A stretch of 64,000 bases of DNA, taken from positions 61,132,001 to 61,196,000 of the forward strand of contig OX597817.1 in NCBI GenBank assembly GCA_951406725.2. The letters are read 5' to 3'. The stretch is from Octopus vulgaris. Taxonomy: Eukaryota. The notes beneath the pieces were generated by a model. That model saw only the letters and a list, made by a program, of their open reading frames with translations. It was not told where the DNA came from and did no database searches. Position 1 is the stretch's first letter. Each line of letters opens with the position of its first letter. The position numbers and the translations under genes are program-made. Of this stretch, positions 1-64,000 are shown piece after piece.

Positions 1-377
1 CCATCCCTACAGGAAGTGCAAAAAAAATCGTATTAACTGGAACGGCTCATGTACTGAGAAGAGCACTATCGCTCTGAAAATAACATCCATCCATTTGAAT
101 AATTCACCTTTGGAAACATGGAGTCTTCGTTCAACATCCTTAAAAACCCCCTATTCAAGGAGCTTTTGAGCGGGATGAGCTACTCGACCTGAAGAATGGG
201 CCGCACCAGCAAGGTCATGTGCTGTTTCTCTTGATATAAGATCACCATGTCACGCACATATGGTTGTGATGCATGTGCCTGGTGTACCCTTATGAAACGG
301 GTTGTCATGATGTGTATATTGGGGTTCGTATATTGTACCTCAGTGTCACTTTCATGGCATGCGATGCTCTCTCACTC
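1..377 (+). mobile_element. 3' end of R4/Dong-like non-LTR retrotransposon (ORF C-terminus + 3'UTR), ending at (AAT)n
   Basis: Reads PSLQEVQK/IVLTGTAHVLRRALSL* (TGA 75-77), resembling the C-terminus of RLE-type R4 elements. The 3'UTR recurs inverted at 28383-28575. (AAT)n follows at 378-438. Confidence 0.7.
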
Positions 378-438
<61 letters not shown>

Positions 439-502
439 TACACTGTTACGAAGTAATAATAACAATAATGATAAATAATTATAATTATTACTATTATATA
501 AA

Positions 503-885
503 AGGTGGCGAGCTAGCAGAAACGTTAGCACGCCGAGCGAAATGCGTAGCCGTATTTCGCCTGCCGTTACGTTCTGAGTTCAAATTCTGCCGAGGTCGAC
601 TTTGCCCTCCATCCTTTCGGGGTCAATAAATAAAATACCAGTTACGCACTGGGGTCGATATAATCGACTTAATCCGTTTGTTTGTCCTTGTTTGTCCTCT
701 CTGTGTTTAGCCCCTTGTGGGTAGTAAAGAAATAGGTATTTCGTCTGTCGCTACGTTCTGAGTTCAAATTCCGCCGAGATCGACTTTTCCTTTCATTCTT
801 TCAGGGTCGATAAAATAAGTACCAACTGAACACTGGAGTCGATACAATCGACTCATGCCCACCTCCCACAAATTGCCCTTGTGGA
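503..885 (+). mobile_element. Two tandem tRNA-derived SINEs (Meta-domain-like core); second copy 5'-truncated
   Basis: GGTGGCGAGCTAGCAGAAACG head, B-box GAGTTCAAATTC and core GCC..CATCCTTTCGGGGTC.ATAAA..AGTACCAG; the family is repeated many times in the window. Confidence 0.85.
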
Positions 886-1074
886 AAAAAAATTAAAATA
901 CTAATTGTTATGATTATAATATTTTCTAGTGTAGACACCTAGGCCTGAAATGTTAAGGGAGGGTCGTAACCGATTACATCTACCTGAATGTTCAACTGGT
1001 ATTTATTCGATTGACTGCGAAATGATGAAAGGCAGAAGTGAGTTTAAAATCAGTACGTAAAGAACCTGTAAGAA

Positions 1075-1260
1075 ATATCAGGACTCAGCCAGGGAATTGA
1101 AATTATTGTGAAAGTCTAAGACAAAATATTATTCCAATGGTAATTGGCCCACTTGATACATCACCCAAACTGCTACCTAAGAGAGTGAAAGACACAGGAA
1201 ATGAGACTTGCATTATCGATCTGCGGAACATTGATGTCCTGTATTCTAGAAGAATCGATT
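1075..1260 (+). pseudogene. Degenerate R4-like RLE C-terminal fragment
   Basis: Translates to IIPMVIGPLDTSPKLLPKRVKDTG..., similar to the VIPIVIGALG motif at ~55.9 kb. Confidence 0.45.
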
Positions 1261-1791
1261 CAGGCTAATTTCGAACAGCATTCCTCTTCAGAAATAATCT
1301 CAACGTGTTAGGATTCATATAAGCGACAGGTTGAATCTATTATTTAATGCATTACATGGAAGTCATAGAGATTTTGAAAGTATTATCATAATGCTTGTAG
1401 TTTGTTTGGCAATGGTGATCTTAATCAATGGGTAAATAGATGAAAAGCTTGTAACAACGAACGGGGCGGATAAAGATAACAATGAAACAAGCAGATGACA
1501 CAATAGAACCGCACAAGAGACAATGGCTTGTAAGGAAACTTCAAACGTAAATGCGATCTGTTGCCAATCGATAATGTTCAATAACCTATCTGTTGCACTG
1601 TAATATAAAAATTTAATTCTCCTATAAAAGAGCAAGATTATTGAAGAAACTTGTCGAATCAGTCAATTGTTTAGGAGATCCTTAAACTAAACGAGTAGAC
1701 GAGAGGTTGTCGGATCGCATTGTGTTAACGGTAGTAAATTGTTTTCATTTAATCTTAAGCCTAAACTGACGAACTGACCCATTTGCCAGAA

Positions 1792-1980
1792 GGGCGGTAG
1801 AAATGCTTAGCAGTATTTCACCTGGCTCTTTTCGTTCGAAGTTCAAATACCGCCGAGGTCTACTATGCCTTTCATTCTTACGGGGTCGATAAAATTAGTA
1901 CCAGTTACGCACTGGGGTTCGATGTAATCCACTTATTCCCTTCCCCCGAATTTGAGGCCTTGTGCTTCCAGGAGAAAGAA
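1792..1980 (+). mobile_element. tRNA-derived SINE (Meta-like family)
   Basis: Same core as 503-735. Confidence 0.75.
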
Positions 1981-2001
1981 TTATCATCATCATCATCATC
2001 A

Positions 2002-2047
<46 letters not shown>

Positions 2048-2071
2048 TATTATTATTATTATTATTATTAT

Positions 2072-2124
<53 letters not shown>

Positions 2125-2549
2125 TCTCCCTTTTCATTTTAAGCATGAGTTGATAATGATGATGATGATGATGATGAAGTGGGTGCTGTTGCATTTTTGC
2201 AAGATATTTATTGGTAATTGAATTTCATTTTTCATTTTCTCAGCAAACAAATTTTACTTTTTAAAGCGTAATTTACTTTTATTAATTTGAAATTTCAAGT
2301 TAAAAAGAAATTATCATATCATAATGAAAGAAGTTAAACTAAACTCGAGTTACGAAAATAACTGACTTTTATCCATAAGATTTTTCCAAAGCTGCCAAAC
2401 AATATCGAAGAGAAAATGTTTGAATCGAAAATCGATTTACGAAGATACGATAACCGAGCTTTAATAAATCTATAATTTATAAAAACCGATAAAAACGACG
2501 AGAAAATATCGAGTCAATACTTTTAATGAAAATATATAGACGCATATAT

Positions 2550-2960
2550 TATCTTTTACTTGTTTCAACCATTGGACTACGACCATGCTGGAACACAGCA
2601 TTGAAGAGTTTAGTTGACGAAACGACTCACTACCTATACCTTTTTTTAAGTGTGGTACTTATTCCGTCGATCTTTTTTGCCGAAACGCTAGATTTTAGGG
2701 ACATCAGCAAACCAATAACGGTTGACAAGCAGTGGTTGAAGGATAAACGCAAAGACAAAGACATGTACACGTACATATACGTACATATGTAAGTATGTTT
2801 ATAGAACGGGATTCCACACAGATTTCCGTCTGCCAAATTCACTCACAAGGCATTGGTCGCCCCGCGGCTATATTCGAAGACGCTTGCTCAAGGTGCGGCG
2901 CAGTGGGACTGAAATGAAAACCATGAAATCGAAAAGTGAGTTTCTTAACCACACACCTTA
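2550..2960 (-). mobile_element. tRNA-derived SINE (octopus OK-like family), head at ~2960
   Basis: Minus-strand GTGTGGTTAAGAAA...TCAGTCCCACTGCG head. Its tail is shared with 29360-29790, 35760-35950, 45730-45935, 58745-58960 and 60280-60490. Confidence 0.65.
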
Positions 2961-4339
2961 TGAAAATAAATTAAGCTTTGATACTTTTAAATTTCAAATT
3001 GAAACAAAAAGGAAAATTTCACTATATATAAAAGAAAAGCAGAACCCACCCACACCAAAAACAAAAAAAAAACCCAGAAAATTGATAGCAATTTGCATAC
3101 AAAAACTGAAAGACAAATATCTTGGTTTGAAATTTGTTGTTGAAGAAACTTCTATGAGAATTCCTGTCTTTGAGTTTACCATTTTTATGCACTTACTGAC
3201 ACAGAAGTTCCATTAAGTTTAGTTTGGAATGGTGGGCGACGCCCTAATTGTTCGCCTCTTGAGGATGTTTTTGGTGGCTTCCAAAAATGTTGCCATTTCC
3301 ATCACTTACTGCTTATATCTTTTTCTATGCGTGTCTGTGTGTCTGTGTATGTGTTGTGGGCGTCTGAATGCACACACACACACACACATACACACATACA
3401 CACACATGACAAAATACTTTCCAAAATAAACTTGCACTTAATTTTTGAATTTCCGAGGGAGTTATAAGATGTTGAGCATGCGTACAGCTCTGCATCTGCA
3501 TCTGCGTACAACCGAAACAGGTATAAACTAATGCATTACATTATTATGTACTTCCTGTGCCTTTGTTTGTCACACCTCTCCCGTCACGACCGGTGCTGGT
3601 TTGTTTATATTATCGCAGCTCAGCGGTTAAGCAACAGAAATCGATGGAATTGGTACTACACTTAAAACATAACATATCTATTGGCGTCGATTTGTTCGAC
3701 TAAAACCATTCAAGGCAGAGCTCCAGTATGACCGCACTGCAATGACTGAATATAGAGAAAAAAGGTAAATGTTTGTGTATCGAACAAATCAACTCCAAAA
3801 CATATGTTTTTTTTTTAAAGTGTGGTTTGTATTCCATCGATTTCTGTGCTGGACCGCTAAGTTACGACAGCATAAACAAATCGATAACGATGGGGGAAGT
3901 ATAGCACACAGACACATGAAGTACATAAAAATGTAATGTTTGTTTACGGCTTGTAACTTAGCTGTTCGGCAAAAGAGACCGATAGAATAAGTATGAAGCT
4001 TTGGAAATAAAACCCTACTATTAGGTGATCTAGCATGGCCGTAGTGCATTGACTGAAACAATTAAAATATAAAAGATATATCTACATTTCGCCTTCAAAT
4101 AGAGGATTCAGGTTGCATAAAACCATTTTGAAGTTGCAATGGGGGTCTTGAAACCGGTGCCGCCGACGCCGGCGAATGAGAAGCTTTGCTGTTATTAAAC
4201 ATTGAACAAAGTTTATTTGATGTGAAACAGGAATGACGAGTCCAGGTATTCAAATAGTATACGAGTGGCAAATTGCCGATCCACTGTGAAAACTTGTGAG
4301 CGAGTGAGTGGATGTACGTATATGTGTACGGATGTGGAC

Positions 4340-4409
<70 letters not shown>

Positions 4410-4414
4410 GTAGG

Positions 4415-4472
<58 letters not shown>
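4340..4472. repeat. (GATA)n microsatellite
   Basis: Direct reading. Confidence 0.98.
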
Positions 4473-4473
<1 letters not shown>

Positions 4474-4873
4474 GTTTCTTTATTGGTCACACAGGGTTGC
4501 ACACAGATGGGACAAATTACAAGGTAGAGCTTTTCTTTTGTGGGATAAAAAAACAAAAAAAAACAAGAAACAAAAGAAACAAAAAAGTGGCGTAGGTTTT
4601 CGATCAAAAGGGATCGTAAAAGGGGGAAAAGAAAAAAAGGAAAATAAAAATAAAAAGGAGGAAAAAGGAGGAAAAAAGGGGGAGAGGGAAAAAAACGATC
4701 AATAGGGATCGTGTATCACAGTGTCATGATGTGCGGTGTAAAGGGGAAAGCAGATAAGGTTTATCCGTGGGAAGAAAAGCCTACGAAAAAGACCACGGTA
4801 ACCTCGGTCAATATTGTTATATGTTACCACATTTGTTTGCAAGTGGGTAACCCTCTGTTTTCAATTTATGGGT
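4473..4873 (-). mobile_element. Tx1/L1-like LINE copy 1 (3'UTR only) in (GATA)n
   Basis: Highly similar to the 3'UTRs of copies 2 and 3. Ends ...AATAAAGAAAC.(TATC)n on the minus strand. Confidence 0.85.
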
Positions 4874-4902
4874 ATAGATAGACAGATAGATAGATAAGTA
4901 GG

Positions 4903-4977
<75 letters not shown>

Positions 4978-4978
4978 G

Positions 4979-5058
<80 letters not shown>

Positions 5059-5064
5059 GAGATA

Positions 5065-6229
5065 TGTTTCTTTATTAGCCACACAGGGCTGCACACAGAT
5101 AGAACAAATTACAAGGTAGAGCTTTTCTTTTGAAGGTTTAAAAAAAAAAAAAAAAAAAAAAAGGAAGGGGGAGTTTCGATCAAAAGGGATCGTAAAAGGA
5201 GAGAAAGAGGACAAAAAAAGGGGGTTAAAAAAAAAGGAGGAGAGGAAAAAAAAAATTGATCAATAGGGATCGTTATCACAGAAATGTCAATATGAAGTGT
5301 AAAGGGGAGGACAGGTGAGGTTTACCCGTGGAAAGAAAAGCCTACGGAAAAGACCACGGTAACCTCGGTCAATGAAGTCACATTTTATATTTCTTTTTTT
5401 TTTTTTTTTTGCAGATAAGCAACTCTCTGTTTTCGATTTCTGGGTTCATAGGACTATGCTCAAGGTGGCTTCGTCATTCATACGTGCCATTCTTGCTACA
5501 TTCACCCATCTTTTTTAAAACATTCGCTAGACAAAACTTGCCTCTCTACTCTCACTTTCCTTTTCAAGTGGTACTTGAAGAAGTTGATGAGAGATTGACC
5601 AGAGAGGAAAGTGTTTGTCTCCAATCCTTTCAGACGCGTCCACCAGATACATTCTTTCGCCATAGCCACAAGGATGATGAAAATAGCTCTTCCTTCCCGT
5701 TTGAAGGAAGGAGGCGTGACAATATTGACGATAGACTCAGCTGATAAACCGACTCGTCCCACACGTGACAGCAGTTGTTCGACATAAGCCCACAGGTCGG
5801 AAATTGTTGGACACTGAACGAGTGCGTGCAGAACGGTTTCGTCGCTCTGACCGCATCTCGGGCAGGTCGGCCCCGTGTTTCTCGAGCCGTGTCTGTAGAG
5901 CTTATCCCGAACGGGTAGCGCTTCTCGGTAGCACTGCCAGGCCAGGGATCTCTGGAAGTTGTCCATGGGCCCTGGCCCGAAGGTCGTCCTGAACAGGCGG
6001 GTCAGGTACTCCTCGTCGACGTCCAGGTTCGCCCCGAGCTCGTCGTCGTACCTCCCCTCCACTAAACCCCTATAGAATGCTTTGGTTGTGTTGAAGTCAC
6101 TTAAGGTCGACCCAGGACGGCAGAGTTGCTTGAGAGCAAAGCGACACTCGCGGTGCCATTCGCCCTTCCTCGGCCTCTTTTTGATCCACGACTGCAGTTC
6201 GGTCATGGAGACGAGCTGCGGGAAAGCGT
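5065..6229 (-). mobile_element. Tx1/L1-like LINE copy 2, 5'-truncated (C-terminal zinc-finger region + 3'UTR) in (GATA)n
   Basis: Part of ORF 5502-6350: FQRSLAWQCYREALPVRDKL...CPRCGQSDETVLHALVQCP...W, a CCHC zf-RVT-type motif of L1/Tx1 ORF2. (GATA)n lies on both sides. Confidence 0.88.
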
Positions 6230-6241
6230 AGACAGATAGAC

Positions 6242-6308
<67 letters not shown>

Positions 6309-6318
6309 CAGATAGATA

Positions 6319-7310
6319 TGTTTCTTTATTAGCCACACAGGGCTGCACACAGACGGGACAGATTACAAAGTAGAGCTTTTTGGAGAAAAAAAAAGTGGCG
6401 TAGGTTTTCGATCAAAAGGGATCGTAAGAGGGAAAGAAGAAAAAATAAGATAAAAAGGAAATGAAACAAAAGAAAAGAAAAGAAAGGAGAAAAAAAAGAA
6501 AAGAAAAAAAGGGGAAAAAGAAAAAAACGATCAATAGGGATCGTGTATCACTGTCGTGATGTACGGTGTAAAGGGGGAAGCAGATAAGGTTTATCCGTGG
6601 GAAGAAAAGCCTACGAAAAAGACCACGGTAACCACGGTCAATATTGTTATATGTTACCACATTGGTTTGCAAGTGGGTAACCCTCTGTTTTTAATTTCTG
6701 GGTTCATAGGATTATGCTCAAGGTGGTTTCGTCATTCATACGTGCCATCCTTGCTACATTCACCCATCTTTTTTAAAACATTCGCTAGACAAAACTTGCC
6801 TCTCACTTTCCTTTTCAAGTGGTACTTGAAGAAGTTGATGAGAGATTGACCAGAGAGGAAAGTGTTTGTCTCCAATCCTTTCAGACGCGTCCACCAGATA
6901 CATTCTTTCGCCATAGCCACAAGGATGATAAAAATAGCTCTTCCTTCCCGTTTGAAGGAAGGAGGCGTGACAATATTGACGATAGACTCAGCTGATAAAC
7001 CGACTCGTCCCACACGTGACAGCAGTTGTTCGACATAAGCCCATAGGTCGGAAATTGTTGGACACTGCACGAATGCATGCAGAACGGTTTCGTCGCTCTG
7101 ACCGCATCTCGGGCAGGTCGGCCTCGTGTTTCTCGAGCCGTGTCTGTAGAGCTTATCCCGAACGGGTAGCGCTCCTCGGTAGCACTGCCAGGCCATGGAT
7201 CTCTGGAAGTTGTCCATGGGCCCTGGCCCGAAAGTCGTCCCGAACAGGCGGGTCAGGTATTCCTCATCGACGTCCAGGTTCGCCCCGAGCTCGTCGTCGT
7301 ACCTCCCCTA
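6319..7310 (-). mobile_element. Tx1/L1-like LINE copy 3, 5'-truncated, in (GATA)n
   Basis: ORF 6732-7217 is nearly identical to copy 2. GATA repeats lie on both sides. Confidence 0.88.
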
Positions 7311-7431
7311 TAGATAGATAGATGTGTACACACAAACACACACACATATCTATATATGTATGTATGTACGTATATACAGACATAAAATAAGTGGGAATAA
7401 ATATATGTATATTTGTCTTTTTGCCTATCTA

Positions 7432-7508
<77 letters not shown>

Positions 7509-7510
7509 CT

Positions 7511-7583
7511 CCAAAAAAAGAAAAGCTCTACTTTGTAATCTGTCCCGTCTGTGTGCAGCCCTGTGTGGCTAATAAAGAAACAT
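7511..7583 (+). mobile_element. Tx1/L1-like LINE copy 4 (terminal ~70 nt) in (TATC)n
   Basis: AAAAGCTCTACTTTGTAATCTGTCCCGTCTGTGTGCAGCCCTGTGTGGCTAATAAAGAAACATA matches the 3' end of copies 1-3 and is flanked by (TCTA)n. Confidence 0.85.
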
Positions 7584-7739
7584 ATCTATCTATCTATCCA
7601 TCTATCCTATCTGTATTTCTGTCTGTATGTCTCTCTGTCTCTGTCTCCCTCCCTCCCTCCCTGTCACTTCATATGTGTATGTGTGCATGTGTGTGCATGT
7701 ATGTGGGTTCGCCTGTTAGTCTATGAATATGTATACGAG

Positions 7740-8650
7740 CAGTTTCGTCCACACACGTTGCATACAAGTACACACCCTCGCGCGCCTACGCACCCACGCG
7801 CACGCGCACACGCGAACCCACGCCCATCCACCCGCCCACCCACCAATCCGTAGCGCGCAGACAGACAACGCTATCGCTATCCATTGATTGCCGAAGTAAG
7901 ATCAAACCATCCCAGCGTCACACCTCGAGGAGGATATCCTAGCCTCACTCTGCTATCTTGGCAACAGCTTTCAACAGCGTTGAAAACCTGAGGAGAAATC
8001 TGCAGAGTATTCTATGAGGAGTGTGTGGGGGGAGGGGTAACGACCTGCCGGGCTGGCCGGTTGGCTGGTCGGCGGGCTGTCTGGCCGGTTGGTCGGCTGG
8101 CTGGCTGGCGCGATGCTGTCTTACCGGTGTTGTGTTGTTCTTGTGTTGGTGTTGGTTGAAGTGGTAGTGAAATGGTGGACTACGGTTTCTGCAGTAGTAG
8201 GATTGTAATGTGGTTTGGTGTTGGTGGTGCACCGATGTGGTGGTGGTGGTGGTGGTGGTGGTGGTAGTGGTGGTAGTGGTGGTGATGATGGTGGTAGTGG
8301 TGTTGGATATTGGTGGCGTATTGTGGTTTGGTGGTTGGGTTGACGGTGGTGGTGGTGGTGGTGGTGGTGGTGGTGGTGGTGGTGGTGGTAGTGATAATGG
8401 TGGTGGGGGGTAGTAATAATGTGATAAGGTGGGGGTTGGGAATGGTGGTGTTGTAAGGGTGCCATGTGTTATGTGGTGTAGGTGGTAGTGTGATGGTGGT
8501 AGTAGTGAGATATGGGGTGGTTGTGTGGAATGTAGGGGTGGGTGGCTGCTGTTTTGGGTCGGTGGTGGTGGTGGGGACGGTTGGTGAGTCAAGGTGGAAG
8601 AATTCTGAGATGGTTTAGTGTTTCCGGTCTGGGCAGTCCCGGCCAGCGAG

Positions 8651-8683
<33 letters not shown>

Positions 8684-9440
8684 GACAGAGAGAGAGAGAG
8701 AGAGAGGGGGAGAGAGAGAGAGAGAAAGAGGGCAAGCGAAGAAGAGAGAAAAATTGAGAGAGAGAGAGGGGAGGTGGAGAAAAGGAATATAAGAAAGTGG
8801 GGGTAGTGAAAGACTACGAGAAAGACGGACAGAAAGGAAAAGTTTTGGGAAGAGAATGAAAGCGAGAGGGTGAGCGAAGGGAGGAAGAAGTGAAGAGAAT
8901 AGCGAAAATGAAAGAGCTAAAGAATGAATGAAATACAAAGAGTAAGGATAAAGAAAAGGAAAAAACAGAAAACAAAGCAACACATACAGAGAGAGGGAGA
9001 AGAAGAAGGAAAGAAAATAGTAGTAGTAGTAGTAGTAGTAAATAAACGCTATATATTTGATATATTGATGTCTACGTTATTTCTCTCCCTCTCTCTTCTC
9101 TTCTTCTTTCTCACTTCCTCCATCTCTCTTTCTCTCTCTCTCTTGTCCCGACCTCAATTCTTCACTTCTCCTTTCTCCAGGACAAACTACACCTGGTCAT
9201 AAACGTCTCTACAAGCACACATCCCCACTCCTCCTCCTCCTCCTATTCGCTTCCTCTTTCCCTCCTCCTCCACTTAGTCTCTCCTTCCTTTCCCTCTTCA
9301 AGACACGTGCTTCTTTTCGCCCATTTCGCGTTGCTTTGGCACTCACCTCCATTAGTCAGTCTGTCTGACTGGGATATCGCTTTGTCGGTCTGCCAGCCTG
9401 CCTGTCCGTTTTTAATCTCGGAGTCTGAATGTCAGTGTTA
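7740..9440 (-). promoter_or_regulatory. Possible CpG-enriched 5' end / first exon(s) of a host gene
   Basis: Unique, CpG-richer sequence. Minus-strand donor consensus sites at ATG GAG|GTGAGT (9352-9341) and CCG|GTAAGA (~8124). No homology recognised. Confidence 0.25.
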
Positions 9441-9544
9441 GTATGTTAGTCTCTCTCGGTGTAAATTTCTGAATACCAGAAGTTACTGGAGAACCAGTAC
9501 AGTATGAGTTCTGCATGCATACAAACAAACACACATACATGATC

Positions 9545-9812
9545 AAAAGATCATAAGATCCGTTTGAGAAAGCTGTCCAATATTGGTGTCACTGGAAAGC
9601 TGCTGCAGTGGATCAAGTGCTTCCTGTCTAACAGAACCCAACATGTTGTAGACGAAGGAGTCAACTCCAGCCCAGCCAAAGTCAGTAGTGGTGTCCCACA
9701 AGGCACTGTGTTGGGCCCACTTCTCTTCATCATCTACATTAATGATATTACTGACACCATCAAACACAGTAACATCAGAATCTTCGATGATGATTCCAAG
9801 CTCCAGAAGGTC
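9545..9812 (+). pseudogene. LINE reverse transcriptase fragment (CR1/L2/Jockey-type)
   Basis: GVPQGTVLGPLLFIIYINDI...IFDDDSKL (RT motifs B and C). Confidence 0.85.
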
Positions 9813-9857
9813 GTCACGTCATGCACATACACACACATACATATATATGCATATATA

Positions 9858-9921
<64 letters not shown>

Positions 9922-9933
9922 CATACATATATA

Positions 9934-11433
9934 TACTGAACTAGAAAAGAAACGTTGCACACATACTAAATAGAAACTGGTTTATTAACAGACTGCCATA
10001 GCATTGATTGAAGAAGAGTGCTAATTAAGAGACCGTTCTTTTCTAACGATAAAACGTCATTTCCTGAAACATGTTTGACGTCACATGGTGTCACGTGATG
10101 ACGGAGTGTCCTGGATCCAAAGTCATGAATTCAATATCTCGTGTGACTACCGTTAGCGTTGATTACCGCCAGGCAACTTACGTACATTGAATGCACCAAA
10201 CGGTTGATGAAGGACAAGGGGAGTAGCAGCCCAGACGCTCTTAAAACTTGCAGTGAGTTGTGCCGCAGTTGTCAGACATGGACGGATGTCATTTAGCTTT
10301 CATTGGATTTCGTTCCACAGGTGCCTTATGGGGTTCAAGTCCGGACATAGGAGAGGACATGGCAGTGCCTGGATGTTGTGTTGTTGGAGGAAGTCGGTTG
10401 TCAAGCTGACAGTATGGGCGAGCAAAGTATTGCACAATGTAAGGCGGCAACACTTGGTCGACGCAGCGAGCAGCGGTTACTCCATTGCCCTGGCTTTGGC
10501 CGATGTTTTGGAAGACCACCGGTCCAAGTTTCTGGTTGAGTGCAATCCGACCCATACTATGATGCTCCGTCCTCCTCATGAGTCTCTCTCCACCACACAA
10601 CCATCAGCATGACGTTCGCCCTTTCTTCTCCAAACCCTAGCTCTGCCATCTGACACAGAAATGCAATATCGACTTTCGTCAGAGAAGACTACAGTCCTCC
10701 GCGGCTGATATCGCCAGTTCTGACATTTTTGAGCCCACTGCAGACGTGCCTGTCGATGACTATCTTTGAGGATGGGGTCCCTAGCCGGACGTCGACAAGA
10801 CAGATCTCAGCGGGTGGCGAACTGTCTCTGTACAAATAGGTTTCTGGTGACTCCCTATGGTCTGCCTAGATGATTCCGTTGCTCTTCGGAATCGTCCTGC
10901 AAGTGCTGTCGGTGTAGGTGGCAATCTTGACGTGCTGTTGTAACCCTCGGTTGGCCACTGCGTGGCCCGTCATCTGTGCTGTGTGTGGCAATGTACTGTT
11001 CCCTCAGCCGCTCAGTTGTCCGAATACTGCAGCTCAAGTCATTAGCAATGACCCATGGACGTTGTCCAGCATGGAGACGTCCGATGCTTTGCTCCCTCTG
11101 ATTTCATGTCAGTCTTGGCATGCTTCCCGCGTTCTTGAAACGAATGACAGGATGGTAAACTTGGGTGCCTTTTATACCCAATGAGCCAACGTTTTGATCC
11201 TGCATCTTGCTTTCCATAAAGATGCGTTCGCGAGCATTACCATGTTCAGGAAAAGTGAACGAGTTCGAAACCTACATGCAATCCTTGTGTTTTCAGAAGA
11301 GAGTGGTGTTGTGAGTCAGTGATATCTTCCCGATGTCAAACTAACTAGAAATGTGATAAAACCCACAAAATCCCAATATCTTGTGTGAAATAAATAATCT
11401 TTCACAGTGCGACGTTACTTTTATGATTCAGTA
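9934..11433 (-). mobile_element. Tc1-family DNA transposon with TIRs, inserted at TA within (TA)n
   Basis: Left end TACTGAACTAGAAAAGAAACGTTGCAC; right end (reverse complement) TACTGAATCATAAAAGTAACGTCGCAC. Confidence 0.88.
10131..11121 (-). pseudogene. Tc1 transposase pseudogene
   Basis: MPRLT*NQREQSIGRLHAG start, GQPRVTTARQD, VFSDESRY and GSHTRY* end, with stops and frameshifts. Confidence 0.85.
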
Positions 11434-11435
11434 TA

Positions 11436-11599
<164 letters not shown>

Positions 11600-11878
11600 G
11601 CATGCATATATATATATAAACCAAAGCAAATGCATAACCATATACATCGAATCATGGAAACAGACATACGTTCTAACTTAATTACTTAAAAACAAATAGA
11701 AACATACACAGACAGGCATCCACTCCCCCTACACACATCCCCAAATTCATTTACTTTCCTACGTTCTTACTTTCAGGCATATATTAGTATACACGTGCTT
11801 CCGTACCTATATATTCTTATGCCTACAATCTAATTAATGCATTATATATACGTGTGTGTGTGTGAGTGCGTGTGTGAC

Positions 11879-11984
<106 letters not shown>

Positions 11985-12599
11985 GTGTAATCAAACATAC
12001 ACGTGCACGCACGCTTGCATATTCTGGTGTACAAACATGTTAAGTGAATATCTCGGTATATCTACGAAGGAATACGAAGTCCTTGAAATGCTGTCTGTAA
12101 TAACTGTACACAGGTGTTACTGATTTTAAATAAACATGGGCGAAAATACGTGAGAGCGGATCAATAAAAACATATGCATCATTTTTTTTTGTTCTTACAT
12201 ATTTAATGCGTGTATATGCACGTGTGTGCGTATGTGTATATTTAAAAAGATAATCATATATATATATATAATCATATATATATATATACATACATATATA
12301 TATATGTATATGTATATGTATATATATATATTTATATATACACACACACACGTGCGCGTGTGTGCGTGTGTCTTTGTTTGTGTATCTCGGCTCTGTACAT
12401 TCTGAGTTCATATCTCACTGAGGCCATCTTTGCCTTTTATCGTTCTGGGGTTCGATAAAATAAAATATCAATCATGTATTGGGGCCGATGACATCGACTT
12501 GACCCCGTGCACCTTGAACCCTGCAACGGCCCAACACAAATGTTGCAATCTCAATCACTTGCAGGTCAGCCAGCCTTATGAGCCCCGGGGACCAAGAAA

Positions 12600-13100
12600 A
12601 ACGATAAACATCTCAAAAATAAATAGACACCATCATTTCTGAAAGGTTCATTCCGTTTTTCTTCTTTACGTAGTTTTTAGTCAAAGAAGAGGTTTCCTTG
12701 CAGCAGCTTTGCCAAAGAAGCGGAATTGATGGAGATGCCTCACAAAAGTACTTCCACTCACCTGGAGCTGCTCTGCAACATCAGCTGCCTTACAACGAGG
12801 ATTATGTTCAGCAATCCGCTTGAAGTATGAAGACACCTGTTAGAGGGCCCAGGTCGACCTGAGCGATGTGTGTGTGTGTGTGTCTGTGTGTGTGCGTGTG
12901 TGTGTGTGTGTGTGTGCGCGTGTGTGCGTGTGTGCTGCTGATTCCTTTTCTTTCATGGTGAATTGCATAACCACTCTGCTGACTGTGCAATCCAAGGTCT
13001 TGTGCAATCTTACGCTGGTTAAGTCCATTCTCGATTGACCTACAATATGCCTTCTTTGAAAATAAGACAACTCTTTTGCTTCAGGTGTTCTCAGCATTGC
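12600..13100 (-). pseudogene. Tc1-like transposase N-terminal (HTH) fragment
   Basis: KELSYFQRRHIVG...; ...FFGKAAARKPLL; interrupted by (CA)n. Confidence 0.6.
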
Positions 13101-14737
13101 TAGTTGCTCTAAACAATTAAAACACTATAATCTCGAATGAAAAATAATGCATTTACAAGTGTGAAACCGCAGGTATTGTCACGATTGGTGATGCTATCAA
13201 TTGCCCGCCCCCTCAAAACTGCAGCACTTAAGTCTAAATTAGAAACCATTATGATATTTGCTTGGTATCTAAGTGTAGGTTTCTTTATTTTTAAAATTGT
13301 TTGGTGTTTACCAATAAAATCTCTTCGAGATAAACTTTACTTCTGATGCTTTTGGTGTCATCAAAATAGTATTAATCCAGCCCAGTGAATTGGCTGGACA
13401 GTAACGGCGTGGGATTATGCCTTGTGTTATTTATTTTGTATATCAGCATTCCGAGTTCAAGTCCCACAATAGCCTACTGGGAGGTACACTTGCTTTAAGT
13501 TTAACCCTTGGCCTATCTAAAGAATTTCCAGAAATTTGTCCTAAACATCCATGGTTTCAGATTTGAAGTTAGCTCTTGTTTCATACGTCCCTTGTTACTC
13601 TGGTGGTTGTAAAACAATAGGAAAGTGTATCGTATATAATGCATGGATTCCAGGAGGAATATGTCCTATGTATCATCATATGTGATACACAAGACAGGTA
13701 AAGGATTAAAATCACCAATTTCCACCCTAGGTAACCTCAGCAGAATCCGCTTCGTGGCAAGCAGGTTTCCAATTAGAGCAAGACTAACTGACTTCATCTG
13801 ATCAACCTTGGAAGCACCAAGCGCTTGTTTCCTGAGTAAATTATTTAAAAAAATAGTGTAAAGAATTTGAATTTGCGTCAACTAAAACCACCTACTAGTT
13901 TGCATATACCAACTAGTCGGGTGGGGGGGGCGTACCTTTTGTACTAAGGTGAACCTTACACAGATCAATAAGCATCATTCAAATGATGACGAGGCAACAT
14001 TCAATGATTCATTGATCAGGGTATCAATTCTGTACTTTATATTGGTTTCTCTATTCTTTTGTTATTGCCGTTGTTATTGTTCTTGTTATTGTTTAATGCT
14101 GGCCAGTTTAGACACAGTAAAGATATGACTCACACGTCATCATTTAAATGTTTGTTAAGAAACCATTAAACCAGTATCATAGTCATTAATCCCCCATCAC
14201 ACACCCTGCTGCGTTCACTCCACTATCGTTAAAGTTTCAATCAATTTGCATGTCCTAGTTATCTCCCTTCTCCCATCTTCACTACTGATTATTCTTTCAT
14301 TATTATTAATCAATTTTGATCGATCAACACCTTCTTTTCTATTTCGGCCACAACAATCATGTTTTTTTTTAGATCCAACTGAATTATATGCCTTAGCATT
14401 TTCTGTTTTCTATTATTAGCCACAAGCATGGTTCTGTGGTTTAGAAGTTTGCTTTCCAACCAAGTGTTTCCGGGTTCTGTGCCATCGTGCTGCACTTCGA
14501 ACAAGTGTCTACATACATACAGGTGTGTATTTTATCTCCTACCACCGCTTGAAAAACGGTGTTGGTGTGTTTACATCCACGTACCTTAGTAGTTCGGCAG
14601 AAGTAGCAGGTCGATTCTTGTGGTTGATTCTTTCGACTAAAATTATTCGTTCGACGAAACTCAAGCTGTTGCCCCAGCTTGGCCGCTGTATAATTGTTGA
14701 AATAAGTAAAAATTAAAAGTTACAATGAAGAATGGTA

Positions 14738-15085
14738 AGGTGGCAAGCTGGTAGAATTGTTACCGCGCCGGACAAAATGTTTAGCAGCATTTCGTCCGTC
14801 TTTACGTTGTAAGTTCAAATTCTGCCAAGGTCGACTTTGCCATTCATTATTTCGAAATCGATAAACTAATTACCATTTATACATTGGAGTCGATTTAATC
14901 GATTACTAAAACTTGAAACTATTATTTGACGGACGGTGGACTAGAACAGTCGTTAGAGTGGCGCCGTATTTCTTCCTGCTCTTTAAGTCCTGAGTTCAAA
15001 TCTCAGTGAGATCCAGATTGCCTTTCATTCTTTCGGGTTCGATAAATTAACATGGTGATCAAGACCTGGGTTTCCATGGCATCGA
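14738..15085 (+). mobile_element. Two diverged Meta-like SINE copies
   Basis: Head and core similar to 34225-34442. Confidence 0.7.
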
Positions 15086-15369
15086 CGAAACCCGTCCTTA
15101 ATTGGGTTTTATGCCTATACTGGAAGCATTATAAATCGTCTTTACGGCAGCAAATATATTTTTAACATCTCTGAACATTCTGAATGGAAACCATACAGAT
15201 TTCGACATTGATTTAGGCTATTTGCTGCTGATGAGGCCCCTGTCAATAAACAGAGAGGGTTTAAATTGGTTGCACATCTACACTTAAATCTATAGCATTA
15301 AACTCTGGCTAGAGATCATAATGATTTCAAAAAATGATACGAGGTCAGTAAATTTAACTCGATTACATC

Positions 15370-15930
15370 GATGTTCCGCGCTCAACTGCTATTCGTTTTA
15401 TCGACTCCGAATTATTAAAAGGCAAAGTCGACCTCGATGGAATTTGAACTTTGAGCGTAAACAGCCGGAAGAAATGCCTCCCAACACTTTTGTCCGGTAT
15501 ATTATCGATTCTGCTGGCACGCTGTCTTTGATAATGATTTCAAAGCTACCGCTTGAGCAGGAATTTTATAGAGGTGAGTGTTAGTAGATCACATCGAGAC
15601 CGGGTTTAACTGGCACTTATCTTAATCAAACAGGAAACGATGAAACGATAAAAGTCAACCTCGGCGGAATTTGAACTCATAACATAATGAGTCGGATGAA
15701 ATAATGCAAAGTTCTTTTTTTTTCTTTTGGTTCTTGGACTTTCTGACTATTCGGTCAATTCGTTGCTTTTATGTAAGAGATAATAATTCTTTCTGTAATC
15801 GGCACAAAGCCTGAAAATTACATCGATCTCCAGGCAAAGTCGACCTTGGAAGAATTTGAACTCAGTACGTAAAGAGGGACTAAATACTGGTAAGCATTTT
15901 ACCAGGCGCGGTAATATTCTGCCAGCTCGT
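15370..15930 (-). mobile_element. Cluster of three diverged Meta-like SINE fragments
   Basis: Repeated (GGC)AAAGTC(G/A)ACCT..G.GGAATTTGAACT motif, the reverse complement of the SINE core. Confidence 0.65.
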
Positions 15931-16294
15931 CATCATTATGCTAGAGATAATAATGAGCTTAAAAACAAGAAATGATTATGCGAAGGATTTAGGAAGACAA
16001 AAGAATTTGAATGAAAGAATAATTTATGTATAACGAACCTACGAACCATTGTGTTGCGATGTTGGTTAGAGATAAACAAAGACTTACAGCCATTGAAGTC
16101 GATGTAAAATTTGAAACGATAAATAAAAGGCTGAAGATCAAAGACTGGTGATACGATATAATCCGTTCGTAATAGAGAAAGATATATATTATATATATAT
16201 ATATATATATAATATAATATAATATATATATATATACATATAATATAATATAATATATTTATATATATATATAATTATACACATACACACACGC

Positions 16295-16330
<36 letters not shown>

Positions 16331-16357
16331 ATATATATATATGCATATATATATATA

Positions 16358-16446
<89 letters not shown>

Positions 16447-17604
16447 TCGTTCGCGGGTGAGTTCTACCAACATGTCTCGGGAGTGGCCATGGGAACGCGA
16501 ATGGGCCCCAACTATGCGAACGTGTTCGTTGGCTGCGTTGAGGCCCAAATATTCTCTAGTTTTACTGCTCCCACTCCCGAACTATACGGTCGTTACATTG
16601 ACGACATTATCGGTGCCACCTCACTCTCCCGTGAACATCTAGATTCCTTCCTCTCTTTCGTTCAATCCTTCCATCCTGTTCTCCACTTCACCTCCACTAT
16701 CCCCAACACCTCTGTCTCCTTCCTCGACATTTCGGTCAGCATTCATCACTCCACTCTTATCACCTCCATTCACTACAAACACACAGACTCACACTTATAC
16801 CTAAACTTCTCTTCCTCCCACCCCAAACACACCAAGCTTTCCATCGCCTATTCCCAATACCTCCGTCTACGTAGGCTCTGTAGTGACGACCATGACTTTG
16901 AGACTCAGTCTCATGGCTCGCCACTTCATCCTACGTGGATACCCCTTCACCACTATCCACACCGTCCTTGCCAGAGTACGTTCCGTAGACCGTGCATCTG
17001 CTCTCTCCCCCCGAACCCGCCCTTGTAGTCTCCCGACTCCCTTTTCCCCTCACTTCCCACCCCACCACCCTACCTCTCCAATGCACCATTCTTCGAGCTT
17101 TCCGGCATCTCCAGTCCGACCCGTCCACTTCACACCTCTTCCCTAACCGACCCCTCCCTTCATTCAAACGAGCCCATAACGTATGAGACCTCTTGGTCCA
17201 CAGCTTCTTCCCTGACCCTACCTCCCAACCTGGCTCGTTCCCCTGCTCCCGCCCACGTTGCCGCACTTGCCCTTACCTCTCCAACCCCACCCTCCTCACT
17301 GGCACCCATCATCGACTCCTTCACCTGCACCTCCAGCAATATCATCTATTATATCTCCTGCTCTCTCTGCCATTCCCTGTACATCGGACAAATGGGACGC
17401 CGCTTGGCTGACCGGTTCGCGGAACACCTCCGAGACATCCACCTTGCCAATGACACACCTGTCTCACGCCATTTCCGCTCCACCGGTCACTCCTTGCAAC
17501 ACCTGTCTGTGTTCGGATTGTCCTTGCACAGAGGCCATCCAGGTTCCCGCTTGCGCCGTGAACAGGGATTAATCTTCTCTCTTCGCTCTTTTACGCCATT
17601 TGGT

Positions 17605-17680
17605 CTCAACTCTCCCCCCTTTTCATCTAACCTCCCCCTTTTCATCTAACCTCACCCCCTTTTAATCTAACCTCCCCCCG
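17605..17680 (+). repeat. ~20-nt tandem repeat (CTCCCCCCTTTTCATCTAAC) at the end of the PLE ORF
   Basis: Three to four units, read directly. Confidence 0.8.
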
Positions 17681-18384
17681 ACTCCTACTTCTCTTCAGTC
17701 CTTCATCTTTTCACCCCTACTCTCTTTCCCTCTTCTTCTTCTTCTTCCCTCTTCCCCTTCTCTCTCTCTGCTCCCTCACTCCCCTTCTCTCCCACTCCCC
17801 TCCCCTCCTCCTCTCCGTCTCCCCTCCTTTCCCACCCCTCCTCCTCTCCTCTCCTTCTCTTCCTCTCCTTCCTTCTCCTATCCCTCCTCCTCCCATCTCC
17901 CCTCATCCCCCCCTCCCCCCTCCTCCCCTCCTCTCTCTTCCCTCCTCTCTCTTCCCTCCTCTCTCCTCTCTTCTCTCCCCCTCTCACTCTCCCCACAACC
18001 CCCACTCTACCCCAACCCCAGCCGAACCCACACCCCACATGAGCTTTCCCCACTCTCACCCCCACCTCCCCACAACATCACACCACACTACACTACACCA
18101 TACGACATTACACATCACATCATACATACATACACACGCCCAGACCACCAGCCATCTTTCACACGCACCTACATACTCTCTTATACACACCGCACCTTCA
18201 TGTTGGGGCAAGTCACTTCACCCTGTTATCTCACCTACTATCTCTCTAGCGTTTAACGCCTGACCTCTGATGTCTGACCTCTGATCTCTGACTTCTGCCT
18301 GAAATCAGAACGCCATGTTGGATCGTTAGCTCCTACACGCATTTTTTTCTCTCCTTGTTTCTCTCCTTGTTTCTTTTCTGTGTA

Positions 18385-18422
18385 TCTTTCTGTTGAAGAG
18401 CGTAGGCTCGAAACGTAAAAGA
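18385..18422 (+). ncRNA. Minimal hammerhead-like motif in the pLTR (core variant CUGUUGAA)
   Basis: TCTTT-CTGTTGAA-GAGC gtag GCTC-GAAA-CG-TA-AAAGA; same motif at 37068-37106 (-). Confidence 0.6.
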
Positions 18423-18517
18423 CTTGTTTTATTTCTATTCCTGAGCGCCATACTAATACAATTGTTGTTTGTATTCCACCTGCCTTCGTCATTTGTTTAT
18501 TTTCGTAAATCTTCCCG

Positions 18518-18554
<37 letters not shown>

Positions 18555-18555
18555 C

Positions 18556-18730
<175 letters not shown>

Positions 18731-18764
18731 TATATGTATGTATATATATATATATATATATATA

Positions 18765-19455
<691 letters not shown>

Positions 19456-19463
19456 AATACATA

Positions 19464-19671
<208 letters not shown>

Positions 19672-20803
19672 TAGATAGATAGATAGATAGATAAAACTTA
19701 CTTGGAAAAGGATGCGTGGAGTTCGGTCATATAATAATATAAATAATATATAAATACATGCATATATACATACATATATGTACATACCTCCATCTATGTG
19801 TATATATACATGCATATATGGGTACAGGACACCAAAAAAAAACGTTGAACAAAATGAGAAACGAAAACATAAAAACAAAAACATGGAAACGAACTTTTTT
19901 TCAAACAGCGAAAAAACAGAGTACAAGACATACAACACAAGGTATATTCCCCTTCTTCAGTTGTCCCTGTTTTCATCTACTCCGCGTACACACACACACA
20001 CACACACACACACGCATATATATGTTTACCTGCATATATATATATATATACATACATATATATTATATATAGTATAAGTATGTGTATGTATATGCTATAC
20101 ATATATCCACACTCATATATAATTAGTTAGATGGTTAGAATGATAGATAAACACAAAGTGTTATGACTCATAAATATCCTGTAAACAGCGAATGTCTTTA
20201 TCTTCTTGAAAAACAAGAGAACGAAAATCAATATCTAGTCACGAAGTTATCAAATATTGATCAGGTTTCCTGAGTCTTATAGCTGTCATCAATAATCGAT
20301 TCCTACTCTTGGCAGCAGCAAAACATACACAAATGTAGTACGAAACAATAATAGGAACGAAGATAATCCGTGTATTAACTTGATAGATAAATCGGTCGCG
20401 AAAACCTGGAGGCGTTTAGAGTTGGTTGCAGTTGCGTGTGTTTCTATGCATTTGTGTAAGCATGAGTGCGAATACGTGCGCGTGTGCTCGTTTGTCAGTG
20501 TGTATGTTTGTTTATGTGTGTGTATTGTGATTATACTACTGTGCTTGCGTGAATTTGTTAATGCATGTAGATGTATGTTTGTGTATATATATAGAATCAT
20601 GTATATGATATGTGAGTGTGTGTATATATATATATATTTATTGATCGAAATGGGGAGTAGGCAGACAGCCGACAACTGACGAAGGGTCATCTTTGTATTC
20701 CTTGTATTACTTGTCTTGTTTTCCATTTTCTTGTTCTCGTTATTTGCGAATTTAATTCATTTGTTTCGTATTTCATGTGACATCCTGTACCCATATATGC
20801 ATG

Positions 20804-20854
<51 letters not shown>

Positions 20855-20879
20855 CACACAAACATATACAAATATATAT

Positions 20880-21050
20880 ACGACAGATTTATTTCAGCTT
20901 CCGTCAACCAAATCCACCCGCAAGGTTTAGGTTGGTTCGAGGCTATAGTAGAAAACACTCGCCCAAGATGGACTGAACGCAGTGGGACTGAACCCGGAAT
21001 CATGTGGTTGGTTAGCAAGCTACTTACCACACAGCCACTCCTGCGCCTAC
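20880..21050 (-). mobile_element. OK-like tRNA SINE head
   Basis: GGAGTGGCTGTGTGGTAAG (A box) ... GGTTCAGTCCC (B-box-like). Confidence 0.8.
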
Positions 21051-21654
21051 AATAATGTTTGTTTTTATGTTAAATCATATTTAGAAACAGTTTGACAAGA
21101 GTACTCAGTGCTTTTTATAGAGTACAATATCAATTTATTAAGGTAAGTGGAAAGGCTGAAAGTGGCTTCGAAGTTTCAACTCACCAGCCGTTGTTCGTCT
21201 GTATGCACTCATTCATGCACACAGTTATCCATCGATCCACCTACCCATCAATCAATCGATCCATCGATCCATCCATCCATCCATTCATCTCCCCATCCAT
21301 CAACCCATCCCGCCATTCATCAACATACATATTGACCCTAGTATTTGTGATGCCATCCCCGAACACCTCCATTCCGTGACTAAGTTATTGACATCAATCT
21401 TCAATGTGAGAATTATGCCGCGCTTACATTTCACGCTATAAAACTATTCACTGTTGTGCAACGCCCTAACACACAATTAATAGAGCCATTAGTCATTTCT
21501 TCATTACAACTGCTGCTTGGTTTAGTTCTGTGACACTCTACACTCGTCTCGTGTCCGGATGGCTTTTACCTGCTCTGACATGTTCATTACAAACAGTCAC
21601 AGGAGCCTAAAGACACGTCAGCATTTCTCTGTGGATCCCAATATGTTCGCACGT

Positions 21655-22095
21655 ATACATGTGTATGTATGTATGTATGTATGTATGTATGTATGTATGT
21701 ATGTATGTATGTATGTATGTATGTGTGTATGTATGTATGTGTGTATGTGTGTATGTGTGTATGTATGTACGTATGTGTGTATGTATGTATGTATGTATGT
21801 ATGTATGTATGTATGTACGTATGTGTGTATGTATGTATGTATGTGTGTATGTGTGTATGTATGTATGTATGTATGTATGTACGTATGTGTGTATGTATGT
21901 ATGTATGTGTGTATGTGTGTATGTGTGTATGTATGTATGTATGTATGTGTGTATGTATGTATGGATGGATGTATGGATGTATGGATGTATGTATGCATGT
22001 ATGTGTGTATGTATGTATGTATGTATGTATGTATGTATGTATGTATGTATGTGTGTGTATACGTATGTATGTATGTGTGTGTATGTGTGTATGCA
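21655..22095. repeat. (TATG)n compound microsatellite
   Basis: Direct reading. Confidence 0.97.
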
Positions 22096-22164
22096 TGAAT
22101 CTGTTTGTTGTTTACACACCCGTTTTCGTCTTTTTTCTTTTTTTTTGTAAATGCTCACTATATT

Positions 22165-22457
22165 GTATTGGCATCCTTTCTGTCTCGGGAGACAATGGAG
22201 TTGCGCATGAAGTAGTCTAGTCCAGCTTTTATATTTCATGTCCTGGTACATTTCCTGCTGTGGCTGTATAGTCCTATCCTGGACAAACACTCCCTCTGGC
22301 AGGTACCGCAAATGTAGCGAAGACTGTTCCTGGCTGGTTGTAGTGCCATAGTCTCTTGTTTACGTCTCTTCCTTTCTTTCCATTTCTCCTCTCTCTCTCT
22401 GTCACTCCTTTGTATTCCCTCTTTTACTGTACGTCGCCATTCTCCACGGTTAACATT
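22165..22457 (-). mobile_element. RTE/BovB-like LINE 3' end
   Basis: CGTCQRECLSRIGLYSHSRKC*, followed by the tail ATTGTCTCCCGAGACAGAAAGGATGCCAA. Confidence 0.8.
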
Positions 22458-22459
22458 AC

Positions 22460-22491
<32 letters not shown>

Positions 22492-22559
22492 CATATACAT
22501 ATATATCTACATGCATACATACATACACACATACATACATATATACATACATACATACG

Positions 22560-22730
22560 ATGTCCTTCCACACAGTGTTTCGATTTTCTAAATTCACTGA
22601 GGTGGAATTGACCGGGCGGGGGCTTTGGTAGAAGACATATGCCCAAATTACCGCGCAGTGGGAAGTGGGACGGAACCTGAGACCACTTGCTAGTAAAGCA
22701 AACTTCTTAACCACACAGCCATGCCTGTGT
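22560..22730 (-). mobile_element. OK-like tRNA SINE
   Basis: Similar to 20880-21050. Confidence 0.7.
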
Positions 22731-23636
22731 CTATATAGATACATAGCATTTACATTTTTAGTACATAGAGACGCATGTATACTCATACATATCTATAAAC
22801 ACATAGACGGACTCCAAGTTAAAACATATTCATTGTTCGAAAAAAACAACTCTATGTATACACATAGTCGTGTCGGTATGAAGTTCACCTTGTAATCACG
22901 TTGTTATAGTTTCAATTTCAACTCAGTTGTCCAGTAAAGTGTCTTCTAGATTAGCTTCGTGTTTACCTATTTATTTCACACTTTCTGATTGACGTTGTAT
23001 TGTGCATAAATAGTGTTTAACTAATGAAGAGCAGTCAAAAGTACAAACTAATTAATACTAAAATAAAATACATTATTGGACAACAAATTAAGCTGGCCAA
23101 TAATGTTCTGAAGGTATGATTATTTTATACAGTATTTGACCTGTGTTATTGTGTAGGGAAAACACCAGGTACAACATCTCTGAGGAGCGAGAAACTAATC
23201 TTGAAACTGTCAATCGGGAGATCGCTCTCTCCTTTTTCCCTTTCCGCCGGACATCAATGGCGGTTGAGGAATATGTTTATATACTTGTACTGCAGTGAGA
23301 TTTTCCGACATTTTAATGTATTTCAGTTCTGACTTACGATGTGCTCAGCACAAAATAGATACGATTTGTTTAATGAGCAGCCATAAAAGACACAGGTATG
23401 CAATCTAAGCTATGTAATTTTGTGCCAACATAATCCATACGTCCTCGATGAGGTAGCTAGTCTGTTCTAGTGGTCGAGGAAGGAAACTGGGTAACTCTTC
23501 TGTGAGGTACCGTCACAACGGTACCTCATAAAACGGTCCGGTAGGGAGATGCTCTTCCTCTTTATTTTCCGAACATCAATATTATAGAAAAATTTTGCTT
23601 ACATTCTTATTAACCTGAGTGAGGCTTTATAACACA

Positions 23637-23669
<33 letters not shown>

Positions 23670-24002
23670 CCATACATACATACGTACATGCAACCATGAA
23701 CACGCATGAACACGCACACAAGCACACACACCCTCACACACCTTAATATGGTGTTCCATTTAATATCAATGCCAATACTGACGTATTGCAATAAACCTTG
23801 TGTATCAATGAAACGTATTCGGATGATGGGGGTTCTGGTCAATGCTACGCTGTATTGATTGCTAATTGGCTATCGCAATAAAACTAGGTTAATTGTACTT
23901 TGGTCTGATGTCAGAGTGTGTTCACGTTTAATAATGGCCACCGACTGCTGTTCCACTTGGCGTCTTTCATTATTGCCTTCTCTTCGATTTCTCACGAAAA
24001 TA

Positions 24003-24033
<31 letters not shown>

Positions 24034-24430
24034 GTTGTTGTTGTTGTTGTTTTTGTTTTTGTTGTTGTTGTTGTCGTTGTTGCAGTTGTTCTTGTTTATG
24101 TCATCAACAACATTATTATGATCATCATCATGATCGTCGTCGTCGTCATAGTCAACGTGCAGTGTCTTGAGCAAGTGTTTTTCCCCCGCATATATATATA
24201 TAATAGAAATATTAAAATTACTAAGTCTCTCTAAAAGAGATCACGGCAGCGTTCCTGGAAAATAATAGTTATCGCCATACTAATATGGCATTCTTATAAA
24301 AATAGGAATAAAGCTGTCCGCTTATTAGCTCCATGAGGCCATCGCCTTAAGTTAGCTATTTGATACACAAACTGTATCCATATAACCTTCGAACAAGGGA
24401 GGTCAGTCGCTCCACACTACTTGATCGACA

Positions 24431-24470
24431 GCTACAGACGCGTTTCGGGGTATTGCCCCTTTTCAATGTA
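24431..24470 (-). ncRNA. Minimal type I hammerhead (U3-A8 core)
   Basis: TACA-TTGAAAA-GGGG caata CCCC-GAAA-CGCG-TC-TGTA. Confidence 0.75.
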
Positions 24471-24662
24471 TTTTTATAAGAATGCCATATTAGTATGGCG
24501 ATAACTATTATTTTCCAGGAACGCTGCCGTGATCTCTTTTAGAGAGACTTAGTAATTTTAATATTTCTATTATTGAAAACAAGTGGATGTATTCCACTGA
24601 AACTAGGTAAATAAAACCTTCGAACAGAGATTGTCAGAAGCGACACCTACTGGTCTGACTAC

Positions 24663-24705
24663 GCTACATTGAAAAGGAGCAATACCCCGAAACGCGTCTA
24701 GTAGC
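24663..24705 (+). ncRNA. Minimal type I hammerhead (U3-A8 core), second copy
   Basis: GCTACA-TTGAAAA-GGAG caata CCCC-GAAA-CGCG-TC-TAGTAGC. Confidence 0.7.
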
Positions 24706-24868
24706 TGTCGATCAAGTAGTGTGGAGCGACTGACCTCCCTTGTTCGAAGGTTATATGGATACAGTTTGTGTATCAAATAGCTAACTTAAGGCGATGGCCT
24801 CATGGAGCTAATAAGCGGACAGCTTTATTCTTATTTTTATAAGAATGCCATATTAGTATGGCGATAAC

Positions 24869-24924
<56 letters not shown>

Positions 24925-25174
24925 GTGTGTGTGTGAAGAAGAAAAGGAAGAAAAAAGTAAATGAAATCAAGAAAAAGTAAATAGATAAAACAAAAAGATT
25001 AATAGTAACTTAGAACAGTGGGAAGGGAGTTAAGTCCATCGAGAATAAAGAAATGGAATATTTTAGAGTGGTCAGTATTGTTGTGTTCTTGTCAAAAGAT
25101 AACCTGTGTGGTGTTTATTGATTTGAGGTCACCTATTCAGTTCTCACAGGCGGTATGGTGTACATACACACACG

Positions 25175-25224
<50 letters not shown>

Positions 25225-25251
25225 CATACACATATATATGTGTGTGTATAT

Positions 25252-25534
25252 ACCCTCCCCGGTACAAGTCCGGGCAAGGTTGTTTATGGAAGACCAGCAG
25301 TCGACCATGCATACCGGCCTCCCCTCTCCACGCCACCAGTGTTATTCAAGGGAAAGGCAAAGGCCGATACAGCTTGGCACCTGTGACGTCGCAGCTCATT
25401 TCTACAGCTGAGTGAACTGGAGCAACGTGAATTAAAGTGTCTTGCTCAAGAACACAACACGCAGCCCAGTCCGAGATTCGAACTCACAATTTCCCGATCG
25501 TAAGCTCGACGATCTAACCACTGAGCCATGCGCC

Positions 25535-25540
<6 letters not shown>
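25252..25540 (-). mobile_element. tRNA-derived SINE (OR-like family)
   Basis: GGCGCATGGCTCAGTGGTTAGA...GAGTTCGAATCTC head next to (CA)n. Confidence 0.8.
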
Positions 25541-25628
<88 letters not shown>

Positions 25629-26690
25629 CTTTATTTAAAAGCAGCAGAAATTTAACAAAAGCTGTTACTCGGAGTTTCACGTTCCCGTTTGTCGGACAGT
25701 TTTGTTAAAATAGAACCGAGATGACAATTCTATCAAGACTAGTATAAACGTTACACCTTTAAAAATGGATTTGTTTGATTGGTCCTTTCAAATAACGGTC
25801 ATTTGCGAGCGATAAACAAAAATAAACAAAACAAATAAATGAGTTCAATATAAAATATAAAATTATAAAAATCGAGGAAAAACCTTAAATCGAAGAATTG
25901 ATTCAAATACATATTGTCATTAATAATGTAGAAAATATAATTAATACATAAAAATTTTAATTAAAATATATCAAAATATTTCACAACAGTACATACTCAT
26001 ACTAAACCATTAATATACACGTATACATCAAAATACACAGATAGATATGCGCAGACCACAAACATATACAGACATATAAATGCAAAACGAAAATATACAC
26101 ACAATTTGGTTGCGTGTCTGCATGAGTTCAAAAGTTCGCTTCTTTGATTCAAAGAATTAATGTCTTGGAATAATATGAAATATTTTTCTAATAAGCAGAG
26201 ATCGCATTTAAAATTTCTTCCTGTGTGCCCCGTGCCTGTATGGTGCCGCTCTATCTAGAATTGCTCCATGATACGTTGAAAGGTCGGGTTTCTTTTTCTT
26301 TTAGTTCCCAGACATATTTCACCAGGCTGGTCTTCGTCTTATTTTCTGGGTATCGAAAGGAATTTTTGTGCGAATAAAATCGGGTTTTAAAAGAATTTTC
26401 CGAAGCCCCTGTATAAGTCTTATATTCAGATGAGCCTTCTATTTACACCTTGACTCCTTTTACCAAACATTTCCATTCCAGCGGACAGGAGGATCCATCT
26501 TTACAATTACATTTTTTAAGAGGATCGGCACTATGCATATTATCAATTAATTTCCTGTTGTGCTGGCTATACCGCAGTTCTTTTTGCTATATTTAAGATT
26601 ATATTATCTTTGCGCGTCCTTCCAACTATTTTCTATGTTTAAATTGTTTTCAAGTTTGCATTTATTTTTAGCGAGTTAAGCGAGATCTCT
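25629..26690 (-). mobile_element. Penelope-like element 3' remnant (Nematis-type GIY-YIG + pLTR)
   Basis: CNCKDGSSCPLEWKCL...YTGASENSFKTRFYSHKNSF...TSLVKYVWELK...CDLCLLEK. Hammerhead remnant CTGT-CCGACAA-ACG ggaa CGT-GAAA-CTCCGAG-TA-ACAG at 25662-25699. 3' end abuts (TA)n. Confidence 0.8.
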
Positions 26691-26714
26691 ATCTTCCCTT
26701 GTTTTGTTGAAGTG

Positions 26715-26735
26715 ATCCGGAAGTGTTGTTATTGT

Positions 26736-26801
<66 letters not shown>

Positions 26802-26817
26802 CAGCAGCAGCAGCAAC

Positions 26818-26873
<56 letters not shown>

Positions 26874-26921
26874 CAGCAGCAGTAGTAGTAGAGTAGCAGC
26901 AGCAGCAGCAGCAGCAGTAGC

Positions 26922-26972
<51 letters not shown>

Positions 26973-26982
26973 TCATAGTAGT
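26715..26982. repeat. (TAG)n/(CAG)n microsatellite
   Basis: Direct reading. Confidence 0.97.
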
Positions 26983-26999
26983 ACTCTATTTGCGTCAGG

Positions 27000-28380
27000 C
27001 TGCGGCCGCTTTCTGAGTTGGGTAGATATATCCTGTCTGTCTGCTTTGGGATGGTGACTTCGGTATGCTTTTAATAGTTTTCTGGTCTTTCAATCAAAGT
27101 CTCTTAATTCACTAATCATCCAATTTATTATGTTAAATCTGTAATTTACGACTGGTACAGCTAATGTGTTTATCGTTATTGTTTTATCTTTAGCATTGAG
27201 TTCAGTGTTTAATATTATTCTAAACCTTCTGTAATATTCCCTCCTACTTTTTGCTTTCGTTTGTGTTGTATTTTAGCTGTTTCGTCTATTTCTAGATCCT
27301 GAAGACCTTGCCGAAGCTATGGACAAGTTTTAGAAGAATTTTAAAGTCATCCATTGATAGGAGCTGATTTATAGTTTGCTCATGGCATCTGTAACCTGCG
27401 GTGGTTTCATTTAACAAGTTTGTTAATGGGATCAGAGTAAGGTAGAAAGCAGGAAGAAATGAATCTTCTTGGAAGAGTCCTCTAATAGATATGAGACAGG
27501 TTTTAATAACATGTGATTCATTTTCCAATGTTATGCTGTTTTCCAATTTGTCATTGCATGGCTGATACATTTAATAGTGTAGAAGCTACTTTATTTGTGT
27601 GGAGAGACCTCAGTACCCATTAATGTAGAACACTGTCGAATGCTTTCTGATAACCACCAAGTAATGTTCTGGTTTGTTTTTCTCTGCTTACAGTCCTCGA
27701 TTCACCACAAGCTTCTCTTTACAAACTATGCATTCCTTTTTGTTTTCCAGCAATAGATAGCTAATGCGAGAGTTTCATGGGTTGTCGATAGGTCTGTTCT
27801 TGGCCTATAATCTTGTGTGTGTATAGTGATGTTTGATTTGGTGATTTTTTTTCTTCTTTGGTGTTTTTGTTTTTTGTGGTTTGTCCTTCCAGCATTCAGT
27901 TTGGTCTTGAGTCTGGTCTGCTTATTATTAAGTTAAATACTGGGTACTGCTGAGTTGTTTCAGCCAGAAGTTGGGGACCTTGTCTATCTCTGGTGTTTTC
28001 CAGTTACTGGTAGTCTTCGCTGAGTCCGTCATCCCTTGGCGTGTGATAGTGGACCATATCTGTGGTGATATTTTGCTCTTCTTTTTCTCACTTTATCCAT
28101 TGAGCAATTTTCTTGTTCTTTCTGTTTACTCCCTATTTCTTTCTCAGCATGACGAAATTTCTGATGTTCTTGGCTTATTACCCATTGGTATGATGTGTTT
28201 GCTTAAGTTTCTCTAAAATCTTTTTGCGTATATTTTTAATTCTGCATTTTCTCGGAAGAAAGCAACCACGTTTTTCGTACCATTGTATGCAACAATTTTT
28301 TGCTGCTATGCCCTTGCTTAAGGCTCTGCAGAGCATTCTATTCCAATCTTTCTGTAGGAGCTCTACAGGGCATTCTATCA
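27000..28380 (-). pseudogene. Degenerate R4-like LINE RT region
   Basis: RGLFQEDS...LTLIPLTNLL...TINQLLSMDDFK, with many stops. Confidence 0.65.
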
Positions 28381-28382
28381 TT

Positions 28383-28575
28383 ATTGAGTGAGAGAGCAGT
28401 GCATGCCATCAAAAAGACACCAGGGTAAGATATATGAAGCCCAATATACCCATCATGACTACCCATTGGATACGGATACACCAGGCACATGCATCACAAC
28501 CATATGTGTGCGACATAGGGATCTCATATCAAGATAAACAGCGCATGACCTTGCATGTGGGGCCCAGTTAGATAA
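28383..28575 (-). mobile_element. R4/Dong-like 3'UTR copy
   Basis: Reverse complement of ~195-380. Confidence 0.7.
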
Positions 28576-29568
28576 TACCTATGATGACACCTTGGACAGA
28601 GATAGGTGGTGTTGATTAGAGATACTTGCAGATATAGATATCTGCCAGTCTTCCTCAAAAATTCTTTGCTACACTTACCTATGTAGAGATATGGTCATTT
28701 TTGGCCATCTCCCGTCGAAGATACCAAGTAGACATGATCTTTGAACTCAGTATTTAGGGAACTCCAACGAATATTGCAAGCATTCTATATGGCGTTGAAA
28801 TGATTTTGCTATTCATTGTCACCATATTCGAAAGCATGAGATTGTGATTTCGATTCCCGGTCGGCGGTGCGTTGTGTTCTTGAGCAAAACGGTTCGCGTT
28901 GTTCCGTTCCACTGAGCTGTAAATGAGTAACTCTACAATGGACTAGCGTCACATTCAGGGGTAATATTTGTGATCTCGGTTATAAATACACCATGGAAAC
29001 CAGCGAACAGGCACAATGAGTGCTAGCAATCGAGACAGCCATGTCCAGGTGTTGACGATAATTGTGATGGCGATGTATTGTTACTTAGGAAAAGTTATCC
29101 CTGGCAAAACTGGAACAAGCGACGTTTAATGTTCAAGTTCTATTGAAGTCGCTTTATTATTTCTTTTTTCTATTCACTAAAACCAGGATTTGAAACCGGA
29201 ATGAGAATTGCCCTAAATACTGCAATTCGTTTGGCCCAACACTCTACAAATTCCACCAAACCACTGCTCTCAACATCCTGAAGAAAAATCAGCCTGAGGC
29301 CAAGTCAGACATTATTTGAATCGATTCAATAATAATAATAATAATAATAAAGTAAATAATCTTTTATCTGTTTTAGTCATCCGACTATGACCATACTGGA
29401 GCACCGCCCTGAAAGATTTTGGTCAAACTAATCGACTCCAGTACATATTCTTTTAAGGATTGGTACTTCTTCTATCGGTCTCTCTCGCCGAACCACATTG
29501 TTTTGGGAACGAAAACTCACCAACACCGATTGCCAAGTGGCGGTGAGGGGCAAACATAAACACAAAGA

Positions 29569-29615
<47 letters not shown>

Positions 29616-29887
29616 CTCACATAATACATTCTTAGACATACACATGCGCGTGCGCGACGAGTTTCTCCACATTTTCTATCTGCCAAATCCACTCATACGG
29701 CATTGGTTGGCGCAGAGCTCTTGTGGGAGACACTTGACCAAGGTGGCACGAAGTGGGACCCAATCAGAAACCATGTGGTTGGGAAGCAAATAAATAAATA
29801 TAAGTGTGGGTGGGGGGTGTTGGTGGGGGCTCGTGCATCTGTTAGAACTTATTGTTATTGTTTAAGATGCTGCTGCTGCTGATGATA

Positions 29888-29922
<35 letters not shown>

Positions 29923-30639
29923 GCTGATGATGATGATGATGAAGATGATAGTGATGATGGTTATTTAATACTCGTTCATGTTTCTGGGTTACACCAATTA
30001 CCTTTCGTCATGCTGGCTTACTTTGCTCACGTACAACAAGCATTATGTATATAATATGAGATAGAAAAAAAAAGAAACAATATTGTTTTACTTTTATACA
30101 ATTACATAAGAAGAACAGCAGCAGCAACAACAACAACAACAACAACAAGACTATTGGAAAGTAAAAAAAAATAAACGAAAAGGAAAAAAGCAAACTTAAA
30201 TTCGTAATAAAATTCCACCGAGAAAACAAATAGAGAAAAAGTAAAGTAAAAACAAGAAAAAGCAAGAAAAAAAATGTGTGAGGGATAAATAAGAAAAAAG
30301 CTGGAGGAAGAGGAGGAGGAGGAGGAGAAGAAGAAGAAGAAGAAGAAGAAGAAGAAGAAGAGGAGGTGGAGGAGCAGTGAAAGAGAGGGAGGAGTGGAAG
30401 AGGTGCAACGGGAAGGGGGAGGAGAAAATGTTAAGTAGCTGGATGTAAAGAACAGACTGTATAAGGGGAGGAGGGGGTTAAGTGAATATAGAGACAACGC
30501 GAACGAGAACAACAACAACAACAGCAACAACAGTAAACCATGACAAAACAAGTAAAAAATGAGATCAAGACAAAGGACAGGAATAATAGCAGTAAGAAAG
30601 AAAAATGAAGGAAAACATTTAGTGGACAGAATGAAGAAG

Positions 30640-30862
30640 GAGAAGGGGGAGGAGGAGGAGGAGGAGGAGGAGGAGGAGAAGAAGAAGAAGAAGAAGAAGA
30701 AGAAGAAGAAGAAGAAGAAGAAAAAGAAGAAAAAGAAGAAAAAGAAGAAAAAGAAGAAGAAGAAAAAGACGAAGAAGAAGAAGAAGAAGAAGAAGAAGAA
30801 GAAGAAGAAGAAGAAGAAGAAGAAGAAGAAGAAGAAGATGATGATGATGATGATGATGATGA
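30640..30862. repeat. (GAG)n-(GAA)n-(GAT)n purine tract
   Basis: Direct reading. Confidence 0.97.
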
Positions 30863-31671
30863 AGGCCAGTCGGTCGGAGGGTGACTCATTTGCCGCAGAG
30901 TGGACTGAAGCAATGTGAAATGAAATGTTTTGCTCAAGAACGTAACCGCACCGCCCGTTCCAGGGATCGAAACTCCGAACCTGTTATCGTGAGCGCAGCA
31001 CCCTGACCACTAAATTATGCCCCTTTACCAACTAACAATGCCAAAAAAGCACAGCTCAAGATTCGATGGTGTAAACACGAGCGATAAACAGAGTATTCTG
31101 AGTAGCTGAGCATTATAGATGTCGCTGCGTTGCGCTTTTGCGGGTGAAATTGAATCTTTAATCACTGATCCGTGTTATCACATATCAATCCGTGATAGGC
31201 GTAACAAGGTTCACAATTGATTGTGCCGTCTTATCTCAAATCAGCGATGAATGAATCAATAATAAACAAAGGTGGATGAGTTTGAGAGTAAGATTCGCTA
31301 CTTCTTTATTGGTTTCCTTCCTGATACTAAAATGTTCAGAAATTGCAGAGACAAGACGCATCTGAAGAGACATCTCAGGAATCAATTGACATCGGATACT
31401 TCACACTTCTTAACAAAAACTCATTTACACACACACACATACACACATACGCTCTCTTAACCGCAAAGGTAATAGAATACCTAACCAGTGGAGCGCCAGA
31501 CTAAATAGCTTTAAGTATTTAGTCGTGTCTCTGTTTCAATTCCTCCCGAGGCTACTGTATACACGCCGGTCATTTAAATCATATCGACACACAGCTCTGA
31601 CCTATTTTTGAATTATTTTACCGTATATAATAAATCAACAAATACTCGTGCATACACACACACACACACAC

Positions 31672-31793
<122 letters not shown>

Positions 31794-31816
31794 TGATAGA
31801 TAGATGAATCTGAGTG

Positions 31817-31863
<47 letters not shown>

Positions 31864-32316
31864 ATTTATATGTGTGTATAATTATAGATCCATATACACA
31901 CATGCGCACACACACATATATATATACCCCCAAACACACACACGTAATCAACAATAAATATCAGCAGACACTCCAATTAAGTTCTGTGTGTGTGTGTATG
32001 TGTGTGTGTGTGTGTGGGCGTAGCGTGTGTGTGAATATGTAAACAAAATTAAATAAATACAGACAGCAAAATATTCTCACGGCGAATATCAACAAACATT
32101 ACACTCTACACGCACACACATACACACGCACTCACACATTCACACAAATACCATCAACACGCACACAGAGACACTACATTCACATACACATACACACATA
32201 CACATATAGACACGCACACGCATATAGGCATACAAACATACATTAACAAATTCATTTACTCTTTCACATTCAAAACCATCATTTGGAAGTGATCCAAAAG
32301 AAACTTTAGTTTCATA

Positions 32317-32363
<47 letters not shown>

Positions 32364-32379
32364 ATACATATATACACAC

Positions 32380-32466
<87 letters not shown>

Positions 32467-32467
<1 letters not shown>

Positions 32468-33275
32468 TCCCATATTCTTAGATTATGGAGTATATGAGTC
32501 TATTTGGTATTGCATCGAACGTTGAGCGGTTGTTTGAAAGAAGTATTGCGAAGTGGAGGATGGAACTGGCAGCATAAGGAAGATGTTTAGGGACAGTAGA
32601 AATTAAAAGGGGCATCTTCCAAGGGGACTGCTTGTCCCCACTGATATTTGTACTGTGCTTGATACCACTAACACTGATTCTGAGGAAAGCAAAAGCTGGG
32701 TATGTATTCAAAAGCTGCCAGCAAAAAGTCAACCATTTGTTATTCATGGATGACCTCAAACTTTATGGTAAAGATGAAGCCCAAGTCAGTTCCCTCGTTG
32801 ATATGGTGTATACTTTCAGTGCTGATATCAGTATGGAGTTTGGACTGAGAAAGTGTGGTGTGTTAGTCTTGAAGAGAGGGAAAATCAAATGTATGGACGG
32901 GATAACGACACCTTCGGGGGAAGTAATGAAGCAGACAGAAGAGACGGGCTATAAGTACTTGAAGATATTGGAAATGGATAAATTGATGGAGAAAGAAATG
33001 ACAGAAAAATTTGAGGTGGAGTACTTGCGCAGACTGAGACTGATCCTTAAGTCGAAATTAAACGGACAGAATAAGATTGAAGCTATCAACACCTGAGCGG
33101 TTTCACTCCTTCGATACAGAGCAGGGATAATCGCATGGACAGTAGACGAACTAAATAGCTTAGACAGAAAGACAAGGAAGTTGCTGACTAGATATGGGAT
33201 ACTCCACCTAAAAAGTGACACAGACAGACTGTATGTACCAAGAAAAAGAGCGGGAAGAGGACTTATTGGATGCGT
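32467..33275 (+). pseudogene. R4/Dong-like LINE RT fragment beginning at (AAT)n
   Basis: GIFQGDCLSPLIFVLCLIPLT...VNHLLFMDDLKLYGK...YKYL...NKIEAINT...RLYVPRKRAGRGL. (AAT)n at 32384-32466. Confidence 0.85.
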
Positions 33276-34224
33276 ACTTAGGTGATGAATGTCTTCCACG
33301 TTAATTAACATCCAATTATCAAAGCTTATGATGTGCAGAAAGAGACCTTGTGAGACCTCTGATAAGAGGCTGCTGTCCGCTCTCACTGATTCAACCAGAG
33401 CAAACAAGACTGAGCGCTCTGAGAAGTAAAACAATAATAATGATTACAATTGTGGAGTCTCTAGGTACGAACATAATCCATTCCTGAGCCTTGTTCGTTG
33501 ACCCAATTTTTCGTTCCATGAGTTATGGAAATACATGTAGAGGCAATCCACTCCAAGCCACTTCCAAACACTTTGTAAAGGAATGAAAGGAAAATGTATT
33601 TGGTTTATCCGTAAATAGCATAAATATATGCGTATATGTATATATGAATGTGCGTGAACGTTCTTCCCTTTGTCTTGCTTCTGTCAATCCATGATTATAC
33701 TTTTAGCAAGAATAAGAAATATTACTTTTATAGGAAATCTAATAATTTGCGAGTTCAATGAAATGCGTACACGGACATTAACAACCGTTTATACACGCTC
33801 TCCCCGGGCACTTATATGTGTGCGTAATCTATTTGTGGAGTTCCAGTTTCAGTTCGTTGGTTAAATATGTCTTCAAAACTATTCGCCACACAATGTCTTC
33901 ATTTAACACACCGTTTGTTTATGCTCTTCCAACAACTTATACGCATGAGCAGTCATCATCTCGCTGTTTGTTATTCAAATCTGAAATCGTTAAGTGAATG
34001 GTTTTCCAGCCACTTTCACGCGAGCGTCGTCTACTCGTGGTTCGTTAATCAAAGCTCAGTCCGTTATGCAACTTTAATTTTCTTCTGAAAAAAACGTTCG
34101 TCATTCAATCTGTTCTTTTAAAGGATCATTCGTATGTGTAGTCTGTTATACTCGAGAACTTGCAACCGTATTGCGTTCATACCAACCATTGAGTGATAAC
34201 TGACTAGAAATACGAAAATACTGA

Positions 34225-34442
34225 AGGTGGCGAGCTGGCAGAAACGTTAGCACGCCGGACGAAATGCGTAGCCGTATTTCGTCTGCCGTTACGTTCTGAG
34301 TTCAAATTCCGCCGAGGTCGACTTTGCCTTTCATCCTTTCGGGGTCGATAAATAAAGTACCAGTTTTGCGCTGGGGATCGATGTAATCGAGTTAATCCGT
34401 TTGTCCCCTCTGTGTTTAGCCCCTTGTGGGTAGTAAAGAAAT
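34225..34442 (+). mobile_element. Meta-like tRNA SINE, near-consensus copy
   Basis: Complete head, core and tail. Confidence 0.88.
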
Positions 34443-35045
34443 ATATAAAATACGAAAATAGTGGAAATCAGTGAGAGACGACATACATACATGAAAGAAA
34501 GACATGGTTGTTGCAAGCAATACTACGTTACTTTAAGAAACGTTTCTTAGTTTGTGTAGAAAGATTAGCAACTGCTAACAGGTAAAGTTCAAGTTTTAAG
34601 TATTTTCCTGCTTGAGCCTTTACTGTTGTGAAGAGCGACCAACTCGTTTATTTGTATTGTTACTAAATAGGTTAGTGTCATTGATAAGGATGTCATTATC
34701 TTCGACAAATGTTTGCATTATGCTCCAACCCTACGCAGTTAATCTGTTCTCATTTGATACGGTGCAGATAGTGACCTCGTTGACAAAAGCCGAATGCAAT
34801 GAACGAAGTCATTTTTAGCAGGTGCAAATGGAGCATTTGAAATTGTTTATGGTTTCGAAGGTAAAGTCTATGTCATGGAAAGATAAAAGTTCACCTGTCA
34901 TGTAAGATCACAGGTTCACACACACACTCAGGCACATATACATATTTTCCCACTCACATGCACGCGCACACATAGACACGCACACATACTTTCGCATGCA
35001 CACTCACACACATATACATAATATAGATATGCAACCCGCCTGCCT

Positions 35046-35372
35046 GGCACTCCGTCGGTTGCGACGAGTGTTCCAGTTGACTTAATCACACGAACAGCCT
35101 ACTCACGGAATTAATATGCAAGAGGCTGAGCACGCCACAGGCATGTGTACCCTTAACGTAGTTCTCATGGGGATTCCGCATGGCACCGAATGTGACAAGG
35201 CTGGTCCTTTGAAATACAGGTACTACTCTCATTTTTGCCGACTGAAAGGACAGGAACAACATGGAATTAAGTGTCTTGCTCAAGAATACAACGCTCCGCC
35301 TAGAATCGAACTCACGACCACCTTACAATCGTGAACCGAATGCCCTAACCACTAAAATACGCGCCTTCACAG
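35046..35372 (-). mobile_element. OR-like tRNA SINE
   Basis: Tail shared with 63152-63532. Confidence 0.75.
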
Positions 35373-36076
35373 TATGCATACAGACATACAGATAGACATA
35401 CAGCCAGCCAGCCAGCCAGATAGATAGATAGATACGCTTACACACATATGCTAACACACACACATACGATCACGCGCACACATACATACATGTGTATATA
35501 TACTGAACCACGCGCACACATACATATCTTGTCCACATAACTCACCAAGACCAATCAAGCACACAACAGAAGCAAATTCCCCAAACGTATCGAAAGACCT
35601 TTCTGCAAGCATTGTGCCATCGAGCGTGACGTTGGCGAAATCCAAAACACACATTTCTTTCCGATGAGACAAACCACAAGTTGTCTTCCAATCTCATTAA
35701 ACAGGAATTATTTAGTAAAACGAATCATAAAAACCGAACTTTCTGCTTTATCGCCGGTCATTTTTATTTGTTTCAATCATTTGACTGCGGCCAAGCTGGG
35801 GCACTGCTTCGGAAGGTTTTAGTCGAAGAAATCGATATCATCATTTATGTTTTTGATTCGTTTCGAAGTATGCTACTTATTCTACGGATTCCTTTTGCTG
35901 GATCATTATGTTACGAGGACGTAAACAATACGACATCGGTTGTCAAGCGGTAGGTGACAAACTCAAGACACCATCATAGATAGACATAGACATCTCTCTC
36001 TCTTCACTCACACACACACATACACACAAACACACACGCGCGCACGCGCACGCATACACATACACACACCCACACA

Positions 36077-36305
36077 TTGTTATATTTCGGGACGGTCATT
36101 TTTTCTTGCCAAATGAAAACACGCATTATATATTCGTTCTTCACTTGTTTATTATTGTTCTTATTTTATGTCCATTGTCTGAAAATCTTTCGTCACACAT
36201 CCTGTGATCTCTTTAGCGATTCTCCATCCTACGTATCGCTTCCTATTCGAATTTATAGTATGTTTATTTCGCATCCCGAAATAATGTCATCCCGAAATAT
36301 AACAA
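36077..36305. mobile_element. MITE with ~23-bp TIRs
   Basis: TTGTTATATTTCGGGACGGTCATT ... AATGTCATCCCGAAATATAACAA, followed by TA. Confidence 0.75.
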
Positions 36306-36361
36306 TATCAGTTTCAACATACGATTTTACACCAGGAATCTTGCAAAGCAAATCTATGAAC

Positions 36362-36399
<38 letters not shown>

Positions 36400-36556
36400 T
36401 TGCATAGCAAGTGAGATGCAGCACGAAGTTTTGTCAGTGAACAGGTGTCGGTCTCAAAGCGACGAAAATATTTTGACAAATTAAATTTAAATGTTGAAGT
36501 GAATCTAACGGTTTTGTGTGTTTCTTAAATGGCTTATAAACACCTTCCACGCTGCA

Positions 36557-36625
<69 letters not shown>

Positions 36626-36943
36626 GTATATACAAATTGAAACCTCGGTTTACGAATTTAATTCATTCCTGAACGTTGTTCGTTAACTGATATGTTCACA
36701 TATCAAATTAAAGAGGAGGCACTGAGAATTCGAACGGAGATGTGCACAGAGCGAGGAGCTAGACAGCAACTGACGCTCTTCCGATAGATTTCCAAGCTTG
36801 GCGCCGGCTTGCTTGTTCGTTACACCTTTTTACAATACATATTAGTGGGATATCCCAGAAACAGCTGTAGGTATTTGAATTTTTTCCCCCAATAATAATA
36901 ATAATGTATATGACTTGCCTTCCCGTTTGTTGCCCTCTTTAAC

Positions 36944-36992
<49 letters not shown>

Positions 36993-36995
<3 letters not shown>

Positions 36996-37141
36996 CGGGA
37001 AGCTTTATGAAAATAGGTGGAAAACAAACAAGCAATTGTATTAGTATCAGGAAATATATAAAACAAGTCTTTAACGTTTCGAGCCTATCGCTCTTCAACA
37101 GAAAGATACACAGAGAGAAAAAACACAGAAAGAAGGAGAGA

Positions 37142-37145
<4 letters not shown>
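36993..37145 (-). mobile_element. Solo PLE pLTR (family of 16444-18519) in (TA)n
   Basis: Similar to the reverse complement of 18340-18519, including the hammerhead-like motif. Confidence 0.8.
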
Positions 37146-37200
<55 letters not shown>

Positions 37201-38489
37201 GGTTTGTATGATTGTGTGTAGTTAAACATTTCTTTCACGACCTGGGACCTTGAAGACTGCTTAAATGCGAGAAAGTATACTAGTCCCTTAATATTTGATA
37301 TTCAATATTTTATCTATTCAATAAGACAATCAATACTTCATTTCATTTGACAATATATATTATTTATACTATATACTCTATATTCTACATTAATATTATA
37401 AAGAATACAAATAAAACATAAAAAACAGTGTTGGAATTCCTTTGAATAATATATATATATAGAGAGAGAGAGAGTGAAATTGTAAAAAGCATTTGCCCAA
37501 GGTGCGCGGCGCATTGAGATTGAACTCGAAACCACATGATTTCAAGAGAGATTCTGAATCACACAGCCATGCACGCTTCTCTCTATTTTATCACAAAAGA
37601 TTTTGTTATAAAACAGCTTAAGAGACAAACATCAAAATATTTGAAAAATCAACGACTTTAGTGTGTTTACACCTTTACCTCGGTATGTGTGACGATCCTC
37701 AATTTCTATTTAGATTCAGACACCAATCCTCAAAATAAATATTTCTCTTTTTTTTTTTGCATACTTCCTTTGAGCTTTTTAAAAAATCCTTTTACGCATG
37801 AAATCCTTTTATCTTTTTGCTGTCACGAAAGGTGTTTTTCCAGCATTAATAATATCATATATATTTCAAAAGTTGACTTTAAAATACTTTTGACGTCTAT
37901 TGTTGAAATCTGAGATCTTTTCTGTAAAGTTTATTGCAGCTAAAACAGATGTAGACATTTCGTCTCGTTTTACCAAATCCTGTACAATTAGAGTTTTTTT
38001 GTTGTTTTTTTTCTGCTCTCAACCAGTTATTAATGTATCTCTGACGAAGTAAACATATGTATTTTTGTCTTTCTCTTGTACACAATTACAAGAAATATAC
38101 GAGTACGGGAGGTCTGATACTTTTAATGTTCTTATATATGTATTCTGATCCGTATGACCAATGTGATATTTTAGTGTGCTAAATAGATTTAAGCATGGTA
38201 GATATCCAGATATGACTACGTTGAGTTCTTTAAATATCCCTTTACTCATGCAGTACTTCCTTTTTATCATTACGGCCGTTTTTTTTTTCTGACAGAACAA
38301 ACATCCATCCATCCATCCATCCATCCATCAATACATACATACATACATACATACATACATACATACATACATACATACATGCATACATACATAAATACAT
38401 ACATACATACATACATACATACATGCATACATACATACATACATACATACATACATACATACATACATACATACATACATACATACATA

Positions 38490-38645
38490 GACTCCAGATA
38501 ATATGGAACTCAGAGCATTTAAGAAGACTGTATATCACAATGCTTTTGCAGTACCAGTGTTAGTGCCAACATTTGGGTTATTCGACCGGACCCTAGATGA
38601 CGTAGGCAGCTTGGACATCAAAACCAAAAAGGTACTGGCTACCAC
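38490..38645 (+). pseudogene. R4-like LINE fragment
   Basis: HNAFAVPVLVPTFG...LDIKTKKVL. Confidence 0.5.
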
Positions 38646-38700
38646 TCTCTCTATCTCTCTATCTCTCTCTCTATATATATATATATGCATGTGTATATCG

Positions 38701-38731
<31 letters not shown>

Positions 38732-38738
<7 letters not shown>

Positions 38739-39034
38739 ATCACGTGACCGACCAGACATCAGATGTTGCTACACATCGCTGGTCACAATGCGTTCGCATT
38801 GTTTTTAGCCTTCGAATGACGCCACCCCGCTGGCTAAACGAGCAGGCCAACAGACGAAAGAGTGAGAGAAAGAGTGGTAAAAGGGTACAGCAGGGATCAC
38901 CACCCCCTACCGGAATCTCGTGGAGCTTTTTAGGTGTTTTCGCTCAATAAACACTCACAACGCCCGGTCTGGGAATCGAAACCGCGATCCTGCAACCACG
39001 AGTCCGCTGCCCTAACCACTGTGCCATTGCGCCG

Positions 39035-39035
<1 letters not shown>
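38732..39035 (-). mobile_element. OR-like tRNA SINE
   Basis: GGCGCAATGGCACAGTGGTTAGGGCAGCGG...GGTTTCGATTCCC; tail also seen at 50437-50560. Confidence 0.85.
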
Positions 39036-39072
<37 letters not shown>

Positions 39073-39432
39073 TATATATATATATATATATATATATACA
39101 TACATGTATGTATGTATGTGTGTATGTATGTATGTATGTATGTATGCATGTGTGTGTGTATATATCTTGTGACATTTTCTCCGTTTCCTCTTTTTTTTTG
39201 TTTGTGTTGCCGCACATATTCGTTTTCTTTCTTCCAAAAATGCCCTTAGCTTAGATTTTGGGACCTACCAATTTTGAACAGTCTCAAGTCTAACAGGACG
39301 AAAGCGTAATGATGATTGGAAGCTTGACTGATGAAAGAAACCTACGAATGTTCCGTCCTGGGTTTTCCTGTCCGTCTTTAACTCGTCCATCTGTCTGTAT
39401 GTCTTTTTTGTCGTCCGTTACCTTCTTATTCC

Positions 39433-39490
<58 letters not shown>

Positions 39491-39523
39491 TTACATACAA
39501 GACCCAAAAGGGTACGGGCGCCG

Positions 39524-39577
<54 letters not shown>

Positions 39578-39666
39578 AGGAAAAATTTTTTAAAAAAATG
39601 CAGAATGCTCAAATGAAAGAAAATTTTAATAAAATGAGAAAATGATAAAATATATAAATGTATATT

Positions 39667-39707
39667 TATTCAACCGGTTTTCGTCATTGTATGACTTGTC
39701 AAGAATA
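39667..39707 (-). ncRNA. pLTR hammerhead-like motif (U3-A8 core)
   Basis: TATTC-TTGACAA-GTCA tacaa TGAC-GAAA-ACCGGTT-GAATA; identical copy at 44264-44304. Confidence 0.65.
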
Positions 39708-40340
39708 TTTATGTTTTAAGAAGTTTTTTTTTTAAATTAGAAAGGGAAAAAAAGAAAATTACATTGTTTTTTGTAAAAGAATAATGATAAAAATGTACAA
39801 AAATTAAAAAATAAGTTCTCCGATACATTGTGAGTTCGTTGTGTATCTTGCGTTTTATGGTTGTTTACGAAAAAATTACCTTGAGGTGTTAAGATCCAAA
39901 GGGATTAAGAGCATGTGTTGTGTTGTGTTGTTAAATTCAGCATGTTTGCAGGACAGGAAGTAGTAGTAATTGTGGTCCTGGTTCTTCAGTTCCTGTGTTG
40001 TGAGTAAGGGGAGACAACTCTTTTGAGTTCTTCAATAAAACCCAAATTATAAAATTATCATTTTAGCTTCATTTGCATTATCTTTTTTATATAATTGCTT
40101 GTTAACTTAACTTTCAGATTTTAACACTTTATTTACATTATTTTCTAATAATATAAATCTGCATAGACAATTGCATTTCAAATTGTCATATCATTTATAA
40201 TAAAAATGATAGTAATAACAACAATAGTAAAAATGATATTTAAAGAATATAAGTTTTAGCTTGAAGTGATGAATGCATGGTATCTTTATATATTTGTGTT
40301 AGTCCATCCATGAAAAGTGAGGTAGAGAAAGGAAGTTTGA

Positions 40341-42635
40341 TCAACGAGGAGTTTGCATATTAAGTTGTGTTTGGAATTTTTCAATAAAGAGATTCTCCTT
40401 GTTAATTCTCTCCTGTGTGGTGATCCCGTCTTTACATTGGTAGAAGGGGAATATATAGAATTTGGGGTTTAAGTCTTTAGCACATGAGTCTAAGTGGTCA
40501 CTCAGTGGAATTTGTCGGTATTCCGGGAGATTTATTTGTTCTTTATGCACCGTTACTCGTTTACGTAACGGGAGACTCGTTTGTCCAACATAATTATGTT
40601 GGCAACCAGCGCATGTGAGAACGTAGATAAGGTTCTCGGAGGAACAGGAGAAGTTAGTCTTGATTTTAAACTTCGTACCTTGTTTGAAGGTAAATTCAGA
40701 GCCTTCAAGTAGAAAGGGGCAGGTACCACAGTTTGAGCGTACACATTTTTTTACTGTTGGGAGTGGATGTGGTGTGTGAAGTTTGGCATTTGTCAAGAGT
40801 TTTTTTAAAGATTTGTGTTGCCTTTTGCATTTGAGGATTTTGTGTGTATTTATAATGTTTTTCATTTTTGGGTCTGTTGACAGTAGACTGAGGTTTTGTA
40901 TGATTGTGGTGTATGCTTCGATATTTTTGGGGTTGTGGGTGGAAATGTATGGAAGTATTTTGAGGTTGTGTGTGGTGTTAGGTTGGGTGGTTTTCAGTGT
41001 AGTGTTGTCTAGTTCTTTGGCGCGTTTTATTCCATACTCTATAAGGGTGGAGGGATATTGACGTTGTAATAGTGTTTTTTTGAGGTCTTGAAGGCGTATT
41101 TCTCGTGTTTTTGGATCCGAGACAATGGTGCATACCCTTTTAGCTAAATTGAAAGGGATATTTGTCTTGGTGTGTTTTGGGTGGCATGAACTAAAGAGGA
41201 GGTATTGTTGTGAGTCTGTAGGTTTGTGGTAGATGTCTGTTATGATTTGGTTCTTAGGTGTTTTTATAATTAGGAGATCAAGGAATGGGAGATGATGTTT
41301 GCTTAATTCCATAGTGAATTGGATGTTGGGATGTATGTTGTTTAGTATGGTTTTGAATTCCAGGAGTTTTTCATAAGGTTCTTTCCATATGATGAAACAA
41401 TCATCTAAATACCTTTTCCAGTTTTCCATTAGGTAGGTGTGGAAAACATGTCCAAATTTCTGGCTTGATATTTCATAGAGTGACAGTTCGAAGTAACCCA
41501 TTATGAGGTTCGCAAGGACTGGTGCAGCCTTGGTACCCATCGCAATGCCACATTTTTGACGGTAGTGTGTGTCGTCGAAGAGAAAAAAATTGTTTGTCAG
41601 AATGAACTTAAGAGATTCTGTAATAAAAGACTTGTTAATGCGGTCAGGGAATGTCTCTGGGTGTTTTTCTAGCCAGAAGTCAATTGCCTCTATACCATAC
41701 TCATGTGGAATGTTGGTGTAGAGGTTGATGACATCAAAGGATACCAGGAGTGCCTCCTCGTTAACTGTTTTCGGGAGGTGTTTGAGCATGTCCAGATCAT
41801 CCCTAATGAAACTTTTGATGTGGGTAAGGAAAGGTTTCAAAAGGATGTCTAGGAAGTTACTCAGGCGGTGTGTTTCACAGGAGGTACCAGCCACGATGGG
41901 CCTTAGTTTTAGGTCCTCCGGTGCTTTGATGTTGATGTGGATGTCAGTGGAGAGTTTGCAGGCTTCGGTGATGTATTTGTTTTTATGGATTTTAGGAAGG
42001 CCATAAAAAAGGCTGGGCTTGCATTTGAAAATGGTGATATAATCCCTTTCTTTTTCTGTGAGTCCCTGACCGTGTTGGCGTATGAGTGTGGTGAGGTTTC
42101 TGATTGTTTTTTGCTGTTTGTAGTTGTTAATAACCTCATAGAAAATGTTATTGTTAAGCATGGAGAACACTAGGTGTTTATAAAATTCCGTGTCCATAAG
42201 GACCACAGCACTCCCTTTGTCCGCTTCTTTGATGGTGAGGTTTTTATCCAGTTGTATGTCACGTAGGTTTTCCCATTCTTCCTTACTGAAATTGGATTTT
42301 ACCTTGGTTTTGCTTGGGGTAAAGGGGAGACTCTGGATGTGTTTACAGAAATCGTCCAGTGTTTTATTTCTCCCTTTTAGTGGTAGGAAGTTGCTTTTAT
42401 TTCTGATCAATGAGTCGTCCCCATTGTTGATATCTGTCAAAGCTTCTGTTAGGCGAAGTTTTCTGCAGAATTCAGAAACGTCATCCTTGGGTGTTCTTGG
42501 GGTGGGTGTGAATTTCAAACCTCTTGCTAGGATGTTGATTTGGGTTGGTGTCAGTGTTTTGCTGGAGAGGTTTATAATTTTTGTTTTCTTATTTTGGGTC
42601 TGTGTTAGCGGTGGTGTTTGTATTTTTCCCTCTGT
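40341..42635 (-). CDS. PLE reverse transcriptase - GIY-YIG endonuclease (ORF2; frame open up to the TAG at 42636-42638, no upstream ATG)
   Basis: IINLSSKTLT...RGLKFTP, ADKGSAVV, FYGLPKIHK, LRPIV, SFDVINLYTNIP, GIAMGT, RYLDD, FLDL; CVRSNCGTCP linker; NLIYVLTC..C...YVGQT...R; uninterrupted. Confidence 0.95.
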   Translation of the reverse strand, partial: TEGKIQTPPLTQTQNKKTKIINLSSKTLTPTQINILARGLKFTPTPRTPKDDVSEFCRKLRLTEALTDINNGDDSLIRNKSNFLPLKGRNKTLDDFCKHIQSLPFTPSKTKVKSNFSKEEWENLRDIQLDKNLTIKEADKGSAVVLMDTEFYKHLVFSMLNNNIFYEVINNYKQQKTIRNLTTLIRQHGQGLTEKERDYITIFKCKPSLFYGLPKIHKNKYITEACKLSTDIHINIKAPEDLKLRPIVAGTSCETHRLSNFLDILLKPFLTHIKSFIRDDLDMLKHLPKTVNEEALLVSFDVINLYTNIPHEYGIEAIDFWLEKHPETFPDRINKSFITESLKFILTNNFFLFDDTHYRQKCGIAMGTKAAPVLANLIMGYFELSLYEISSQKFGHVFHTYLMENWKRYLDDCFIIWKEPYEKLLEFKTILNNIHPNIQFTMELSKHHLPFLDLLIIKTPKNQIITDIYHKPTDSQQYLLFSSCHPKHTKTNIPFNLAKRVCTIVSDPKTREIRLQDLKKTLLQRQYPSTLIEYGIKRAKELDNTTLKTTQPNTTHNLKILPYISTHNPKNIEAYTTIIQNLSLLSTDPKMKNIINTHKILKCKRQHKSLKKLLTNAKLHTPHPLPTVKKCVRSNCGTCPFLLEGSEFTFKQGTKFKIKTNFSCSSENLIYVLTCAGCQHNYVGQTSLPLRKRVTVHKEQINLPEYRQIPLSDHLDSCAKDLNPKFYIFPFYQCKDGITTQERINKENLFIEKFQTQLNMQTPR

Positions 42636-42996
42636 CTAAAAAATGGTTGTTGAGGTAAGGGGTGTATTCTTTGTTAAAGTTCTGGTTGTATGTGTAGGAG
42701 TGTTTTTGGGTGGGGAGGTTGGAGGGGGTAGGTAGTTGTCGTATTTGTGTTGGTATGGGATGCGATGGTGTAAGGATTTGTGAGAAATGCGATGGGTTTG
42801 TGGGTGTGTGTCTGGTAGATTGTATGGGGGGATGTAGGGGGGTATGTAGTTGTGGTGATTGGGTTCGTGTGGGATGTGAGGGTTTGGAGATCTGTAGGAG
42901 ATGTGGTAGGAATGTGGTTGTTGGATGGGTGGACTATAGGGGGTTCGTTGGGTGGGTCTTATATGTATCGGTGTGGGTAGGATGCCTTGTTTGTTA

Positions 42997-44094
42997 TTAG
43001 TGTGAGGGAGGGGAGCCTTGAGGGGGGATAATTTTTAGTGTATGGGAGGTTCTTGAAGGTTCTAATCGGTGGGGGAGGGGTGTTAGGGTGATTGGAAAAC
43101 CAGGTTTTGTGGTGGGTCTTGTTTGAGATGTTTCGGGGGGAAAAGGTTTTTTATATGGTTGGGGGAGGTTGTGTCCTGTTAGGAGGGGGTTTGGAGAGTA
43201 TGTGTATTTGAGGTGCGGTTTGGAATGGTGTTTATGGGGTACAGTGGAAGTCTGTGTTGTGGGTACTTTTATGAATGGGTTTTTGGATTTATGGTTTAAT
43301 ATGAATTGTGTTTCATAGTTGAGGAAGAAATCTTTGTTGTTTTCCCAGCGTTTAAGGGAGGTTCGTTCTTCCTTTTCACATTCATCTTTCCATAGTTTAA
43401 TAACAAGTTCGAGGGGCTGTTCGTTGGTGTGTGAGGTTAGTTCTAGAAGTATCTCATCGTCTATTTTTGTGTATTTTTGTTCGTGGTTTTGTGCTCTGAG
43501 TTTTAGAAGTTCTACTTCGGTTTTCATTTTTTCCAATGTTAGTTTTTCTCTTAGGGAGCGTTGTTTTTCAGGTTCGTCTGGGATGTGTTTGATTTGGAAT
43601 TTACGGGGTAGTATGATAGGGGAGGAGTTTAACCATTTGTCGTAAATTTCAGCTTTGTTTTGGTTTTTGAGCATGTTCCAGAAGAGAAGTTTTCTGTTGT
43701 GTAGTTTCTTAGTCCAAGTAGTGATGATCTGGTTTTTAATGCGTTGTGCTGGGGTTGAAGTGTGTTCCTTCTGTGTGCTGAGTGGTGTCTGAGGTCTCTT
43801 TGGCGTTGAATTGGTAAGTAGAGTTTTCAGTGTAGTGTTGATTTCATTTAGGTTTACATCTATCTTATCCGAAAGTAGAGTTTTCAGTGTAGTGTTGATT
43901 TCGTTTAGGTTTACATCAATTTTATCCGAAAGTTGTTGATGATGGTTGTTTTCTGAGTTGTCCCGGGATTGATGGAGAAGTTCGTCAATTTTTTTGGAGA
44001 ATGTAAGTAGATGTGTATTGAGTACTTTGAGTTCTTTTAGAATGGTCTTATTGGTGACTGTCTCTGTAAGAGTGCTCTTGTTTTTCGGAGGCAT
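42997..44094 (-). CDS. PLE ORF1: coiled-coil-like N-terminus + Pro/His/Tyr-rich tail (probably extends to ~42.6 kb)
   Basis: 365-aa ORF with ATG just inside the 5' pLTR. Heptad-like K/E/L-rich segments. A 19-aa duplication shows only synonymous differences. Confidence 0.75.
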   Translation of the reverse strand: MPPKNKSTLTETVTNKTILKELKVLNTHLLTFSKKIDELLHQSRDNSENNHHQQLSDKIDVNLNEINTTLKTLLSDKIDVNLNEINTTLKTLLTNSTPKRPQTPLSTQKEHTSTPAQRIKNQIITTWTKKLHNRKLLFWNMLKNQNKAEIYDKWLNSSPIILPRKFQIKHIPDEPEKQRSLREKLTLEKMKTEVELLKLRAQNHEQKYTKIDDEILLELTSHTNEQPLELVIKLWKDECEKEERTSLKRWENNKDFFLNYETQFILNHKSKNPFIKVPTTQTSTVPHKHHSKPHLKYTYSPNPLLTGHNLPQPYKKPFPPETSQTRPTTKPGFPITLTPLPHRLEPSRTSHTLKIIPPQGSPPSH

Positions 44095-44263
44095 TCTGAA
44101 TCACACGTGTGGTAGAGGGTACAGATCAATAAATGGTGGGGTTGTGTTGACCGCACGTGGAGAAATGATAAGTAAGGAAAATTTTTTTTTAAAAATGCAG
44201 AATGCTCAAATGAAAGAAAATTTTAATAAAATGAGAAAATGATAAAATATATAAATGTATATT

Positions 44264-44304
44264 TATTCAACCGGTTTTCGTCATTGTATGACTTGTCAAG
44301 AATA
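44264..44304 (-). ncRNA. pLTR hammerhead-like motif (5' pLTR copy)
   Basis: Identical to 39667-39707. Confidence 0.65.
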
Positions 44305-44352
44305 TTTATGTTTTAAGAAGTTTTTTTTAAAAATTAGAAAGGGGAAAAAATG

Positions 44353-44410
<58 letters not shown>

Positions 44411-44413
<3 letters not shown>

Positions 44414-45097
44414 AAAAAATACAAACTGGGACAAAAACGCAAAACATTTAGAAGACGATACAAAAAACACGGACGGGACATTCTAAGCCTTCAATCTTCA
44501 GTCAAGAACCGAATCATCCTCGCAATTTCGGTTGATTAATCTTGAGATCGCTCCGATCCGGCCAGCCCCAAGGAAAAACTAAGCTACGAGCATTAGATTT
44601 CTTGGAAAAAGGATCGAATGTATACGAAACAAGGACAGAAAAACGGACGATGCCACAGGAATATAAATACAAAAAACAATAGTAGTAATAACAGGACAAA
44701 AACAGCGGGTGTCTTACGACTATAGACAGTACAACTTAGCTTAGCTGGCGTATTTGGAAAACAAGGCCTTTTTCGGCAGACGAAGCAAACGTTGTTCTCG
44801 TGGCGGTGGCCAGAAGCTGAAAGGTTGGTTGACCAGCGGTCACGTGAGAGGAGAAGAGAGAGAAAAAAAGGGGGCAAAGGAATCAAGGAGAGAGAGAAAA
44901 AGAGGGAACAAAGGCACCAAAGGAGGTGGGAGAAGAGAGAGAAAGAAGGAATTAAAGAGAGGAGAAAAAAGAGAGCGTGCCAAGGATTGGCTTGGCGACA
45001 GAATCAGTGAGGTGCAAAGTGAGAAAGACAGAGAAATATGAGAGAGTGGGGGAAGAGGAGACCAAAGAATCAGAGGCAAGAAAAGAGAAAAGGAGGA

Positions 45098-45137
<40 letters not shown>

Positions 45138-45272
45138 CAGATCAAAGTGGAGTGCAAAGTGTGAAAGGCAGAGAAATGTAGGAGAGGGGGGAGAGAGAGA
45201 CAGTGTTATAGAGTCGTACCAAATTTGAAGAAATATGTACTTAAATACAAGACCAAAAAGGGTACGGGCGTC

Positions 45273-45273
<1 letters not shown>
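44411..45273 (-). mobile_element. PLE-like 3' remnant (3'UTR + pLTR), second family, between microsatellites
   Basis: Its terminus is repeated at 45330-45549. A related sequence lies at 39237-39524. Carries a CTGAAGA motif. Confidence 0.6.
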
Positions 45274-45329
<56 letters not shown>

Positions 45330-45337
<8 letters not shown>

Positions 45338-45549
45338 ACAAACTGGGACAAGAACGCAAAACATTTAGAAGACGATACAAAAAACACGGACGGGACATTC
45401 GAATCATTCAATCTTCAGTCAAGAACCCAGCCGAAATTGCGAGGATGATCCGGTTCTTGACTGAAGATTGAAGGCTTCGAATGTCCCGGCCGTGTTTTTT
45501 GTATCGTCTTCTAAATGTTTTGCGTTCTTGTTCCAGTTTGTATTTTTTA
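45330..45549. repeat. Head-to-head inverted pLTR pair (~98-bp arms)
   Basis: 45330-45427 is a near-perfect reverse complement of 45451-45548; (TA)n on the left. Confidence 0.9.
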
Positions 45550-45557
45550 CATATACA

Positions 45558-45611
<54 letters not shown>

Positions 45612-46055
45612 TTATATATTGTCCAAATATGCAGAAAACAAATGACGAAGACAGACGTAGAAGCAACAAGCACGTGTGTGTGTGTGTGTATTATGTACGC
45701 ATGTATGTATGTGTGTGTATATGCAGGTACGTCTTTGTGTCCGTGTTTGTTCCCTCCTCTACAGTCGGTGTTGGTTTGTGTACGTCCCCATAACTTGGCG
45801 GTTCGGTAGAAAGGGATGATAGAATAAGTACCAAACGGAAACAAAAACACAAATATCAGGATCGATCTGTTCGACCATAACCTTTCATGGTAGTGCTCCA
45901 GCAAGGCCTGATGACTGAAGCCACTAAAAGATAAAACTTCCTGCGGGTATAAATTTTGTTCCTTAACCTTAGACCAAGGAAGATAAAGCAGATTTATGAT
46001 TTAATATGTTTACATCCATAACCATGTCGTCTTTTTATTATTAATGTATTTTTAA

Positions 46056-46500
46056 AGGCAAGGAACTGACAGAATCGTTAAGACACCGGAAAATTGCCTA
46101 GCGACATTTCGTCCGTCGTTACGTTCGGTATTCAAATTCCACCGAGCTCGACTTTGCTTTCATCCTTTCGAGGTCGATAAATTAAATACCAGTTAAACAC
46201 TGGGGTCGATGTAATCGAATTATCTCTTCTCCCAAAATTTCAGACCTTGTGCTTATAGTAAAAACGATTATTGATGTCTTTTTAAAGGCAGCGAGGTAGC
46301 AGAATTGTTAACACGCCGGATAAAATGCTTAGTAGCATTTCGTCCGTCTTTACGTTCTAAGTTCAAAAGCCGCTGAGGTCAGTTTCGCTTTTCATCCTTT
46401 CGGGGTCCTTAAAATAGTACAGTTCAGCTCTAGGGTCGAAATAATCGACCAATCACCCTCTTCTCAAATTTCAGGTCATGTGCATATAACAGAAAGGATT
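46056..46500 (+). mobile_element. Two tandem Meta-like SINEs
   Basis: Core similar to 34225-34442. Confidence 0.8.
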
Positions 46501-46929
46501 ATTTTTGCAACATGATTTGAAGGAAATTCTGGCTGCTATTTCTAATACTAGGTCGAGTTTGTTGGCTTCAAATACATCGTTCACAAAAGATATACGCACA
46601 GGTCTTTCTTGAGAGACGCGGAGACTAGATTTTTGCTGTATATGGGGTTTGGTTTGCTTTAAGGAAGGGTACAGATGGCTTTATTTTATTTTTTCTTTCG
46701 TATTTTTATTAATAAAATATGTAGATAAATTGTTTTTCTTTTTTTTTTCTCTCTAGTTGTTGAAGGTTGCAAGTTGAAAGATAAGATAGAGCTTTCAACG
46801 TTGCTAATATTTCAGTCGTGGATAGGTGGGTAGCGCTTACGAAACGCAAGCGAAGATAATGAATTGCCAAACAGTCTGTTAATGAATGAAGATCTAACAC
46901 ACAGATACACACACACACACGCGCGCACA

Positions 46930-46972
<43 letters not shown>

Positions 46973-47759
46973 ATACACACACATTAGATATCGCATGCGC
47001 AATTCGACTATCACACTTAGCAACAGATACAAAACACACACAATCACACACACACACACACTGAACAGGTACGCGCATTCGCACTCACACACACATGCAC
47101 ACATACACACAGAACAGCCCCACGCTTACGCACACACACATGCACACACGCAAAACAGTCACACGCATACGTACTCACACACACATGCATACACACACAC
47201 ACACACAGAACAGGTACACAAATACGTACACACACACATACGTAGACTAAAGCCACTCACGTCCAAACAGACCAGCATCAACATTTATGCTGCACTAAGA
47301 AAGCAAAGCAAGTTCTCAGAATTTTTCACACACACATGCACACACACACACACACACTCATGAATAAGTGTAAACACAAACCCATTTACATAACTACATA
47401 TAAAACCACATATACAGGTTCAGGGCGCTGCTTCTGATGAACTGAACACCATTAAGATTCTTCTTGATACGCCTTGATTTACTGTAAGATGATGGCAGAA
47501 GAATATATGAACAGGGAGGGAATTGCAAGGAGATAACATTCTGGGGAGAAAAAGGATTTGTTAATTTAGGGTCGGGAAGAAACACAGCATGGTTGCCGAG
47601 AGAAACAGAAGCAGGTAGGTTGCAAAGGCAAATGTATGGGTGTCATGATACCAGTAAGATTCGAAGGGCTAAGTTCGATGTAGTGAAAAAGTGAGAAAGG
47701 AGTCAGCACGTTTATGAGTCATGAGTCGATAGGTGGCGGCGATTTCATGCAGATTAGTA

Positions 47760-47810
<51 letters not shown>

Positions 47811-48254
47811 GTCTAACTATTTATATATATATATATATATATAAATACACACACACACACACACACACAAAATATTGGGGTTTAGTTCACAGATGATCTA
47901 AACGATTAGGTACGCTAGGTAAGTGCTGTAACGTATTACTAGGGATCCAAGGTGGTAGCTGAGACGATAGTTATGAAGTCATTGCAGATTTCCGATATGG
48001 CGGATTCATAATTGTTAAAGAGGACAACAAATATTAAGGCAAGGCAAACATCTCAAGTCGTCTACTATATTATTATATACATACTCACACACATACATAT
48101 ACGTATACATCTTGTCTATAGTAATGCTTTGAATATACAAATACAGCTCCTATCCCATTATGCCAGCCACCATCTAATGATGCTGACTTGTGAGCAAGTT
48201 TTTCAGGATTGCATCAAGTTATACCGATATTATGTATGATAAATATAATAATAA

Positions 48255-49167
48255 CTAGACTACCCGTGACCCACCGGATCACCGGGAACTCTGAGTTTCT
48301 CAGCAACGGAGTTTTGTTTTGTGGCGTGTTTTTCTTTCCGAGGTTATTTCACATGTTTTCAACGTATGTGACATCGAAATCACGCGTAAACGGCTCTTTT
48401 TCCTAGAAAAGGAAAGAGTTGGTTGCTATTTCTTGCTCGCCCTGCTATCACGTAATAGGTATTTCGGGTCCTTTATCGCAAATAGCTGTTTCGTGGTAGC
48501 AGGGTGTGCTAGAAATAGGAGCCAAATCTTTGGAGGTGAGATAAGCTGAATACACTCGAAAAGAAACCTATGGAAAAAACTAGTTCACACCGAGGTTATA
48601 AACGGGTCTTTTACGAAATAGTTACCATATCTTTAAAGTCATTTTCACTTTAAACTATTTTTAAAATATGCAAAAAGAATTTTTGTAATGGTATTCACTT
48701 GAAAATAATTTTAAGAAACACTAAAATATTGTCTCTTTAAAGAAAGCTAAAATATAAATACTTACTGTACAAACACATTTTAGAAATCACATTCACTTAA
48801 AAATATTTCTAAATGAATAAAATATTGTTTCACAAAAGTGGAAATTGAAACATTTACTGTAAAAAAAAAAAAAACTCGTATTTTTCGTTGTCAAGTCACT
48901 GTGTTTAATAGAAAGAAAAGAGTTTCGTTCCTTTCAGAATGAGGATTATATTCGGAATATTTCCCCATTATGCACCGTTTTGAGTATTTATACCCCTAAT
49001 ATCTATGAAACTACTTTTCCGATTTACAGGAAACTTGTTTTATTCCGTTCGTATTAACATTTCAGGGTAAACTTAATTCATAGTATTTACCCATTATATG
49101 CCAGCTTGGCTGGGCAACATTACAAGCAAGCAAACAAGATTCAAGCTGACTTTTAATATATTACAGA
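48255..49167 (-). mobile_element. Non-autonomous Helitron
   Basis: Minus strand begins A|TCTGTAATATATTAAAAG and ends with a GC-rich hairpin CCCGGTGATCC ggt GGGTCACGGG, then TAGT CTAG|T. Confidence 0.7.
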
Positions 49168-49830
49168 TAACAATAATCCTAGAGATTTATTTATATACAC
49201 TTAATGCATTGCTACGCGCGTTTCTACTTATCACATAACTTTTTATATCACATTCTGCATTCCTGGGATGATTACACTGCAGCCCGTGGGCATCGGGTTG
49301 ATCATTTCTTCAGGCGATATAACATTAGTGGATGAGTCACAGAAGGATGTTTTTCTCTTCTTACCCGTCTGAAGGTCAAGTGAGATATGTGGATATTTCT
49401 GTGTGTATTTGGTGGGGAGAAGTGAAAGGTGTTGGAAGTAGGGGAAGGAATGGTAGTTTTATGGGGGTGAAGGTTGGGTGGTGGCGTTGGATATATTTTG
49501 CAATTCATTCAGCAGATGTTAAGGATGAGTAGTACATTCTTTTGCTTGGCTTCATTTAAGATATGATTATCTTCATTAAGTTCCCAACTCAACAGGTGCT
49601 CAAGTACCGCGGCTGTACAATCGAGTTTGTTGACCGAATTGATAAGCGCTACTTCCTTATAATGACCTCTTCATTGTTTCCGTTGGTATAATGCTTAGGA
49701 TTACAAATATTGCTTAGTATACACGTATGGTATATATGTATATACCTATGCACATATATCATACATGTATATGTAGATACATACATATAAATATGCATAT
49801 ATATGTATGTATTTATGCATGTATATTAAT

Positions 49831-49929
<99 letters not shown>

Positions 49930-49939
49930 GATAGGTAGG

Positions 49940-50002
<63 letters not shown>

Positions 50003-50007
50003 GTAGG

Positions 50008-50092
<85 letters not shown>
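49831..50092. repeat. (GATA)n microsatellite
   Basis: Direct reading. Confidence 0.98.
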
Positions 50093-50093
<1 letters not shown>

Positions 50094-50552
50094 TACGCAA
50101 TGAATAAATTAATACATCATTACAGATTGTCTTTTAGTTAATCGGCAAATCGAAGTGACTCAAGGATCGAGAGTTTCGGTCATTGGCACTACTCATGTTT
50201 TGGCTTCTATTTTCCTGATTGTATTACGAACTCCCGACACAGATAAAAACGTTATCAATCATGGTTTTTCGGATTATATAAACACATGATCTGCCGAAAA
50301 GCTACGCTCTTCTCATATGTTGCTGGATGGATAATAAGGAACGTTTTTACATCCGATCGTTTTACTAACAGAATAACAGAATGTAGAAGTTTGATATGGA
50401 CCGTTTGCTAGCGGGTACTTCAAAGATGTATATATATTAGTGGCCTGCTCGCTTAGCCAACGGGGTGGCGTCATTCGAAGGCTAAAACAATGCGAACGCA
50501 TTGTGACCAGAGATGTGTAACAACATCTGATGGTCTGGTCGGTCTTGTGATT

Positions 50553-50601
<49 letters not shown>

Positions 50602-52822
50602 ATAGATAGATATATTTACACACAAATATAAAGAGATTACCAAGAGGAACCGACATCGTAACTCAGGATCGTGTTTATACTTCCTTTAAAGGTCCACACG
50701 CATACACAAACATCTACAAACACGCGCACGCACGCACGCACACACACACACACATACACACACACACACACACACACGCATGCGGATACACACAAATAAA
50801 CAAGCGATCATACAGACTGACATGTATAACACTATAACGCTGCTATTCATTTACCATTCTCCAAGTACAATCACCATGCAAATGGCAGTGAAATGTGAAC
50901 TTCTCATCACCTGCTCGATGCCTTTCATTCTCTCCACACTTTGGTCTTTCACACTGATGTTGAAATTGCTGTCGTTACTTTACTGTTCCCCCTCCCCTCC
51001 TCCACCTGCTCTCTCCCAGGCCAAGGTAGTTTGTCTCTATGTGCGATAAAACAATCTTCTGTTAAATGTTCGCGGGTTCTGTTCACTTCTATATGCAGTC
51101 CAAGAAACATATTTCCATTCATCAACAGAACAGACCTACATTCTCCAGACTGTGGCACCTTGAAACATAGGTGATGTGTATGTGATGAAGCAGAGGATAC
51201 GCATGTGACAGCAAAACTCATTGAAAGGCAACAACAGGTCATGTAGCTTATCGATCCCAGGATGACACGAAGAATAACTCATGGAATCGGCAAATGAAAT
51301 TTCTCCATCATGATTATCAATTACAGCCGGGGAAAACAAAGAGAATCACCTGCAACAGCAACGTGAGTTTGTACATAAAAACCGGGAAGTGGTCCCCATA
51401 TATCAACACGGCCCCATCCACTCTTAAGGATGGGGACAAGACGAACATTAATGTGGATAAGCAGACTCCCTCAAAAAGGAAGAAAGACAAATGAAAACAG
51501 GTCCAACGGAATAGATTTAAATCTTTAAAGAATGAAATGGGAGTACATCTCTTACGAAGGAAAAAAAAAACTCCCCGCCGTTTGAGAATCATTTCCCGCT
51601 CTGAACGAAAGGAAGTTTGTATAGATTCGTAAAATAAAGTTCCAATAACAGAGGGTGCACAAAGATCCTAACGAAGCTAAGATTGAGGGAAATATAAAAG
51701 AATTTTAAGAAGGATAAAAAGAGGATAATAGTTAAAGAGATTTTTTGAAGAATTATATTTCAATGATCCGGGGGACGTAACCTGCGGACGGAATGTCATT
51801 CCGTTCAAGGAGAATGTTGTGATTTCAGTCTCTTATACGCCATGGAAACCGAGCAAGTCGCCTTGGGGCTATAGAAAATAAAGCCTAGGGGTTGATGATG
51901 ATAATGATGATGATGATAATGGCGACGATGACCACTTGCATTTGTTCTCACTACTTTGATAACTTAGTATAGTTAATATAATAGAAACCGGTTCGATTGA
52001 CCTTACAGTTCTCTGTCTTTAGTGGCATGTCTCATTATTAGAATTGACGATGGAGGCGACGGCACTATCGGTAGAAAAATGGTTAAAATATCTTGTGGTG
52101 AATCTCTTTCCGCTCTCAGTAAATGTGTGGGGGCTAGTACTTATAGTGTTGCATCCACGATTCTAAGATTGTAGTTTCGAATCCTCTAGTGGGCAATGTG
52201 TTGTATCATTTCACGTTCCTTCAGTCCACTCAGCAGTAAGTGAGTAACCCTGCGATGGACTGCCGTTCCATTCAGGGAGAAATGCCATGGAAATCGGTTA
52301 GTCGACCCTGTGAGTTTTAGGACTGGAGACAGTAGTGCCCACGGATTATCTCAGCATTAGAATAGAAGAATGACAAGACATTTCTTTTGTCGGTGTTTAG
52401 CTGACTCTGGTTACGCTCTGAATTGGAAATCTGCAAAGAACCATTTTATCCTTCATCAATACAAATATATAACCGAAGCAAATATGTAACTGTTTATATC
52501 ATTCTCCAGCACAAACAAAAACAAATGGCACTGTGCCCAAGTTCCAAGTCATTATCAGTATCAGGTCAGGAATCGTGCTTATTCATATTCTTACATCTGC
52601 TACGATAAGGTCTTTCAGTGTGAAATACAATCTCAGCCAGGAAGAACAAATCTTAATTTAAAGAAAAAGAAAAACAGAAAAGAAAAGAGGGAAAGCAAAA
52701 TGAGCAATCACACACGAACATGCATGGATATATCCACGTATGTGCGTATGCATGCATGCACGCACGCATGTATGTATGTATGTATGTATGTATGTATGTA
52801 TGTATGTATGTATGTATGTATG

Positions 52823-52854
<32 letters not shown>

Positions 52855-52922
52855 CATACATGTGTGTATGTATGTATGAGTATGTATGTATATATGTATA
52901 AATGTATGTATGTATATTTGTA

Positions 52923-52974
<52 letters not shown>

Positions 52975-53983
52975 CGTGCGTGTATGTGTATGCATATAAA
53001 CAACTATTGATGATAAAAAACTGGGAGCGCCAACGAACTTTTCCTTCAACAAGGAAGGATTAAGTTACTTTTCTCACGAAACCTGACTATACAAATCTGA
53101 CATTAGTAAAGTTAGCGGATAGCTTTCAACGATCTGTCTGGTTAATTAAACCATTATCATGCACCCGGCCACCCTGTTTAGTTACAACCTATAGTTATGA
53201 CTAGCAGAAATTGAACAGTGGGGCTAAAAAGCTTCCTCGTTCCGCGTCTTTTACATCAAGATAAAATGGCCATTTAAACTGCTTTTAAGGGTTACTTTCC
53301 CATTGTCATCTCGCGCCTACACAGAAACATGCAGAGTGTAAGCAACTCTGCCCAAGCATCTGCGTGGGTGTAAAATATGGAGTATATTTATTTCGGTCTG
53401 AATCTTATGGGGTACTCCTTTAGTCGGTGAACGCCATCCTATACTAGTCAGTACTACACCTTTTCAAGTGGTGTATGAGATACATTTTGAACGGTGAGAA
53501 TTTTCCAGAGAAATGTAACTCAGAGGAGATAGAATAGGTGTCAAAGTATACATATAGAATCATCGTCATCATCATCATCATCATCCGGTCGCATTGCTTG
53601 CACGGATTCCCGCGACTCTGTCGCCAATCAATTTTATATCACGAATTTCTATTTGAAGCTAGAGTCACAATGAATACTTCATTGGATGACTGTACAACCA
53701 TGAACGCTCCCCCTATGGATACATTTCAGTTACTCTTTTGACAGAGTTTCGTGATTCTATCCGTTGATCTTCTAGGATACCTCCGCTCAGCATCAATGTA
53801 AGCATTTCCGCGCCGGCTCAGTTGAGCACTTTTCTGCTGCACTCCCATGATTTTAATGCGTCCCTAGCTGAACAGGTGCTATGCCTTGCTAAAGGAAAGC
53901 CTGTAATGATTCAGCGAACGGTCATCGCTCCCCGAGGGATTTTCAAAACATCCGCATATTGTGGAAACTCGCATACCGTAGTG

Positions 53984-54180
<197 letters not shown>

Positions 54181-54399
54181 GTTGTCTGTCTGTCTGTCTC
54201 TGTTTGTTGGTCTGTCAAGATGTTTGATTCGACCACATGTAACATTAGTTTCGTAGACTTGTTACAGGTGTCTAGCTCATCGGGTTCAGGCAAACGAATG
54301 GGGCCCGAGCTCATTTAATCAAACCCTTTCAACAATAATACAACTCCTACAAAATGTGTTGAGTGTCTCTTTCTTTCGTTTGTCCTCCTACTTATTCCA

Positions 54400-54482
54400 G
54401 GCTACATAGGTTTCATAGCTAGCAGATCCTTGGAAATAATAATTACTCAACAAGGAGTGCTCCACTAGCTACTCATCAGGCC
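54400..54482 (-). ncRNA. Type I hammerhead with long stem II
   Basis: GGC-CTGATGA-GTAGCTAG TGGA..TCCTTG...CAAGGA TCTG CTAGCTAT-GAAA-CCTATG-TA-GCC. Confidence 0.65.
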
Positions 54483-54669
54483 GAAGATACCTTAGTTAAA
54501 TGAAGGTTACATTGTCGTAAAAAAGACCAACGTTTTACGTCAATAAACCACTACCATCGCTGAAAGTTGTTTTTTTATACCTTCTATGGACTACTCGAAA
54601 CTTACTAACCTCCTTCATCAGGATCCTTAGATTTTACAATTACATTTCATATATATACATATATATTTG

Positions 54670-54968
54670 TTTGTTCCTTCTCGAGCCGCGCCTGGCTCAT
54701 AGGGCCAGTTTCCTCGTTTCCTTGGCGTATAGGTTCCCCACCTGGACGGGACGCCGGTCCGTCGCAGGTGAGCTGCAAGATGCAGGAGGAAAGCGTAAGA
54801 GAAAGTTGTGGCGAAAGAGTCAGCAGAAGTTCGCTACTACCTTCTGCCGGAGCCGCGTGGAGCTTAGATGTTTCGCTCATAAACACACACATCGCCCAGT
54901 CTGAGATTCGAACCCGCGATCCGTCGACCGCGAATCCACTGCTCTAATCACTAGGCCATGTGCCTCCA
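54670..54968 (-). mobile_element. OR-like tRNA SINE
   Basis: GGCACATGGCCTAGTGATTAGAGCAG...GGGTTCGAATCTC. Confidence 0.8.
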
Positions 54969-54986
54969 CACACACACACACACGCG

Positions 54987-55047
<61 letters not shown>

Positions 55048-55115
55048 TAAATGAAATGAGATAACAAAAACCAAGGCTGTGTGGAATTTATAGGACATTT
55101 ATAAAGAGAAAGGTA

Positions 55116-55163
55116 GTCTTACAGCTGTTTCTGGGATATTAGGGATATCCCTTCATCAGAGAC
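55116..55163 (-). ncRNA. Type I hammerhead in a probable pLTR
   Basis: GTCT-CTGATGA-A GGGATAT cccta ATATCCC A-GAAA-CAGCTG-TA-AGAC; partial copy at ~36845-36870 (+). Confidence 0.75.
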
Positions 55164-55759
55164 GATGTGAGATGGTTAAATAGTGGGAAATATTAGAGTT
55201 CAATATAAGGAGTTATTTTGGAAAAGGATGTGGATAAGAAGATGGTATATATTTTTCATTTTTCATTCCCTTCGAAATTTTATCCTTAATAGTGGTTTGG
55301 AATTTAACTGTTCTCTCTAGCGTGCAAGGAGTCCTATGATGGATGCCACTTATTTGTTTAAATATACACTGTATTTATATGAATAATATATAGTCTATTG
55401 ACTAAAGTTTTACACGCTAGGCCACTGGTAATGGAAATTTCTAATAATTCTGATTAACTTTTGATATTCTTAATTATTGATAATTTTTTTCTCTGGATAA
55501 TTTTCGAAACGAAAAAGCCGGCATTTTTATTTACTGCCGACAAAGAGCTGCGTTTTCGCGGTAGATAGGAAAAATTAGAATGTATAAGCACGGGGTGTAT
55601 ACTGGATTGTCTCGTGTATATATATTTAGGATCATACATTTAAAGCAGTATTCCCATTTCTTGCCGAGTGTCTTCTTGACACCTAGGACAGAGAAACGCA
55701 CTGTATACATTGGTAAGCCGGTGCTTTTCTCTGCCCTAGGTGTCAGGAAGACACTTGTT

Positions 55760-56045
55760 TACTGGTCATGCTTCAAGAACCATGCGAAGGATTCTTTCAT
55801 TTCCAAGCAATGCTCATTTTTGTAGGTGTTCTACTTTCACACTTGCACCAATCTTTTTCAGCCATGTTGGTAGTTGAGTGCTAATGCTTCCAAGAGCACC
55901 AATTACTATTGGTATCACCTCTACTCTCCTCATTGACCACAAAATTCTTATTTCCTATTCTGAATCGTCATAGTTGTTTATTTTTTCTTCTTCTTTCACA
56001 TTGATCCTGTTGTCACCGAGACATGCTATGTCGATTATCATACAT
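55760..56045 (-). pseudogene. R4-like RLE endonuclease C-terminal fragment
   Basis: IIDIACLGDNRINVKEEEKINNY...VEVIPIVIGALGSI. Confidence 0.7.
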
Positions 56046-56149
56046 GCTCTTTCTTTATTATTATCATTATGCTTAATTTATAATTAAAACAACGACGACG
56101 GTAATGATGATGATGATGATGATGATGATGGAATAAGAATATGCATTAA

Positions 56150-57081
56150 ATCCGTCGCCAAAATATATCTTTGCATAGTTAAAATGTAAAACAGAATCAA
56201 AGATAGACTGGAACGACGAAATTCCCAAAGTGACGAAACCGAACCAGACAAAGAAATCATCATTTGGTTCAACTCATCATTTATCATCTCTGTAGCTTCC
56301 AATACAGTAGCCAATTCAGTATTCATAGTTTGATTGTAAAACACCCAAACTACTTGTAAAAATCATATACCGCTCAATAAACACAATGAAATCGTTAGCT
56401 ATATGTGCCTAGAATGCATTGCCCTCGAAATCTTACAGCAACATGTAGTACATTACATTTAGAAAAATCTTAAACCTACTGCTAAAATTCAGCTTAAGCA
56501 ATCAGATATCTTGTCCAATTGCTAGTAAGAGGCTCACAAGAAGACTAGTGTACCAAACTAAGCCATGGTCGACAAACGGCATTTATCAGATTCACAGCAA
56601 ATACGTTATGTATAACGACAAAGAACATATCTATTCATTCAGAATTAGCAAATAGAAAAATATTTCATCTCAATAGATCAATACATATGAAGTTCGAATC
56701 AGAATGGAAATTGATAACATTTCAAGATGATGATTTATTTTTGAAACTGAAAATATATTACGTTAACGGACAAAGAAGATAAAATCGTCTGCTGGCATGG
56801 GAAGACCGAGAAAAAACAAAGCAGATGAAAACTAAAAATTGAAGAATAAAAATAAAAATCTTCCAAGTACAGATGGAACATAACTCTATTTATAGCAGGC
56901 TTGTCTGTTAGTAAAACATTTATAGAAGCAACAACTATTAATAGATGAACTTTTACTCAAACTGCTACACCCAAGAAAAAAACCTGGCCAATGCCATTAA
57001 GATAGGCAAGAATATACTTTTCGCCGCACCGAAAGGAATATCAACACCCATTAAATAAATGCCCAATCTCATACCCCACCC

Positions 57082-57082
<1 letters not shown>
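56150..57082 (+). mobile_element. Possible degenerate RLE-type LINE 3' portion ending at (TA)n
   Basis: C..HIPLNKHNEIVSYM resembles the CCHC/RHN region; otherwise heavily degraded. Confidence 0.25.
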
Positions 57083-57135
<53 letters not shown>

Positions 57136-57152
57136 ATATATATATATATCTA

Positions 57153-57203
<51 letters not shown>

Positions 57204-57495
57204 ATATATATATATATATATACACGTATATACATATACTTGGTGTAATTAATAATTATTCCAAATTAATTAATTTCACCCTTTATTGTTACTGATAACC
57301 ATATTTTATCCCAGTAAATGACCACAGCATCTTGTCTTGGCTACACGCGGGTGGAAGGGGGCTGGTGACACAAACTTTCATTCACACTTTGAATTTCGTG
57401 GTACTGGTAATGCTTTGGCTCGCTCTGACACTGAGTTGAGATAATGCCTTCTAGTATCTCAAAATTTAATATACAATTATTCATAATTGTAGTAT

Positions 57496-57587
57496 CCTAC
57501 GCCGATGAGAAAAGAAGTTTGGGTAAGATAGAATTTTCTAATTCTTATGCTTTCCTAAAACTTGATTTCGAAACGTACGTCCGTAGG
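57496..57587 (+). ncRNA. Type I hammerhead-like motif (CCGAUGA core) inside a (TA)n-flanked ~540-bp insert
   Basis: CCTACG-CCGATGA-GAAA..AAGTTT...AAACTT..TTTC-GAAA-CGTACG-TC-CGTAGG. Confidence 0.7.
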
Positions 57588-57773
57588 TAACTTAAAATTG
57601 TATGATAGATTGCCGTCATCTCATTCTTTCTTACCTGTCTGTGTTTGCCTTTCAAGTGCTGTGTTTTTACTGAGATCTCCCTTTTAGTAGAAGGAATAGC
57701 TATATCTCTTTGACTGCTATTTCTAAATTCGGTGTGTGGCGAGGCAATTCGTTGCTAAACCCTTAATTGCTTA

Positions 57774-57827
<54 letters not shown>

Positions 57828-58189
57828 AAGGTTTGGAGATGATGTATAAGTATTTTATATTAGAATAAATGAGGCACTCAGAAATCCGGATGGTTTTATA
57901 TTTACAGATATTTATTAGCATGTTACATGTTTTTATACATCATATATCATATATCATATATTATATATATTAGCGCTTACGTCCATTCTAGTGGAGTCTT
58001 CAAATTGAACTAAGTTTTTGCAGGAATTTTCGCTCTTTTTATAGTGTTATTGAGTGTGTAGTGGTGGGGAGAGATATAAGATAGTACAAGAGGGTGATGA
58101 ATGGAGAGAAAGTGAGAGAGAGAGAGAGCATGTGTGTGTGCGCGTGTATGTGTGTATGTTTGTGTGCGTGTGTGTGTGCGTGTGTGTGA

Positions 58190-58406
58190 GTGTATGTGTG
58201 TGTGTGTTTGTATCTGAAAGAGGTGTTAAAGAAAAAGAAGGAAAGAAAGAAAAGGGAGAGAAAGAAGAAAAATAATTTTGTTCATCTCTTTGCAGCTGGT
58301 CAGGTTGTCAATAATAATCGACTGTTTACTCCAAGGGGGGCAAGATGTCACTTTTAAAAAAATTGTCTGCGTTTCCTTTTTATCATTGTCTTGTGAGAGA
58401 GTGTGT

Positions 58407-58443
<37 letters not shown>

Positions 58444-58650
58444 TATCTGAAAGGGGGTGTTAAAGAAAAAGAAGGAAAGGAAGAAGGAGAGAAAATTTGT
58501 TGATATCTTTGCTGTTGGTCAGTTTGTCAATAATAATTCTTGGCTTTTAGTAATGGTAAATCCAGCTGTTTACTCCAAGGGGGGCAAAATATCACTTTTC
58601 AATAAATTGTTTATTTCCTTTTTATCATTGTCTTGTGAGAGTGTGTGTGT
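58190..58650. repeat. Diverged tandem duplication (~235-bp unit)
   Basis: TTTGTATCTGAAAG.GGTGTTAAAGAAAAAGAAGG...TTTACTCCAAGGGGGGCAA...TTTATCATTGTCTTGTGAGAG occurs twice. Confidence 0.8.
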
Positions 58651-61600
58651 GTGTGTATATGTGCGTGTGTGTGTATGTGTATGTGTGTATATGTATGTGT
58701 ATATATATGCATATATATGTATGTATATGTCTATATGTAATGCAGGTATGTCTTTGTGATCGTGTCTTCCCCGCTTGGTAACTAGCGTTGGGTTGTCTAG
58801 ACCCCGCAAGTTAGCGGTTCGACAAAAGAGTTCGATAGAATGGTCGCAGACTTAAAAGAAATATAATTACTGGAGTCTATTTGTTTGACTAAAACCCTTC
58901 ATCGCGCTGCTTCAGCATGGCCGCAGCCTAGTGACCGAAACAAGTATTAACAAAGATAAAACATAGATAAAAGATATAAATAGTTTGAAAGAAGAAGTGA
59001 CTGAGAAATAAAGAGGAGATAAAAAAAAGGGAGGAGGAGGAGAAGGAGGAGGAGAAGACTAGTCTTTATTGTGTCTTCTAAAGAAAGTTTGTTGTTGATA
59101 TCAAAGATTGTGATAAGCAGAGTCATTAAAACAGAATTTGAGATATCACATCAAAATATTTGAGTTAAAATAACAGCAACAACAACACTAATAATAATAT
59201 GACTGATAACAACAACAACAACGACGTCAGCAGCAACAACAGCGATCTCTACAGAAATCCCCAGGAATTATATAAGAGCAATGGAAACGAAAATATGAAA
59301 ATGAAACAGTAAGTATGATAAGGAAGTCACAAATGGTTGTAGTTGAGTCGTCAATGGAATTGTATCCCGAGGGAACAGTCACAGAACATTCTGACGTAGA
59401 CATAACACCCGGCAATGGCTGGGAATTCTGGGCATGAAACTAGGAGGACTGTCTGATGCGACAACGTACGAGACGGAAACAATAAAGTGAAGGTTAAAAG
59501 TCTGTAAACATCGTATATATAGACACATATATATTTGCATATAAATACACACACACACATACAATATTCTTTGACGATAATAGTATTGACAATGACTTCG
59601 AAGTTTCGGTCAGTTAACCCATCATCAGCCAATCTGACGATGACTTAAGATGTCAAGACACGTAAGATAAGGAACAAAAGAAGTCTCATCACCTTCAAAC
59701 GGGCCCCGGACGCGTATCTGCAACACATTCCGGATGTGTCCCTCTGCGTGCAATAATTCTTAATTCTTGACGCGAATGAGCCACAATGGCCAAAGAATAA
59801 TGGCAAAAGGAAACGTCATTAAATGTATTTTCCAAGTGGTGCTATTAAGGTGGACTTGCTTCTGCTATTGGACTGTAGCCATGCTGGAGCACTACCTCAT
59901 AACATCCATCGCATTAATTATATATTACAAGGCATTTTTTATTGACACTATCCAATTCTACCAACTATTACCCCGAAAGATGCTGATAATGATGATGACG
60001 AAGAGGACGGCAGCGACGATGAAGATGATGATAATGATGAGGATGATGATTGAAATGATCATGATGAGGATGATAATGCCTTGCGAGTGTATTTGATAGA
60101 GGGAAACTGAGTGGGAGCTATACATACACTCACACATACACACATGCACATACATACATACATACATACATACATACATACATACATACATACATACATA
60201 CATACATACATACATGGATATATATATATATATATTTATAAATATATGCATATATGTATGTATGTGAGTGTGTGTTCATGATTATGTGTTTTGCCCCACC
60301 GCCGTTTGGAAACCGATATTGGTTTGTTTACGTTTATTAACGTATCAGTTCGGCGTAAGGGTGACCGATAGAATAAGTACCAGACTAGATTTAAAAAGTA
60401 GGTACTGGTCTAGATTTGTTCGACTAAACACTTCAAGGCGATTTATTGTCGTAGCTATAATCCAATAACTGAAACCGGTAAACGCTAAAAGATCCTGCTT
60501 CGTCCGACGCTAACCTTTTGCTCATCATTTGCAAATCAGGGCAACATGAAGTTGGAAACTTCCTAATCAGTCGCTTTCTCTTGTGCTACCATGCTATATT
60601 GATACTGCTATGACGTGTACAGGTATTTAGCTATACGTTAAAAACTCATAAAAGAAAGAAAGAGAGAGAGAGAGGGGGGGGAGAGACCTGGAAATATTGG
60701 CAGAGGTTTTTGCTTTACATCACGTCGAATTTCAATTTAGATGGAGTTTATGAATAATGATGCAAATTGAATAATGTATTGGTATTTTAAGTGAGAGTAA
60801 ATTTGTGCCTATATTTCGCTCTAAATCAATTCTCCGCCTAAGAATGGTTTCCATGTTCTTCTTCCGTGTTTTTCTTTCGTATAAAGTGACTTGATAGAGA
60901 AAGAATTTAAATAGCGGTGAGTTTTTTTTTTCCATCGTGGACCACCAAGCTAGAAGGAACACTTAAATGAAACACGTACAATGTCAGTGTTCACTCGATA
61001 AACTGCACTACCTCACACTTGATATTTATAGATAAGTAGTCTGGGTCATTGTGACTTAAGTACCTTTGCTGTGAACACGGTGCAATGTTGATGACAAGAT
61101 ACAAGTTTACAACACTTCAGCTAACTGGCCGAGGCTCCATCATTTTGGCCACATGCCCACCCTGGTCGAATTATCTCTGGTGTCTGAATAACCGAGAACA
61201 AATTTTTTAAAATCTAATTCTAGCAATAAAATCTTTGCATTGGTCCCTTGTGGAACTGTATTAATTTACCGTTAATCTGAATGAAGACATCACTGTCAAA
61301 TGGTTAAGAAATTTATTTCGCAATCGTGAGGTCTGGAGTTCGATCTCACAGCATGGAATCTGGGTCAAGCGGGGTTTTTTTCTTTTCTTTTTTTTTTGCC
61401 GTGCATTCGGGTCAACCCGATTTTTGTGATTAAAACTAGTTTGACAGAAACTGTATGGAGGTCTGTCGGACGAATTGTACTAGTAATTCAAACGTGTAGC
61501 CGCGTCACACTGGGTAACCCTAATTTGACATGGGATTTACGTTTGTTAAGAGTATAGTGGTCAGTGGGATTCTCAGCTAAATACATGCTAATTCAATGAG

Positions 61601-62371
61601 TAGGTAATTCAGTTGATGCTTGAACAGGGTACTTATCGTCGAAATCGACGGAGATCCTGCTACTCCGAAATCATTATATATACCACGTTTCACGCTCTCT
61701 GGGTGACCATTAATACAAAGGGAGATAACTAACACTTCACAATGCCAGACGCGATTTATATACCACTTTGTTTTTATGGGTTGGTTTGCAAAGGAGTTGC
61801 ATCGCTTATTAACCCTCAAATTTTAGGTTCTGTGACAATAGTTGAGAGAAAAAGAAGGAGCCATGATTCAAGCGTTTTTCTCGGAGCAGGAACCTGGAAT
61901 TAATGCCTGCAGCCGGATGGAATGCACTAGAGACATCCTAGATAAAGGTGGTGACTTTAAACCAGGCTACGGATTTCGTCTATCACCATGAACAAAAATA
62001 TTTAATTTGATGAGGTTCCACAAAACTCTTGCCTACCCAGTTTCATTCAGAAGGATTAGGTACCTGTTGCACACTCGAACAAAATGCTTTGCAGTTGCGT
62101 CAAAGTGTAGACCACTCTGCGAAGCGAACTTCTTGACTACTCGACAATGTTGTATTTTTTATTTCTACCACGGTCAATATCTCTTTAAGAATATATTTTT
62201 ACAAAATGTTTGTTGTTTTTCATATTAAATTAAAAATCATCTCCTTAATGTTTTCCTCATGTGATGTCTTCACATTTTCTCTTTTCAGAACTCTTCAAAT
62301 TTATCTTCATAAAAAGAAAACAGGATATTTTTTCGTAAAACAATCCATTTTATATTATATAAAATTACTTC

Positions 62372-62426
<55 letters not shown>

Positions 62427-62453
62427 TGTATACATATATATACATACATATAT

Positions 62454-62513
<60 letters not shown>

Positions 62514-63151
62514 TCTATAAATATATATATAAATTCTATAACGTACGAAACTAGTTACGAGGCTCTAATAACTAAAAACAGTATTTTAAGGGAGTATGAG
62601 GAGTAGAACAAGCAGAAGATTGACTAACGTTAATTGAAATTAGTCATACTGGAAGACCTACAAGTATGAACGAGACTGATAATCTATCATTTATATATGA
62701 CACTAATGAATTAAGAGATGTTATTTTCGTTGTATTCAGACGAATTGAAGTCCATCCGATTACTAACTCATTAATAATAATAATAACGGTGATGATGATG
62801 ATAATGATGTTGGTGTTGATGAGGATGATGATTTATGGCTAACTAAAATAATTTAATGACTTTTAGTATAAAGTTTAACTCAAAACAGAAAATGGTGAAA
62901 TTGGTTGGCCCCGAACTGAAAGATATTGTTCAGTTTGTGTAAATGAAAACTCTACACCGCAAGGATAAACATGCCATATTCTATATTTTATATTCTATAT
63001 TCAATATTGCTTAACAAAATCTTTCCAAGCAGCAAATCATGTACGCTAAAATATGCACATTTTTAGGTTACCCTTTTAATGTTTTATCTAAAGAAAAAAA
63101 AATGATGAGTTCGCGGACTTTGCAGGCTAGTTAAGGGAATGGATGGATGGA

Positions 63152-63532
63152 AGCACTCCGTCGGTTACGACGACGAGGGTTCCGGTTGATCCAAATCAAC
63201 GGAACAGCCTGCTCGTGAAATTCACGTGTAAGTGGCTGAGCACTCCACAGACACGTGTACCCTTAACGTAGTTCTCGGGGATATTCAGCGTGACACAGAG
63301 AGTGACAAGGCCGGCCCCTTGAAATACAGGTACAACAGAAACAGGAAGTAAGAGTGAGAGAAAGTTGTGGTGAAAGAGTACAGCAGGGATCACCACCATC
63401 CCCTGCCGGAGCCTCGTGGAGCTTTAGGTGTTTTCGATCAATAAACACTCACAACGCCCGGTCTGGGAATCGAAACCGCGATCCTATGACCGCGAGTCCG
63501 CTGCCCTAACCACTGGGCCATTGCGCCTCCAC
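63152..63532 (-). mobile_element. Full-length OR-like tRNA SINE
   Basis: GGCGCAATGGCCCAGTGGTTAGGGCAGCGG (A box), GGTTTCGATTCCC (B box), tail ...GTCGTAACCGACGGAGTGC. Confidence 0.9.
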
Positions 63533-64000
63533 AGTTAAGGGAATATACAGGAAACGAACCAGAGATCTCGATACAATATATTCACTTTTAAATTAAAACA
63601 ATTTGTTCTCATAGTCTGTGCGTAGTTAAGAATAATCACAAAATATGAGAATAAACTGATTTTATTTTCAATTTTTTCCTAATCTTTCACTTTGAACATT
63701 TTATATTTGACAAGATGAACGTACATATCGAAGCCAATAACCTTCTATAACAATACTCTTGTGCTTTTCTCCGTCAGAACAGATGAATAAGGAAGGAAGG
63801 AAGGAAGGAAGGAGTGATGGCAAACTGGTAGTGGGATGATGGAAACTCTACGGGGAAAAAAATCAAACAGCGTTTCAACCCTGTGAGTATATGTGTGTAT
63901 GTGTGTGCGTGTACAAGGGAAATATGTGAATGTTTGTATGTATGAACCAGTGTTCTTTCAGTAACAAGCGATGATCGATGTCACATCTCAAAAGACAACC

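Follow-up and report, generated by a model that had tools for sequence, protein, structure and literature searches.

Endonuclease-bearing (EN+) Penelope-like elements (PLEs) are the sister group of telomerase reverse transcriptases (RTs); target-primed reverse transcription after GIY-YIG nicking is established for PLEs, and introns are also known from PLEs. The ORF1 that is separated from the RT by a frameshift in the overview figure of Craig and co-workers reportedly belongs to the endonuclease-lacking (EN−) Athena/Terminon elements. EN+ PLEs, Neptune included, are described and annotated as single-ORF elements (Craig et al. 2021, PMC8557442). Its Fig. 1 shows an ORF1 separated from the RT by a frameshift and could already depict an optional Neptune ORF1, because the legend names no clade. 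GDSL/SGNH ORFs occur in some Athena families (PMC5408684). Two-ORF EN+ PLEs have precedents in the Fundulus Neptune element repeat.CL27, which has two long ORFs (PMC12602865), and, according to PMC8557442, in Chlamys-2_cBra, from an endonuclease-bearing group with an upstream ORF1 (Chlamys-2/-5_cBra).

Identity and layout of the element

The window analysed here is a stretch of 64,000 nucleotides of Octopus vulgaris DNA (contig OX597817.1). The data support the assignment of its minus-strand element at 39574–44350 to a young, two-ORF, Neptune-like EN+ PLE, where “Neptune-like” refers to linker spacing and (TA)n bias, the RT tree containing unnamed loci only. The parts of the element are as follows (window coordinates).

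44171–44350, minus: 5′ pLTR, repeating the element's 3′ end upstream in 5′-truncated form (97% identity to 39574–39753)
44275–44299, minus: candidate minimal hammerhead-like core variant in the 5′ pLTR (UUGACAA ... GAAA, then palindromic ACCGGU; pattern scan)
44123–44170, minus: body start, its first ~48 nt reappearing in some copies as a 3′ tail ahead of (TA)n (3′ flanks of 10/20 copies)
44096–44098, minus: splice acceptor CAG, one base ahead of the ORF1 ATG (the X17 contig joins a 30-nt leader exactly here)
42605–44094, minus: ORF1, whose family state has 497 aa; three frames in the assembled window copy (contigs, copy L015)
43816–43929, minus: tandem duplication of 57 nt, or 19 aa, within the N-terminal helices of ORF1 (repeat seen; missing from copy L027)
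42637–42643, minus: heptamer U UUU UUA, slippery in the phase of ORF1 and a candidate site of −1 frameshifting
42605–42607, minus: ORF1 stop codon TAA, 10 codons past the heptamer in the family state
40341–42643, minus: ORF2 in the −1 frame, with N-terminal PLE motifs, RT, CX4CXXC linker and GIY-YIG with CCHH; no AUG near its start
41292–41867, minus: RT core, RVT_1, aa 257–448 (Pfam)
40368–40631, minus: GIY-YIG endonuclease, aa 669–756 (Pfam, E 0.0017, below the curated cut-off)
39574–40340, minus: 3′ UTR with the 3′ pLTR (39574–39753) and a second candidate hammerhead-like core (39678–39702)
39524–39573, no strand: target microsatellite (TA)n; the opposite end borders on a TA/TG run, from 44351 onward

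The youth claimed in the first-pass annotation is borne out. The family to which the element belongs (family A) was recently amplified, with a mean divergence of 0.75% among 21 copies, and the pLTRs are ungapped direct repeats of 180 nt each. Copies sit in (TA)n on many chromosomes; the repeat adjoins the 3′ end of 19 of 20 copies, either at once or with the tail or a few additional bases in between, and the remaining copy is 3′-truncated.

The frame from 42635 to 40344 contains RVT_1 (32.4 bits, above the cut-off) and a GIY-YIG match of 19 bits against a cut-off of 22.6; the CCHH Cys/His residues are visible in the latter part, and close homologues carry PF01541. This RT/GIY-YIG frame of ~764 codons had been called uninterrupted, and it is indeed stop-free, whereas its length is a stop-to-stop count: the first Met lies ~147 residues in, past conserved N-terminal motifs.

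The linker fits the Neptune pattern CX2-5CxxC, and the long spacer from linker to GIY motif resembles, in a by-eye comparison with the Fig. S2 text of PMC8557442, the Neptune rows and not the Nematis rows. Further likenesses to the Neptune clade are the order of RT and C-terminal GIY-YIG with CCHH, microsatellite targeting, a candidate hammerhead-like core, and pLTRs in partial tandem, a tail and inverted truncated neighbours, the last three all present in family A. The Neptune clade is described as single-ORF, whereas family A adds a conserved ORF1 overlapping the RT at a −1 slippery site; its two overlapping ORFs set the element apart from the canonical single-ORF EN+ PLE. repeat.CL27 differs in that its ORFs do not overlap and its ORF1 measures only 420 nt, with no homology found, and the word “frameshift” is absent from the main text (PMC12602865). 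The Chlamys-2/-5_cBra elements differ by a gag-like zinc knuckle in ORF1 and the N-terminal endonuclease of the Chlamys group, and a frameshift is not described in the sections considered (PMC8557442). With the Athena/Terminon type of ORF1, family A shares a helical/coiled-coil protein upstream of the RT and a frameshift in between. Unlike Athena/Terminon elements, which are defined by the lack of a C-terminal endonuclease, it carries a C-terminal GIY-YIG and inserts into (TA)n across many chromosomes; no conserved hairpin or pseudoknot is apparent in it.

Reconstruction of ORF1

As assembled, the upstream part of the window copy consists of frames of 365, 132 and 114 codons. Short-read contigs contain one additional base in C/G runs near 43134, 43021, 42723 and 42627 (4/4 runs) and 15 additional bases at 42486 (3/4 runs, with a contig break there in the fourth), and no indel in the T6 run. 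The contig-corrected state is a single 497-aa ORF1 that overlaps the RT frame in −1 phase. ORF1 is unbroken in the natural copy L015, and an off-frame 14-nt state is present in 17 of 29 other copies. Judged from contigs, the three upstream frames are likely to result from homopolymer under-calls, although the four one-base shortfalls may be real at this locus; as assembled, the copy would be defective. Such under-calls hide the true ORF layout in this assembly.

The first-pass annotation had described a near-intact element with a separate, ATG-initiated upstream ORF. The stop-free RT/GIY-YIG frame and the start at 44094 stand, whereas the upstream part is broken into three frames as assembled and is not simply separate, as it overlaps the RT frame at the −1 heptamer. 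The proposed two-ORF Neptune-like EN+ lineage agrees with our data, and neither of the two conditions named in that annotation as refuting it applies: instead of a continuous ORF, the family state has two frames, which short-read contigs and other families alike keep, and ORF1 is conserved among relatives.

The ORF1 protein

Homologues of ORF1 form 595 clusters. ORF1 is under purifying selection, with a dN/dS of ~0.13–0.38 on its core. Its layout comprises N-terminal long helices, a conserved helical core (aa ~112–280) and a disordered Pro/His/Tyr/Asn tail. The structure model likewise consists of long helices, with a pLDDT >90 in the core, and its structure matches are only generic helical bundles (best Z 9.1, rmsd 6.4, 124 residues). 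Foldseek against PDB and BFVD, and VIA-align, returned no specific match, which is no proof of a new fold; an ESM Atlas search with the core gave no usable match, and Pfam revealed no family in common among ORF1 and 105 homologues. A locus search with the homologue P0146 and a viral-contig scan found nothing. The epithet “gag-like” fits the position of ORF1 only: unlike HIV-1 Gag, it has no CCHC zinc knuckle in its sequence, no such Pfam match was seen in 106 members, and no capsid fold match was found.

The junction between ORF1 and RT

The ORF1 and RT/GIY-YIG frames overlap in −1 phase at U UUU UUA, which conforms to the X XXY YYZ pattern. The same heptamer operates in HIV-1 gag-pol, and a structural ORF with a minor enzyme fusion would be a further likeness. 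Unlike HIV-1 gag-pol, family A has a 0-frame stop 10 codons downstream, and no downstream stem-loop was found. Of 21 full copies, 19 keep the heptamer unaltered; the T run does not vary among copies, whereas C runs differ.

Seven families in this genome have CATTTTTTAG at the ORF1 end and the RT in −1, with RT identities of 57–73% among the four intact ones. In other genomes, the RT N-terminus is visible at 55 loci, and at 12 of them an in-frame T TTT TT(A/G) marks the start of the RT frame. The same −1 phase thus recurs in 19 junctions across distant families, a count that overstates independence because homologues are related (L127/L129 and L122/L128 are near relatives); three junctions have UUG instead of UUA. 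At every junction the RT frame extends without a stop as far back as the heptamer, and it often closes shortly before that point, with a stop 0–4 codons ahead of the heptamer in L121, L123, L126, L127, L129, L132 and L201. At the protein level, FL lies within the last 45 aa of 67 of the 80 long ORF1 homologues (control: 10/160 windows), and in none of these 67 is it preceded by a residue without a U-ending codon (P 1e-7). L161 and L165 keep the heptamer, with tails of 11 and 10 codons, behind an unrelated SGNH-like ORF1; a PDB sequence search with the L165 SGNH-like domain found nothing, and Pfam missed the domain too. No description of this junction was found in the openly accessible literature covered on Penelope-like frameshifting.

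Probable frameshifting and alternative explanations

Judged from sequence, programmed −1 frameshifting at U UUU UUA quite probably makes an ORF1–RT–endonuclease fusion. A minority of ribosomes would slip back one base at the heptamer and yield a fusion of ~1,250 aa, with ORF1 in excess as in gag/pol. ORF1 may act as an oligomeric RNA-binding protein or RNP scaffold, and integration would proceed from a GIY-YIG nick in (TA)n by target-primed reverse transcription. If the RT is made as such a fusion, ~490 N-terminal residues are missing from annotated RT proteins, and a conserved family of 595 clusters without a common Pfam domain gains a role.

A separate RT could instead be made if ribosomes reinitiated once ORF1 had terminated, or initiated internally, at an AUG or near-cognate codon that overlaps the ORF1 stop, with the U run as cis-signal. 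The fixed heptamer-to-stop distance would suit a stop–start signal too, and at position +11 the overlapping codon of the RT frame reads ATG in families E and F (12 codons past the heptamer), CTG in C, TTG in G and ATA in B and D; ATGs also surround the heptamer in L161, and many gene-caller RT homologues begin with Met 5–15 residues before the first motif. However, Met in gene-caller output can stand for a GTG or TTG start, and any available start is used; in family A, which is young, the +11 codon is CTA, and an RT-frame ATG ahead of the first conserved motif is missing from 15 of 17 junctions. As the RT frame is moreover open back to the heptamer, we consider an RT with its own start unlikely. 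A break by mutation or assembly error in what is really a single-ORF element is scarcely credible. The window copy does have four other one-base shortfalls, the off-frame 14-nt state is common among other copies, and related single-ORF PLEs exist (L139, L206), but short-read contigs mend the other sites and leave the junction unchanged, and distant families share an identical phase. Fused proteins are absent among the best 150 ORF1 matches (max 553 aa) and the best 120 RT matches (max 803 aa; search range up to 1337).

Two explanations at the RNA level are both very improbable. In spliced RNA, the U-rich run and a following AG would serve as 3′ splice site, ORF1 being skipped and RT made. The element uses a splice acceptor ahead of ORF1, AG follows the U run in all seven families of this genome, and in 44 of 67 homologues the codon after FL starts with G, an enrichment that a splice acceptor would be expected to produce as well. 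Yet AG is missing there in L123, L130, L132 and L201, the remaining 23 homologues have no G-starting codon, and splicing leaves the 10-codon stop unexplained. No joint at the junction was found in contigs, which drop rare forms, of five presumed-RNA runs (X2, X9, X17, X19 and X20, the RNA status being guessed and backed only for X17, by its splice joint); contigs of X2, X17, X19 and X20 bridge the site unspliced. Slippage of RNA polymerase, adding a U in a minority of transcripts, would join the frames by a single base, as read from the sequence. Six U's are short for polymerase slippage, no insertion at the run was seen in presumed-RNA or DNA contigs, the T run is constant among copies while C runs vary, and the codon phase of the run is conserved, which slippage would not need.

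Stop codon spacing

Under the −1 frameshifting reading, the position of the ORF1 stop gains interest. The tail after FL has a minimum of 10 residues in the homologous proteins and exactly 10 in 23/67; it is 10 codons long in 9 of 19 DNA junctions and 3 in a decayed copy of family E. In families C and F, the RT motif itself creates the TAA at which the 20-codon tails end, so that these tails add nothing to the idea of a ribosome queue; a 10/20/30-codon periodicity of ORF1 tails was set aside for this reason. Canonical −1 frameshifting involves a stimulatory RNA structure 5–9 nt downstream of the heptamer. No conserved downstream stimulator was found by local folding, a model that does not cover pseudoknots and long-range pairs: one of 17 junctions has a z below −2, and the family A junction folds with −2.9 kcal/mol (z −0.65).

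Given a slip, the pause may be caused not by RNA structure but by a ribosome terminating at the ORF1 stop, a possibility we take seriously while rating it somewhat below even chances. Colliding ribosomes are spaced by at least 10 codons, and disomes accumulate at stop codons (10.1101/2023.02.01.526718). With a terminating ribosome ten codons downstream, the next ribosome would therefore be parked on the heptamer. More tentatively, and with the balance rather against it, Neptune-like PLEs might use a portable, structure-free −1 frameshift cassette, in which the heptamer lies one ribosome length (10 codons) before the ORF1 stop and the terminating ribosome is the roadblock; two separate RT lineages with unrelated ORF1s (helical and SGNH-like) would share it. 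RT output would then hinge on ribosome load. The fixed 10-codon spacing offers a natural and simple test of a terminating ribosome in place of RNA structure as −1 stimulator.

Terminal and upstream features

The suggestion that the element mobilises a local non-autonomous element found no support: blastn of the neighbouring element against the family A UTRs found no similarity. In the family A pLTR, an in-frame upstream-ATG/donor pair was observed that would suit the splicing alternative, with no matching joint seen; by eye, no counterpart was established in other families. The 30-nt leader joined in the X17 contig ends at a GTGAGT donor; its map position is ~34 kb upstream of copy L012. Loose contig ends occur at 44123–44125, and the 5′ pLTR differs in length between copies. 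An Rfam scan gave no hammerhead match, only microsatellite-driven miRNA/snoRNA noise; cores like the hammerhead-like variant of family A are visible in families B, C and D.

Layout and dominant sequence state of the element

The Penelope-like element (PLE) and its surroundings comprise:

44350 to 39574, minus strand: PLE, flanked on both sides by (TA)n runs
44357-45562 and 39483-39523: ~0.9-kb non-autonomous repeat, partial tandem plus inverted copy
45233-45427: insertion-free version of the repeat junction
38733-39035: ~300-nt GC-richer stretch amid microsatellites, SINE-like by impression
16444-17496, plus strand: degenerate PLE RT/endonuclease fragments, ~30% identical to the element's RT
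24466 (-), 24573 (+), 55159 (-), 59628 (-): further candidate hammerhead-like cores from a pattern scan, none with an Rfam match

The element is a real feature, a variant of PLEs with a GIY-YIG endonuclease (EN+) in which ORF1 and RT overlap in -1 phase. Its ends are direct repeats of 180 nt with 97% identity, in agreement with the near-identical pLTRs of the first-pass annotation. The 764-codon frame is, as claimed, free of stops and encodes RT, a CX4CXXC linker and GIY-YIG, but its first Met lies ~147 residues from the frame start. In Pfam, RVT_1 matches above cut-off and GIY-YIG below it (E 0.0017). Upstream, the assembled copy shows a 365-codon ORF from ATG 44094 followed by two shorter frames. 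The proposed upstream ATG is present, but the "separate" ORF is, in the family state, a 497-aa ORF1 that overlaps the RT frame.

This length follows from the family (family A). In a DNA search of the 2.8-Gb genome, 40 of 1,488 candidates were scored and yielded at least 49 matches, and 21 full copies show a mean pairwise substitution divergence of 0.75%, the main difference being C/G run length. In 19 of 20 copies the 3' end reaches (TA)n directly, via a ~48-nt tail or via a few extra bases. Relative to the assembled copy, short-read contigs carry one additional base at each of four C/G runs (4/4 sequencing runs) and 15 additional bases at 42486 (3/4; the contig of run X12 breaks there), whereas the T6 run is free of indels in these four. 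A second set of four runs, compared with copy L032, displayed the same state wherever covered. These contigs establish the dominant family state; copy L015 carries the resulting ORF1 naturally unbroken. We infer systematic homopolymer under-calling by the assembly, genuine RT slippage in individual copies being possible. The 15-nt in-frame deletion at 42486, common to the window copy and L015, is probably genuine.

The ORF1/RT junction

ORF1 terminates in H-F-L plus ten codons, with F-L encoded by U UUU UUA, at which the RT frame lies in -1 phase. Forty further stretches of the same genome were retrieved with an ORF1 homologue as query, and the same heptamer and phase occur in seven of its families (RT identity 57-73% among the four intact ones). 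One of these, family B, includes an array (L085) in which near-identical full copies, their ORFs intact, follow one another head to tail with a 4.4-kb period. A further 91 loci came from collections of metagenomes and genomes; the RT N-terminus is visible in 55 of them, and in 12 of the 55 an in-frame T TTT TT(A/G) sits at the RT-frame start. L195, a close but decayed-looking RT relative, is devoid of an in-frame T6 heptamer. In an RT tree of 44 rows (those with <380 open codons, including L126-L129, left out), T6 rows fall into two groups (support 100/99 and 100/100) that were never united in 200 bootstraps. The second group, L161 and L165, has a different ORF1 ending in an SGNH/GDSL-like domain (34% identity between the two), an assignment based on an Atlas lead (0.92) and on PF13472 in 71% of one cluster's members; a Pfam search of the domain itself gave no match. 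Both retain the heptamer, with tails of 11 and 10 codons. L161:1-3500 carries a C-terminal GIY-YIG, and L165:965-4722 ends before that region. Two related PLEs, L139 (949+ aa) and L206 (1006 aa), each contain a single long ORF, lack the slippery junction and form a single-ORF comparison group.

At the protein level, ORF1 is conserved among related elements, with 595 homologous clusters. The best 150 of these are all ≤553 aa, and the best 120 RT homologues all ≤803 aa. FL occurs within the last 45 residues in 67 of 80 ORF1 homologues of ≥330 aa (control, 10/160 windows). Directly before FL, the amino acids lacking any U-ending codon (K, E, Q, M and W) are absent (0/67; background 21%, P 1e-7, for cluster representatives of <50% identity that are nevertheless related). 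At least 10 residues follow FL, exactly 10 in 23/67, with no sequence conservation among the 67.

Synthesis of RT

Programmed -1 frameshifting at this junction, yielding ORF1 in abundance and an ORF1-RT-EN fusion as the minor product, is the reading we favor with fairly high confidence: most ribosomes would complete ORF1 while a minority would slip. Counter to this reading are ATGs near the junction in families E and F and at locus L161, called RT homologues that begin with Met, and an enrichment of G after FL. Four of the junctions have no AG, which contradicts splicing. A 4,080-nt contig of run X17 likewise spans the junction unspliced, noting that contigs conceal rare isoforms and carry no information on transcript level. 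Folding gave z below -2 in 1 of 17 junctions, and no conserved local RNA stimulator was found among them. The heptamer-to-stop spacing equals the 10-codon minimal collision gap between ribosomes, and disomes accumulate at stops (10.1101/2023.02.01.526718). By this analogy, a ribosome terminating at the ORF1 stop may act as a roadblock for the following one at the heptamer.

The same X17 contig begins with a 30-nt leader, joined precisely behind the CAG that precedes the ORF1 ATG. The contig's variant is found only in copy L012 among 30 copies, and with the leader joint it indicates that the splice acceptor before ORF1 is in use, here with an outside exon. This exon (L212:1501-1531; G000:C2:~195706014) ends at a GTGAGT donor ~34 kb upstream of the L012 acceptor (L012/L041). 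The chimeric transcript is probably host-driven; run X19 also carries the L012 variant.

Properties of ORF1

Between families, dN/dS of the ORF1 core (aa 112-280) is about 0.13-0.38; judged from these sequences, the core is under purifying selection. In an AlphaFold model, the N-terminus forms long helices, the core is helical and confidently predicted, and the tail is disordered. Of the suggested gag-like character, position alone was retained: in the searches ORF1 matched no Pfam family and no specific fold, and no zinc knuckle was found. ORF1 may serve as an RNP scaffold.

Relation to known elements

A frameshift-separated ORF1 has a precedent in a published figure, for a clade that we take to be Athena. 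The legend (Fig. 1 of PMC8557442) describes ORF1 as set apart by a frameshift with a pseudoknot, the clade not being named. Canonical EN+ PLEs are single-ORF in the same text, and PMC6431247 contrasts them with two-ORF EN- elements, whereas ORF1 of the window element overlaps the RT frame. The suggested two-ORF lineage is supported as a Neptune-like one, with the 497-aa ORF1 plus RT/GIY-YIG frame, and has a precedent: a two-ORF Neptune has been reported, in the accessible portion of PMC12602865 without a frameshift, in contrast to the -1 slippery junction described here. No description of such a junction was found in the literature searched, which included the available parts of PMC5408684, PMC3846280 and PMC4209133 and missed some key papers.

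The PLE is inserted in (TA)n of the ~0.9-kb repeat, which has a PLE-like tandem and inverted layout. That family A could mobilise such local non-autonomous elements is unsupported, because the repeat and the family A UTRs have no blastn-detectable sequence in common; a general PLE-retrozyme link is argued in 10.64898/2026.07.22.740005.

Eukaryote-type PLE contigs also occur within bacterial MAGs (L201-L211), and some RT homologues carry bacterial protein names, both likely through host contamination. Close RT relatives are present in bivalve-symbiont assemblies.
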